DNA from: Torpedo marmorata
Lineage: Eukaryota
Length of the DNA stretch: 64,000 bases
Reading direction: 5' to 3'
NCBI GenBank assembly: GCA_977017645.1
Contig: OZ360219.1
Span: 22,692,001 to 22,756,000, forward strand
The notes beneath the pieces were generated by a model. The model saw only the letters and a list, made by a program, of their open reading frames with translations, had not been told where the DNA came from and did no database searches. The translations under genes and the position numbers were made by a program. Shown here in pieces: positions 1 through 64,000 of this stretch; position 1 is the stretch's first letter, and every line of letters starts with the position of its first letter.

Positions 1-9
1 GCAACAGAG

Positions 10-1413
10 TTGGCCATTGCTTCTGTAAAACTATCAATGAAAAAGGCAGAGATTGGGAGAAAAATTGTCAAATACTATATAAAAGAAAAAAAGTTTGAGG
101 AGAGCGTGTTAGAGCAGTTTCCCAAGGGTAAACCTTCTGAAAACATACAGTTGGAACTAAAGAAATTGGAATTGGAACAAAAGAAATTAGACAGGGAACA
201 AAAGAAATTAGAATTGGAGGCAGCCAGGGAACAAAAGAAATTAGACACGGAATTGGAACAATAGAGATTAGACATGGAGATAGACAGAGAACAAAAGAGA
301 TACGAGAACGATGAGAAAAATAGGAAATATGAGCTGGAAAAGATGAGGTTGGAAAATGAGAGGAGACAAGAAGAGCACAAAGATCAAATTCGTCATCCTG
401 CTGAGGGGTTTTTGGCTAGTAGAGAAGTTAGGTTGGTTCCTCCATTTGAGGAGGCAGAAATAGATAAGTACTTCCAACATTTTGAGAAGGTGGCTGTGAA
501 ATTAAAATGGTCACAAGACCAATGGTCTCTTATGTTACAAAGTGTAATAAAAGGAAAAGCTCAGCAAGCTTATTGTACTCTTACCACGGAGCAAGCTGCT
601 GATTATGAAACGGTGAAAAAGGCTATACTCCAGGCTTATGAGTTAGTTCCAGAGGCTTATAGACAGAAGTTTAGAAATTTAAAAAGATCAGCAACCCAAT
701 CTTACACAGAGTTTGCCTATGAAAAGGTTGTGTGTTTTGACCGGTGGTGCACATCTAAGGCAGTAAACAATAATTACAATCAATTGAGAGAATTGATAAT
801 AATCAAGGAGATAAAAAGGTGTGTTCCTGAGGATATTAAGGCATACTTAGATGAAAAGGAGGTGAAAACTTGGCAAAATTCAGCTATGTTAGCAGATGAA
901 TATGCTTTAACCCACAAGCCTAAGTGGACGTCAGGTAGAATTTTCCAAAAGGTCACTGTGGATAATCCCAAACAAGTGGAAAGTAAATTTGGAAGTGATG
1001 TTAAGGAAAGGGATGAAGGAAAGTGGAAAAGGGAAAACCCTTCGGGTCCCATTTGCCACTACTGTAGGAAGGCTGGTCATATGCTAGCAAGTTGTCCAGT
1101 GTTGAAAAAGAAGAGAGAAAAGGATGCAACACCTAATGCTTGTATTCAGAGTGAGAAGAGGCATAACACCCAGGAAGGAGATAAATTTACTGACAAAGTT
1201 AGAGATGTATTTAAACCTTTTGTGACTGATGGTTTTGTTTCAGTTAAGGCAGGATCAAAACAAGTTCCAGTGAAAATCTTGCGAGATACTGGAGCTGCTC
1301 AGTTACTTGTGTTAGATAGTGTCTTGGAATTTTGTGAAGCTACTGACACCGGTGACATAAATTTAATTAAAGTAATTGGGGTGATGTTGAGTCCATTCCT
1401 TTGCACAAAATAG
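10..1413 (+). pseudogene. Gmr1-like gag-protease (coiled coil, SCAN-like CA, zinc knuckle, aspartic protease)
   Basis: ORFs 10-264 and 274-1413 share a frame and are separated by one stop; frameshift near 1385-1400. Confidence 0.85.
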
Positions 1414-2466
1414 TGTTGGACTCAGACTTGGTGGAAGGACCTGTTATAATAGGAGTGAGATCAGAGTTGCCAGTAGAAGGAGTCTCACTGTTGCTAGGCA
1501 ATGACTTGGCAAAGGGTAAAGTAGTTCCTGCAGTGCGAATGACCACTAAGCCAGTCATTGATAAGTCAGAGAAAGACTCTGATATTTATCCGGCATGTGC
1601 CATAACCAGGGCCATGTCTAAGAAAGATGTCACTGTAGAGAAGGCAGTGGAAAATAACTTGGTGAAAGAAAAAGTCAGTGATAATCAAGAAAACCTGGAA
1701 AAGGTTGAGCAATCTCCTATGTTATACCCATCCACTGATAAGAAACCTAAAGGCACAGATTTGTCACTATCCCAACAGGAGCTAATAGCAATGCAAAAGG
1801 ATGATCCTGATCTTGCTGAGGTGAGGGATAAGGTTCTCTCTGAAGAGGAGATTAAAAAGGTGCCAGTGGGTTATTATGAAAAAGATGGGGTGTTGATGAG
1901 AAAGTGGAGACCATGTGATGTTCCTGCCAATGAAGAATGGGCAGTAGTGCAGCAGATTGTGATCCCTAAAGTATATAGGGATGCAATAATAACTTTGGCT
2001 CATAGTACACCCTTAGGTGGTCACCTTGGGGTGAAGAAAACTATAAGGAAGTTAATGAAACAATTTTATTGGCCCAGTTTGAGAAGGGAGGTTGTAAGCT
2101 TTTGCCGGGCCTGTCACACTTGTCTGGTGGTGGGTAAACCTAATCAGGGTCCCCCGGTGGCACCCTTGCAACCTATCCCTGCTTTCAGTGAGGCTTTCTC
2201 GCGAGTAATTGTGGACTGTGTTGGCCCTTTGCCCAAAACCAAAGCGGGGAATGAGTATTTGTTAACAATTATGTGTGCAGCCACCAGATTTCCAGAGGCC
2301 ATTCCTCTGAGAAACATTAAAGCAAAGTCAATTGTAAAGGCTATGGTAAAGTTTTTCACCTTGGTAGGTTTGCCAAGGGAAATTCAATCAGATCAGGGCA
2401 GTAATTTCATGTCAGGCGTTTTCCAACAAGTGGTTGATGGACTGGCAGTTAAACAGATTGTATCCT

Positions 2467-5282
2467 TATTAAGATTGCAGGTATTAAAGTTGGTAATGAA
2501 GAACACAAAATTAGTTTATTTGCAGATGACGTATTGATATATATGACAAAACCTATTAATTCTTTAATGCAATTGTCTGTTTTATTGAAAGAATATGGGG
2601 AAATATCTGGTTATAAAATTAATTCGGATAAAATTGAAATTATGCCTTTAACACAAGGGGATTATAGTAAATGTAAAGAAATTACACAATTTAAATGGTC
2701 AAAGGAAGGAATTAAATATTTGGGAAAAAGATTGATACAAAATTAACTAATTTGTATAAATTAAACTATTTACCATTATTTGTGAATATAAAAAAAGACC
2801 TGGAGAGTTGGAAGGATTTACCTATAACTCTAATGGGAAGGGTAAATTGTATTAAAATGAATGTTTTTCCGAGAATTCAATATCTTTTTCAATCAATTCC
2901 TTATGAAATTCCTCAGAAATTTTTTAAAGATTTAAATTTAATTATTAGGAAATTTTTGTGGAAAGGAAAGTTGGCTAGAGTAGGTATGGAGAAATTAACC
3001 TGGAATTATGAAATGGGTGGTCTACAGCTTCCTAATTTTCAATATTACTATAAAACAGCACAACTAAAATTTATTAACAAATTGTTTGATTTAGGAAAAC
3101 TCTCTGCTTGGATTAGAATAGAATTAAATAATATAGGAGAGGATTTGAAAGAAGAAGTCATTTATAAATGGAATTCTAAATTATTATTAACTAGAGGGAA
3201 AAATTCTCCTATTTTTAGACATTTGTTAGAAATATGGAATAGAGTGGATAGAGAAATAGGAGCGAAAGGGTCAATTTCTCTAAAAATGCCTCTGTATCAA
3301 AATAAACTTATCCCATTTACTGTTGATAATCAATTATTTAAAATTTGGTTCCAAAAGGGAATTAAGGAAATAAATGATTGTTTTGAAGCTGGTAAATTTA
3401 TTACGTTTCAAAGAATGAAAGATAAGTTTAATGTAGCAAATAATACAATCTTTGCTTACTATCAAATCAGAGCATTTTTAGTTGAAAGGTTGGGCCATAG
3501 TTCGATTTTACCAAGACAGACTGAATTGGAATTATTAGTTACTAATGGAGGTGTTACTAAATTTATTTCTCAAATGTATAGATTGTTACAGAGGAAATTG
3601 CCTAAACCAGGAATTCACAAATCAAGATTAAATTGGGAAACAGATTTGAATGTAACAATAGATGAAGAACACTGGAAAAAATTATGTAAACAAAGTATGA
3701 CGAAGATTATTAATGTTAGATATAGATTGGCGCAATATAATTTTTTTCATCAACTATATTTAACACCTAAAAGACTAAAGAAATTTAATCCGACATTATC
3801 TGGTTTATGTTTTAGATGTAATAGTGAGGAAGGTTCTTTTGTACATTCAAGATTCAATTTATTGTCACAGCAATAAGACAGTGTCATATACCACAAAATT
3901 TCTTTTTGCCTGCTGCAAGGCAGACAGATTCGTCATCGGCAGAAATTGCCTAAGCGCCTCTAACATTCCTTACAGTCAGAGAAAGAGAAGCAAAAGAGAG
4001 TCCCCAAAGTGTCACCGAGTGTCCATAGATTCGCCTCCAGCGCTTCCGCAGCCACACAGAGTCCAGTCCAAATGATCGGCATCCCGAGCTCCAGATCCGA
4101 ACCTCCAACACGGTCAGGTCACCCTCGGCACCCCCTCACATCCCGGTTCCGATACCTGGTACTCCTCCAGCCAGTTCGAGCCAACCTCCAGCAGTCCGCA
4201 GCCCGTCATGAGTCCCCCGACAGCAGTCTCCAGCAGCCCACAGTCTCCGCGGGTTCCTCGCCTCGAGTCGCCAGCAGCCCGCCGCATGCACTGGTCCTTC
4301 AGCCTCTGAGCCCCTCACCGGTCCACCGCTGTGCTCACCGTCCCGTGGGTCGTCTCCTCCGCTTCTCCTTCTCAGACGGGGGTGATCTTCCCGTCCACTG
4401 GTGCCCTGCTCATGTCCCCCGCTTCCCCGGAGTCTGCAGCCCCTCGTGGCTGCTGCCGATTAATAGGCGCTGCCATCTTGGGCGCAGACACCGCGGTCCC
4501 GGGATCTCAAATAAAACCACCGTCGGCTCCTTTAACGGGCCGTTAAAAACCCGTGCGGAACCGACGGCAGTCGACTGGGCGGCTGGACCCCGCGGGAGCG
4601 CTGTATCTCCGCTGCCACGCTCCTCGCGGGTCCGCACCAGCGGCAGCGCTGCCGCTACAGCGGCTCCGGTAGCGCCGCCATCACTGGCTACTTGGTTTTG
4701 TCCAAAAATGTATGACTTTTGGTTGAAGGTTAAAAAGTTTTTAGATGAAGTATTAAGAATTACACTCCCAATGGATCCTATGATATTTTTGTTTGGAGAT
4801 ATTAAAAGAACTAGTGTTAAAATGAAATTAAATATGTATCAAACAGAATTTTTACGTATTGCTTTAGCCGTTTCTAAGAAATGTATTGCCATTACATGGA
4901 ATCAGATGTAGATTTAGGGTTAGAAAGATGGCATGCAGAATTGCGTTCATGTATACCACTTGAAAAAATTACTTATAATTTACGTAATAAATATCATTTA
5001 ATTTTGAAAATATGGAGCCCATATATAAAAACTGTCGGTTTAAGAATTTGAAGATCTCCAGATATTGGATCTGACTGGCGAACCTGTGTTCCACTATAAA
5101 ATTAGTCTCTAGTAGTTTTGTTTACAGTGACATTCTCCTTACTTTTTTATGTTTTTCTTCCTTTTTTTCGGGAGGGTTAGGGAAGGAGGGGAGGGTGAAA
5201 ATGTATCACATGTAATCTGATAATTTTGCAATTTAAACTATGTACTGTGTGATTTAAAATTTTTAAATAAAATATTAAAAGA
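2467..5282 (+). mobile_element. 5'-truncated L1 inserted in the Gmr1 integrase
   Basis: KISLFADDV RT C-terminus through CFRC and CIPLEKITY, then 3' UTR and A-rich tail. TSD aaacagattgtatcct (2451-2466) / aaccagattgtatcct (5283-5298). Confidence 0.92.
3849..4687 (-). mobile_element. Non-autonomous ~840-bp retroelement (GC-rich head, Rex/L2-type tail) inserted in L1 ORF2
   Basis: Interrupts the L1 motif FVHS|TWFCPK. Minus strand starts ccagtgatggcggcg and ends gacaataaattgaatcttgaat. No TSD. Confidence 0.75.
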
Positions 5283-6129
5283 AACCAGATTGTATCCTCT
5301 GCGTATCATCCAGAAAGTCAAGGGGCCTTGGAGAGGTTCCATTCGACTTTGAAAACCATGATGAGAACCTATTGTTGTGGAAAGGAAAAGGATTGGGATG
5401 AGGGGGTTCATTTGTTGTTATTTGCAGCGAGGGAGTCTGTCCAAGAATCACTTGGTTTTAGTCCATTTGAGTTAGTTTTCGGACATGAGGTGAGAGGTCC
5501 TTTAAGATTATTAAAAGAATAGTGGATTAATCGTGATGTGCATTTAAATCTATTCGATTATGTTTCAAAATTTAAGGATCGATTGCATAGGGCTTGTGAG
5601 ATGGCAAAGGAGAATTTAAAGGCCACTCAACAGAGAATGAAGGTTTGGTATGATCAAAAGCGAAGATGAGAACTTTTAAACCTGGTGAGAACGTATTAGT
5701 TCTGTTTCCCATCCATTCAAATCTTCTTAGGGCTAGATTTTCAGGACCCTATAGATTTAAGTCAAAAATTAATGATGCCACCTATGTCATAGAAACACCT
5801 AATCGCAGACGAGACACACAGGTCTGTCATGTGAATATGATTAAGCCATATTTTGAACAGGTGCCGCAAAAAGGGACTGAACATTTACCAGAGGTGCTGG
5901 TTATTGATCAGGGTAAGGAGGAGACAGATAAAACTAGTTTCAGAGAGGGTCATGGGACACAGAAATTGATAAGCCCAAGGTTAGAAAATTCCATGATTTT
6001 GCGCAATCTGGAGACAAAGTTGGCTCATCTGAAAACTTCAGAAAAGGAAGAGATGAATCAGTTATTTTTAAAATTTATAAATTTATTTCCCGATGTGCCT
6101 CAGAAAATTTCCATCGCTTATCATGATAT

Positions 6130-7371
6130 GGATGTAGGAGATGCAAGACTGATAAAACAGCATCCCTATCGAATCAATGCGGAAAAGTGCAAACTGGTAG
6201 ATCAGGAAATTGACTACATGGTAAAGAACAATATCATTCGAAAGTCTACTTCCAATTGGAGTTCCCCTTGTGTTTTAGTGCCTTAGCCTGATGGAAATGT
6301 TAGGTTTTGCACTGATTATAGGAAAGTAAATGCTGTAACAAAGACAGATGCTTATCCTATTCCTAGAATAGACGATTGTATAGACAAGGTAGGGAAGGCC
6401 AAATTTCTTACAAAAATTGACTTATTAAAAGGGTACTGGCGTGTTCCATGACAAAAAGGGCTAGGGAGATTTCTGCATTCGTAACACCTTTTGGGCTGTA
6501 TGAGTATAATGTTATGCCTTTTGGTATGAAGAATGCTCCAGGAACATTTCAGAGAATGATTAATTCAGTAATTCAAGGGTTGAAAAACACAGGTGCTTAC
6601 ATTGATGATTTAATTGTAAGTTGTGAGATCTGGGAAGAGCATGTCTTTGAGCTAAAACAATTGTTTGAACGACTGTCCAAAGCAAATCTCACAGTTAATT
6701 TAAGTAAAAGTGAGTTTGGACATGCTACTGTTATTTATCTGGGTTATGTAGTAGGACAGGGGTAGTTGGCGCCAGTAGAGGCAAAGGTTGTGACTATTTC
6801 CGAGTTCCCTGTTCCAACTGGTAAGAAAACTCTGAGGAGGTTCCTGGGAATGATTGGCTACTACCGCAAGTTCTGTAAAAACTTTGCTGATCTTGCGCTC
6901 CCTCTCACAAATTTGCTTAGAAAGAAAGAAAAATTTGTATGGTCGACAGGTTGTCAGGAAGCATTTGTCAAATTGAAAGCCATGTTATGCCACCAACCTG
7001 TGCTTAAGTCACCTAATTTAGAACAGCCGTTTTCTTTAGCCGTGGATGCCAGCGATGAAGCTGTGGGTGCGGTGCTGTTACAGAAGAAGAACGAAGAGGA
7101 CACTGACCACCCGGTATCCTACTTCTCGAAGAATTATTCAACCATAAAAAAAGAGTTGTTGGCTCTCCAACACTTTGATGTTTATATCTGTACAGCTCAA
7201 AAACCACTCATAGTGTATACTGACCATAATCCATTGTTTTTTCTTTGTAAAATGAAAAATAAGAATCGACGGTTGTTGAATTGGAGTCTAATTTTGCAAG
7301 AATATGATTTGGTAATAACACATATAAAAGGGAAAAATAATGTAATTGCTGATTGTCTTTCTAGATGTTAA
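6130..7371 (+). pseudogene. Gmr1-like reverse transcriptase / RNase H
   Basis: IKQHPYR, WSSPCVLVP, YNVMPFGMKNAPGTFQR, YIDDL, RFLGMIGYYRKF, VDASD, IADCLSR; contains several stops and small deletions. Confidence 0.88.
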
Positions 7372-7503
7372 ACTTTATCAATGAAAATAGTTCATATTTT
7401 GTACTTGTGGATGAACATTATGGATTTTGTTTATATTGTGACACCTCAATTCATTTCCAAAATTTTGTTCTTGCAGACCAAAATTTTCTTTGTGGGTGGG
7501 AGG

Positions 7504-8362
7504 TGTTATGGACCATGACTGACCATTTGGACTGCGGACGGTCAGCAGGAAGGATGAAGTATTTTGGAGTACACACTGGGACCAGGTACTGAAAGAGTTA
7601 ACTTGCCCAGGACTTGGTGTACCCAGAGAGAGAGAGAGACCAGAGAGAGACAGGCTGTGGAAAAGATACTTTGTTGCACTTTTGCAAAAGCAGGTGCAAA
7701 CCTCTGCAAAAAGCAGGCAGTTTTGGAGTTGCAAAGGCTAGAGAACACAGCAAAATCCAGGCTTGTGCATCCCAGGGGAAAAGGCTGGGAGAATAGCACA
7801 TGGCCTCCTGTCTCAGCAAAATCCTGAGTTAAAGCAACTTTTGTGGTGAACAGGCGTGAGATCAGCGAGACCAGCTGTGAGATCCAAGTACACGTCTCAA
7901 TCAGTGGTATACTGATTTGGAGTCACAATCCTCGTGAATCTCTACCAAAAAGGAACGTCATCAGAGAAGAAAAGCAAGCCAAGTATTCGTAAGCATAAAC
8001 AGTCATTGTCTCTCTCCAACGTTCATTAAGAAGTCCTTCTTGCCAGCACACAGAGCTGAATTTGGATCCTGAACATAGAGAGTGAATTTTTGTGGACTGT
8101 ATTATTTTTTTCTGACTGGCTTGTTTTTATGACTGACCTGAGGTTTTTGGGGAAAGTTTTTTCCATTTTTACATGAGGGTTGGGTACTGTAATGGTCTGG
8201 GCTTTACACACACACCTTTTAGATAAGAATAGTGTTTATAGACGTTTATAGTGGGGATAATTGTTGTGAAATTATATGTTTAATTGTCTTTAATAAATAT
8301 AAATTTCAATTTTACCCCTTTTGCATTGCGTCTTCTGTCGTTGCTGGTTTGAATTTGTAACA
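7504..8362 (+). repeat. 3' LTR of the Gmr1-like element
   Basis: Follows the purine tract gggtgggagg; termini TGTTA...TAACA; AATAAA near 8292; sequence switches abruptly to an unrelated integrase at 8363. Confidence 0.8.
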
Positions 8363-11011
8363 GCTGAATGATTTACAACGCTGTACTCTTGCGTTCCTCC
8401 AGCATGATGCTGTTCGCAAACCACTTCAGCCCGTTTACGATGGTCCTTTTCAGGTCTTACGACGACACCAGAAGACTTTTGTGATCGAATATGTAAATAA
8501 ATATGCAACAGGTGTCACCGACTTCATCAAGACCTGCGTGGATGAGTGTGTGCCCACGCACAAATACCGGGTGTTCCACAACCAGAAGCCCTGGATGAAC
8601 CAGAGAATTCGCAACCTGCTGAGGACGAGAACAAGGGCGTTTAAGGCCGGGGACCGGGATCTTTACAAGAAGTCCAGGCACGACCTGCGGAAGGCCATCT
8701 CTGAAGCAAAGTGGCAATTCCGGAGGAAGCTAGAGACAGATTAACGCCAGTTATGGCAGGGAGTGCAGGCCATTACAGCCTACAAAGCGAGGGCGAACAC
8801 TATAGACGGCGGTGATGCTTCACTACCCGATGAGCTGAACACCTTCTATGCCTGCTTTGAGAAGAACAAAACTGCCTACTAGAATCCCTGAAAAGGCTGA
8901 GGACCCTGTGATATCTGTCTCTGAGGGCGACATCAGAACATCATTCAAGAGGGTGAACCCTCGCAAGGCGTCAGGCCCTGACGGCGTACCTGGCAGGGTA
9001 CTGAAAATCTGTGCCAACCAACTAGCCGGAGTGTTCACGGACATTCTCAACCTCTCATTGCGGCAGTCAGAGGTTCCCACCTGCTTCAAAATGGCATCAA
9101 TCTTCCCGGTACCCAAGAAGAGTAGTGTGGGCTGCCTCAACGACTACCACCCAGTAGCACTAACTTCTACTGTGATGAAATGATTTGAGAGCCTGGTCAT
9201 GGCCAGAACTAACACGTACCTAAGCAAAGATCTGGACCCACTGCAATTCGCCTATCGTCACAATCGCTCCACAGCAGATGTAATATCACTGGCTCTCCAC
9301 TCAGCTCTGGATCACCTCGAAAACTGCAATTCATACATACGGCTGCTTTTCATCGACTACAGCTCGGCCTTCAATACCATTATTCCTTCAGTGCTGGTCA
9401 AAAAGCTACAAACTCTAGGCCTCTGTACCCCACTCTGCAACTGGATCCTTGATTTTCTCATCGGAAGACCACAGTCAGTACGAATTGGAAACATCGTCTC
9501 CTCCTCACTGATTATCAACACAGGCACACCCCAAGGATGCGTGCTTAGTCCACTGCTCTACTCGTTATACACCCATGACTGTGTGGCCAGGCACAATTCC
9601 AATGCCATCTACAAGTTTGCCGACGACACCACAGTTGTCGGCAGAATCACAAACGGCAATGAGGAAGCGTACAGGAGGGAGATAGATCAGCTCGTTGAAT
9701 GGTGTAATGACAACAACCTTGAGATCAACGTCAGCAAAACCAAGGAGATGATTGTGGACTTCAGGAGGAAGTCAGGGGAACATGACCCAGTCCTCATCGA
9801 GGGCTCAGTAGTGGAGAGGGTCAAGAACTTCAAATTCCTGGGTGTCAACATCTCCGAGGATCTGTCCTGGAGCATCCACGTTGATGCAATCACAAAGAAG
9901 GCTCGTCAGCGGCTATACTTTGTGAGGTGTCTGCAGAGATTTGGTATGTCACCGAAGACACTCGTAAACTTCTACAGGTGTACCGTGGAGAGCATTCTGG
10001 CTGGTTGCATCACTGCCTGGTATGGAGGCGCCAACTCTCAGGACAAGAGTAAACTCCAGAGCGTTGTTAACTCGGCCTGTGATATCATAGGCACCAAACT
10101 TCACTCCATCGAGGACATCTACATGAGGCGGTGTCTTAAAAAAGCAGCCTCTATCCTCAAAGACCCCCACCACCCAGGCCATGCCCTCTTCACTCTGCTT
10201 CCATTGGGAAAAAGGTACAGGAGCCTAAAGATGAGCACTCAATGGCACAAGGACAGCTTCTTCCCCGCTGCCATCAGATTCCTGAATAATCAATGAACCA
10301 AAGACACTGCCTTACTTTTCGTGCAGTTATTTATAATTTTTATAGTAAAGTCATAAGATGGTTAATATGAATGTTAATTGCACTATGATGCTGCCGCAAA
10401 ACACTGAATTTCATGACTTGTTCATGAGAATAAATTCTGATTCTGATAGGAATGGAAAAGCTGACACGGTTTCCATTGACAGGTTGAAGCCGGTGTATAT
10501 CAACGGTCCATGTTCTGCGTCGGAGCCAGAGTCAGAGGACCAGTCGCACCCTTGCCAGTTGGACCGTGCATCACCTGTCTTGCACTATCGTACAAGGTCG
10601 GGCCGAACTGTCAGCTCTCCGGCCCGTTACGTAGCGGGACAGTTCTAATCAGTCGTCTCCTTGCAAGGCTCGGAGGCTGATGGCGGGGTGCTGTCGCGGC
10701 CGCATACTTACCTTCGTAGGGAGCGTGATGCGACGTGCAGGGGTAATAGTGTGCATGTGCGTGTGTTAAGCGTCAGTATACGGGTGATGAATCTCAGATG
10801 CAGAAGGAGGAGAGTGAGAGTGTCAGGATCACCCGTGTGGCAGTGAGCCAATGAGAAGGTCAGAGGAGTTTAGCTGGGTGGTGTTTGGGGAGTTGAAGAA
10901 TGCAATGTTGTGTCTAGTGAATAATAAAAGTCGACATCATGGTGTGCCGAAAGAAACGAGTGAGTGTATTCTTTATTTGTTTGTAAGCTGTGGTAAATCA
11001 GTGCCATTGCA
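8363..11011 (+). mobile_element. Second Gypsy element: integrase C-terminus, PPT and 3' LTR (~10692-11011), split by a Rex LINE
   Basis: HDAVRKPLQPVYDGPFQVLRRHQKTFVI | DRNGKADTVSIDRLKP (GPY/F module) rejoins across 8489-10446; YRTRSGR tail; LTR starts TGT at 10692 with AATAAA near 10924. LTR end is approximate. Confidence 0.78.
8489..10446 (+). mobile_element. 5'-truncated Rex1/Babar-type LINE (RT plus DUF1891-like C-terminus)
   Basis: [62 protein letters not shown]; tail aataaa(ttctga)2. Confidence 0.88.
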
Positions 11012-11586
11012 CATTATAATGAAAATTCTTCTGTCATCAGCAGTGGAGGTCTTCCTTGGCCTACCAGTCCCTTTGTGATTACTGAGCTCACCAATATGCT
11101 CTTTCTTCTTAATGATATTCCAAACAGTTGATCTTGGGAATCCTAAGGTTTTGGTGATGATTCGTACTGTTTTATTCTTGTTTTCCCTTCTCATAATGGC
11201 TTCTTTGACTTTGATTGGTACAACTCTGGTCCTCAGTGTTGAAAAATGCCAACTACAGACTCCAAAGGTGATCAAAAGCTTAGAAGCAAGCCGAGCTCTC
11301 TTATACCTGCACCAATGAAGCAATTAAACATACCTGAGTACTCACAAACACCTGTGAAGCCAAATGTCCCAAACATTATAGTGCCCTGAAATGAGGGGAT
11401 TATGCATAAAAAGTGCTGTAATTTCTGCATGATCAAACCAAAATGTATACAAATAACCTTGAATAAGAATCGGGAATGTGCACTTTAATTACATATGAAT
11501 TGTTTGATTACAAATTTAAAACTGTGGAGACCAGGGGCAAATAAAGGAAAAAAGTGTTTTTGTCCCAAACATTATGGAGGGCACTG
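11012..11586 (-). mobile_element. Tc1-like DNA transposon, 5' part (IR/DR type)
   Basis: Terminus TA|CAGTGCCCTCCATAATGTTTGGGACA at 11586; inner direct repeat tgtcccaaacattat at ~11365 and 11561; transposase N-terminus TLGFPRSTVWNIIKK...TGRPRKTS (paired HTH and GRPR). Confidence 0.85.
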
Positions 11587-12788
11587 TATAGAACAGCAAA
11601 ACTCCCAGCTCCAATCTCCATGGAACACCAGTGGTTACAGGCATCCATCACAAAACAATCCTTCACCATCTGCCTGTTTCTTATCCCCAAGCCAATTTTA
11701 GATCCAATTTATCATCTTGCCTGGATTCAATGAGTCCTAACCTTCTGGACCTTTTTCCCCACATGAGACTTGTCAGGGGCCTTAATGAAATCCATGTAAA
11801 CCACAGCTACTGCACTTCCCTCAACAATAGATTGTTACCCCTTTGAAAAATCAGATTGATCAGTCAAAATCTGTCTAATCTCTGATTAGTCTCTGTTTTT
11901 CCAAGTGATCATTAATCCTGAACTTCTCCAATTATTTCTTCAATAATTTCTCTTCTTCTGATGTTTGGCTCACAGGTCAGTAATTATCTGGGTTTTTCTT
12001 GCTGCCTTTCTTGAAAAAAAGGGGACATTTGCCGTCCTCCTGTCATCTCGTACATCACTTGTGGACAGCGAAGATTTAAAAATCTCAGAGCCCCAGCAAT
12101 CTCTTCCCTTGCCTTTCAGAGCAGTCAGGGATAAATTTCTTGAAGTTTTGGATATTTATTCACCTTTAGAAAATGCTAATGCATTGAGTATCTCCTTTAT
12201 TTATGGATACTTGAACAAGAACTTCACCTTCCCCTTTGCGAAATCCTCCAGCTACAAAGACCATTTCCTTTGTGAATATCGATGAAAAATGCTCATTTAG
12301 GACCTTGTCTCTATCTTCTGGCTCTTTGCACAGATTGCATATATTGTCCCTCATGGGACCTACTCTTTGCTTGGTTATTCTTTTTCACGATGTACATCAA
12401 ATGCCTTTAGATTTGCTTAAATCCTGTCCATTAATGATATTTCCTGATACCTCTGCCTTTCAAATTTCCTTTTTAAGTGCCTCTCTGAACTTTTTAACAT
12501 CTTGACAGGCCTCCCTTACGTTAATTACCTGTACTTACCATATGCTTCTTTTTTTCTCTTTATCCAATCCTGGATATCTTTCAACGTCCTGGGTTCTCTG
12601 TACTTGGCATCCTGGCCTTTCACTCTTACAGGAACTGGTCAGCCATTAACTCTTACTACCGTATATTTCGGCGTATAAGTCGACCCTTGAAACCCTCAAA
12701 AATGTCTCAAAAAACGGGGGTCGACTTATACGCCGGATATACTTTTGAGACCTTAAATTCAGCTCAAAATCGAGTTCACGCCGATCTG

Positions 12789-12940
12789 GCGTATAAGTCG
12801 ACCCCTGAAAACACGATTCCGCGTATAAGTCGACCCCTGAAAACACGATTCCGCGTATAAGTCGACCCCTGAAAACACGATTCGGCGTATAAGTCGACCC
12901 CTGAAAACACGATTCGGCGTATAAGTCGACCCCTGAAAAA
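12789..12940. repeat. 31-bp subterminal tandem array of the pogo element
   Basis: gcgtataagtcgacccctgaaaacacgattc repeated about 4.7 times; each unit contains the TIR core. Confidence 0.9.
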
Positions 12941-13002
12941 CCAAAAAAAAACCCGACTGCAACAAATTTTCATTGACATTTTAATTGAAAACAACAAGAC
13001 AT

Positions 13003-14340
13003 TTAGAACCCTTCAAAATCACTTTCGCTATCATTGTCTGAGGCAAAGATCTCGGCAAGCACATCCGGGGTCTCACTGTTTAAACAGTCATCGTACGGGT
13101 CCCAGTCTGTATCTGATGAGGCGTCTTCAGCTTCGTCGTCAGTGTCCCACAATAAATCATCTTCCGTACCATCAATTGCACAAGAGATACCGCACTTTTT
13201 AAACGATTTTATTATAGTCTCTACTTTCACTTTGTCCCATGCCTTGAGCACGAAGTCACACAGCACATCAAGCGATGCAGCACGCATTGCCCCGCCTTTT
13301 GTAAATGATTTTTCTGCACTCGACATCCATGTATTCCACTCTTCACGCACGTGGTCTTTGAATGGCTTGTTCAAGCAGACATCGAGAGGTTGCAATATTG
13401 ACGTCAAACCACCCGGGATAACCGCCATGTGAGTATTATGTTGTGCTAATGTACTTTTAGTCTTCTCAGTTAAGTGGCTACGAAACATATCCCAGACCAG
13501 CAAACTCCGTTCCTTGCGTAAACCGCCTGGCCGCCTGTTCCACACATTGTCTATCCATAGTTTTACACCATTTTCATCCATCCATCCTTTTTCATGAAAA
13601 TGTACAAAAATACCTGCAGGGAATTTTATTTTAGGTTTAAATTTGCGTTTGAAGATTACCATGGGTCTTAACTTTGTCCCGTCGGCCATGCACGATAACA
13701 CCACGGTAAACCTGGTCCTTTCATGTCCTGTACTCCTCATTTGCACAGTTTTCACACCTTTCCATTCCACTGTTCTATTGCCTATCATGTCAAAATTCAT
13801 GGGGGTTTCGTCCATGTTTCCAATATTTGCCAATGCAAACTTGTGTTTCTTCCGGTTACGTAAAATAAACTGGTGAAAACTTACAACTTTATGATCAAGA
13901 TCTTTTGGTAGTTTCTGAGCAATTTTAGTTTTTTGTCGTAATACCAGATTTTTCCTGTTCATAAAACGGTTGCACCAGCCTACTGAAGCTTCAAAATCAT
14001 TACTGAGTTCTGGGTGCGACTTTGCCCAGTTCAGTGCAAATGTCCTTATTTTATTTCGGGTGACTATGTAGCAATCTTGCCTCTGTTCACGTACCCATGC
14101 TGCTACATGATTTTCCAACTCTGGCCAACGAGTGATTCCTCTTCTCATGGAACATTGCCTTTTTGGTATTTTTCTTAAAGTCTCTTCTTTCTTCCTCCAA
14201 TCTCTTACCAACTTCTCATATATACCAAATTTTCTTGCAGCAGCACAGTTGTTGGTTTTCTTTGCCATTTCTACTACTTTCAATTTAAAACTCGCCTCAT
14301 ACTTTCGTCATTTCAATTGAGCCTTCAATGGAGCCTCCAT
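13003..14340 (-). pseudogene. pogo transposase (Brinker-like DBD, CENP-B HTH, DDE_1); 445 codons with one stop at codon 11
   Basis: MEAPLKAQLK*RKYEASFKLKVVEMA...; NMDETP, LVWDMFRSH, LQPLDVC with 35 residues between the 2nd and 3rd D; acidic tail. Confidence 0.9.
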
Positions 14341-14354
14341 GATAACAATCACCT

Positions 14355-14690
14355 CCAGCCAACGCCCAGCAGCTCAATGATCGCGATCGTTATGGGTCGA
14401 CCTATACGCCGGTCACCGCCCAGCAGCTCAATGATCGCGATCGTTATGGGTCGACCTATACGCCGGTCACCGCCCAGCAGCTCAATGATCGCGATCGTTA
14501 TGGGTCGATCTATACGCCAGTCAACGCCCAGCAGCTCAATGATCTCGAGCGGTGTGGGTCGATCTATACGTCATTCAACGGCCAGCAGCTCAATCATCGC
14601 GTTTTTTTAGGGGTCGACCTATACGCCGGTCAACGCCTAGCAGCTCAATCATCGCGTTTTTTTAGGGTCGACTTATACGCCGGTCAATGC
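14355..14690. repeat. ~54-bp subterminal tandem array of the pogo element
   Basis: cgcccagcagctcaatgatcgcgatcgttatgggtcgacctatacgccggtca and variants, about 6 units. Confidence 0.85.
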
Positions 14691-15020
14691 GCAACATCTC
14701 AGGCATCGAGATTTTTGGGGTCGACTTATACGCCGGATATACCATAAAACCATTAAAATGAGGCTGAAAAAGGGGGGTCGACTTATCCGCCGGTCGACTT
14801 ATACGCCGAAATATACGGTATTTATTTTGAATGCTTCCTCTGTGCAAATGTCAACTTCCCTGCAAGTTGATTCTTGTTTTGCAAGGACCCGACTTATTTT
14901 TAACAAAATAGGCGTTGCCCCTAATTTAAGGCCATTATTGTTGGTGCATCGATATCATTTTACATAACATATATTACATTAAAACACATGATCATTATCC
15001 CCAAAATGATCCCCACTGAC

Positions 15021-15481
15021 TGCCAAACCAAGGTCACCCATAAATTGGAGGAGCAACACCTCGTATTCCGTCTGGGCACTCTCCAACCAGATGGCATTAA
15101 CATTGATTTCTCTACTTTCTGCTAGACCACGCCCCATTCTCCCTCTCTTGCCTATCCCCGTCTCCTTTCCTCCCGTTCTCCACCCTTTCCCTCTCCATTC
15201 ACAGAGCCAACCCCCTCCCCAATTGCTGTTGTGCCCTCCCTCCCTTATCCACCCATTACCTCTTGCCTGTGGGCCTGTGCTCCTCCCTTGCCCCTCCCCC
15301 CACCATTTTATTCATGTGCCTGCTACATTTTGCTCATACCTTGATGTAGGGCTCAGGCCTGAAACGTTGGTTATGTAGCTTTACCTTTGCTATATAAAGT
15401 ACGCTGTGTGACCTGCTGAGTTTGTCCAGCATTGTGTTTTTACTTCAATCAAAGCGTCTGCAGACATTCGTGTTTTACTCC
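15021..15481 (+). mobile_element. Penelope-like element 3' fragment
   Basis: KLEEQHLVFRLGTLQPDGINIDFS (GIY-YIG C-terminus), pyrimidine-rich UTR, hammerhead-like motif 15332-15379; TSD ccccactgac 15011-15020 / 15482-15491. Confidence 0.85.
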
Positions 15482-15810
15482 CCCCACTGACATTCCTTCC
15501 ACTAAGATAGCCACAAGTTACAGAAATGCTAGTTTCTTCGATACTTTATCGACATTTTGGATCAAAAAGCTCCACACCGAATCTTTATGCTTAGCGGCCC
15601 CAGTGAATATGTGGGAAATTGAAATCCCCTAATGATGTGCTTCATTATATCTCTCTGCTATTTGCCTATATATCTGGTCCTCTACCTCTTGTTGACTATT
15701 AAGAGGTGTGTAAAATAACCCCAACAATGTGATGACATCCTTTTTGTTCCTTATCGCTACCTGTAAGGCCTAGTTTGAGGCGCCTTTTAAGATATCCTCC
15801 CTCAATACTA

Positions 15811-17690
15811 ATTTTTTTTAAACCAAAAATCGACTTTATTCACTATAATTTACAAAAGGAAACCCGTTCAATGTCTCTTCCCATCCTTGGTTTCATATCC
15901 ATACATTTCCATCACTGTACATTGTTACATTTATTTCTATTTACACTATAACCACCATTGTGACATCTTGTCGCTTCTACCCCTCTGTTGTTTGAGGGCC
16001 TTCCCCTCAGTCTCAGCAGCTGATTGCCTGGTAATGGGAGGACTCTAGACTGTGGTCCTTCCCCACAGCGCCCTCACGTTGGCTGAACCAAGCCTCAGCA
16101 CATACTCCTGCAGCTTGGAATCTGCCAGTCGGCAGCATTCCCTCACCGACATCTCTGTGTGCTGAAAAACCAATAGGTTTCAGGCAGATCAAATTGTGTC
16201 TTTCACAGAATTGATGGTGTTTCACCATTTCTGGATGTCTGACTCTGTGTGCGTCCCCGGGAATAGTCTGGAAATCAGAGAATCCTCTGTCACGCTGCTG
16301 CTGGGAATGAACCGTGACAAGGACCTTCCCATTCTTTTCCACACACTCATAGCAAATTTGCATTCTGCAAAGAGGTGGGTGACTGTCTCTATTCCACCAG
16401 TCAGCTTGGGGCCAACGTGCATTGTTGGTGATGTTCTGGTTGTACAGGAAGGATCTGACTGTGAGGGCTCCTCTGACCACCAGCCAGGCCAAGCCCTGGT
16501 GCTAGTTTGTGAGCACTGGCGATGAGGCATTCTGCCAGATGACGTGGATCATCTACTCATGGAATCACCCCACCATGTCCATCGAGACTTCGTCTCTCAG
16601 TGTGTGCAGGATGTTCTGTGCTGACCACTGCCTGATGGCCTTGTGGTCAAGGGTGTTGATCTGGAAAAAGGTTTCCACGAAGGAAAGGCTGTGTGTCAAA
16701 GTCCAGCTGACTGGGACATTGCTCGGCAATGGAGTCAGGCCATCCTTCGCAACACCCAGGACAGGTAGAACCTCAGCACATAGCGGCACTTGGTGGCCTC
16801 GTACTTTGGTTCCACGCACAGCCTGATGTAGCCACACACCAAGGTGGTTTTCAGGATGAGGGCCACGTTGGGTATGCCCTTGCCCCCAATGTCCGACAAC
16901 TGGTACATGGCGACCCTTCGGACCCTTTCCATTTTGAATCCCTATATTAACCTGTAAACTGCTCTGCTGACCACCAGGGCGGAGGTGCAAGGGATGGGCC
17001 ACACCTGCGCCACATACAGCAGTATGGACACCTGATGACCAGGTTCTTTCCTGTCATTCAGAGGCAGTGCCGTGCCCACAGACCCAATATCTGGCGGACC
17101 TTTGCGATCCTCTCTGACCAATTCTTGTTGTCCCTCCAAACCAGATCGCCGACAACTTCAGATAGTCAGATCTGACTGTGAAGGGGATGATGGACCGTTT
17201 GGACCAGTTACCGACAGGAGTGAGTGGGCAGCCGTGCACGACTCCAGTCCTGAAAGGGAACCTGTTTCCCACCCATTGATTTGGAATGCGGTACGGATGT
17301 TTGTGTAGAGCAGTTTAATCTAATTCCGGATTCCCTCCCCAAAGCCCATTTTGGAGAGCACGTCCATCATGTACGTGTGCGATATCCGTTCAAAAGCCTT
17401 CTCCTGGAGTACGTTGACCAGGCAGGTGTCCACCCCCTGTCCTGCACGTAGGCAATGGTATCTCTAAGCAGCATGAGGCTGTCAGAGATGTTCCTGCCTG
17501 GAACCGTGCAGGTTTGGTCTGGGTGGATCACCTACCCCAGTGCAGACTTGACTCGATTGGCGATGGCACTGGACAGGGTTTTGTAGTCAACGTTTATCAA
17601 TGATATGGGTCTCCAATTCCTGACGTCTTCCTTCTCTCCATTCTGTTCGAAGATGATGGTGATGATGCCGTTCCTCATGGAGTCTGACTT
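15811..17690 (-). mobile_element. Degenerate Tx1-like LINE, 5'-truncated
   Basis: NWRPISLINVDYKTLS, HPDQTCTVPGR, GGKGIPNVAL, ETVTHLFAECKFA; polyA signal and A-tail at ~15811-15840. Confidence 0.75.
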
Positions 17691-18707
17691 GTTGCCTGTC
17701 AAAACTTTCAATGCCACCTCCTCTCTTACATGGCCCTCTGTCCCTCCTGCCAATCTTTCACCACATCTCAGTGATGGCAACAATATCATGTTATTTAAAG
17801 CATACTGGTGAGAGTCTTGTATAAAAATAGATTCAATTTTGCTTTGTAGTCCCCTCATTTACCTGTCTCTCTGCCTACCGGCCAATAACATTTTCTCCTC
17901 TGGGTGACTGTACCTCCCAATATGAATATCTACTCTGATCCTTATTCCCCCATCAACTAAGTTTAAATCTTCCCCAATAGCATTATCAAACCTCCTCAAA
18001 AGGATGTTGGCTCCATTCCAACTAAGGTGCAACCCACTCCACTTTACAGGTTCCATCTTCCCTAGGAACAGACCCAACAACCCAGAAATCTAAAGCCCAT
18101 GCCCCTGACCCATCCCTTTAACAAAGCATTCATTTCACCTATCCTTCTATTCCTATATTCACTCTGACTCGTGGCATCAGAAGCAATCAGAGATTACAAC
18201 CTTCGATGTCCTGCTCTTTAAATGGCTACCTAGCTCCCTATGTTCAAAGAACATGTCTCAAATTATTTTAAAAAATACTTTGAAACTGGAGCAAAGGGTA
18301 TTGGTAGCACAGCCACCATTTCCATATCAAGGTTCAATTCTAGATCAGACAGATGGAGCAGAAGTTCAAAATGTTTTAACATAGATCAAAATAGAAAAAA
18401 GTAATCTTCAAATATTTTCAGAGGGCATGGGACAGTTTCTAAAAATATGTTCTTATACATCTTATAAAATTTGAAATGGAAGTGAGTTTCATTTCCAGAA
18501 GCAGGATTTTATATAAGAGCAGGAGACTACAAGTACCAGTGAGGGTGTGTGCTTAGCTTGGCTACTTTACTGTAGCCAATAAAAGAAAGGGAAGCTCAAG
18601 TGGAGCAACCATTGCAGGAGTGGCCCAGTTTGAAGACTTCATGGCTTTGGATTGAAAGGCTTGGGCAGGAAGAGGAAGAGCTGAGGGCTTGGATGTCTCA
18701 TACAAAG

Positions 18708-19165
18708 TTCAGATTTATTGTCAGAGACCTTAAATGAGTCTCTGATTGAGTGTGTCGTTGAGCAGTCTGATGGTGGAGGGGTAGCAACTGTTCCTGAACC
18801 TGGTGGGGCGAGTCTTGTGGCACCAATACCTCCTTCCTGATGGTAGCAGCGAGAACAGAGCATGTCCTAGGTGGTGTAGATCCTTGATGATTGCTGCTGC
18901 TCTCCAACGGCAGCATTCCACGTAGATTTTCTTGATGGTGGGGAGAATTTTGCCTGTGATGTACTGGGCTGTGTCCAGGTCTTTCTGCTCAGAGGTATTG
19001 GTGCCCCCACACCAGACTGAGATGCAGCTGGTCAGCACACTGTCCACTATACATCTCTGGAAGTCTGCCAAGGTTTTCGATGTCATAACAAACCTCAGCA
19101 AACTCCTGAGGAAATAGAGATGCTGATGTGCTTTCTTCACTATGACATTCATGTGTTGAGATAGT
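18708..19165 (-). mobile_element. Rex1/Babar-type LINE 3' fragment
   Basis: KKAHQHLYFLRSL...IKDLHHLGHALFSLLPSGRRY...FRNSCYPSTIRLLN; tail aataaatctgaact. Confidence 0.8.
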
Positions 19166-20755
19166 GACTCCCAGAAATTTAAATTTCACTAAAAGGATGT
19201 GGAAAACCAGTGATGCCACAAGTGTTCCTGATGCCTTCACCTATGAGAAGTGCATCCAGCTGCAGCTCCTTACAGTCTGCATTAGGGAACCGAAGCTCAA
19301 ACTCTAGATCATTCGGAAGGCTGAAGGGGTTACAGACAGGAGTTACAGGGAGGCAGTGACACCAAGGAGGCAAGAGGCAGGTAGCTGGGACCATCAGGAG
19401 AGGGAAAGACAATAAGCAGTCAAGGCAAGGAACCCCATGGGCATTCGCTTCAATAACACATACATAGTTTTGGATACTTTTGGGGGTTATGATCTACCAG
19501 GGGAAAGCTGCAGCAGCCAGGTCTCCGTCATGGAGTCTGGCTCTGTGGCTCAGAAGGGAAGGGGAGAGAGAAGAGCAATAGTGATAGGGGAACAGACCGG
19601 AGATTCTATGGAGGTGAGAGAGAGAGACGCTCAGATGGTATGCTCTCTCCCAGATGCCAGTGACGTCTGATCATGTCCATGGCATTTTTGAGTGAGGGTG
19701 AGCAGCCAAACGTTGTGGAACATGTTGGTACCAACAACATCGATAGGAAAAGGGATGAGGTTCTGAAGAGAGAATATAGGGAGTTAGGAAGGAAGCTAAA
19801 AAGCAGGACCTCAATGGAAGTAATCTCAGTTAAGGCAAGAATCAGAAGATATGGCAGATGGTTGCATGGCTGAAGAGTTGGAGGGCTTCAGATTTGTGGA
19901 TCATTGGAATCTCTCATGGAGAGGCATGACATGTACAAAAGAGACAGGTTGCACCTGATTTCGAGAGGAACAAACATTCTTATGGGCAAATCTGCGAGAG
20001 AGCTGTTGGGGAGGATTGAAACAAGTTTGGCAAGGGGATGAGAACGAGAGTGTTAGGTCAGATGGTGGTGGAAAGGTAGATACAATGTGCAGGTGGGTCC
20101 CCGAGACCAGACCAGACAGGATATATCCCAGATTACTATGGAAAGAGGGGGAAGAGATTACTAAGGTGCAGGCATTGATCTTTGCATCCTCCCTGGTTGC
20201 AGGACAGGTACCAAAGGAGTAGAGGATGGAAAATGTGGTTTCTTGTTCAAAAAAGGTAACAGAGAATCTAGTGAGTCTTATATCAATACTGGACAAACTA
20301 TTGGGAGAGGATTTTTAGGGACAGGATTTACGAGCATTTGGAGAGGGAAAGTCTTATTTGGGATAGCAAGCATGGCTTTGAAGGGCAGGTCGTGCTTTAC
20401 AAGCCTAATTGAGATTTTGAGGAGGTGAGAAAAGTAATCGATGAAGGTGTGGTGTACATGGATTTTAGCAAGGCATTTGACAAGGTTGCCCATGGTAGGC
20501 TCATCCAGAAAGTCATGAGACATGGGATGTGTGGAAAACCTGGCAGTCTGGATTCAGAATTGACTTGCCCACAGAAGGCAGAGGATTATACTTTTTACGT
20601 GTATTTTTATGTGTACTCTGCCTGGAGGTCAGAGACTAGTGGTGTTCCACAGGGATCAGTTCTGGGACCCCTGCTCTTTGTGATTTTTCTAAATGACTTG
20701 GATGAAGAAGTGGAGGGCTGGGTCAGTAAGTTAGCAGATGACACAAAGGTAGGAG

Positions 20756-22025
20756 TAAAAAACACAAATGCTGGAGAACTCAGCAGGTCAAACAGTGTCT
20801 TTTATGTAGCAAAGGTAGAAATACATAACCGACGTTTCGGGCTTGAGCCCTTCATCAAAGTATGAGAAAATGCTGGCAGGCGTCCGAACAAAGGAGTGAG
20901 GGGGGAAGGGGGGGTGGCAAAGGCAGGAGATGATAGGTGGAGAAAGGAGGGAGGGGACAGCAGCAAAGAGGGGGAGGAGGGATGGCTGGGTGGGTGGAAA
21001 AAAACAGGAAGGACAGGTGAGGGGGGAAGGGAACAACAAGCAGGTTTAGTGGAAAGCAGAGAAGTCAATGTTAATGCCATCTGGCTGGAGAGTGCCGAGA
21101 CGGAATATGAGATGTTGTTCCTCCAATTTGCGGGTAGTCTGGGTGGGATAGTACATGAGGCCATGGACAGACATGTGAGTGTGGGAGTGTGACCCAGAAT
21201 TGAAATGGTTGGCTACTGGGAGGTCGCTGTTGTTGCGGACGGAGAGGAGGTGCTCAGCAAAGCGGTCTCCCAATCTACGACCGGTCTCTCCAATGTATAG
21301 AAAGCCACAAAGGGAGCACCGGATGCAGTAAATAAGTCCTCTGGATGTACAAGTGAAGTGTAGTTTCACTTGGAAGGCCTGTTTGGGGCCCTGGACCGTG
21401 GTGAGGGGGGAGGTGTGGGCGCAGATGTTGCACCTCCTGCGGGCACAGGGGAAGGTTCTGGGGGTGCGATGGGTGGGGAGGGACGAGTGAATCGCGGAGG
21501 GAGCGGTCCCTACGGAAGGCCGAGAGGGGAGAAGGAAAAATGTGTCTGGTGGTGGGATCCTGCAGCAAGTGCCGGAAATTCCGGCGGATAATGTGTTGGA
21601 TGCGGAGGCTGGTGGGGTGGTAGGTGAGGATGAGGGGTATTCTATGTTTGTTGCGTCTGGGGGCAGAGGGGGCCAGGGCAGATGAGCGGGAAATGGAGGA
21701 GATGCGGGTGAGGGCTGAGTTGCTGGTGGTGGAGGGGAAGCCACGTTTGTGGAAAAAGGCAGTCATTTCAGAAGATCTGGAGTGGAACACCTCATCTTGG
21801 GAACAGATGCGGCGGAGGCGGAGAAATTGAGAGAAGGGGATGGAGTCCTTGCAGGGGACAGGGTGTGAGGATGTGTAGTCCAGATAGTTGTGGGAGTTGG
21901 AGGGTTTGTAGTAAATGTCGGTGGAAAGCTTGTCTCCCGAGATGGAGACAGAGAGATCCAGGAAGGGGAGAGTGTTATCGGAGATGGACCAGGTGAGTTT
22001 GAGATCGTGGTGAAAGTTGGATGCG
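20756..22025 (-). mobile_element. Penelope-like element, 5'-truncated (RT C-terminus and GIY-YIG endonuclease)
   Basis: YYKPSNSHNYLDY, PFSQFLRLRRICS, LIYCIRCSLCGFLYIGETGRRLGDRFAEH, PVANHFN; TSD aaggtaggag 20746-20755 / 22026-22035. Confidence 0.92.
20824..20864 (-). ncRNA. Putative minimal type I hammerhead ribozyme in the Penelope terminal region
   Basis: CATACT TTGATGAA GGGC-TCAA-GCCC GAAACGTC GGTTATG: core-like boxes, 4-bp stem II, palindromic ACGT replacing stem III, flanking stem I. Core deviates from CUGANGA. Confidence 0.55.
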
Positions 22026-23527
22026 AAGGTAGGAGGTGTTCTGGAAAGTGTAGGTTTATCGTTGGTTACAACAGGATATAGACAGCATGCAGAGTTGGGC
22101 GGAGAAGTAGCACATGGAGTTCAATCCAGAAAAGTGGGATGTGATGACCTTTCGCAAGTCTATTTATTCTGCCTTCACGTTTATGGCAGGATTCTTAACA
22201 GTGAGGAGGAACAGAGGGATCTTGGGATCAAATACAAGTTGATAGGGTGGTGAAGAATGTCTTCATTAGTTGGAAGACTGAGTTCAAGAGCTACGAGGTA
22301 ATGTTGCAGCTCTTTAAAAAAAAAAACAACTCTGGTTAGACCACGTGTTCAGATCTGGATGCGTCATTATAGGAAGGACGTGGAAGCTTTGGTGAGGGTG
22401 CAGAGATTTACCAGGTTGCTGCCTGGAAAGGTAAATCCTGCCTTGAGGCGACGAAGGTTGAGAGATAACTTAATAGAGGTGAACAAGATTGTCAGAGACA
22501 TAGATGGGGTGGAGAGCCAGTAATACTTTTCCCCAGGGCAGCAATGGCCAATACCAGAGGACATCTGTTTAAGGTGAATGGAGGAAGGTTTACAGAAAAT
22601 GTCTGAGCTAAGTTTTTTTTTTAAACAGAGTAGAAAATACCTGGAATGCATTGCTGGGGATGGTGGTGGCTGCTGGTACAATAGTGACATTGAAAAGACT
22701 CTTAGATTGGCACATGGATGCAAGGAAAATAGAGGGTCATGGGCTGTGAGGTTGGGAAGGGTTCGATTGATTGTGGAATAGATTTATATTGGTCAGCACA
22801 ACATCATGGGCCAAAGGGCCCATACTGTGCTATACTGTTCTATGTTTTTGTAAATTAAAACATGAAATAATTTATAGTTTGAAAAATTTCAAATCATTGA
22901 AACTTTTATCTTTAATTTAGCCTTTTAGCCTTCACACGTTTCAATCAAAAGAAGTAACTGTATTTTACATAATGTACACTAATCATAAAAAATGTAAAAT
23001 CCAATATAACCAATTTAACAGCTCCACTTAAGGATTATTGTCAACTGATTTCACTGAATGCCTATATAAAAAGTGACCATTACCACTAAGGCAGCTGATA
23101 CTGGAGAAAGTTGTCACACTTTCTTATACATTTACAGCATGTAGACATGATAGCAAGGCCTGCAATTTTTGTCCACTCTCTGGAGACAATAAAACCATTT
23201 CTTGAACTGCTTCTGCGAACCTGGAGATGATACTCTGACAGTGTTCAGAGGTAGAAAGTTGGAAGTTTTACACCAGGCCATAACAAAGCAATATATTTCC
23301 AAGTCAGACAGAGTGTGTTTCTAGGATGGGAACCTGTGAGTAGTCATGTTCCTAAGCTTCTGCCATTCCTGTCCTTGGTGGCACTCTCGAGTGTTGGGTG
23401 CATGGAGTACATTTTACAGATGGTGCATACTATGGCCAAAGTGTGGTAATAGTGGAATGAACTGAAAATGCCAAAAGATAATCTGAGGAAAATGCTATGT
23501 AGGTTCAAACACAAAATAACATTTTAC

Positions 23528-23689
23528 CTGTACAAATACTTTTTGCAAAAGTGCCCGTCGTTCGCTAAGTGGTATTTCTGTCTGTGCTCCTCCAGGTACA
23601 TCAGGCACATGAGGAAGATCAAAGAACAGGTAAAGACATTTAACCAACGTGGAAGGTAGTGACATCGTTGTCATGTAGTCCACAGTTTT
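23528..23689 (-). CDS. WDFY3: WDFY3 coding exon, 162 nt
   Basis: acacag|AAA ACT GTG...GTA CAG|gtaaaa. Encodes KTVDYMTTMSLPSTLVKCLYLFFDLPHVPDVPGGAQTEIPLSERRALLQKVFVQ, continuing WDFY3 in frame. Confidence 0.95.
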
Positions 23690-23896
23690 CTGTGTTGGAA
23701 AAGAAAGGATATCAGACTATTGTTACCTACATTGAAAGAGCATTCTGATCCTCCAACTGCATCATTTGTTGCTACAATTTCAAAACACATTTTCAAATGC
23801 ACCTTAAGCAGCAACACAACCAACAGAAAATATTCATAACCAAATCATAGATCACATTAATTCATACAATGAAGTTGGTTATCCCTCAACAACATT

Positions 23897-23984
23897 TAAA
23901 AAAAATTTTTTTTTTAATTTTTTAACCACCAAATAGAATTTACAATACAAATCTTTAAAATTGTCTAATCCATTATACATGTGT

Positions 23985-24022
<38 letters not shown>

Positions 24023-26492
24023 GCTCCCCCACCCCCTCCCCCTAAAGCCCCAAGAAAGAAGGAAGAAAGAATAAAAAAGATACAAGATGTAAGAAGAAAG
24101 ACCGAAGATTGTCAAGAGAGTCCTTTTCCAGAAATCATATTTATCATGAAATAAAGGAGTTGACCAAGGATTGAGGTTACCAGAGAAATGGTTAAATATT
24201 AATTCCAACACTCTGCAAATATGGGTGCCATGTTTTCCAAAATATATGGTATCTATTCCTTAACCTATATGTAATTTTCTCAAGTGGTATACAATTACGA
24301 ATTTCCGCATTCCATCTCTCCATTCCCAAGTCTGTTTCTGATTTCCAAGTTATAGCAATACATTTCCTAGATACTGCTAAGGCAATTTTTACAAACTTTA
24401 TTTGATACATATTTAATTTTAATTTAGGTGTAATGCCTTTAATATTGCCTAACAGAAATAGCATTGGATCCTACGGGAATTTGATCCCTGTTATTCGTTG
24501 TAATAAATTACTCACATCAAGCCAAGAAAGGTTTTACCTTAGGACACTGCCAAGTAGAATGCAAAAATGTACCAACCTCCTGACCACATCTAAAACACAA
24601 ATCTGGTAATGTATAATTCAATCTATGTACCTTTTGCGGGGTAAGGTATATCTGATGTAAAAAATTATATTGTACCAATCTACCAGTATATCTTACATTA
24701 ATTATATTTGTCATACTGTCCCTACACAACTCCATCCAATTTCGCTCATCTATTTGCCTATTCAAATCAACTTCCCATCTCAATTGCCCAACTGCAATTA
24801 TCACCGTAATACCAAAGAAGGATGGAGATCCATTAAAACCATTGTCGTACAGGCCAATCTCTTTATTAAATGCGGATTACAAAATTGTTGCAAAAATTTA
24901 GCAAATAGACTATCTTACCGAAATTAATCCACATAGATCAGACAGGTTTTGTAAAAAAACGACAGTCAGCAGATAATGTTGCAAGATTGATTAGCTTAAT
25001 CCATTTAGCTCAGAAAAGGGGGAATTTAAGTCTGGCGGTAGCCTTGGATGAAGAAAAGGCGTTTGATAGACTTGAATGGGACTTTTTGTTTAAAATCTTG
25101 GCTAAATTTGGTCTGGGACAGGTCTTTATAAATTGGGTTAAGGCATTATATAAAAACCCCAGAGCGAAAGTTGTGACAAATGGACAAGTTTCTGCACCTT
25201 TTCAATTGACTAGGTCAAGTAGATAAGGCTGCCCTTTATCGCCAGCTTTATTTATTTTAGCGATAGAACTCTTAGCTGAATTAATACGATCAGATCCTGA
25301 TATTAAGGGTATTAAAGTTAATCGAGAGGAGTATAAAATAAATGTATTTGCAGACGATGTCTTGATATATTTGACTGATCCCTTGAATTCCTTGCGTCAA
25401 TTACATTTAAGGTTGGAGGAATATGGTGAAATATCAGGTTATAAAATTAACTGGGATAAAAGTGAAATTATGCCTTTAGTGAGTGGAAATTATATATACT
25501 GTAAAACAGTTACTCAGTTTAAATGGCCAGATACAGGAATTAAGTACAGGTATTCGAGTGGACAAAGATTTAAATAATTTGTACAAGTTAAATTATTTGC
25601 CATTATTTAAGAAAATTATAGATGATTTGAATAGATGGAGTACGTTACCAATAACTTTAATTGGTAGAGTATACTGTATTAAGAGGAATATTTTTCCTAG
25701 AATACAATATCTTTTTCAATCAATCCCAATTTCTATTCCTCAAAAAAATTTTAAGGATCTAAATATGAATATAAGGACATTTTTCTGGAAAGGTAAAATG
25801 GCGAGGGTTTCTTTGGAAAAATTAACTTGGCAGTTTGATTTGGGAGGCTTGCAACTCCCTAATTTTAAAAATTATTATAGGGCTGCCCAGTTGAGATTTA
25901 TTAATGTATTGTTTGACCTAGAGAAAAAACCCGCTTGGGTGGATATTGAACTCAATAAAATAGGAGAAATGAATTCACAAGACTTTATTTATAAATGGAA
26001 TTCTAAATTGTTGACTGGGGTTAGAGATATTTTGAAACATTTGATTGAGATCTGGAGTAAGATTGATAAAGAAATAGGTTCAAGAGGTTTATTGTCAAGG
26101 AAGACGCCTTTAGTACAGAATAGACTTATTCCATTTTTTATAGATAACCAATCTTTAAGGATTTGGTCATGACAGGGTATTAAAAATATTGAAGATTGTT
26201 TTGAAAGAGGTCAATTTTTGACCTTTGAACAAATGAAGAATCAATTTAATATATCTAATACAGTAATACCTTTTACTGTTATTATCAAGTAAAGGGCTTT
26301 CTGAATGAAAAACTGGGAATGAATTTGACATTACCAAATTGTAGTGAGGCTGAATTGTTGATTCGTAACAGTAATATACGTAAATTTATCTCTGTAATGT
26401 ATGTTTTGTTACAAAAGGGATCTTCTAAAGAAGGGATGCATAAGTTAAGAGAGATGGGAAGTTGATTTGAATAGGCAAATAGATGAGCGAAA
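23897..26492 (-). mobile_element. L1 with 5' inversion (sense part 23897-24781 on minus; inverted part 24791-26492 on plus)
   Basis: One TSD caacaacatt (23887-23896 / 26493-26502) brackets both parts; ~41 nt of ORF2 is duplicated at the breakpoint. Confidence 0.85.
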
Positions 26493-29052
26493 CAACAACA
26501 TTATTATTGACCACAGCTCAGCATTTAACACCAAATCAAACTCGGGGATCTGGGACTTTGTTCATGCCTCTGCAATTGGATCCTCAATTTTCTCATCGGC
26601 AGACTGCAATCAGTGTGGATCGAAAACATCACCTCCTCTTCGCTGACCATCAACACGGGGGCACCTCAAGGCTGTGTGCTTAGTCCCCGGCTCTATTCCC
26701 TGTACACCCATGATTGCATAGCCAAGGTCGGCTCCAATACAATCTATAAATTCACTGACAAAACCACTGTTGTTTGTTGAATAACAGAAAATGATGAGTC
26801 AGAATATCGGATGGAGATCAGGAATCTGGTTGTGTGGTGCCAGAACAACAATCTTGCTCTAAAAGACAACAAGACCAAGGAGCTTATTGTGGGCTTTAGG
26901 AAGCAGAGGCCTTGGGTCCACACACCTGTCTTCATTGAGAGAGAGTAGAGTGAGTTTGTACCAAGTTCCTGGAGTCTACATATTGGAGGATCTCTCCTGA
27001 AGCCAGCACAGAGGCAACTGTGAAGGTAGCACACCAACACATCTATTTTCAAAAAGGTCTGAGGAGATTTGGCATGTCATCAAATACTCTATCAAATTCT
27101 GAAAAGTATACTGACTGGTTAATCAGGGCCTGATTTGGAAACTCAGTACCTAGTAATGTAGAATGCTGCAGTAAGTGATAAATCTCATCATCCAACATGG
27201 GCACCAACCTCCCAACCATTCAAAGTATATATGTGAGGCACTGCCTCAAGCGGGCTACTTTCGTAAAGGACCTCCATCACCCTGGTCATAATCACTTCTC
27301 TCTGCTCCCTTCAGGCAGAATGTACAGAAGCCTGAAATCAAGCATCTCAGGTTCAAGAACAGTTTTTATCCAACAGCTATCAGACTCTTGAACCTCCCCG
27401 TACCTTAACCATAAATTGCCCCAGGAGCACCATAACATCTGGCTGCACTAATGAAAGGTCATTTACTTTTTTTTGCACTAAATGCAAGTGTGAATATTTA
27501 TTTGTCTATCCTTTGATATTTATCATCTCTTTTGCTGTCTTGCATTTGTGGTCATTTAAATTTTGAATGTAGTTTTTTTAAAAAATATTTTATTTAAAAT
27601 TTTTAAATCACAAAATACATAAAATAAAATACAAAATTATCAAATTATTTGTGATACATTTTCGCCCCCCCCTCCCTCCCTCCCCAACCCCCTAATCTAA
27701 TAAAAAAGTAAAATAGAAAAAAGAAAGAAAGAAAAGAATTCTATTATGGAGGTCAAATATGCCAGCAGATCTGATATCCAGAGATCTTCAAATCCTTAAA
27801 CCCACGGCTCTCATATATGGGCTCCAAATTTTCAAGAAAAAATGATATTTATTACGTAAATTATAAGTAATTTTTTCAAGTGGTATACATGAATGAAGTT
27901 CTGCATGCCATCTTTCTAATCCTAAATCTAAATCAGATTTCCAAGTAATAGCAATGCATTTTTTTTGAAACAGCTAAAGCAATTCGCAAAAATTCTACTT
28001 GAAACATATTTAATTTCTTCTTAATACTAAATTTTTTAATATCTCCAAATAAAAATAACATAGGATCCATTGGAAATGTAATCTTAAATACTTTATCTAA
28101 AAATTTTTTAACTTTCAACCAAAAATCTTGAATTTTTGGACAAAACCATGTAGAATGAACAAAAGAACCTTCCTCTCTATTACATCTAAAACATAAGCCT
28201 GATAATGTCGGATTAAATTTCTTTAGTTTTTTAGGTGTTAAATATTTGATGAAAAAAATTATATTGTACTAGTCTATATCTAACATTGATAATCTTCGTC
28301 ATACTTAATTTACATAAATCTTTCCAATGATTTTCATCTATATTTACATTTAAATCTAATTCCCATTTTAATCTTGATTTATGCAATCCTATTTTAGGCA
28401 TTTTCCTCTGAAACAATTTATACATTTGAGAAATGAATTTGTTGACATCTCCCTTAGTAACTAATAATTCTAACTCATTTTGTCTCGGTAAAATCAAAGC
28501 ATAACCTAATTTCTCAGTCAAAAAAGCTTTAACTTGATAATAAGCTAAAAATGTATTATCTGGTATATTAAATTTATCTTTCATTCTTTGAAACGTAATA
28601 AATTTTCCAGCTTCAAAACAATCATTAATCTTCTTAATACCTTTTTGAAACCAAATTTTAAGTAACTGATTATTAACAGTAAATGATATAAGTCCATTTT
28701 GATATAATGGCGTATTTGAAAAAATCAGTCCTTTTCCACCTATTTCTTTATCCGTCTTACCCCATATTTCTAACAAATGTTTAATAATTGGTGAATTTTT
28801 CTTTTTTATTGATATTAATTTAGAATCCCATTTATAAATAATTTCTTCTTTAAGATCTTCTCCTATATTATTTAATTCTATTTTAATCCAAGCAGAAGAT
28901 TTAGTTGAATCAAAAAATTCATTAACAAATTTTAATTGAGCTGCTTTATAATAATTTTGAAAATTAGGAAGTTGCAATCCACCCATCTCATAATTCCAAG
29001 TTAACTTTTCCATACTTACTCTTGCTAACTTTCCATAAAAATTTCCTAATAA

Positions 29053-32000
29053 AGCACTTCTTCCGAACCTATCACCACTTTAGCGGCGAGAACCGCTTCT
29101 CGAACAATGGAGGGGGGTAACACTGGGAATAGAAGACCAGTGTTCTTTATAGGGGTTTTTCTTCTTATCTTATTACTTCTTTTTTTCATTCTAATAGAGG
29201 AGGACATATGTATGCAAATGAGTAAGAGGGATACGCTGGTGGATCTGATTGACAGGGAAGGATTATTATTATTTTATTATGGGGGATTCTAAGAGTATAA
29301 ACTTAGTTAGTATTAATATAAATGGGCTTAACAATCCAATTAAAAGGAAAAGAACTTTGACATATATAAAGAAATTGAAGGTAGATATAGCCTTTTTACA
29401 AGAAACTCACTTGACGGATGTTGAACATCAGAAATTGAAAAGAGATTGGGTAGGACATGTTGTAGCTTCATCATTTAATTCTAGAGCAAGGGGAGTTGCT
29501 ATTTTAGTTAATAAAAAGTTGCCCTTCAGGATACAATCGACAGTCATAGATACGGCAGGTAGATATGCTTTGATTTATTGCCAAATTTATTCAGAATTTT
29601 GGACTCTTATGAATTTGTATGTGTCAAATCCAGATGATGAACAGTTTATTCAAGATGCTTTTTTACATTTATCAGATGCCAAAGATAACATTTTAGTTGG
29701 TGGTGATTTCAATTGTTGTTTAAATGCAATAATGGATAAAACTTCCAAAACAGTTGTTAGACCAAAAATAGTGAAGAAGATAGTTAATTTGATGGAGGAT
29801 TTAAATTTGGTAGATATTTGGAGAAAATTAAAGCCTAGGGAGAAGGATTATTCATTCTACTCATTTAGACATAATTCTTTTTCAAGGATAGATTTATTTT
29901 TATTGTCTTCACAACTTCAGGAAAGAATAACACAGATATCTTATAAAGCAAGAATAATTTCGGATCATTCACCTTTATTAATGACGTGTATAATTCCAGA
30001 GAAAGAAAAGACTATTTATAACTGGAGATTTGATTCTTTATTATTGAAAAGGAAGGATTTTTGTGAATATATGAGACGAGAAATTCAGGAATTTTTAAGA
30101 GTAAATAATAATTCGGTAGATGATAAATTTATGGTATGGGAAGCTTTGAAAGCTTATTTAAGAGGTTTAACAATAAGTTTTTCAGCAAAGATAAAAAAAG
30201 ATTATTTGAGAGAAGAAGAAAAATTAGAGAAGGAGATTGAAATTATGGAAAAAGATTCACAGAGAAACCGGTCTATTCTTAAGAGGAACCGTTTAGTAAG
30301 GAAGAAATTACATTATAATTTATTGCAAACGCGTAAGACTGAAAAATTAATAGTAAGAACAAAACAAAGATATTATGAATTAGGGGAAAAGGCACACAAG
30401 GTGTTATCATGGCAATTGAAAAAAGAGCAAGTTTCAAAAACAATTAATGCTATAAGGAAGAGAAATACAGGGGTAATAACATATAAGCCACAAGAAATAA
30501 ATGAATCTTTTAAAGAATATTATCAGAATTTATATAGATCTGAGACAGATCAAGATGAAACGAAGATAAATAGATTTTTATCTAAAATTACTTTACCTAA
30601 ATTGACTGTTCAAAGTAAATATTCTTTGGATTTACCTTTTACGATGAGAGAAGTTACTGAAGCAATATCGACGTTGAGAAGTGGTAAATCTCCAGGTGAT
30701 GATGGATTTCCAGTAGAATTTTATAAAGAATTTAAAGATTTATTGATACCTTTGTATATGGAGGTATTGAATCAAGTTATGGAAACTCATTTGTTACCGA
30801 AGACATTTTTAAATGCTATTATTACGGTTATACCAAAGAAGGATAGAGATGTATTAAAAACAGAGTCTTATAGGCCTATTTCACTGTTAAATGTAGATTA
30901 TAAGATAATGGCGAAAATTTTAGCAAATAGATTAGCTAAATGTCTACCACATTTAATACATTCGGATCAAGCCGGATTTATTAAAAATAGATATTCGAAA
31001 GATAATATAGCTAGATTGTTAAGCTTAATTAATGTATATAAGAAGAAACAAGATCTGCCACTGGTGGTAACATTGGATGCAGAAAAGGCATTTGATAGAG
31101 TAGAGTGGAATTTTTTATTTAAGGTTTTGGAAAAATTTGGATTTGGAGATAACTTTATAAATTGGATTAAAACTATATATAAGGAACCTACGGCTAAAGT
31201 AGTTACAAATGGACAGATATCGCAAAAGTTTTTGTTATCAAGATCAACACGACAGGGATGTCCTTTATCCCCTGCTTTGTTTGTGTTGGTAATAGAACCT
31301 TTAGCAGAAATGATTAGAGAAGATATAAATATAATGGGAATAAAGGTGGGTAGGGAAGAGCATAAGATTAGTTTGTTTGCAGATGATGTATTAATATATA
31401 TGACAAAATCTGTTACGTCACTTCAACAATTGGCTATTATATTGACAGAATATGGTGAGATATCAGGATACAAGATTAATTCAGATAAAAGTGAGATTTT
31501 GGCTTTATCGCAAGGGGATTATACTAGATGTAAAGAAGTTACAGACTTTAAGTGGACTACAGAGAGTATTAAATATTTGGGAGTTAAAGTAGATACAAAT
31601 TTGGAAAATTTGTATAAATTAAATTATACACCTTTATTTACTAAAATAAAAAAAGATTTAGAGCTTTGGAAAGACTTACCGATAACGTTGATGGGAAGAG
31701 TAAATTGTATTAAAATGAATGTTTTTCCAAGAATTCAATATCTTTTTCAATCGATTCCTTATGGTATTCCAAATAAATTTTTTAAAGATTTAAAATTTAT
31801 TGTTAGGAAATTTCTATGGAAAGGAAAGTTGGCAAGAGTAAGTATAGATAAATTAACATGGAATTATGAAATGGGAGGATTACAACTTCCTAATTTTCAA
31901 CATTATTATAAAGTAGCTCAGTTAAAATTTATTAATGAATTTTTTGATTTGGATAAAACTTCTGCTTGGATTAATATAGAATTGAATAATATGGGAGAAA

Positions 32001-33270
32001 TACATAAAGAAGATATTATTTATAAATGGAACCCTAAATTATTATTACTTAAAAAGAAAAAAACACCAATTATTAAACATTTGTTGGAAATTTGGTCGCA
32101 AGTAGATAAGGAGATAGGTCAAAAAGGATTAATTTCTTTAAATACACCAATATATCAGAATCCACTTTTACCATTTTCTATGGATAATCAATTACTTAAA
32201 TTATGGTTTTTAAAGGGAGTTAAGACATTAAAAGATTGTTTTGAAGCAGGTAAATTTGTTACCTTTCAGAGGTTAAAGGAAAAATTTAATATATTAGATA
32301 ATACAATGTTAGTTTATTTTCAAGTTAGAGCTTTTTTGATTGAAAGATTAGGGAATGAATTAACAGTATTAAGACAAAGTGAATTGGAGTTATTAATTAC
32401 TAAAGTTAATGTTAATAAATTTATATCACAGATGTACAAGTTGTTTCAAAGAAAAATGTCTAAGGTAGGAGAGCATAAGTCTAGATTGAAATGGGAGTCT
32501 GATTTGAATGTTAATATAGATGAAAAACATTGGAAAGATTTATGTAAACTAAGTATGACAAAAGTTATTAATGTGAGATATAGATTAGTACAATATAATT
32601 TTTTTCATCAATTGTATTTGACACCTAGAAAATTGAAGAAATTTAACCCAGCGTTATCAGATACGTGTTTCAGATGTAAAACTGAAATAGGATCTTTTGT
32701 ACATTGTACATGGTCATGTTCAAAGATTCAAGAATTTTGGTTGAAAGTTAAGAATTTTTTAGAAAGAATTTTTAATGTTGAAATTGCAATGGATCCTATG
32801 TTATTTTTATTTGGAGACATTAAAAAATTTAGTATTAGACATAAATTGAATATGTATCAAGTAGAATTTTTACGTATAATATTAGCAATTTCAAAAAAAT
32901 GTATAGCTATTACTTGGAAATCGGATGTTGATTTAAATTTAGAACGATGGCATGCAGAGTTACGGTCATGTATACCATTGGAAAAAATTACCTATAATTT
33001 ATGAAATAAATATCATTCTTTTTTAAAAATTTGGGGCCCATATACGAGGATTATGGGTTTAACATTGTGAATTCTCTGGATATTAGACCTACCGGCGAAA
33101 CAACCTCTAAGATATATTAGTGTTTTCTTTTTTAAGCTTATTGACTCCTCGTTCTATCTTTATATCTCTACTTTTTCTTTTATCTTTACTATTATTATTT
33201 TATATTTTTTAAATTAGATTGGGGGGTATAAAAAAAAAAAAATAAAAAGAAAAAAAAAAAAAAAAAATAA
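29053..33270 (+). mobile_element. Young L1 (element B), truncated in the inter-ORF spacer and inserted antiparallel into element A
   Basis: 16-bp TSD aaaaatttcctaataa 29037-29052 / 33271-33286; ~40-nt A tail. Confidence 0.93.
29279..33004 (+). CDS. L1 ORF2p (APE endonuclease, RT, CCHC); 1241 aa from the ATG, last 22 aa lost to a TGA
   Basis: NINGL, FLQETH, GGDFN, SRIDLF, SDHSP, QGCPLSP, FADD, CFRC...HCTWSC. Reading continues past the stop (NKYHSFLKIWGPY) to a TGA at 33070, as in sister copies. Confidence 0.93.
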   Translation: MGDSKSINLVSININGLNNPIKRKRTLTYIKKLKVDIAFLQETHLTDVEHQKLKRDWVGHVVASSFNSRARGVAILVNKKLPFRIQSTVIDTAGRYALIYCQIYSEFWTLMNLYVSNPDDEQFIQDAFLHLSDAKDNILVGGDFNCCLNAIMDKTSKTVVRPKIVKKIVNLMEDLNLVDIWRKLKPREKDYSFYSFRHNSFSRIDLFLLSSQLQERITQISYKARIISDHSPLLMTCIIPEKEKTIYNWRFDSLLLKRKDFCEYMRREIQEFLRVNNNSVDDKFMVWEALKAYLRGLTISFSAKIKKDYLREEEKLEKEIEIMEKDSQRNRSILKRNRLVRKKLHYNLLQTRKTEKLIVRTKQRYYELGEKAHKVLSWQLKKEQVSKTINAIRKRNTGVITYKPQEINESFKEYYQNLYRSETDQDETKINRFLSKITLPKLTVQSKYSLDLPFTMREVTEAISTLRSGKSPGDDGFPVEFYKEFKDLLIPLYMEVLNQVMETHLLPKTFLNAIITVIPKKDRDVLKTESYRPISLLNVDYKIMAKILANRLAKCLPHLIHSDQAGFIKNRYSKDNIARLLSLINVYKKKQDLPLVVTLDAEKAFDRVEWNFLFKVLEKFGFGDNFINWIKTIYKEPTAKVVTNGQISQKFLLSRSTRQGCPLSPALFVLVIEPLAEMIREDINIMGIKVGREEHKISLFADDVLIYMTKSVTSLQQLAIILTEYGEISGYKINSDKSEILALSQGDYTRCKEVTDFKWTTESIKYLGVKVDTNLENLYKLNYTPLFTKIKKDLELWKDLPITLMGRVNCIKMNVFPRIQYLFQSIPYGIPNKFFKDLKFIVRKFLWKGKLARVSIDKLTWNYEMGGLQLPNFQHYYKVAQLKFINEFFDLDKTSAWINIELNNMGEIHKEDIIYKWNPKLLLLKKKKTPIIKHLLEIWSQVDKEIGQKGLISLNTPIYQNPLLPFSMDNQLLKLWFLKGVKTLKDCFEAGKFVTFQRLKEKFNILDNTMLVYFQVRAFLIERLGNELTVLRQSELELLITKVNVNKFISQMYKLFQRKMSKVGEHKSRLKWESDLNVNIDEKHWKDLCKLSMTKVINVRYRLVQYNFFHQLYLTPRKLKKFNPALSDTCFRCKTEIGSFVHCTWSCSKIQEFWLKVKNFLERIFNVEIAMDPMLFLFGDIKKFSIRHKLNMYQVEFLRIILAISKKCIAITWKSDVDLNLERWHAELRSCIPLEKITYNL

Positions 33271-36023
33271 AAAAATTTCCTAATAATAAAATTTAAATCT
33301 TTAAAATTTTTTTGAGGAATTCCAAAAGGAATTGATTGAAAAAGATACTGAATTCTTGGAAAAATATTCATTTTAATACAATTTACTCTTCCCATTAAAG
33401 TTATGGGTAAATCTTTCCAATTCTCTAAATCTTTCTTTATTTTCACAAATAATGGTAGATAATTTAATTTATATAAATTTTCCAATTTTGTATCAACCTT
33501 AACTCCCAAATATTTAATTCCTTCTTTAGCCCATTTAAATTGTGTAATTTCTTTACATCTAGTATAATCACCTTGAGATAAAGCCATTATTTCACTTTTA
33601 TCAGAATTAATTTTATATCCAGATATTTCACCATATTCTCTTAATATGATAGATAGTTGTTGAAGTGATATAATAGATTTTGTCATCTATATCAATACAT
33701 CATCTGCAAACAAACTAATCTTATGTTCTTCCATACCAACTTTAATACCCACTATCTTAGGGTCTTTTCTAACTAATTCAGCCAAAGGTTCTATCGCCAA
33801 AACAAATAAGGCTGGTGACAGAGGACATCCCTGTCTCGTTGAGCGTGTTAAAGAAAATTTTGGCGATATTTGTCCATTTGTAATTACTTTAGCTGATGGT
33901 TCTTTATATATAGTTTTAATCCAATTTATAAATGTATTTCCAAAACCAAATTTTTCTAATACCTTAAATAAAAAATTCCATTCTAATCTATCAAAAGCCT
34001 TTTCAGCGTCTAATGTTACAACTAATGGTAGATCTTGTTTCTTTTTATGCAAACTAATTAAACTAATTAATCTAGCTATATTATCTTTTGAATATCTATT
34101 TTTAATAAAACCAGCTTGATCTAGATGTATCAAATCTGGCAAATATTTAGCCATTCTGTTTGCTAAAATTTTTGCCATTATTTTATAATCTACATTTAAT
34201 AATGAAATAGGTCTATATGATTCAGTTTTTAATACATCCCTATCCTTCTTTGGTATAACTGTAATTATAGCATTTAAAAATGTTTTCGGTAATAAATGAG
34301 TTTCCGTAATTTGATCTAGTACTTCCATATATGGAGGTATTAATAAATCTTTAAATTCTTTATAAAATTCTGATGGAAACCCGTCATCACCCGGAGATTT
34401 ACCACTCTTCAACGAAGCAAAAACTTCACTAACTTCCCTCATTGTAAAAGGTAGATCTAAAGAATCTCTACTCTGAATGTTCAATTTAGGTAATGTGATT
34501 TTGGATAGGAATCTATTAATTTTAGAATCGTCTTGGTCAATCTGCGATTTATATAAATTCTGATAATAATCTTTAAAAGATTCATTTATCTCTTGAGGTT
34601 TATAAGTTATTTCTCCAGTATTTTTCTTCCTTATAGCATTTATAGTTTTAGAAACTTGTTCCTTTTTCAATTGCCATGCCAAAACCTTATGGGCTCTTTC
34701 CCCTAATTCATAATATCTTTGTTTAGTTTTCTCAATTAATTTTTCCATTTTATGTGTTTGTAACAAATTTCTTCCCTATTAAACGATTTCTTTTTTGAAT
34801 TGATCTATTTCTCTGTAAATCCTTTTCCATAAGTTCAATTTCCTTCTCAAGTTTTTCTGATTCCTTAAGATAATCTTTCTTAATTTTAACTGACTAGCTT
34901 ATTATTAGACCCCTTAAATAAGCTTTTAAAGCTTCCCACACAATAAATTTATTATTAATAGAATTAGCATTTATTCGCAAAAATTCCTGAATTTCTCTTC
35001 TTATGTATTCACAAAAATCTTTCCTTTTTAATAAAGACGGATCAAATCTCCAATTATATATAGTTTTTTCTTTTTCCGGAATTATACAAGACAATAATAA
35101 AGGCGAATAATTTTGAATGTAGTTGATGTATCTTATGTACCTGTTTGGCTGTAGAAAGAATTTTGGTATATCAGTCAATTGTTCTCATGTAAATGACAAT
35201 AAACTTACATTGAACATTGGGTATCCCAATATCCCATAAAAAGTCAAATTGCCTTAGTGTAGAGAAAATCCTGCATAAATCAATTGTATGTTGCTAGTTA
35301 CTCATTGGAAGTTTAATTTACCAAGTTAACATACCTCAAAAGCAAACTTTTGAAAAAAAAAGTGGAACTTTATATTGGTTAAGATTGCTATTTGAACTAC
35401 TACTTGCATTTCAATTCTAATTCTTGCTGTTGAAAACAGAGGGAAAGAAAATCACCCACTATTGATATGGTGCTAAACACTTAATGGACAGTAAAATTCC
35501 TAATCTGGTTTGCAAGGCACTTTGGTGATGTCGGACAATCAGATTTTCCAGATTATTGGACATTATTAATGCAAAATAGCTTTAATTCACTTATATAAAG
35601 ATGTTACACAGTAGAACACATTTTCAAGATCAAAGAAAGCATGGGAACTGGTGCCCTGTTGTGTGAGAGTGGCCCGGTGTGTGAAATAATTCCCACCATC
35701 CTCGCTACATCCCATAGTATCTTCGCATGAAACCTTCCCTTTTCCCCAATAGCTAGAGCCCATAATCACACAAAAAACTGACTTAAACAAAATGCAAAAA
35801 AAACCAGAAGCTGTAAATCTGAAAGTAAAACTAAAAATGCTGCAAATTTTCAGGTCTGACAGCATTGGTGGAGAGAGAAAAACAGAATTAACATTTCAAG
35901 TCACTGGTACATGATCACAATTGTGCTGTACGGTTTAGAATGACATACAACATTAAATGCACACATTTCTAATTAGGGAAGTTCATTTGTTCGTTTTCAA
36001 GAGCTTTATTCAGTACACAAGTA

Positions 36024-36623
36024 CAGGTATGTGCCGCTTAACGTCCACGATACGTTCTGTGAAATTGGGTGTTATGCGATGTGGACGCTGTGTGAACACC
36101 ATATTATATACTTAGCAAAGCTATATGGGATACTGTAGTGTACCTGTAAACTTTTTATTTGTAAGTAGAGATCAGTGTGGGGACCAACACGGGGCTGTGG
36201 GGAGAGAGCGGGGCAGTGGGATCAGTGTGGGGACTGACACGGGGCTGTGGGCAGAGAGTGGGGCAGTGGGGTCAGTGTGGGGAGAGAGCAGGGCAGTGGG
36301 CAGAGCGCGGGGCAGTGGGATCAGTGTGGGGACCGACACAGGGCTGTGGGGAGAGAGCGGGGCAGTGGGATCAGTGTGGGGACCGACACGGGGCTGTGGG
36401 GAGAGAGCGGGGCAGTGGGATCAGTGTGGGGTCCAATACAGGGCTGTGGGGAGAGAGCGGGGCAGTCGGATCAGTTTGGGTATACAGTATACGATTTCCT
36501 ATAGCTAGTGATCGCTTTTTCTAAATTGCTGCGGACTTGCTCACGGTAACTGAATAATTATGGGACCACGGACGTATATGCGTTTGGACGTTGACCGAAC
36601 GGACATTAAGCGGCGCACACCTG
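36024..36623. mobile_element. Tigger-like non-autonomous DNA element (MITE)
   Basis: 23-bp TIRs caggtatgtgccgcttaacgtcc / caggtgtgcgccgcttaatgtcc; TA on the left, CA (mutated TA) on the right. Confidence 0.75.
36170..36482 (+). repeat. G-rich minisatellite, ~50-bp unit
   Basis: gatcagtgtggggaccgacacggggctgtggggagagagcggggcagtgg, about 6 copies. Confidence 0.9.
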
Positions 36624-39080
36624 CACATTAAATTTATGATCGCTTGCTATTATAATACCCCAGCCCTCACTGTGTCTTTTTGCCAAACTGTTCCATAGGT
36701 CAAAGGAAACTTGAGAAATAGCAATGTCTGTTTTTCATTGAGGCTGGAACAAATTGCCCAATGTTCAGTTCAATGATTTCAAGTTATAACCACAGTTTCC
36801 ATTTACCAGAGCAGTAGGTGCTGCCAATGCTTCTACTCTTTCACGTTTATGTTTTCTGCACAATTTTGATTTAATTCACCAATTTTAGCCTCTCCGTTGT
36901 TCTTTTGTCATCTTTTCCACTTGACCAGTCCTCCCCTTTCTTTCTTCCCTTCTCCCCTCCCACTCTATACATGAATCTGCAATATTTGCCACCTATTCCA
37001 AAATCAAAATTTATGCAGATGCTGAGGAAAGCTCATTAACTGAAAGTTAAATGCTTGTTGAGCTGCTGTCAGAGCCGAAACTTTCAGTTTCCTCAGCAGA
37101 GATGCTGGCTACCTACTTGCTATTTTGCATTTTATTTACAATTCAGATTTCTTGCATCTGCATTTCTTTGCCCTGGAAATACCAAAACACTTGAGACTCC
37201 AGTGTTTATTTGTAATTGAAAATTATTAATGTAATTATTAGATTATGAAGGTTTACAAATAATGAGTGAGTGTTTGGTGTGAGCAGGGCTCAAAGGGCCA
37301 AATTGTCTTCTGTAACAATGGATATTATGTGACATGGTCTTAAATAACAGCAAGAAAGAGAAACAAAATGAAGAACAGGATCTGTCAGTTATCAATTCTT
37401 ACAATTTAGACACTTTTTGAAAGCACTGCAATTGTCAAATTGTATGTTGTTGCATTCAGAGTTAACCTCAAAGACAATAGTCAAGATTGTTCAGAAAAAA
37501 AGGTCAGCTAGTTGCCTTTAGTTCTCAAAGGACAAACATTTGTCTCTCATTTTGGTAACAAAACCAGACATTTTCTCCCTGTGTCATATACACAGTTTCT
37601 AACAAGAGCAAAATCTGAGAGAGAAGTCTTGGCAGGGATGACATTTCAAAGAACTTTACAGTTCATCAAGCCTCTACAAACTCTTTAAAAGAGCTCTCTG
37701 AATCTGCAGTAACAGATTCAAAGCTAAAAATACTGTACCTATTTTAAGGTTACATCTTGTTACATCAATGTTATACCAGTGTTATACATTAACAGGCCTC
37801 TTTCCACCATTACACAAAGGCCTAGAGCTGAATATGTACCTGGATTCAGATGCAGGCGCAGAAGGTGGGATGGAGATTTGGGTTACAACCATTGGCAGGT
37901 GAGCACCAAGGACCAGCACAACAGCAAATGGGCAGTCCAAACCCTGGTCTTTAGTCTCAAGCCTCATTCCACAAAACTCCTGGTTTCCAATTGAAAGTAA
38001 ACTGCATAATTAGGTCAACCGTTGCTCCTTTTCAGGCACTGATTTGACCTTGGGATTCTCAGCCAACAAGAACAGATAAACTGGCATTCTTTTCTAAATG
38101 TCACATGGGATAATAAATTTTCACTTCAGATACATCTACAGCAACTGCAGATAACCCTAACCAGGACAATCCCAAAAAGGATCATTGACATGTTAGGTTG
38201 GTCAATCATAGGGGAAGGAGAATAAAAACAGAAAATGCTGAGCAGGTTAAGCAGTATCTGCGGAGCAGCCTTTCTCCATCAATAATCTCTGATCTGTTAA
38301 ATACTTTCAGCATGTTATGCCTTCTTTTCAGATTTCCAGTGTCTGCAGTTATTTAGCTTATTGATGGGATGTGCAACTTTGAGAGGAGAGTAGAAAGAAA
38401 ATATTACGTTTGATTAAAAGATGCTTTAGTCAGAAATGAGCTGCAATTATTTAAAAAGATGTGCACTTTGCAATGAACGTGCAACAAGTAATACAAAAGG
38501 ATTAACAAACCGTAGTTTTCAAAAACTGTTCTGCTGGGGTACAAAACATGCAACACAAGCATAGTATTCTTGTGCCAAGTAAGCAACAAGATTGTCATGT
38601 GTTCATTAAATTTACAACGTGGCTCCAAAACAAATGTGGAAGGTAGTGAACTCAATTTTAATCACAGCTCAGAATTTTTTTTATCTGCTGGAGGAAAACT
38701 GTTTAAAGAACTCACATATGCCTGATCCTGTTTAATCCTGTGCACAAAACACAATTAACTTTCATAAAAATATGTGATTAGGTTTCAGGAATCTAAATTG
38801 TAATTGGTTGATGGCATTGCAAATTTTCCCAAAAAATGAAAGCAAATCCAAACACATGCAAGACTGTCAACTAACCAAGATAACAACTTCAATAAAACAA
38901 GAGTAAATTAATCAATATGACTTTGTAAATCTATTTATCATCAAGGTTCACGGAAAAGTGCCTCGGAGAGCAGGAGAGTGGAGGGAAGAACGGGGATTAA
39001 ACAAGTGGGGAGAGTGGGAGGGAAAGTTCCAGTCATCCAAGGAAATATTATTTAATGCTATTTGTTGTGTTTAAAATGAC

Positions 39081-39190
39081 CTGTCCTGATGATGCCAGCA
39101 AGTTGATTGTAGTCAGAAGCATCCATCCTCTACTTGATTCTTCATTTTGATTAATTTCCAAAAATTGGACAATGGCACGACTAGCTGCCT
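39081..39190 (-). CDS. WDFY3: WDFY3 coding exon, 110 nt (not in the ORF track)
   Basis: caacag|AG GCA...GGA CAG|gtcatt. Encodes (E)AASRAIVQFLEINQNEESSRGWMLLTTINLLASSGQ. Phase 1 start fits the previous exon and phase 0 end fits the next. Confidence 0.95.
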
Positions 39191-40146
39191 CTGTTGACAG
39201 AAGGAAATAATAAACAAATATAACGAATTACTGTGCCAATCACCAGAAATATCACTGAGAATGCTTTTGTCGTCACAAAATAGAGTACATTTCATATTTT
39301 GATAATAGCAGATACTAAATAACGAAAATTGTATGCAATGCCATAAAGCATCACAAATACAAATTGTATGAATAAATTAGTGCATTACTATCGATAAGTG
39401 AACTTATAATCACTGAACAAGTTACATGTCACATATGATGGGCAAAATTCAGTTCACAACCAGAAAAATTATATAAAAAGAAGAAATTTGATTAAAGAGC
39501 ACTTGTAAGAAAGCAGCTGCAGACAACAGTAAATTGAACTCTGGAATATTTTATAAACAAAATGCAAGTCATCGTGAATGCTCAGACTAATAAGCATTCA
39601 AGAAAATAACTTCAGAGATCAAAAAGGCACAGTAAAATGTTAAGTGGGGACTGTAGCTGTCTTTATAAAGGGGATGAAGTGAAGGTTACATTAAGCGCAC
39701 CATAAAATATTAGACAATGTAAAAAATAAAAACTGAAGGTATTCCTGAAAATGGGAAGTCACCTTGTTCAGATAGAATCAAGCCTGGGTCATTAACTGAA
39801 GCAAAGAAAAAAAAAATCACAGGCAATTTTTCAATCTTTCGATTAGATTATTGGTTATGGCAGCAGCATCATAGAATTATGAATGATGTACTAAAAGAAA
39901 GGGCAAAAATTGAGTGAACACAAGTTAATAAATACTCATGCTGGTGATACTTGTGTCTAACAACTAAAATATTTGATCAGGTCATTCAGCGGATGTTGTG
40001 TATATGGATTTCTAGAGGCATTGAATGAAGTACACTTCAAACGATACTAAAAGTTAGGTTAAAAGCATGAGCTTAAAAGAGAAAAGCAATAAAATTCAGG
40101 GATAAAACCTGAAGCGCTCAGATTCAGCAAATGAAGAGAAGATCAT

Positions 40147-40829
40147 TGTAAGAGCCATAGGCTCACTACTTGCCCGATGTTTTGGCCGCGGGCGCCGGCG
40201 GTGTTCCGGGGCCCGTGGGCCTCTTCCATTAGGCTGCACGCGCGAGTGCCGCCACCGCTTGCGGAGCTGGAGGGTGGCGGCGCTTGCGTGGTTGGCTCGG
40301 CGGCTTCGGCCGGCGCATCCATCAGTGCACATGCGCACTGATGGACTGGGTCGACGCGTGCGCGGTTGTCTCAGCCCTGGCGGCGAGCGGTTGGAGCCGG
40401 GGCCAGCGCGTGTACTACGGAGCATGCGCGGGTGGGACCTGCGCGTTTAAATATAGGTTCCCCCGCGCGAGTCGACAGTTGAAAACCTGAGGAGGGTGAG
40501 TTGGGTGTCGACAATTCCTGTCGACCGTTTAGGACACGTTTGATACGTTTAGGATCGTTTGATATCGTTTAGGATACGTTTTAACATCGTTTAACACGTT
40601 TTGGAACACCTTTTATAACTTTTTAAAATCGTTTTAGATCCTTTTACATTGTTTTACCTCACTTCAAGAAATGTTTGTATTGAAGTCACTTGAAGATTAC
40701 TGCAAGTCAAATGTAAATAAAGGTTTTTGAACATTTTGGACTTTGCTAGTAAATTAATGAAAACGCGTCGCAGACAAACACCTAACTTAGCCTCCAAGTG
40801 ACTATTTTTTATTGGACGAAGTCGCTACA
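40147..40829 (+). repeat. BEL 5' LTR (683 bp) with CpG-rich U3
   Basis: Direct repeat of 45258-45961; TATA-like tttaaatata 40446-40455; AATAAA near 40716. Confidence 0.95.
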
Positions 40830-41258
40830 TTAAGTCGACAGGAAATTGTTGTACTAAGTCGACAGGAAATTGTTGTATTAAGTCGACAGGAAAGGTCGCT
40901 GAAACGGAAAATAGGATAGGAAGGAGAAGCCAGGAGGGTCAGTGAGGTTTTCAGATACATAAGGACCACACTTAGCCTCCAAGTGACCAACGTTGGATCG
41001 AAGTCACCGCAACCTACATAGTCAATAAAGAGCTGGCTGTTTGGAACAGAAAATAGAAGGAAAGAAGATAAAAAAAACTCGTTTGTGGATTGCAGCACAT
41101 TACAGTCAGTTGAAGTGGTTGGCATAAGTCTGTGGACTCCTTCTGTGTATCTTTAGTAAGTAAGAACACAGATTGGAATTGCTGCCGCTGGTCCATTGGG
41201 GACTGTTGTTTGGCTGGTATTGTGTATGCTTGAAGGAAAGAGGAACTAGACGAGTAAA

Positions 41259-44010
41259 ATGGCCGCAGCAGCCTCTGACACAGCAGCTACTGATATATCA
41301 GCAGCTGGCGCAGCAACCGCTGATGTTGCTGTTGAGGACCAACGTATTGAAGACATGAAGGTTTCGGATATTAAAGAAGAATTGAAGTGACTGAAAAAGG
41401 ACATAAGAGGAAATAAAAGGGTTCTTATCGAAAGATTGAAGCAGGCAAAGGATGAAGAGGCAGCTTCATTAAATGAACAAGAAGATAACTTGGAAATGGC
41501 TGAAATTGTGTCAACAAATGATGAAGAAATTAAAGTGGTTAAAGATGCAAAGGATATACAATTTGAATTGAATAAAGAGGTAAGTATGAAGACTACATAT
41601 GAACTGCAGAACGAAATACAAGCAAGTGACAGTGTCTCAAATGCTGAAAGCAGGAGAAGCAAAAGAAGTTCTGGTTCGAGCTCCAGAGTTTCTCGTACTA
41701 CAAGTTCTGCATCGTCACGTACAGAGATTGATGTTGACTTGGCCGCTCTTTTTGCACAACAAAAAACGCTTAAGGAGAAACATATTTTAGAACAAAAGGA
41801 GGAGCAGATAAGACAAAAGGAGGTGCAGCTAAAGGAGCAGCTAAGACAAAAGGAGGAGCAGATAAGACAAAATGAGAAGCAGCTAATGGAGCAGCTAAGA
41901 CAAGAGAAGGAGCAGCTAAGGCAGAGAAAAGAACAGCAGGAGCTGGAAGCAAACATTGCTATTGCCAAGGCAGAAAAGAAAGCAATAGAAGGCTCAATGG
42001 TATCTGGTGCTAGCAGTAAATTATCTAAATTGTCTGATAATAAAGGGTCATATTTAAAAAAGGAGTCACAGGAAAAGAAACCAACCAAAAGGATAGATAT
42101 TTTAGAACCAAGGATACAAAACTTACATATACAAGGACAAACCTTTCAAGGGCATATTGGTATCGAGTCATATGTACCAATAGTAACATCTGAAGACAAG
42201 GCTGCGGCTTGGGTTCGGTCGAACGAAGCAGCTTCTTTGTTATTTGAGTCAAGAATCAGAAATATGGAAGAAACTACACCAGTGAGGTTTCCAGATACAT
42301 TGCATGCAACAAGAGACAGTGAACAGAGCAATGTATTGACATCCAAGGAAAGACAAAATGAAATTGCTGCATCATTGTTTCAGTTACAGTCTCTCTCTTC
42401 TTTACCCAAAAAAGAGATACAAACCTTTGATGGTGATCCACTTCAATATCAATCATTTATGAGATCTTTCAAACGCAATATTGAAGATAAATGCCAAGAT
42501 CGTGATGAATGTCTTTATTATTTGGAAATGTTTACAAAGGGACATCCAAAAGAACTGGTAAAGAGTTGTAAACAAATGTCTTCAGGAAGAGGATTAGACA
42601 AAGCTAAGGCTTTATTGGAACAATATTTTGGCAACAAGCATCGAATTGCTTTAGCTTATATGGATAAAGCTCTTAATTGGACATCAATAAAACAAAATGA
42701 TGTAAAGGCTCTGCAAGAATATACTCTGTTTTTAAGAGGATGTTGTAATGCTATGGAAGAAATCGATAATATTCGTGAGCTTGAAGTGCATAGTAATATG
42801 CGAATCATCTTAGAAAAATTACCTTACAAGTTATGGGATAGATGGAGAAATTTGGCTTGTGATTTACAAGTAGATTACGGTCGAAAGAGTACCTTAAAGG
42901 ATTTGGTAAATTTTCTTGAACGACGGGTGTACGTTGAAACAGATCCACTATATGGAAATGCCAGAGATAATTCAATGGGCAAAGATGTAAAGAAGTCTAA
43001 TACACAGTCTAGTCCGAAAGTAAAAAGGAGTACCTTTGCTACTAATGTGCAAGTTATAAGTAAAGGACAAAGTAAATAAGGAAAAGGAAAGTTTGCCTAA
43101 TGAAAAGAGTTGTTTGTTCTGTAAAGGTGGACATGCTTTGGAAATGTGTTTACGATTGGAAAAGAAGGAACATAAGGAGAAGATCGCTTTCTTAAAGGAA
43201 AATGGAATATGTTTTAGCTGTTTGTGTAAAGGACACATCAGTAAAAACTGCGAGAAGCGAATTAATTGTAACATATGCAATTTGAAACATCCTAGAATTT
43301 TGCATATCCATAACAGAAACAAGGAATTGGGAAAAGAGCAAACAGAAACAAAGGAAACAACAGAAAATAATGTTATAACCTCGGTTCAGACAAGTGGTCT
43401 TACTGGGGCCAGAATGAATAACTGCAAACTTTCAATAGTGCCTGTACAAGTCAAGACCAAGAAAGGGGATGTAATAGTTAAAACATATGCATTTTTAGAT
43501 CCAGGCAGCACTGCTTCCTTTTGCACGGAATGACTAATGAATAAACTTAATATTCAAGGAAGAAGATCAAGAATTATGTTAAGAACAATGGGACAAGAAA
43601 AGGTTGTTGAAACTAACATTGTTTCAGGCTTAGAGGTTGCTGGATTGGATGACAAAAAATTTTGTGATCTTCCAAGTGTATATACTCAGAAGACTATGCC
43701 TGTGAATGAAGGAAATATTCCTCATCAAAGGGATATCCATCATTTAGCTTATCTGTGGAAGGTTTATTTACCTGAAATTAATTCTGAGATAGAAATGCTG
43801 ATTGGTTCAGATGTGCCAAAGGTTTTGGAACCGAAAGAAGTAATAGAGAGTAAAAGGAATGGACCTTACGCTATTAGAACCAAGTTTGGTTGGACAATCA
43901 ATGGACCACTGGAAAGAAATAATGATACTGCTCAGGAACAGTTAGCGATAAATATTAATAGAATTTCGGTTGAGAAAGTTGAAGAGTTAAGCGAAGAGCA
44001 AAAACCGTGA
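41259..44010 (+). pseudogene. BEL gag-protease with an N-terminal SAP domain
   Basis: ATG 41259; in-frame TGA at 41388; frameshift ~43060; TGA at 43531; ORFs 41436-43079, 43093-43533 and 43537-44010. Confidence 0.85.
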
Positions 44011-44915
44011 CTAAGAAAATCACTTTTGAAGAAAAGAAAACAGATCAATGTGAAAATAAATCAATGGTATTTAAAACAACATTGAAGGAATTAATTTCGT
44101 CAGAAATGGATGAAAGTGAAGTATTAAAAAATGTTGCAAATAATACTATTGATCATTCATGTGTAATTGAATCCAATACAGGAATAAAACAAGTGACTGA
44201 AAACAAATCTGAATGTAGATTTTGTAGTTCAGAGATTACAACAGACAAAGCTAACGAAGAAATATTACAATGTGATGTAAAACTGGAAAACACAGAAAAC
44301 TGTACTGATGGAATAAAGAATATTGCGAATGATAATTTAATGCAATTGAATTCAGAGAAAAAAATGTTGAAAGGGGAATTGGAAATATTAGATAATCATG
44401 AAAACAGTAAACAGAAAGATTTAATTGTAAGTAAAACTCGCAAAGTCAGAAAGCGGAAGAAAAGAATAACTGCTGAAGAAATTAATACAGTTATCGAGGA
44501 AAGAGATTTAGCATTATCAAAATGTAAAAGGTTGGAGGAAGAGATTAATGTTTTGAAAGAGAACAAGTTATTGGTTAATAACACAAAACAATTAACAATG
44601 CAGAAAGAATGTGATATTGCATTGCAGAAATGTAACAAGCAAGACGAAGAAATTAAAAAATTTCAAGTTTGTCGCAACAGGATTGACAATGGAAATATCA
44701 ATGTATCACATGATATTTTGACTTCAGATCAAAGTATTAATTTCTCGAAAAGAACTGAGACCGAATTGAAAGTCGCAAAATTGGATTTGGAATTGCAGGA
44801 AAAAGCAATAGAAACAAGAGTGGTTAAACAGACCTGTTTAAAATCGAAAGGATCAAATAAATATTCAAATTCCAGTTCTGAGAGTTCAAATTCTTCACGA
44901 GAAGTGGAATACTGA
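44007..44915 (+). CDS. Coiled-coil ORF replacing pol; contains MIPOL1-like segments
   Basis: 302 open codons with no RT motifs; RITAEEINTVIEERDLALSKCKRLEEEI and LELQEKAIETRVVKQT resemble MIPOL1 as recalled. Needs BLAST. Confidence 0.6.
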   Translation: MTKKITFEEKKTDQCENKSMVFKTTLKELISSEMDESEVLKNVANNTIDHSCVIESNTGIKQVTENKSECRFCSSEITTDKANEEILQCDVKLENTENCTDGIKNIANDNLMQLNSEKKMLKGELEILDNHENSKQKDLIVSKTRKVRKRKKRITAEEINTVIEERDLALSKCKRLEEEINVLKENKLLVNNTKQLTMQKECDIALQKCNKQDEEIKKFQVCRNRIDNGNINVSHDILTSDQSINFSKRTETELKVAKLDLELQEKAIETRVVKQTCLKSKGSNKYSNSSSESSNSSREVEY

Positions 44916-45257
44916 AAAATGAAATAAAGTGAAACGACATGTTGAAGAAGTGCCTTGTGTTAAATTCAAAAAGAAAGCTGTGTCTATTCTGTCTGAGGAA
45001 GATCTGAGGTTTACTGGTAGACGTTTGTAACCCAAGGATTCTACAGAAAATGGAGGAACTGTAATAATTACAAAATGACTTTATTTTGTTGAATTTTGTG
45101 TTTGTACTTTGCCCACTACACGGACTGTAGAGTGGGGAAGAAAGAAGAAAAGATTTGTATATTTGTTCGAATGTTATATGGTCATTGTTATTATAATGTT
45201 ATAGTTATGTAATTATTATTAGAGACGTTACATCTCATTATAATAATTAGAGGCCGG

Positions 45258-45961
45258 TGTAAGAGCCATAGGCTCACTACTTGCCCGATGTTTTGGCCGA
45301 TGTTTGGTGGTGTTCCGGGGCCCGTGGGCCTCTTCCATTAGGCTGCACGCGCAAGTGCCGCCACCGCTTGCGGAGCTGGAGGGTGGCAGCGCTCACGTGG
45401 TTGGCTCGGCGGCGGCGGCTTTGGCCGGGGCCGGCGTATCCATCAGTGCACATGCGCACTGATGGACTGGGTCGACGCGTGCGCGGTTGTCTCGGCCCCG
45501 GCGGCGAGCGGTTGGAGCCGGGGCCAGCGCGTGTACTACGGAGCATGCGCGGGTGGGACCTGCGCGTTTAAATATAGGTTCCCCCGCGCGAGTCGACAGT
45601 TGAAAACCTGAGGAGGGTGAGTTGGGTGTCGACAATTCCTGTCGACCGTTTTGACATCGTTTAGGACACGTTTGATACTTTTAGGATCGTTTGATATCGT
45701 TTAGGATACGTTTTAACATCGTTTAACACGTTTTGGAACACCTTTTATAACTTTTTTAAATCGTTTTAGATCCATTTACATTGTTTTACCTCACTTCAAG
45801 AAATGTTTGTATTGAAGTCACTTGAAGATTACTGCAAGTCAAATGTAAATAAAGGTTTTTGAACATTTTGGACTTTGCTAGTAAATTAATGAAAACGCGT
45901 CGCAGACAAACACGTAACTTAGCTTCCAAGCGACTATTTTTTATTGGACGAAGTCGCTACA
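45258..45961 (+). repeat. BEL 3' LTR (704 bp)
   Basis: Differs from the 5' LTR by roughly a dozen substitutions and a few indels (counted by eye). Confidence 0.95.
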
Positions 45962-46564
45962 ATCATCAATAGACAAAGAAGATTGGAGATGTTCAAAAGA
46001 CTGGAATAGGCCATGCTTAGTGGTCGCAGAGGACTGTGTAGAGCATAAAGGGTTTATAAAGGAAAGCAAGGGGGTTGGAGAGGGCCAGGAATGTTGGAAG
46101 ATTTGATGGGGTGAAAGAGGGGTGGGAGTGGAGAGGGGTAGAAGGCCAAGAGAATAAAGAGAGACACTTTTTACCATAGCATTAGTTAACTAAAATATCA
46201 CCTGTGATCTTGGTGAGGCTTTTTCAGAATAGTTATAAACATTTAACTGGAGGAATTCAAACATGGAGTTTCAGGAAACACGGTATGCCTTTAGAATCAT
46301 ACAACCCAGTAAAGGACTTGAGGAGAAAGGGGATTGGTGATGTTGAGTGGTGTTGGGAGGTAGATGCATTACCACAAATGCAAGACAAAAAGAGATGATA
46401 AATATCAAGGGATATACTGTAAATAAATATTCACACTTGCAGTTAGTGCAAAAAAAAAAGCAAATGACATTTCATGAGTGCAGGAAGATATGAATGGATA
46501 CAGTAAAGCACGAAATTTGATTTTTTGAGCATACTTATACCTATAACAAGATGGAAGCTGTTGA

Positions 46565-46709
46565 AAGTAAAACACGAAAATCTGCAGACACCGTGGTTGA
46601 AGTAAAAACACAAAATGCTGGAGAAACTTAGCAGGTCAAACGGTGTCCTTTATATAGCAAAGGTAAAAATACAAAACCGATGTTTCGGGCTTGAGCCCTT
46701 CATCAAGGT
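46565..46709 (-). mobile_element. Penelope terminal fragment with hammerhead-like motif
   Basis: ccttgatgaagggctcaagcccgaaacatcgg...gtgttttac; TSD agctgttga 46556-46564 / 46710-46718. Confidence 0.85.
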
Positions 46710-46789
46710 AGCTGTTGAGTTCATCAGGTCCATACCAGCAAACCCATTCATCTCCTTATTTCCCTGTGCCTCTTTCTCTCATCACGCAA

Positions 46790-46950
46790 GGGTAATTTAC
46801 ACTGCCAAATTAATCTATCAAAGCACCTGAATAAAACTTGTATGGTTACGGAAAGAATGTGAAAACTCTACAAAGACAGCATCCAAGGTCAGGATTGAAC
46901 AGAGGTCCCTGGAGCTACGAGATAGCATCACTAACTGCATCAGCACCACT
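46790..46950 (-). mobile_element. Degenerate tRNA-derived V-SINE/HE1-like fragment
   Basis: Minus strand reads gctatctcgtagctccagggacctctgttcaatcctgacc...gtagagttttcacattct (B-box and V-domain-like). Confidence 0.55.
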
Positions 46951-48556
46951 TGCTACTTTAAAACTTAACAGGAATAATCAACAACACTCAAGGCAGTACG
47001 TATGAGTAACAAATGTCTGAGAGGGAGCAAGCGCTGAATAGCATAAAATAGAAGTCACTGCCAAAACATACAAATTATTTTATTTTTCATGATTACCTTA
47101 TCAAATCCTAAGGCTTTCTATGGTTTACCCACACATGCCACTTCTGGTTCCTCAGGTTATGGTAGACAAAAATTAAAGAATTTCATGTATGTTACATTCC
47201 AAATGTAGCATTACGTGACAATAATGGAACCTTTACCCTTTAAGTTGAAAGTCGTTGGCCTTGCATGGTTAACATAGATCAATCAGCAATTATAAGTTCT
47301 TCACCATATAAAATGCAGGCAAATAGAAACAATTATAGAGAAATAACTAAATAAGAGATGATCCTAGATAATAAAATCCAGTGATATGTACTAACTTTGT
47401 ATCTAAATATTGCTTTCAGTAATCTACAAACTTAAAAATACTTTGCTTAAGAGTAGAATAAATTATATTGTGGCCCAACTGCATCTAAATAATACATAAA
47501 ACACTTAACAACGAACTGATTGGTTCATTTAGCTAAGATTTGCGTATTGGTGAAATAAGTCACCCGAAACTCCAACACAAATAATTGATGCAGCAGCCAT
47601 CCACAATTCACTCTTTATAGTATATGGCTTAGAATTGAAAGAGGTATCACCTGCCAGCATGCTAGCTAACTTCAATCTTTTCAAAAGTGAGAAATTATTG
47701 GAGATATGGTTGTGTCAGGTGCAAAGATTGATATATAAAGTATGATAAGAATCAACAATATCTTCTGATTTGGAGGTAGACTACATAATTGGTAAAGATT
47801 TAGGTGCAACAAGATATAAAGTGACACTAGTTAAGTTAAACAGGGTACTAACAAACCTAGAGGAAATTGTCAATTTTGATTTGCAACCACAATGAAGAGG
47901 TACAGCAAATCTCGAACACATTTCTTCAAATTCAAAGTTGTTAACACTTGTTTGAGGTTTACAATCCTATTAACATACAAATAAAATTTTACTTTGAACC
48001 ATCATAATCTGGACCAAAAACTTTCACATTAATGCAAGGCAAATTTTAAAATGCTGTAACCCTTCTCAACTGCAAAAACTAACAAATAGATTCCAATCTC
48101 CAAGATTTTCCAAAACAATAAAAAGCAATGCTGTAAATCTATGGGCTTTTGTCTCTGGTTGAAGAGCCAGGTTCAACTTTTCTGAGGTTTCCCTGATTTA
48201 AATAAACTTGATAATTGCCACTGAAGTATTCGAATAACAGGAGTGAGAATTAAACAAATTCAACTTAGTAAGAATTTGTCTTTATCAGTGAGTTTAAAAA
48301 CAAATGTTTTCAACATCTTTCAGTCTGGACTGTGAGGTGGATTTCTTAAAAGTTCTTTTCTGCAGAGTTGACAGATTGGAACACAGAAAATTTGCAGGTC
48401 AAAAATTCATTTCCCCTCATCATACCTACTCTGAATACAATAATCTTGTCTGCAGCACAAAGATTCCATGTCAAACAAGGGCCAATTAAACCAAAGGGGT
48501 AGGCTGAACATCAACATGCAAGCCCATCAAATGTGCGGTAGGAATGCATTGCGATG

Positions 48557-49557
48557 TGTTACGAACTAACAAACCCTGTTAGTACTAACAAAGGAACAGC
48601 AATGGTAAATTGAAAATAATAGTTTTTATTAAACTATTAATAACATAACATTTCTTACTTATCTCTAAACTTAACTCTAACTTAAACCTCACTATGCGCA
48701 AATGTAAATGTGTGTGTTAAAGTTTAAACTTGATTCTGAAAAGTCAATTTTTAAAGTCCAGTTTCAAACTTCTTTTGTTGAACTTCAGGATCCCTTTAAA
48801 TTGTTTCAGAAGTAATTATAAAGCAAAAGAGAAGCATCCGATTTCTTTCAAACTCATGTCTTTTGATGAGTTGTCTTTGAGAGATCGTCTTCATACGAGT
48901 GTTTTCACAAGTTTTCCCCTATCTTGTTAAGGTTACGGAACTGTGATCTTCACAATGATTTCTTTCTTAATCAGGAGTGGTCTTACTTATTTTAAAAGCC
49001 ACTTATGTTGTGTATCTCCTATGATAAGGATAATACACAAAACAGCACCTCTATCTATTTCAGAGATCACTACTTCAAATTCTGTCTTTCCAGAAAGTCA
49101 AATTTCTTCAGTCTGGTTCAATCTGATTCAAAATGTCTCTCTGCCGTCAGTAAATAGTTCTCTGACATCATGTGACATGACATCATCACAGTTTCAGTTT
49201 CATTTCTGCAAAACCTTTTGCCTTCCTTCAAAACCACTTCATATCCATAAAAACATCTGACCTCATCTCTGTTTAAGTGGTTATGTTTCCACAAAGTCTG
49301 GCACATGTCACTCAAATGGCACTTGAGTTTGCAACAGCATAATGCTTTTAAGAACCACACATTGTCCTGAAATCCATTAAGATCCAGACGCTGCGACTCT
49401 AAGCTGACACTTTTTCTCTTAGTGCAGTGGTATATCTGGAAATGTGATGTGACCTGTGTGTGACCCTGTACCATCCCACAACTAACCTTACCAAAAATAT
49501 ATATATTTCTATAATTTAACTTTAAATATTAATATTAACTTTAACACTTCCATTACA
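48557..49557 (-). mobile_element. Probable solo LTR related to the Gmr1-type LTR
   Basis: Minus-strand end aataaa...ttttcaatttacc...gtaaca resembles the end of LTR 7504-8362. Other end uncertain; no TSD found. Confidence 0.4.
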
Positions 49558-49620
49558 AAGGGCTTCAGGTTTTCCAATCTTAAATCTCTATTGCTTGACT
49601 AATATTTTAGGCAGTACAGT

Positions 49621-49882
49621 TGTTGTAATGTGAGCTGTTTTGAAAGTGAGGCTGGTTCCGGAGTAAGGGAGGGGTTTTACTTCCTGTTTTCTTTTACTTC
49701 CGATGTGCCTTGTATATAGCTTCGAGACCATGCCGTGTGTTCCAGAGGAAAAACACAGAGGAAGAAAATGAGCCTCTGTATATGTATGGTTTTGCTGTTC
49801 CAGATGAAGTTGTTCTTTTGAGCTTGAAGTTGGCTGGCCATCAGTTGTCGAGTGGTCCTTTTTCAAAGTAGAAGTTTCCACA
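49621..49882 (+). repeat. Gypsy 5' LTR
   Basis: TGT...ACA, direct repeat of 54035-54278. Confidence 0.92.
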
Positions 49883-49888
49883 TATTTT

Positions 49889-49899
49889 TGGCGACAAGG
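49889..49899 (+). promoter_or_regulatory. Primer-binding site, tRNA-Ser(GCU)-like
   Basis: tggcgacaagg just after the 5' LTR, one mismatch from TGGCGACGAGG. Confidence 0.65.
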
Positions 49900-49953
49900 T
49901 GAACTGGTTTTGTGGAAATGTCGACCCGTTTCGAACCGGAGCTGTGCGTTTGG

Positions 49954-52900
49954 ATGGCTACGTTCAGGATTATCAGTGAATTCGTGAAAGGAAATTAGGA
50001 TTGGCCGGAGTATGAGGAAAGGTTGGGACACTTTTTCTGTGCTAATGGAATTACGGAGGAGGCTAAGAAGCACTCTACGCTCCTGAGTGTGTGTGGGGCA
50101 AAGACTTACAAGTTGATAAGGAACTTAGCCAGACCGCAGAAACCGGGGGAAATTCTATTTGACGAACTGGTCAAGCTCGTGGGGAACCACCACAATCCGA
50201 AACCTTCTGTTATAGTCCAACGGTTTAAGTTTCACAGCCTTTTCAGAAAGCCAGGTCAGTCTGTGGCCAATTTTGTGGCCGAGCTTCGGCAGCTATCGGA
50301 GCACTGTAATTTCGAGACAGTATTGAATGATATGCTCCGTGATAGATTGGTATGCGGCATTAATAATGACGCCATACAACGCCGCTTGTTGGGGGAAACC
50401 CCACCACTGACTTTCAAGAAATCCCTAGAGATTGCCCAAGGCATGGAGATGGCTGCTAATAATGCCAAGGATATCCAGAAAGGACATGGGGGGTCGCAGT
50501 CAGCGGCAGTGTACCAAGTCAGGAGGGAGAATGGTATACAGGCAAAGCGGGTGGAATGTTTTCGGTGTGGAGGGACGCACTATGCAAATGATTGCAATTT
50601 CAAAGGCACTGTCTGCTATGGTTGTAGTAAAAAGAAGAAGCAGATGAAGCGTGTGCTTACAATATGTTTGGAGTGGAAACAGATGAGGAACCACCTGAAC
50701 CATATTCTGCCACAGTCACTGTCAGGGGAAAGGATATTAAGTTTGAGATTGATTCAGGGGCCACAGCATCGGTCATCAGTGAGGAGCCCTACAGGAGGAC
50801 ATGGGGGTCCAACCTGCCTCCCATTAGACCATCAAAGCTCAAACTCAGGACCTATACGGGGCAGCCCATACCTCATTTAGGGGTGTTATATGTGGATATT
50901 TTAGCCGGGGTCAGAAGACGGAAGCCAGGCTGCTGATAGCTAAGGGTAGCTGGCCCAGTCTTTTGGGCCGCGATTGGCTTCGCAAATTCCGTCTCAATTG
51001 GCATGAAATTAAGTATGCGCACTCAGCGGAGGACATTCTGCAGCAGTACAGTGACGTTTTCAGGGATGAGCTGGGCACATTGAAGGGCGTGACAGTGAAA
51101 CTCAATGTTAACCCTGAGGCTACACCACGTTTTTTTAAGCCCAGGGCTACGCCATGAAAGACAAGGAACTGAAACGTTTCAGTGGTTGGGCATCATTGAG
51201 TCCATCCAGTTTTAAAGGTGGGCGGCTCCCATTGTTCCAGTTTTGAAGGCAGACAAAATGGTGAGGATATGTGGGGACTATAAGCTTACGGTGAATCAGG
51301 TCTCTAAGCTGGAGGAGTACCCATTGCCACGGGTGGGTGACCTGTTTGTGACCTTGTCAGGGGGTAAGCTATTCACAAAGCTGGACATGAGCCACGCTTA
51401 CCCGAAACGTCGGTTATGTATTTCTACCTTTGCTACATAAAAGACACTGCTGAGTTTCTGCAGCATGTGTTTTTTACTTACCAACAGCTGCTGCTCGACA
51501 AGGATTCAAAGGAGTACACACATAAGGGATTATTTAAATACAATTACCTAGTGTTTGGAGTGGCGTCCAGCACCGCCATTTTCCAAAGGACAATGGACAC
51601 CTTGCTGCAGGGGATTCCAAACGTAGCGGTGTAACTGGATGATATTTTGATCACGGGGGCCACGGAGGTGGAGCATCTGGCTAACTTGGAACAGGTGTTG
51701 AAGAGGCTCTCAGATGCAGGGCTGCGATTGAAACGCGGCAAATGTGTGATCCTGGCACCAAGCGTAACCTACCTGGGACACAAGATCACTGCTGAGGGTT
51801 CTGCCCGGTGGAGGACAAAGTGAGAGCTATCAAGAAGGCCTCAAGCCCAAAGAGAGTCACGGAACTTAGATCATTTTTGGGCATGGTGAATTATTATGGC
51901 AAGTTTCTTCCTGACCTCTCAAGGGTTTTGGCCCCCCTGTACAAGCTGTTTCACAATAACACCAAGTGGCAGTGGAGTGAAGAGCAGGAGGAAGCTTTCA
52001 AGGACGTGAAAGAACTCCTCCACTTAGCGAAGCTGCTGGTTCACTATGAGCCAGAAAAGGAGATCACCCTTTCATGTGACGCCTCACCCTATGGAGTAGG
52101 GACAGTTCTCTCACATGTAATGGAGGACCGTTCAGAGAAGCCTATTGGTTTTGCTTCACGTACCCTGACGGCTGCTGAGAAGGGATATCCACAGCTAGAC
52201 AAAGAAGGTCTGGCCATTGTTTTTGCGGTCAAACATTTTCATCAGTACCTCTGTGGACGTGCATTCACAATTTATACGGATCATAAACCACTGATGAGCC
52301 TGTTCAGTGAGACCAGATGCGTCCCACCGCTGGCCTCAGCTAGGATACAGCGTTGGGCTCTCAAATTGTCAGCTTACCAGTACACTATTGTGTACAGAGC
52401 AGGTGGGTATAATGCAAATGCTGATGCTCTGAGTCGTCTACCTTTACCTGAGACACCGGATACTACATATGTGCCTCCAGAGACAGTTTTCACTGGAGAG
52501 GCTGTCAGAGACACCTGTAAAGGCGACTCAGATAAAGCAGTGTACAGAGAGGGACCCAGTCCTGTCTCAAGTCAAGACGTTCCTTTTACAAGGATGGCCC
52601 AGTATCGTGGAAGGAGAAGAACTGAAGCCTTATGCCAAACATAAGACAGAATTGAGTCTGCAGGATGGCTGCATTTTCTGGGGGGGGCGAGGGTCATCGT
52701 GCCTCCCCCTGGCCGTTCAAAGATTGTGAAGGAAGCTCATGAGACTCATCCAGGGGTGTCTCGAATGAAAGGTCTTGCAAGATCCTACGTCTGGTGGCCA
52801 AGAAAGGATAAGGATCTGGAGAACAAGGTAAAATCATGCACGCAATATCAAATCAATCAGAAAATGCCACCAGCAGCTCCTTTGCACCCATGGGAGTGGC

Positions 52901-53866
52901 CAGACCGCCCCTGGTCTAGGCTACATTTGGACTTTGCTGGCCCTTTTATGGGGCAGATGTTTCTAATAATGGTGGATGTGCATTCCAAATGGATAGAAGC
53001 TCACATCATGGGCAACATGCAGCCCACTCAACCATAGAGAAACTCAGGCAAGTATTTGCAGTCCAGGGGTTGCCTGACACTCTGGTCACTGATAATGGCC
53101 CGACGTTTACCATTGAGCTGTTCAGTGAGTTCCTGCAGCAGAATGGCATTCATCACATTCGGACGGCCCCTTTCCACCCAGCCACAAATGATTTGGCTGA
53201 GCGGGATGTTCAGACAGTGAAGGAAGGTCTGAAGAGGATGACAGGGGACTCTCTTAGCATCAGGCTTTCACGTTTCTTGTTTAGATACCGCCTTACACCG
53301 CAGACTACAACTGCACGCACTCCAGCGGAGATGCTGATGGGGCGTAGGCCCAAGTCAAGATTGGACCTGCTGCGCCCGGACATGAAGGTAAGAGTGGAGA
53401 GAAAGCAGGAAAAGCAGAAGGAGGGACATGATCAACATGCGCGAGAAAGACAGTTAAAACCAGATGACAATGTCTATGTGAGAAACAATCAGCAATGGCT
53501 ACCCGGGGTTATTCTTCAGCAGAGTGGGCCCGCCTCCTATGTTGTCAAGCTGACTGATGGACGTGTTTTCCGCAGACATCAGGACCATGTGCGCTTGCGT
53601 CATGATACATACTCACAGGCAGACAGTTCCATGGAGTTTCCAATGGTGAGACAGACTACTGTGGAAGTGTGTTCCCCAGTGACTTTGCCAGAGAGAGATG
53701 CTGGCAGAGGGGTCTGGGTCCCCTGAAGAGGATGGACATTCCCACACAGACCCCTTTTATGCCCCCAACACCAGATCCGCCCAAAACACCTTCGTCACCT
53801 GGGTCATCGGGGGAAGTGTGCAGATCACAGCACACTCGCAAACCTCCTAATAGACTGAATTTTTGA
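49954..53866 (+). pseudogene. Gypsy gag-pol with multiple frameshifts and stops
   Basis: ORF fragments from 50023-50880 through 52989-53726 carry successive gag, PR, RT, RH and IN motifs. Confidence 0.85.
51403..51476 (+). mobile_element. 74-bp Penelope tail inserted in the Gypsy RT
   Basis: Interrupts KLDMSHAY|QQL; matches the 20756-20840 terminus; TSD cttacc 51397-51402 / 51477-51482. Confidence 0.85.
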
Positions 53867-54034
53867 TTGGACAGTTTTTTTAGTAGACTGAATGTGGAAT
53901 TTGCCACGTTTTTCAGATATTTTTATATTGTTAAATTGTTGCTGAGACGTTATTATAAGTTTTAGGAGTACACAAGCTAATGACACCATTGTTCTTTTAT
54001 ATTTGGGGCATGTTGGATTTTAAGGGGGGAGAAG

Positions 54035-54278
54035 TGTTGTAATGTGAGCTATTTTGAAAGTGAGGGAGGGGTTTTACTTCCTGTTTTCTTTTACTTCCGG
54101 TGTGCCTTGTATATAGCTTCGAGACCATGCCATATGTTCCAGAGGAAAAACACAGAGGAAGAAAATAAGCCTCTGTATTGTATGGTTTTGCTGTTCCAGA
54201 TAAAGTTGTTCTTTTGAGCTTGAAGTTGGCTGGCCATCAGTTGTCGAGAGGTCCTTTTTCAAAGTAGAAGTTACCACA
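54035..54278 (+). repeat. Gypsy 3' LTR
   Basis: Follows the PPT; has a ~17-bp deletion relative to the 5' LTR. Confidence 0.92.
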
Positions 54279-55727
54279 ATAGTAATAAAGTAGAGAAACA
54301 AAAACTGCACTCATAAAGATGTTTTGGTTCAGAGTTGAAACAGTAGGAGTTTGTCTTTTATTGGAAGCCATGTAAGGGTCTTTGCAGTTACCTTAAAATT
54401 ATGCTTTGAAGTGAAAGCCTTTGAGTGACAGAGGAATTTTTTTTGTTTCTTTTAATTCTCCAAGTAAATGACATGAAGGCATTTCTGCTTTCCAACAGGC
54501 AGCAAAGCGACAGGGTCTCAAGAGACATTTTTTATACTGGCTGTAAAATGCTGGGCTGGCATTGTCCCTACTTTAACAACAAATGGACATCACTCATCAA
54601 TTACCATTTGACTTTGCTTTAATGTTTGTTCAAGGGAAATGGGTGGGGAATAATAGCAATGAATTTGTCCATTCACTATTTGGTTATGATGCATGTACAA
54701 TGTTTGCATGCAGGTGGGAAAAACTCACTTACATTCCATCTACTTTCTCCAAAATGAAGTCCCTTTTCCGAATAGTCAAAACATTCAAGCAATCATCAAA
54801 ATAAATTTTAGTTTGAGCAGTGATGCTTCCTGCTAGTGACATTGACTGATTTTATTTTTGTGACGGCTGATGCAGATACCAATGATGGTTCAATTTTCTA
54901 TGTATTATGCAGTTTCTGTTTAACTTTTTGTTAATACTTGCAAAAGTTTAAATTTGAGCATAAAATTTCCACTATATTACACATCCCAAGTAAAATTCAA
55001 ATGGATCTACTAGAAAGTGTTAAAAGTCAGATGTTAAACTGATGGGTTAGATTTGGGTTTAAATGATTCAATGCAATACAGTACCAGAAACTGGGTACTT
55101 AAACAATTGTCACATTATGTTTGATGTCAATTTGCTACAATTACGGTGCGGAATACACCCACATATTTTCAAACAAAACATCCAACTCACCAATAGAAAA
55201 CTGCAGTTCAAGTGAATGTGTCATTATTAATATTAATAGGCCTGGGTTTCTTTTGAAATTAGATTTCAGTACAAGTGTCTTTAATTCGCCCCCACCCCAA
55301 TCGCGGGGGTAAGAAAAATCAAGAGTCGCTTCCAACAAACGCTGCAAATTTTGCGCACCCGATGTTGTGGGACATATTGTGATGCCCTGCATTTCCAGTC
55401 CAGCATCCTTTTTTGCACTGGATTTGTTTGGCCCCTCGCTGAATAGTTGCCGATTTGCTTTCCTTTTTTTTGGTAATATTTTATTTATCATTTTAAATAT
55501 ATTTAACAATCAACAATCATACCAAATACAAAACATCAAGAGAACCCATCCCTCCACCCCCTCCCCTCTATATAAGTCCTATTAAACAGAGAAAGAACGA
55601 AGAAAAAGAAACACAAAAAAAGCATCCCATTGTCAGTGCGTACAGTAAAACATATGGAGACACGATAATACCACAATATTAAAATCTTTACAGAGGTCTA
55701 CTGGCTAGCCAGTAGCAATCGTATATC

Positions 55728-58700
55728 CTATATTGGCGCCAGTGAGGTACCAAAATGCTCTAAGTAAGGCTGTCAGATTTTTAGGAAGGTGTTATATCCC
55801 TTCCTGAGATTGTATGTAACCTTTTCAAGTGGGATGCAGCTATTCATCTCCGAAGACCACCTATCCATGAGTAGATGGGAGTCAGATTTCCATGTTACTG
55901 CTATGCATTTCCTGGCCACACATAAGGCAATTTCTGTAAATTTTATTTGAGAATTTGTTAATGATCTACAAACCGTGGTAAAGTTCCCCAAAAGACAAAG
56001 CCCTGGGTCTACTGGGAAGGTGACTCCCGTGATCTTAGTTAGGGTGTCACAGAGGTCATACCAGAAGGGCCTCACCTTCGTGTAAAGCCAGTTAGAATGT
56101 AAGAAGGAACCAACCTCTATACCACACCTAAAACACATCTCTGATAATTCAGGTTTATATTGGTGTAATTTCTGTGGGGTGAGGTACAGTTGGTGGAGAA
56201 AATTATAATGGACAAATCTATACCTGGCATCGATAGTAGCCAACAAACTTCCCTGACATAGATCCGACCAGAGTTGTTCGTCAATTGTTGTGTCTAAGTC
56301 TGACTCCCATCTCACCCTAGACTTATGCAAACCTGGCTTTGGGCTCTCACTCATCAATAAAAAGTACATTCTAGAAATAAATATATACATTTCCTTCATG
56401 GAGTAGTTTCTCCTTTTCAGTGAGTCCCAGTAGAGTCATTTCAGGGCCCAAATTGGCCCTAAGGAAGGATCATAACTGGAGGTAGCAAAAAAAGGTCTTA
56501 TTGGACAAGTCATATTTCTTCCTCAGCTGTACAAATGACATGAAAAGTCCTTTTTCATAACAATTTTCCAGACGTTGTATCCCCTTATGATACCAGGCTT
56601 CCAAAATTTTATTGTTCAAAGTCATGGGTATAAGTTCATTTTGTCGTAAAGGTGTCCTCGGTGACAATCCTCTTTTCAGTCCAGAGCCTCCACAGGTATC
56701 ATACCATATTTTAACCAAGTGTTCTAAAATGGGGTTGTCTGTCCTGCTGCCTATAATTCTGGAATTCCATTTATACATGAAATCATTATATACCCTCTCT
56801 TTTAGAGAGTGCAATCCAATTTGTACCCAGGAGGGGGTATCGTCCCTCTCAAAAAATGAAGAAATGAATCTCATTTGGGCCGCCAAATAATATTTTTTGA
56901 AACTAGGCAACCGGATGCCTTCTAATCTATAATCCCATGTTAACTTTTCCATGGATATTCTGGGAACTTTAGTTCCAGATAAATTGCCTAACATGCTTAT
57001 TAAGGGTTTTAAAAAAGGTTTGAGGTAGTAGAATGGGCAAGGACTGGAAAAGGTACTGCAATCTTGGCAATATAGTCATCTTTACACAGTTGACTCTGCC
57101 AATTAGAGTGACGGGTAAATTCATCCACCTACTCAAGTCTTCTTCAATTTTACTAAGTAGCGGGAGGTAATTGAGTTTGTATAAATTCTGACGATCATCA
57201 TCCACCATTATTCCAAGATATTTGATGCCACCCGAGGGCCATTTGAATGGATGTTCGCTGGTACTCAGTGTGATCAAAATTTGTTAGTGGGATGATTTCA
57301 CTTTTTCACCAGTTTACCTTGTATCCTGAAACTTCGCCGTAGGCTTTTAATAGAATCTGTAAGTTACTAAGGGAATTAATCGGATCTGTTAAGTACAGGA
57401 TTACATTGTCTGCCATAAGATTAATTTTGTGGTTTGTCTTACCCACCATAAAACCCTCTATCTCCGCGTCTTGTCTAATTGCCTCTGCAAAGGGCTCAAT
57501 AGCCAAGACAAAATGCCCTGGAGATAAGGGGCAACCCTGTCGACTCGATCTGCTCAAAGGGAACGCTGCCGAGATCTGTCCATTAGTGGCGACTCTAGCT
57601 TTGGGTCTGTAATAAAGAGTTTTAACCCAATTAATGAACAGTTGCCCAAATCCAAGCTTGGTCAAGACACTAAATAAATATGGCCATTCCAGCCTGTCAA
57701 AGGCTTTCTCAGCATCCAGAGCCACAGCTACACTTGGTTAAGCCTTAGACTTTGCATAGTGGATAATACTGAAGAGCCTACACAGGTTGTTGGCTGACCA
57801 ATGTTTCAAAATAAAGCCGCTCTGGTCTGGATTTATTAATTTCGGCAAGTATTGACCAAGCCTGTTAGCCATGGCCTTAGAAATCAATTTGTAATCTGAG
57901 TTTAGTAATGAAATGGGTCAAAATGAGGAGCATTTCAATGGGTCCCTGTTTTTTTTTAATGAATCACAGTAATTATGGCAGTAGAAAATGATTCAGGGAG
58001 AGTTTGGGTTTTAGATGCTGTTAATTATATCCATGATGAGGGGTATAAGTAGATCCTTAAATTCTCTATAAAATTCTAGCGGGAAACCGTCCTCCCCATG
58101 TGATTTATTGGACTGTAGTGAGCTCAAGGCTTTTTCAATTTCTTTTGAAGTAAAGGGGAGGTCCAAATTTGCTTGATCTTCTTGGTCAAGTTTGGGTAGT
58201 TCAACTGTGGATTAAAAGTTATCAATCCTAGTCTGGTCTTCTGGGGACTCTGATTTATATAGGTTTGTATAAAACTGTTTAAATGTATCATTGATTTCTG
58301 TTGGGTTATGTGAAACTGAGCCCATTTCAGTCTGGATTGAATTTATTGTTCTCGAACTCTCCTCTGCTCTCAATTGCCAGGACAAGACTTTGTGCTTTTT
58401 CTCCCAGTTCATAATATCTTTGTTTAGTTTTTAGGATGGTTTTTCCAATTTTATAAGAGTGCAGTGTATTGTACTTGAGTTTTTTGTTTACAAGCACTTT
58501 ATATGTTTCTTTGGAGCTGGACTATTGAAATTCCTTTTCCAATTGTAGAATTTCTGTTTCCGGTTCTTCTATGTCTGCCATGTGTTTCTTCTTAATACCT
58601 TTCGTATATGAGATTATCTGTCCCCTAACGTAGGCTTTTAATGTGTCCCATAGAATAAAACTATTGGGAGCAGAGGGACAGTTCATCTCACAGAACAGCT

Positions 58701-59500
58701 TTATCTGGTCTCTAATGAATTTGCAAAATTCTGGTTTTTGGAGTAAGGTAGGATTCAGACACCATCTGTATGAGTTAGTTGATTTTTCTGGCATTAAAAT
58801 AGAGAGAGTCAGAGGTGAATGATCCGACAAGGTTCTAGATAGGTATTCAGATTCTAATGTTCTGTGAATTAACTGTGTTGATAACAAAAAGAGGTCAATG
58901 CTAGTTTGGGAGTCATGAGGTGCGGAATAAAAGGAGTAGTCCCTGGTTTGAGGGTGTGCTTGCCTCCACACATCTGTCAAATTTAGATCTTTCATAAAAG
59001 CCAGTGGTTTTGGCCACTTTTATTTTGGATACTGTTTGCGTTGATTTGTCCAGAATGGGGTCCAAACAAAAATTGAAGTTACCCCCTACAAGTATATTTT
59101 GTCATCCCCCTGAAACCTTAAGGAAAATATCTTGAATAAAGGATTCATCATCATAATTAGGTGTGTATAGGTTTAAAAGTGTCCAGGACTCTGAGTAAAG
59201 CTGACAATTAACTAATACATATCGGCCTGATGGGTCAATGATAGTTTCTCCAATCGTTGCTGGTGTGTTTTTGTTTATCAGGATGGCTACCCCTCTGGCT
59301 TTGGAATTAAAAGATGACAATATTACATGTCCTACCCACTCTCTCCTTAGTTTCTTACGTTCCTGTGTAGTAAAGTGGGTTTCTTGTATAAAGGCACTAT
59401 CAGTTTTCATTTTTTTCAGGTGTGCCAGGACTCGTTTCCTTTTAACTGGTCCATTCAGCCCATTCACATTAAAGCTGACAAATTTCATTACCTTGTTCAT
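55728..59500 (-). pseudogene. L1 ORF2p, disrupted
   Basis: MNKVMKFVSFNVNGL, IQETH, SDHSP, LDAEKAFDR, QGCPLSP, CFRC, CIPLEKVTY. Confidence 0.88.
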
Positions 59501-59519
59501 TAAATAATAATCACATATA

Positions 59520-59679
59520 CCGTATATTTCGGCGTATAAGTCGAGTCTTGAAACCCTCAAAAATCTCTCAAAAAACGGGGGTCGACTTATACGCCGGATA
59601 TACAATAAAACCATTAAAATGAGGCTGAAAAAGGGGGGTCGACTTATCCGCGAGTCAACTTATACGCCGAAATATACGG
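59520..59679. mobile_element. 160-bp MITE derived from the pogo family seen at 12659-14818
   Basis: TA-flanked; same TIRs; equals the left ~84 bp joined to the right ~77 bp of the autonomous element; lies 19 bp upstream of the L1 ORF2 ATG. Confidence 0.93.
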
Positions 59680-60202
59680 TATATACCAAAGTGTTATGAC
59701 CTCCTGTAAAATCTCCATACGTAAAAATGTGTCTCCTGTGGCAAAGTAGCAAAAGATCAGATAAGGCACTGACGGTTGACAAATTTAAAAATAAGACTAA
59801 GAATAAGAATAAAAATAAAAATAAAAAGCCCCCCCTCCCCCCTCCCAATGCCGACCTCTGAACATTCGGCATTACCTCCCCCATTAGGCTGGGATGTGCA
59901 TCCTGCACTCACTAAGTACAGCATATCTGACTAACTCTTAAACATTTTACCCAGCACAGGGCTCCTATCTAAAAAATATAAACTATTATATAAGATTATT
60001 CAATTTTGAATACAACATTAAGTTGGTTTTTTTTTTTTTAAAAAACGCTCAACTCAGAAACAATTACTGTGAAAATCAGTCGCCATAAAAAACTAGTCAG
60101 TTTAAATTGGTTTAGATTGGAACTCGCCTATCTATTGTAGGTGGGAAAAGTGACTACAGTTTAAGGCACATATCCTCGGCAGTTCGTGAGGACCACGATT
60201 GC

Positions 60203-61083
60203 CTATCCTTTTCCTCCACCTGCTCTCGCTTGCCATTTCATTTTCCTCCTGGCCAAGAATGTCATCACTTCCCCGGGCACCTTGAAGAATCTCCTCCTTC
60301 CATCAGGGAGTACGACCCTCAGTGTTGCCGGGTGAAGCAAGGCAAATGGGATATTCTTAGACCGGAGCTCCTTCTTTACCTGGTCGAACTCCCTCCTCCT
60401 CTTCACTAGACCTGCACTTAGGTCGGGAAAAAATAGCACTGGCCTGTTGTCATACGTAATGGGGCCCTTGTCCTCTCTCGCTCGCCGCGCGGCGGTACAA
60501 AGAATTTTATCCCGGTCCTGATACCTCAACAGACGCAGATGTGCCAGGCGCAGAAACTCGATGGGCCGTTTCAATCACTATTGGTTCCCTAAAGTGTTCT
60601 CGTCCCAGAATGTCTGGGATCCAGCCTTTAAAAAATTCTACGGGATCCTTTCCCTCAGAGCCTTCCTTCAGGTTAACGATACGGACATTATTATACCTGT
60701 TGTAATTTTCTAGTTGGTCCACTTTTCCCAGCAGAAAGTCATTTTCCTTCCTTAGCGCCTCAAGGGAGGAGTCCATCTCTATTATTTGGTCCTCTACTGT
60801 CCCAACGCGCTCCTCTACGGCAGCCACTCGGGTGGTCAACTGGTTAAACATGACTTTAAGTCCTGAGATGGACTGGTTAATCTCCTCCATTTTGACATCT
60901 AATTTATTGGAGAGGGCTTCGTTACCTCTGAATCTCCTGAAGGAGGGCATGTAAATCCCCCTCCTTCAGTGGTTGCTGCAGAGCTGGCCCATGTAAATCC
61001 CCCTCCTTCAGTGGTTGCTCCTGAGCTGGCCCTGTGCCAGGGATGGATCTCTCTGCAGATCTCGAGGCTTTTGCGGCAGCCAT
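60203..61083 (-). pseudogene. L1 ORF1p (Transposase_22-like), frameshifted
   Basis: MAAAKAS..., coiled coil, LENYNRYNNVRIVNLKEGSE, IETAHRV, FFPDLSA, FALLHPATLRV. Confidence 0.85.
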
Positions 61084-61498
61084 CTTGCTGTTTTGCTGAC
61101 GTCCCTTTGCTGAGATGGATTCCACTAGCAAGGCTGGATTCTGGTCAGTAACTGTATTTCTTTATTTAATTCCTCATTTCTTGCTCATGCTCTAGGTATG
61201 TAACTAGTTTAAAGGTGATTTAAAGTGTTTTTAACGGTTTTAAACAGCCGTCATCTTGCCGTTTTGCCAAAGTCCCGTTGCTGGGATGAACTTCACTATT
61301 AAGGTTGAATTCTGGTCAGTACCTGTATTTCTTTGCTTGATTCTTCGTTTCTTACTCTTGGTTTAGCTGTTCAGCTAGTTTAAAGGCAATTTTGAGTGTT
61401 TTTAATGGTGTTTAACTGAATTCTTCTGAGGAGCCCTGGGGCTCGCGTCCTCCTATCTCCACTGCATCACGTGACCCCCCCCCACCTATTTGCTTTCC

Positions 61499-61957
61499 GA
61501 TGCAGCCTGCGTCTGCCTTGCTCGGGGCTCGTGCGGCTTCGGAGTTGCTGTGGGAATCCTGGGAGTTGGTGATGTCAGGCGGGCTGGGTCATTCGAAGGT
61601 TAGCAGCCTGGCTGAGGTTCAGAGAAAGTTCTCTCACATACATTAGGCAATGCAATCTTTTCACTGGGGCTGGGTTGACACAAGGAGTAGGAAGTAAGCC
61701 GGGCAAAAAAGCAGGCCGAGCCACTTCAGGAAAATCAAGAGGGGTGGACGGGGAAAGTTGGCGGCCGCGGAGTTGGCGGCGTCAGCGGATTCAAATCTGG
61801 CTGGGAACCAGGCAATTTGAGCCCGGACGGAGGACAGAGTGCCTCAAAAGCCGGACTGTCCTGCCTAAAACCGGACGTCTGGCCACCCAGACAGCGCCCC
61901 TCGGAGGTCTGCACCCTAGGCGGCTGCCTAGTTGGCCTAATGGTAGCGCCGGCCCTG
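61499..61957. mobile_element. Possible hAT-type non-autonomous remnant
   Basis: GC-rich stretch with ccggacgtctggccaccc and a terminal ccggccctg resembling hAT-type ends; no partner TIR or TSD found. Confidence 0.3.
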
Positions 61958-62285
61958 GATACATCTGCTTTACCACTTCCAACTTTAGTCTTGATAATAG
62001 GTCTGGACACAAAACGTGAACTGACCATTTCTATCATGGATGCTGCCTGACCTGCCAAGTTCCCACAGCTTTTCATTGATAGTAATAAAGTAGTATTATA
62101 AATATCACAATCAGAATTCAGCGCAGGTATGAATAGAAAGATCTGAAACATTGACAGACTGCAGATTGGTGTTGATCAAGTTGTTTTTGTTGATGTATGC
62201 ATTCACATAATTTAATTTATATTCATCTCCAATCACTGCAAAAGCTTGGTATGGTAGCATTCTGCAAAGTTCAGACATCTCTTAC

Positions 62286-62409
62286 CTGTAGATTTGTTTG
62301 AGGCTCTTCTCCTGATTTCTGTCACCATCAAGCGTGACACCTGGGCAGCAAACTGCAAAAGATCTGAAAATTTCTCAGTCATAGTGGCAGAGGGAGCATT
62401 TCCAAATAC
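62286..62409 (-). CDS. WDFY3: WDFY3 (Alfy) coding exon, 124 nt
   Basis: tttcag|GTA...ACA G|gtaag. Encodes VFGNAPSATMTEKFSDLLQFAAQVSRLMVTEIRRRASNKST, matching the vertebrate WDFY3 N-terminus. Ends in phase 1. Confidence 0.95.
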
Positions 62410-63517
62410 CTGAAAGATGGAGAAAAAGTGCAAATTTCAGAATGGATGAGACCTATATTTTGCAGGCAGTGTCAAAACACTTCTGAACTTTAAGAAGGTT
62501 ACCCAAAATAAATCTGGTGATCCCCATGGAAAGAATTTCACCTTTCCAGATTTTGTCCATTGTCAAGCATCAACTAGAGGGAATCTCTAACATCCATCAA
62601 CGGTTATGTCTTCATTCATGTTGAGCACTCAAATCCAATGAAAAATTCTTAGATTTAACATTTCATGAAATTACAAGGACATTTCTTAAATAGATGACTG
62701 GGAAAATTACAATTTACACTCAACATTATTTTCTCAGCGCACAGGAAATTTATGCATTTCAAGCAGCATTGCTAAATAAGAATAAAATGTTCCCAAATAT
62801 TTCACGTTGTGACCATTCCTCCGATTTCTGAAGATTATGCTGCAGATGTTGACTAAACAGCACTTACAATGGAAGAGCAGAAAATCACTGACAGAAACTT
62901 CTTGTTCTCTATATTTAACTGAACAGATGCATGTTCTGGGAGTTGCTGAATATTTCAGTGCTATGATGGTGAAAGCTGATGATTTCACCATCATTACAAT
63001 TGCAAAACCCAGACCAAACAAATTTTGAGCCAATGTGCATTAAAAGGAAAAATTAAATTTATCATTAATGATTCCCTTTCCTTGATCAATAATCTATTGC
63101 TTTATTCACAAGGTCTATTAATTAATTTCAGTTTGTGTGCATGCATATGATCACAAACTAATAGCTTTCTTAAACAACAATCATTCATGCCACAGAAATA
63201 AGATTGTATTAGAGATTTTAAAAGATAGCTACTACCACTTGTAATACCTCATTGTGCAAATAGTTTAGTAAAACTCCAATCATCCACTATCTGATTGTTT
63301 GGAAATATCAATAGTTCAGCACCTAGCTCCCAAGACCCATTTTTCTTGCTCCCTTTAAATACACTGGGGCCACCTTTCCCATGCTGCCTTTAGATTCACA
63401 GGGGACCTGCTTCCAGTTTTCCCTTCAAACTTACCTTTTAAGGTCATCAGGCCCCTTTCCCGTGCTGTCCTTAAACTCACTGGGTTCCTGCACTCCACAT
63501 AAACACATAGGTCATGC

Positions 63518-64000
63518 TTCAGATTTCAGATCTGTTGTCAGAGTACATACATGACATCACATACAACCGAGATTCTTTTTTCTGCGGGCCAGGCGGAATT
63601 ACCACTTATTGGTAGTGCGATAAAACTGTACACAGCGTATACATGTAAACAAATAAAGAACTGTAAATAGATAATGAATGTAAACAAACTGACTGTGCAA
63701 TAGAGAGAGAATAAAAAAAATCAATAAAGTGCACAAATAAGAGTTCTTAAATGAGTCCCTGATTGAGTTTGTTGTTGAGTCTGATGGTGGAGGGGTAGCA
63801 GCTGTTCCTGAACCTAGTGGTGCGAGTCTTGTGGAACCTATATCTCTTTCCTGATGGCAGCAGCGAAAACAGAGTGTGTGCTGGGTGGTGTGGATCCTTG
63901 ATGATTGCTGCTGCTCTCCGACGGCAGCGCTCCCTGTAGGTGATCTTGATAGTGGGGAGGGTTTTTCCTGTGATGTCCTGGGCTGTGTCCACTACCTTTT
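63518..64000 (-). mobile_element. Rex1/Babar-type LINE 3' end (continues beyond the window)
   Basis: IKDPHHPAHTLFSLLPSGKRY...FRNSCYPSTIRLN; same family as 18708-19165; tail (tctgaaa)2. Confidence 0.82.

Follow-up and report, generated by a model that had tools for sequence, protein, structure and literature searches.

A BEL/Pao retrotransposon family of Torpedo marmorata with spliced segments of BRCA1, MIPOL1 and Elongin A in the place of pol

Replication-defective transducing retroviruses carry a Gag-host fusion in the place of pol and depend on helpers. Captures of cellular sequence are also described for retrotransposons. In maize Bs1, pieces of three unlinked cellular genes, one of them out of frame, lie between parts of an LTR element with switch points in common; the element underwent secondary amplification and is present in 1-5 copies (PMC5131818, PMC5408686). 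For LTR-mediated retrocopies of animals, the account by Tan et al. (2016) describes internal retrocopies flanked by a discontinuous LTR element, with microsimilarity at the joints, two or more parents in some cases and a BEL element in one; the copies are few and young, and the word 'circular' is absent from the main text. Finally, mouse circRFWD2 pseudogenes exhibit a non-colinear joint at exon borders, no poly(A), and LTR sequence in their flanks, for which the supplement names MMERVK10C-int (PMC4897178). The 33 high-confidence copies are called pseudogenes, and the mechanism is left open (PMC4897178). Multi-gene capture, as in Bs1, and the retrocopying of circular RNAs (circRNAs) are each known already.

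The element described here lies in a 64,000-nucleotide stretch of Torpedo marmorata DNA (the window), for which the original prediction was a BEL/Pao element with a MIPOL1-like open frame in the place of pol. We hold with considerable confidence that it is a broken copy of an abundant, pol-less BEL/Pao family in which pieces of BRCA1, MIPOL1 and Elongin A (ELOA) are joined in frame, and which is likely copied by helpers.

Layout of the element and its captured pieces

The element spans positions 40147-45961 of the window (5,815 bp, or 5.8 kb), and several features place it among BEL/Pao LTR retrotransposons. It has TG...CA LTRs and a 5-bp target duplication, a BEL-type gag and protease with DUF1759 above cut-off, and 87% protein identity over the first 890 amino acids to a pol-bearing element, or helper, that carries Peptidase_A17. 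The predicted 3' LTR and ATCAT duplication are both present, and a matching 5' LTR and ATCAT copy lie on the other side (Table 1). A SAP domain (PF02037, above cut-off) at the start of Gag (41355-41460) is also found in helpers. The order PR-RT-IN that defines an autonomous BEL/Pao element is not seen, as RT, RNase H and integrase are absent from the open frame of a sister copy and present in helpers.

Table 1. Features of the element, in positions of the window
Feature	Position	Strand	Remark
Left 5-bp target-site duplication (TSD), ATCAT	40142..40146	.	
5' LTR, TG...CA ends	40147..40829	+	~3% substitutions relative to 3' LTR
Leader	40830..41258	+	
BEL gag: SAP, DUF1759 capsid region, zinc knuckles	41259..43400	+	90-95% identical to helpers
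BEL aspartic protease and linker	43401..44001	+	Similarity to helpers stops at 44001
BRCA1-derived piece, two host exons (44000-44108, 44110-~44415), intron absent	44000..44415	+	
MIPOL1 exons f (3' part), g and h, spliced	44417..44677	+	In-frame deletion at g/h border
Non-colinear joint where MIPOL1 exon h ends and upstream exon b starts	44677..44678	+	Back-splice type
MIPOL1 exons b and c, spliced	44678..44831	+	In-frame deletion at b/c border
Elongin A (ELOA)-derived remnant, two host exons	44821..45026	+	Frames in sister copies stop at ~45030
End of BEL integrase (final codons), continuing into the first part of its 3' untranslated region	~45052..45094	+	
Purine-rich tract preceding 3' LTR	45242..45257	+	
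3' LTR	45258..45961	+	
Right TSD, ATCAT	45962..45966	.	

Part of the leader (40961-41080; element positions 815-934) resembles the LTR end and adjoining leader of pol-bearing helpers. The first half of the LTR (40147-40540) is a CpG-dense, G+C-rich island in an otherwise A-rich element, and it is there that subfamilies diverge most. Elsewhere in the window, an intact LINE-type ORF2 of 1,251 codons (29249-33004, + strand) presumably encodes an endonuclease and RT, judged by eye, and further repeats are ones we take to be LINE, gypsy-like, Penelope-like and pogo-like (13003-14307).

Downstream of gag-protease, positions 43983-44915 are open for 310 codons from stop to stop, which bears out the open frame that had been claimed. 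A domain scan found no RT, RNase H or integrase family in this frame, nor any other Pfam match with a set that lacks the newer MIPOL1 models. The assignment of the whole frame to MIPOL1 was correct only for 44417-44831, which is flanked by BRCA1 and Elongin A sequence. A protein search with the frame returned 171 proteins at E<=0.001 (best 4.9e-17, sharks first), all 120 listed MIPOL1 matches among them bear the MIPOL1 Pfam pair, and the MIPOL1 piece is 74-87% identical in nucleotides to the host's own exons. The cargo begins with 415 nt of BRCA1: in a search of 1.8 billion representatives, the strong relatives were all BRCA1 proteins of cartilaginous fishes (E 2e-50), with 46% identity between the window frame and BRCA1 in the alignment. 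The cargo tail is Elongin A: PF06881 is above cut-off in two of five frames scanned, and the tail is 93% identical to a ray protein. Rays are the source of the best protein matches to the captured pieces.

A KLCL-like motif at 44972-45007 had been read as an integrase tail. We reject this origin because the segment maps to ELOA exons, being Elongin A in another reading frame, and the true remnant of the end of pol is confined to ~45052-45094. Older subfamilies retain ~55 integrase codons, whereas the window copy has only a few near 45052.

The parent genes were located by searching the genome with the parts missing from the element; each query returned a host locus, and all three loci have GT-AG borders. 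In the copies closest to the host genes (near-host copies), 2-4 BRCA1, 6 MIPOL1 and 5 ELOA exons abut with their introns absent. Pol is replaced by segments of three host genes that are unlinked to one another, each segment spliced and free of introns, and the proposed capture of an intronless cellular mRNA holds for all three. The insert has neither poly(A) nor a TSD of its own, and its intronless exons lie between discontinuous parts of one element, as in LTR retrocopies. Three joints exhibit 2-5 shared letters, the MIPOL1/ELOA joint being blurred by later deletions. Because template switching predicts such shared letters, this microsimilarity fits the mechanism described in PMC5131818. Capture would have occurred when reverse transcriptase switched templates between co-packaged RNAs at these 2-5-nt microhomologies.

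In one variant (L041, L052), an early stretch of pol is followed by BRCA1 joined further upstream (four exons). Several independent protease/BRCA1 joints therefore exist, and this variant may be closer to the first capture. The genome also holds a second Elongin A-like gene (G000:C25:175.32-175.37 Mb), 68% identical over the C-terminal exon and with a Med26 domain in addition.

Compared with an unbroken sister, the window copy carries three stops, at 41388 (gag), 43531 (protease) and ~44920 (ELOA piece), and three frameshifts, at ~43060 (gag), ~44000 (protease/cargo) and ~44897 (ELOA piece). The end of its open frame at 44915 is one of these breaks and private to this copy, as sister copies continue through it. 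Another is the 4-nt overlap between gag-protease and the cargo frame that had been noted in the -1 frame; a programmed -1 frameshift there is ruled out because the break is private to the window copy and sister copies are continuous. The suggested Gag-PR-MIPOL1 fusion does occur, and it extends further: in unbroken sisters, Gag, protease and all three host pieces form one frame, with every main cargo block in the Gag frame. Among 58 copies of one subfamily (the window copy, 17 close relatives and 40 taken in consecutive order along contig C1), nine are open from the start of gag to the ELOA remnant (1,230-1,370 codons). A search for longer proteins, which is a weak test, found six MIPOL1 proteins and no annotated fusion among them.

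Family size, helpers and selection on the open frame

When positions 43900-45260 were used as a query, all 40 scored matches (out of 6,108 candidates) were 97-100% identical over the full length. As the original prediction anticipated, many copies have distinct TSDs: 14 exact 5-bp duplications, all different, were found automatically among the 58 copies, and further copies show one when an offset of one or two bases is allowed at the border. LTR pairs could be compared in 46 of the 58 and differ by a median of 1.7% substitutions (minimum 0); in two older copies they differ by 7-9%. Exact genome-wide matches to three junction variants number 273, 4,854 and 3,219 (controls 1, 0 and 0), or over 8,000 overall, the latter two variants overlapping slightly. 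A protein search gave 39,821 candidates. Of 20 arbitrary 10-kb stretches, 3 contain cargo, and the 550 kb taken from the three host loci contain it five times. These densities suggest ~66,000 copies (29,000-131,000), fragments counted, if the large contigs are typical of the genome. Density multiplied by length indicates that the family likely makes up a few percent of the 6.2-Gb genome. For comparison, a survey of full-length BEL/Pao elements, in which the counting rule differs, gives maxima of 3.55 per Mb and 397 per family (PMC3118150).

Of the five cargo copies in the host loci, four lie in introns of MIPOL1 (G000:C40:64.29-64.64 Mb) and one lies inside BRCA1 (G000:C61), positions at which base pairing with the parent transcripts, or mis-splicing into them, could occur. 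At another locus (L150-L152; G000:C1:1.495-1.525 Mb), at least five nearly identical copies are arranged head to tail with shared LTRs at a spacing of ~4,964 bp. Contigs from three sequencing runs of two organisms cover gag through cargo and little of the LTR, and related cargo elements are thus present beyond this assembly.

Pao-type pol sequences are also numerous, with 6,618 candidates in the genome, some in frames exceeding 2,000 codons; helpers carry RT, Peptidase_A17 and integrase domains. Among 20 fetched pol-bearing elements, 17 are ~89-95% identical to the window element over gag-protease, with the match ending at 44001; one also shares its LTR with the window element, and in several the two LTRs are identical. 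A protease tree places helper groups between the near-host cargo copies and the younger ones, with one group nested in the latter. A single protease clade of cargo elements is rejected (AU test, p=1.1e-6; 23 versus 18 rows). In a tree of the BRCA1 exon, young copies are ~0.3 changes per site from the host-like group, and host and near-host sequences are separated by less than 0.1. Stretches below length or score limits were omitted from the trees. The interleaved protease tree indicates that backbones were exchanged between helpers and cargo elements, and the cargo lineage appears to have passed through many rounds of copying with repeated backbone swaps. An exact helper for the oldest, near-host copies was not found, the best candidate being 82% identical.

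These relationships are consistent with a parasite that provides its own Gag and protease and would borrow RT and integrase from pol-bearing BEL helpers, its RNA being copied in trans. Repeated recombination would keep the gag-protease of the parasite matched to the currently active helper. Translation would have to traverse the cargo to near the 3' LTR if the RNA is to remain stable or be packaged. Capture by template switching, circular templates, copying in trans, and translation as a requirement for RNA survival or packaging are all established ideas.

Selection was assessed by comparing pN/pS of variants common to at least three copies with that of singletons. In the young subfamily, the shared and singleton values are 0.23 and 0.74 for capsid and 0.33 and 0.67 for protease, and in 30 copies of an older subfamily they are 0.36 and 0.99 for protease. 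Capsid and protease are thus under purifying selection, so the Gag-protease that the element itself encodes is important to it. Among cargo variants, stops account for 1 of 174 shared variants and 40 of 550 singletons (p=2e-4), demonstrating that inherited stops are purged. The two length differences that are nearly fixed between subfamilies preserve the reading frame, two rarer shared cargo indels are out of frame, and 15 of 59 singleton indels are in frame.

Why the frame is kept open is a separate question. The most likely reason, which we favor by a modest degree, is that the cargo serves above all as a spacer that is translated, its residues drifting toward the A-rich composition of the element. 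C>T, G>A or C>A changes make up 100 of 157 changes along the lineage, and the divergence from the host protein noted at the outset did arise within the element family. A pure spacer does not, however, predict amino-acid constraint on the MIPOL1 piece, and this is what the young subfamily exhibits (pN/pS 0.24 shared versus 1.43 singleton, p=7e-5).

A cargo polypeptide of the same origin might instead be useful to the element itself, which we consider possible and rather unlikely. It may, for example, act as a basic coiled-coil tail that helps the particle to assemble or to enter the nucleus, or it may bind host partners of BRCA1, MIPOL1 or Elongin A. Shared MIPOL1 variants in the young subfamily are as constrained as those of capsid (0.24 versus 0.23), pooling of the two subfamilies gives p=0.002 for MIPOL1 and 0.008 for all cargo, the BRCA1 piece has a host-to-window dN/dS of 0.43-0.51, and all three pieces are retained in their own protein frames. 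However, the constraint on MIPOL1 is not repeated in the 30-copy replicate (0.61 versus 0.72, p=0.8), and for this reason we reject strong protein constraint on the cargo. With seven regions tested, a single low p value is expected to be inflated. The BRCA1 and ELOA pieces give no significant amino-acid constraint when shared and singleton variants are compared. Long-term dN/dS is 0.65 overall, with no significant difference from rare variants (p=0.1-1.0; four tandem-array copies and L032 excluded), and large pieces have been lost; the window type, for instance, no longer has any of the Elongin A domain. Amino-acid constraint on the cargo is weak and mixed. We are similarly doubtful that a new protein of BRCA1, circular MIPOL1 and Elongin A parts is in use in the place of Pol, helping the parasite to out-replicate its helper. 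If it were, a chimeric tail would have raised this family to among the most abundant LTR families in a genome of 6 Gb, and for the first time a sequence derived from a circRNA would have spread to thousands of copies that encode protein and are under selection.

The order of the MIPOL1 exons

With exons labeled a-i after host MIPOL1, exons b-h have AG/GT borders and total 780 nt, and elements of the family carry them in the order f(3' part)-g-h-b-c-d(5' part), with near-host copies ~87-99% identical to host exons. Exon h ends directly against the first base of b in all 30 near-host loci, which were picked by protein score and not by junction. At the window joint after 44677, 45 of 60 and 41 of 60 letters are identical on the two sides, whereas 10 of 60 agree with the exon that follows in linear order and 26 of 60 with the intron; a graded series of copies exhibits stepwise decay from host letters to window letters at this joint. 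Flanking exons outside b-h have one match each, namely the host gene, these counts being floors, and weak local scores (66-83%) to such exons are scattered and do not keep the exon order.

A non-colinear junction that is exact to the exon borders is the criterion used for circRNA-derived pseudogenes (PMC4897178), and here a downstream donor joins an upstream acceptor exactly at both borders. We consider the h-to-b order to be the signature of a back-splice, the template having likely been a circular MIPOL1 RNA. This template would be a 780-nt circle of exons b-h, of which ~590 nt were copied, or under one turn. One copy (L098:5836-6945) carries a 405-nt tandem repeat of its MIPOL1 piece that produces a 459-codon frame. 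Rolling-circle turns are ruled out as its source, as the repeat is a 100% identical duplication with a joint in mid-exon, and it reflects either a recent duplication or an assembly artefact.

The same order could have been generated by a jump of reverse transcriptase within a linear mRNA, or from a linear trans-spliced transcript, since a circle and a linear non-colinear transcript would leave the same DNA. Three letters are common to the h|i and a|b borders, as many as at the other junctions of the element, and capture of less than one turn means that no repeated turn is visible. Yet ~18,000 pairs of exon positions share three letters and at most 36 of them are border to border, and thus a chance jump onto both borders has a probability of ~0.2%. 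Moreover, the captured exons are confined to b-h, and the long host introns that flank these exons (50 and 62 kb) contain inverted repeats. On balance we judge an origin without a circle to be improbable. Least credible of all is a genomic tandem duplication of exons b-h spliced to an ordinary mRNA, which would yield an identical junction and be invisible had the allele since been lost, as the present host locus holds a single copy of each exon within 350 kb and annotated MIPOL1 isoforms are colinear in four other cartilaginous fishes.

Comparison with known captures

A search of the openly searchable literature returned no description of this family or of both kinds of capture united in one in-frame, massively amplified vertebrate BEL family, and likewise no paper linking BRCA1, Elongin A and MIPOL1. 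In the literature searched, this is the first case found of a back-spliced junction inside a complete LTR element with a known helper. The family offers a dated, stepwise record of an LTR element capturing cellular RNAs, and indicates that such captures need not remain rare. Its thousands of age-graded copies make selection on a newborn chimeric frame, and the co-evolution of helper and parasite, directly measurable. As a practical matter, the thousands of fragments resembling BRCA1, MIPOL1 and ELOA are a potential source of error when genes are annotated, circRNAs called or small RNAs studied in these fishes.

The family shares with transducing retroviruses both the replacement of pol by a Gag-host fusion and the dependence on helpers, but it is a germline retrotransposon in which no envelope was seen and there is no sign of an oncogenic role. 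It is like the retrocopies of Tan et al. (2016) in the features given above, and differs from those few, young copies in its abundance. The closest precedents are maize Bs1 and the mouse circRFWD2 pseudogenes. The likeness to Bs1 lies in the capture of three unlinked genes, in shared switch points and in secondary amplification, whereas here the host is a vertebrate, the backbone is BEL/Pao, the copies number in the thousands to tens of thousands, all three pieces are in frame, one has a back-splice junction, and exchange with helpers has been long-term. Finally, in contrast to the circRFWD2 pseudogenes, the non-colinear junction lies within an LTR-to-LTR element with TSDs, in the Gag frame and next to pieces of two further genes, and its exact matches exceed 8,000; it supplies a candidate mechanism for the point left open in the mouse study.

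Follow-up and report, generated by a model that had tools for sequence, protein, structure and literature searches.

A SAP domain in place of the native Gag N-terminus in an enzyme-less BEL/Pao element, and its possible role as a nucleic-acid tether

A non-autonomous BEL/Pao element occupies positions 40147–45961 of the 64,000-nt stretch of DNA that was analysed here (‘the window’), and is bounded by a pair of LTRs 97% alike (96.9%; 659 of 680 aligned bases identical, with 3 gap runs) and by a 5-bp target duplication. SCAN-Gypsy, LINE and pogo-like elements crowd the surrounding DNA. There is a SCAN-domain Gypsy with integrase at 265–2537 (presumably of Gmr1-like domain order; no SAP domain was found in it), a Pogo/Tigger-like transposase with a Brinker DNA-binding domain and 434 open codons on the reverse strand at 13003–14307, and a LINE ORF2 of 1251 open codons with endonuclease and reverse transcriptase (RT) at 29249–33004, which faces a related copy head-on on the opposite strand (30317–31813 and 33273–34769, 84% alike over 1.5 kb). 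The BEL/Pao element itself reads as follows.

40142..40146, no strand: left target-site duplication (ATCAT); the same 5 bases recur at 45962–45966
40147..40829, forward: 5′ LTR, TG...CA, from alignment to the 3′ LTR
40830..41258, forward: 5′ leader with three motif copies and a copy of LTR sequence; no primer site assigned
41259..41345, forward: start codon and 29-residue Ala/Thr/Asp-rich leader
41346..41447, forward: SAP domain (residues 30–63, TGA at 41388–41390), from Pfam, structure model and fold search
41448..41600, forward: acidic linker, without homology to BEL relatives or significant match to the SLTM/SAFB flank
41601..43079, forward: remainder of the BEL/Pao Gag, DSVSN motif (conserved) onward
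within 41601..43079, forward: Ser-rich stretch of Gag
41792–41953, forward: expanded coiled-coil repeat of Gag
42426–42848, forward: DUF1759 capsid-region domain of Gag
43063..44001, forward: Cys/His knuckles and aspartic-protease region, from tblastn to relatives
43983..44915, forward: A-rich, MIPOL1-like coiled-coil ORF where RT–RNase H–integrase is expected
45258..45961, forward: 3′ LTR, followed by ATCAT

LTRs, target duplication, a DUF1759-bearing Gag and a protease region, the traits of BEL/Pao membership, are all present. The region 43063–44001 has no Pfam match and was placed by tblastn (50–63% identity to residues ~590–960 of relatives); the names knuckles and aspartic protease are assumed for it from the usual BEL/Pao layout. 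The element retains no part of RT, RNase H or integrase, all 28 full-length relatives compared ceasing to match at 43983–44028 with no pol homology beyond ~44030, and a Pfam scan found an RNA recognition motif (RRM) in none of its ORFs. Judged by its sequence, the element is a Gag–protease-only BEL/Pao derivative that has lost its enzymes. Its coding regions are 38–45% A, and the copy carries a frame break near 43060 and a stop at 43531. Directly after the 5′ LTR the leader has three copies of a short motif at 24-nt spacing (40831–40893), and further on an 18-nt duplicate of LTR sequence (40970–40987). The Gag coiled coil at 41792–41953 consists of tandem 12/21-nt units, is ~35 residues longer than in relatives and is a place where other copies have joints.

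The start codon at 41259 (context AAAATGG) shares its frame with the Gag ORF ending at 43077, and an in-frame stop at 41247, 12 nt upstream, excludes a longer N-terminus. The start, the TGA at 41388 and the intervening peptide in the Gag frame are thus present as the first-pass annotation had described them. When the TGA is read through (X placed at 41388–41390, giving 606 residues in all), Pfam SAP (PF02037) matches residues 30–63, nt 41346–41447, over positions 2–35 of the 37 in the profile; the score is 32.7 bits (E 5.3e-8) when residues 1–101 are searched and 28.5 bits for the full read-through, both above the curated cut-off of 23.9, which bears out the annotation's assignment of the domain. 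The ORF downstream of the TGA alone has no SAP match in Pfam, and the domain was therefore missed by the ORF track. Among PDB sequences the segment is closest to the SAP of MKL1 (E 4.6e-4) and next to that of hnRNPUL1. An AlphaFold2 model, whose alignment held 5 host SAP fragments and which leans towards them, is confident only at residues 31–60 (pLDDT 91–92), with helices at 35–42 and from 53; aided by those host rows, it has the helix-loop-helix fold with its conserved G, K, L, R, L core. Foldseek returned no match to it at E≤0.001, and the first 13 of the 21 proteins ranked, ERI1 and DEK included, are all SAP-bearing (rmsd 1.0–2.1 Å, all with E>0.001). All seven of the most conserved SAP columns are kept, while at least 13 of the 33 readable columns are unlike any host SAP compared. 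The chance of such conservation under random change is at most 0.018, a figure biased by the segment having been found for its SAP-likeness. A genuine SAP domain, as predicted from profile and model, is confirmed as fused to a BEL/Pao Gag, and it is the only one in six frames of the window.

The SAP domain of SAFB2 provides a point of reference. It binds double-stranded DNA weakly, in the micromolar range, via K53 and S54, with little specificity and a slight preference for AT, K53 being required for the binding (PMC9958909). The lysine equivalent to K53 is kept in the element, the equivalents of S31, S54 and R45 are changed, and the segment has 10 K/R against 7 D/E.

A search with the Gag core gave 67 BEL/Pao proteins of 985–2810 aa, the named ones from teleost fish, with 41–54% identity over the core in 66 of the 67 and a best identity of 54%. 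None of the 67 has a SAP domain, either in precomputed Pfam or by a local SAP profile, which gives them at most −0.1 bits and the element 41; within this set the domain is no general feature of BEL Gags, a possibility that the first-pass annotation had named as counting against its own reading. Homology to the closest relatives begins mostly at residues 107–121, just before the conserved DSVSN motif. A profile of the native N-terminus, for which 38 relatives supplied the region preceding DSVSN, finds 50 of the 67 (relatives outside its training set score 30–154 bits) and gives the element 0.7 bits. From the unmatched native profile together with the start of homology at DSVSN it follows that some 112 residues of the element's Gag are foreign, and profile comparison shows the predicted SAP segment to stand in for a native Gag N-terminal region of ~150 residues.

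The element's own family does not appear among the representative-protein matches, the Gag-core matches or 120 of the 235 panel hits, and no relative of the element was seen in metagenome or viral contigs. A word-indexed search with residues 1–110 against proteins of 333–1061 aa passed none of 1514 candidates, with lengths of 208–332 aa being covered by the exhaustive representative search only. Assembled public sequencing runs are more informative. Part of the stretch is present in seven of the eight runs listed (no RNA run is listed as carrying it, which has no bearing on expression), and four (X1, X2, X4 and X7, from 4 studies with 4 organism labels) were analysed, with 160,995, 1,224, 45 and 1,024 contigs, respectively. 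In all four, cover extends over the SAP region and continues unbroken towards Gag, and one 218-nt X4 contig spans the entire domain with 9 differences. At the stop a different base accounts for 87% of the summed depth (depth not being copy number) in X1, which may be the source sample, and for the whole of the depth in X2 (6 contigs), X4 (1) and X7 (8). At the two later breaks other copies differ as well, among 40 of the 512 difference rows. No contig among those listed bridges SAP to the Gag core, and we infer the linkage in other copies from the continuous cover. Given the cover in four runs and the absence of the stop from most of the depth, the domain looks to be family-wide and the stop a lesion of the present copy. 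The TGA leaves a 43-residue peptide, with the in-frame ATGs at 41496 and 41586 both past the domain, so that the present copy is dead for SAP–Gag function.

Two other aspects of these contigs concern the structure of the family. Loose ends at 41075–41080 suggest additional leader sequence in other copies. In X1, X2 and X7 the interior from 40888 to 45024 is far deeper than most of this copy's LTR, with a loose end ~25 nt into the LTR; it looks as though, across the family, a single conserved interior were flanked by many different LTR variants.

At the other end of the coding region, where the enzymes are expected, the ORF at 43983–44915 has 310 codons, is 45% A and is predicted to be a coiled coil. 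By Atlas feature similarity over residues 120–290 its top 3 clusters are MIPOL1 (0.96, 0.94 and 0.94), unrelated coiled coils reaching 0.92–0.93; the top match shares 161 of 256 features and 8 of the 10 best named matches agree, the call coming from one search by feature similarity in which MIPOL1 was expected beforehand. The likeness is strongest around 44370–44800. The ORF has no match in PDB, in an older Pfam copy or among 212 fetched proteins. It resembles MIPOL1 and would be a second foreign module in the element, and is probably a better-supported host capture than SAP. The first-pass annotation had a second host-derived module in the same element, drawn from SLTM/SAFB; the foreignness of SAP and the MIPOL1-like nature of the 3′ ORF stand, and the SLTM/SAFB derivation is suggestive.

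The reading that we prefer, at a probability of roughly 0.55, is that SAP was acquired and has been kept as a weak, predicted nucleic-acid tether on the Gag of an enzyme-less BEL element. The family would move with RT and integrase borrowed from an autonomous relative, the Gag alone being its own. The Ala-rich leader, SAP and acidic linker took the place of the native Gag N-terminal region in the founder, and their donor was presumably a nuclear protein of animals with a SAP domain, belonging to the SAFB/SLTM or the hnRNP-U-like class. Retroelements are known to switch templates while being reverse-transcribed, and a switch onto a co-packaged cellular mRNA may be the likeliest route. SAP would then have been amplified with the family and have drifted to the A-rich make-up of the element with its fold kept. 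SAP and linker are 44–45% A, the SAP DNA being 44% A; that composition, and a core intact despite the changed columns, suggests long residence under constraint. The domain would be a weak, sequence-unspecific tether that attaches Gag, or a cleaved N-terminal piece of it, to chromatin or else to cDNA or RNA of the element itself, and may in this way aid packaging or chromosome access. Tethering of Gag to DNA, as the first-pass annotation proposed, is a fair inference; foamy-virus Gag is reported to tether to chromatin (PMC7828637, in part).

Is the donor SLTM? That the segment was taken specifically from the 5′ end of a spliced SLTM mRNA of the host is possible, and we hold it tentatively and with more doubt than belief. 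An exhaustive phmmer search over 1.84 billion representatives, at an E threshold of 0.001, passed 21 proteins (12 with multiple SAP repeats, 1 unrelated and 8 with a single SAP), and 7 of the 8 single-SAP matches are of SLTM type, two of them so called by name and the others by sequence; the matches are, however, weak (E 6e-5 to 9e-4) in a search that favours short fragments. Identity over the core reaches 20/34 with amniote SLTM, the best found, against 15–17 with SAFB and 15–16 with two unnamed rows, in a panel biased by having been retrieved with SLTM terms (the out-of-register P0151 and P0182 are excluded from the ranges). Columns 8, 19, 26, 33 and 34 of the core profile agree with SLTM/SAFB, and every SLTM row has the Gln at column 33, which none of the SAFB or remaining rows has. 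Against this, the element's residue at columns 2, 4, 5, 9, 11, 16–18, 21 and 25 occurs in no SLTM/SAFB row, with columns 4, 5, 9, 16, 17 and 18 being fixed or nearly fixed in the 22 SLTM and 8 SAFB rows, and the family-fixed residues (LRV.DL and the RR/KR-N-L-D stretch) are not those of the element. With a profile of the SLTM core plus 25 residues the element comes first of 40 (37.9 vs 34.7), but with the SLTM core profile it is 4th of 40, below 3 unrelated SAP repeats.

What lies on either side of the core is of little help to SLTM. Once the low-complexity Ala-rich leader is removed the SLTM lead is lost and the top match is an unnamed non-SLTM SAP protein, P0016 (37.1 vs 33.1 bits; in the core-only phmmer the scores of the two leading rows are inflated, since each of these rows has the SAP domain twice). 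The Atlas names P0016 no further than ‘SAP domain-containing’, and any likeness to hnRNP U is our impression. The leader itself has 29 residues against 12 in all 15 fish SLTM rows, the 18–33 of SAFB being closer. The downstream flank alone is equalled by 303 and 789 of 1000 shuffles, with pairwise p of 0.07–0.61 (4 spliced rows), and the downstream ‘DNLEM’ motif was rejected as SLTM evidence in two tests, doing no better than shuffles. The first-pass annotation's comparison with the start of SLTM consequently survives in the core identity and fails in the motif.

The tree of SAP with SLTM and SAFB that the annotation had called for was built by maximum likelihood from 49 rows (selected from 121, near-identical and intron-read-through rows being omitted) and 41 columns. 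The element falls outside SAFB plus SLTM, in an open polytomy, instead of within them. AU tests rejected no grouping, whether with SLTM (p 0.26), with SLTM and SAFB (p 0.25) or with the P0016 group (p 0.31); even a control grouping (p 0.10) was spared, so that the data lack the power to decide the donor. The vertebrate SAP panel consisted of SLTM, SAFB and the two unnamed rows and held no transposon-borne SAP, and a cellular donor is accordingly not proven. Overall the sequence evidence for an origin in SLTM/SAFB is suggestive.

Irrespective of the donor, retention of SAP need not mean use. It could be a passenger, captured once, tolerated in a helper-dependent element for which the N-terminus was dispensable, and spread by hitch-hiking. 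The copy has moved recently, by the likeness of its LTRs, yet its SAP is already broken, and there has been drift at columns fixed in the SAFB family. One of these is the Arg whose loss is reported to have unfolded the SAFB2 SAP domain (PMC9958909, in part). Nevertheless a Leu at that column, as in the element, is found in 38% of other SAP repeats, no core column has been lost and most copies retain an open frame, and we regard a passenger as unlikely.

A different source would be another mobile element, such as a Zisupton-type transposase or the ORF of a SAP-bearing retroelement, with the domain arriving by recombination. Zisupton transposons and a Penelope-like element from Physarum are reported to contain SAP (PMC8557442, in part), the present element is about equally distant from several SAP classes and the window is dense in transposons. 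Nevertheless, none of the 21 representative matches is a recognizable transposon polyprotein, no second SAP is present in the window, and the order of start, Ala-rich leader, SAP and acidic tail is the layout of a SAFB-family N-terminus; such a source is decidedly unlikely. The composite claim that an abundant vertebrate BEL/Pao family has lost its enzymes and had its polyprotein rebuilt from a SAFB-family SAP and MIPOL1, with SAP anchoring the capsid on chromatin or competing with SAFB surveillance of the A-rich RNA of the family, is to our minds highly doubtful.

The first-pass annotation had also envisaged mimicry of a host silencing factor, for which we found no support; the element lacks the RRM and the ER region that SAFB proteins have. 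In a related form SAP would be an anti-silencing decoy, competing with SAFB/SLTM for the loci or transcripts of the element. SAFB proteins are reported to suppress A-rich L1 and LTR/ERV transcripts (PMC10901741, in part), and the A content of the element's coding regions would fit. That suppression works, however, through RNA binding, according to the same part of PMC10901741, and the element has SAP only, with no RRM, a SAP that in SAFB2 is a weak binder of little specificity (PMC9958909); a SAFB-family donor is, moreover, not established. A decoy we consider very improbable. Finally, a SAP match arising by chance or convergence from the native Gag N-terminus, which is also helical and K/E/I/L-rich and which MAFFT forces together with the SAP segment, is ruled out for practical purposes by the native-profile and SAP-profile scores given above.

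If, as the preferred reading of a retained tether would have it, SAP is under selection, then a helper-dependent element can succeed by refitting its capsid protein with cellular modules. A many-copy family of this kind provides data for what a BEL Gag N-terminus does, and were the donor SLTM/SAFB, a transposon would be carrying a piece of its own repressor.

How does the element compare with what is known? The fish BEL/Pao elements (Belpaoviridae) share with it TG...CA LTRs, the 5-bp duplication, DUF1759 Gag, knuckles and protease region, but the present element has SAP for the native Gag N-terminus and a MIPOL1-like ORF for RT, RNase H and integrase. The N-termini of SAFB1, SAFB2 and SLTM likewise have an Ala/Ser-rich leader, SAP, an acidic tail and the K53 equivalent, whereas the element is without an RRM/ER region, has family-fixed columns changed and falls outside their clade. 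A beetle protein, P0008, with the NCBI name ‘scaffold attachment factor B2-like’, has four SAP repeats and no RRM; it is possibly a transposon ORF, and Gags capped by SAP would then have a precedent. Gypsy elements of arthropods include some with a SAP-capped Gag. Chromatin-type modules are also carried by PHD-bearing BEL Gags and by foamy Gag, but there the domain is a different one and the elements are autonomous. The yeast protein matched by mosquito BEL-612 is a PHD protein. The match lies at the first 500 nt of that element (PMC3597677, supplement).

The main text of a BEL/Pao survey has no mention of ‘SAP’ (PMC3118150), and the text and 4 supplements of a survey of host domains in transposons have none of ‘SAP’, ‘SLTM’ or ‘SAFB’ (PMC3597677, whose first supplement may bear on the matter). 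Within the open literature we found neither a SAP-bearing BEL/Pao Gag nor a MIPOL1-bearing retrotransposon. In the SAP-bearing transposons Zisupton and Chlamys-1_pPol, compared here by description only (PMC8557442, in part), SAP is an accessory module on the transposase or inside the RT; in the present element it caps the capsid protein. Plant TR-GAG or GAG-PROT-only elements similarly keep Gag and protease with the enzymes absent, but are Copia/Gypsy derivatives for which the available part of PMC13570524 mentions no foreign modules at both ends, unlike this BEL/Pao element with both. Transposon proteins with accessory chromatin domains, and LTR elements reduced to Gag, were each known separately; a BEL/Pao Gag with a SAP front end was encountered neither among the 67 relatives nor in the protein collections and open literature searched.
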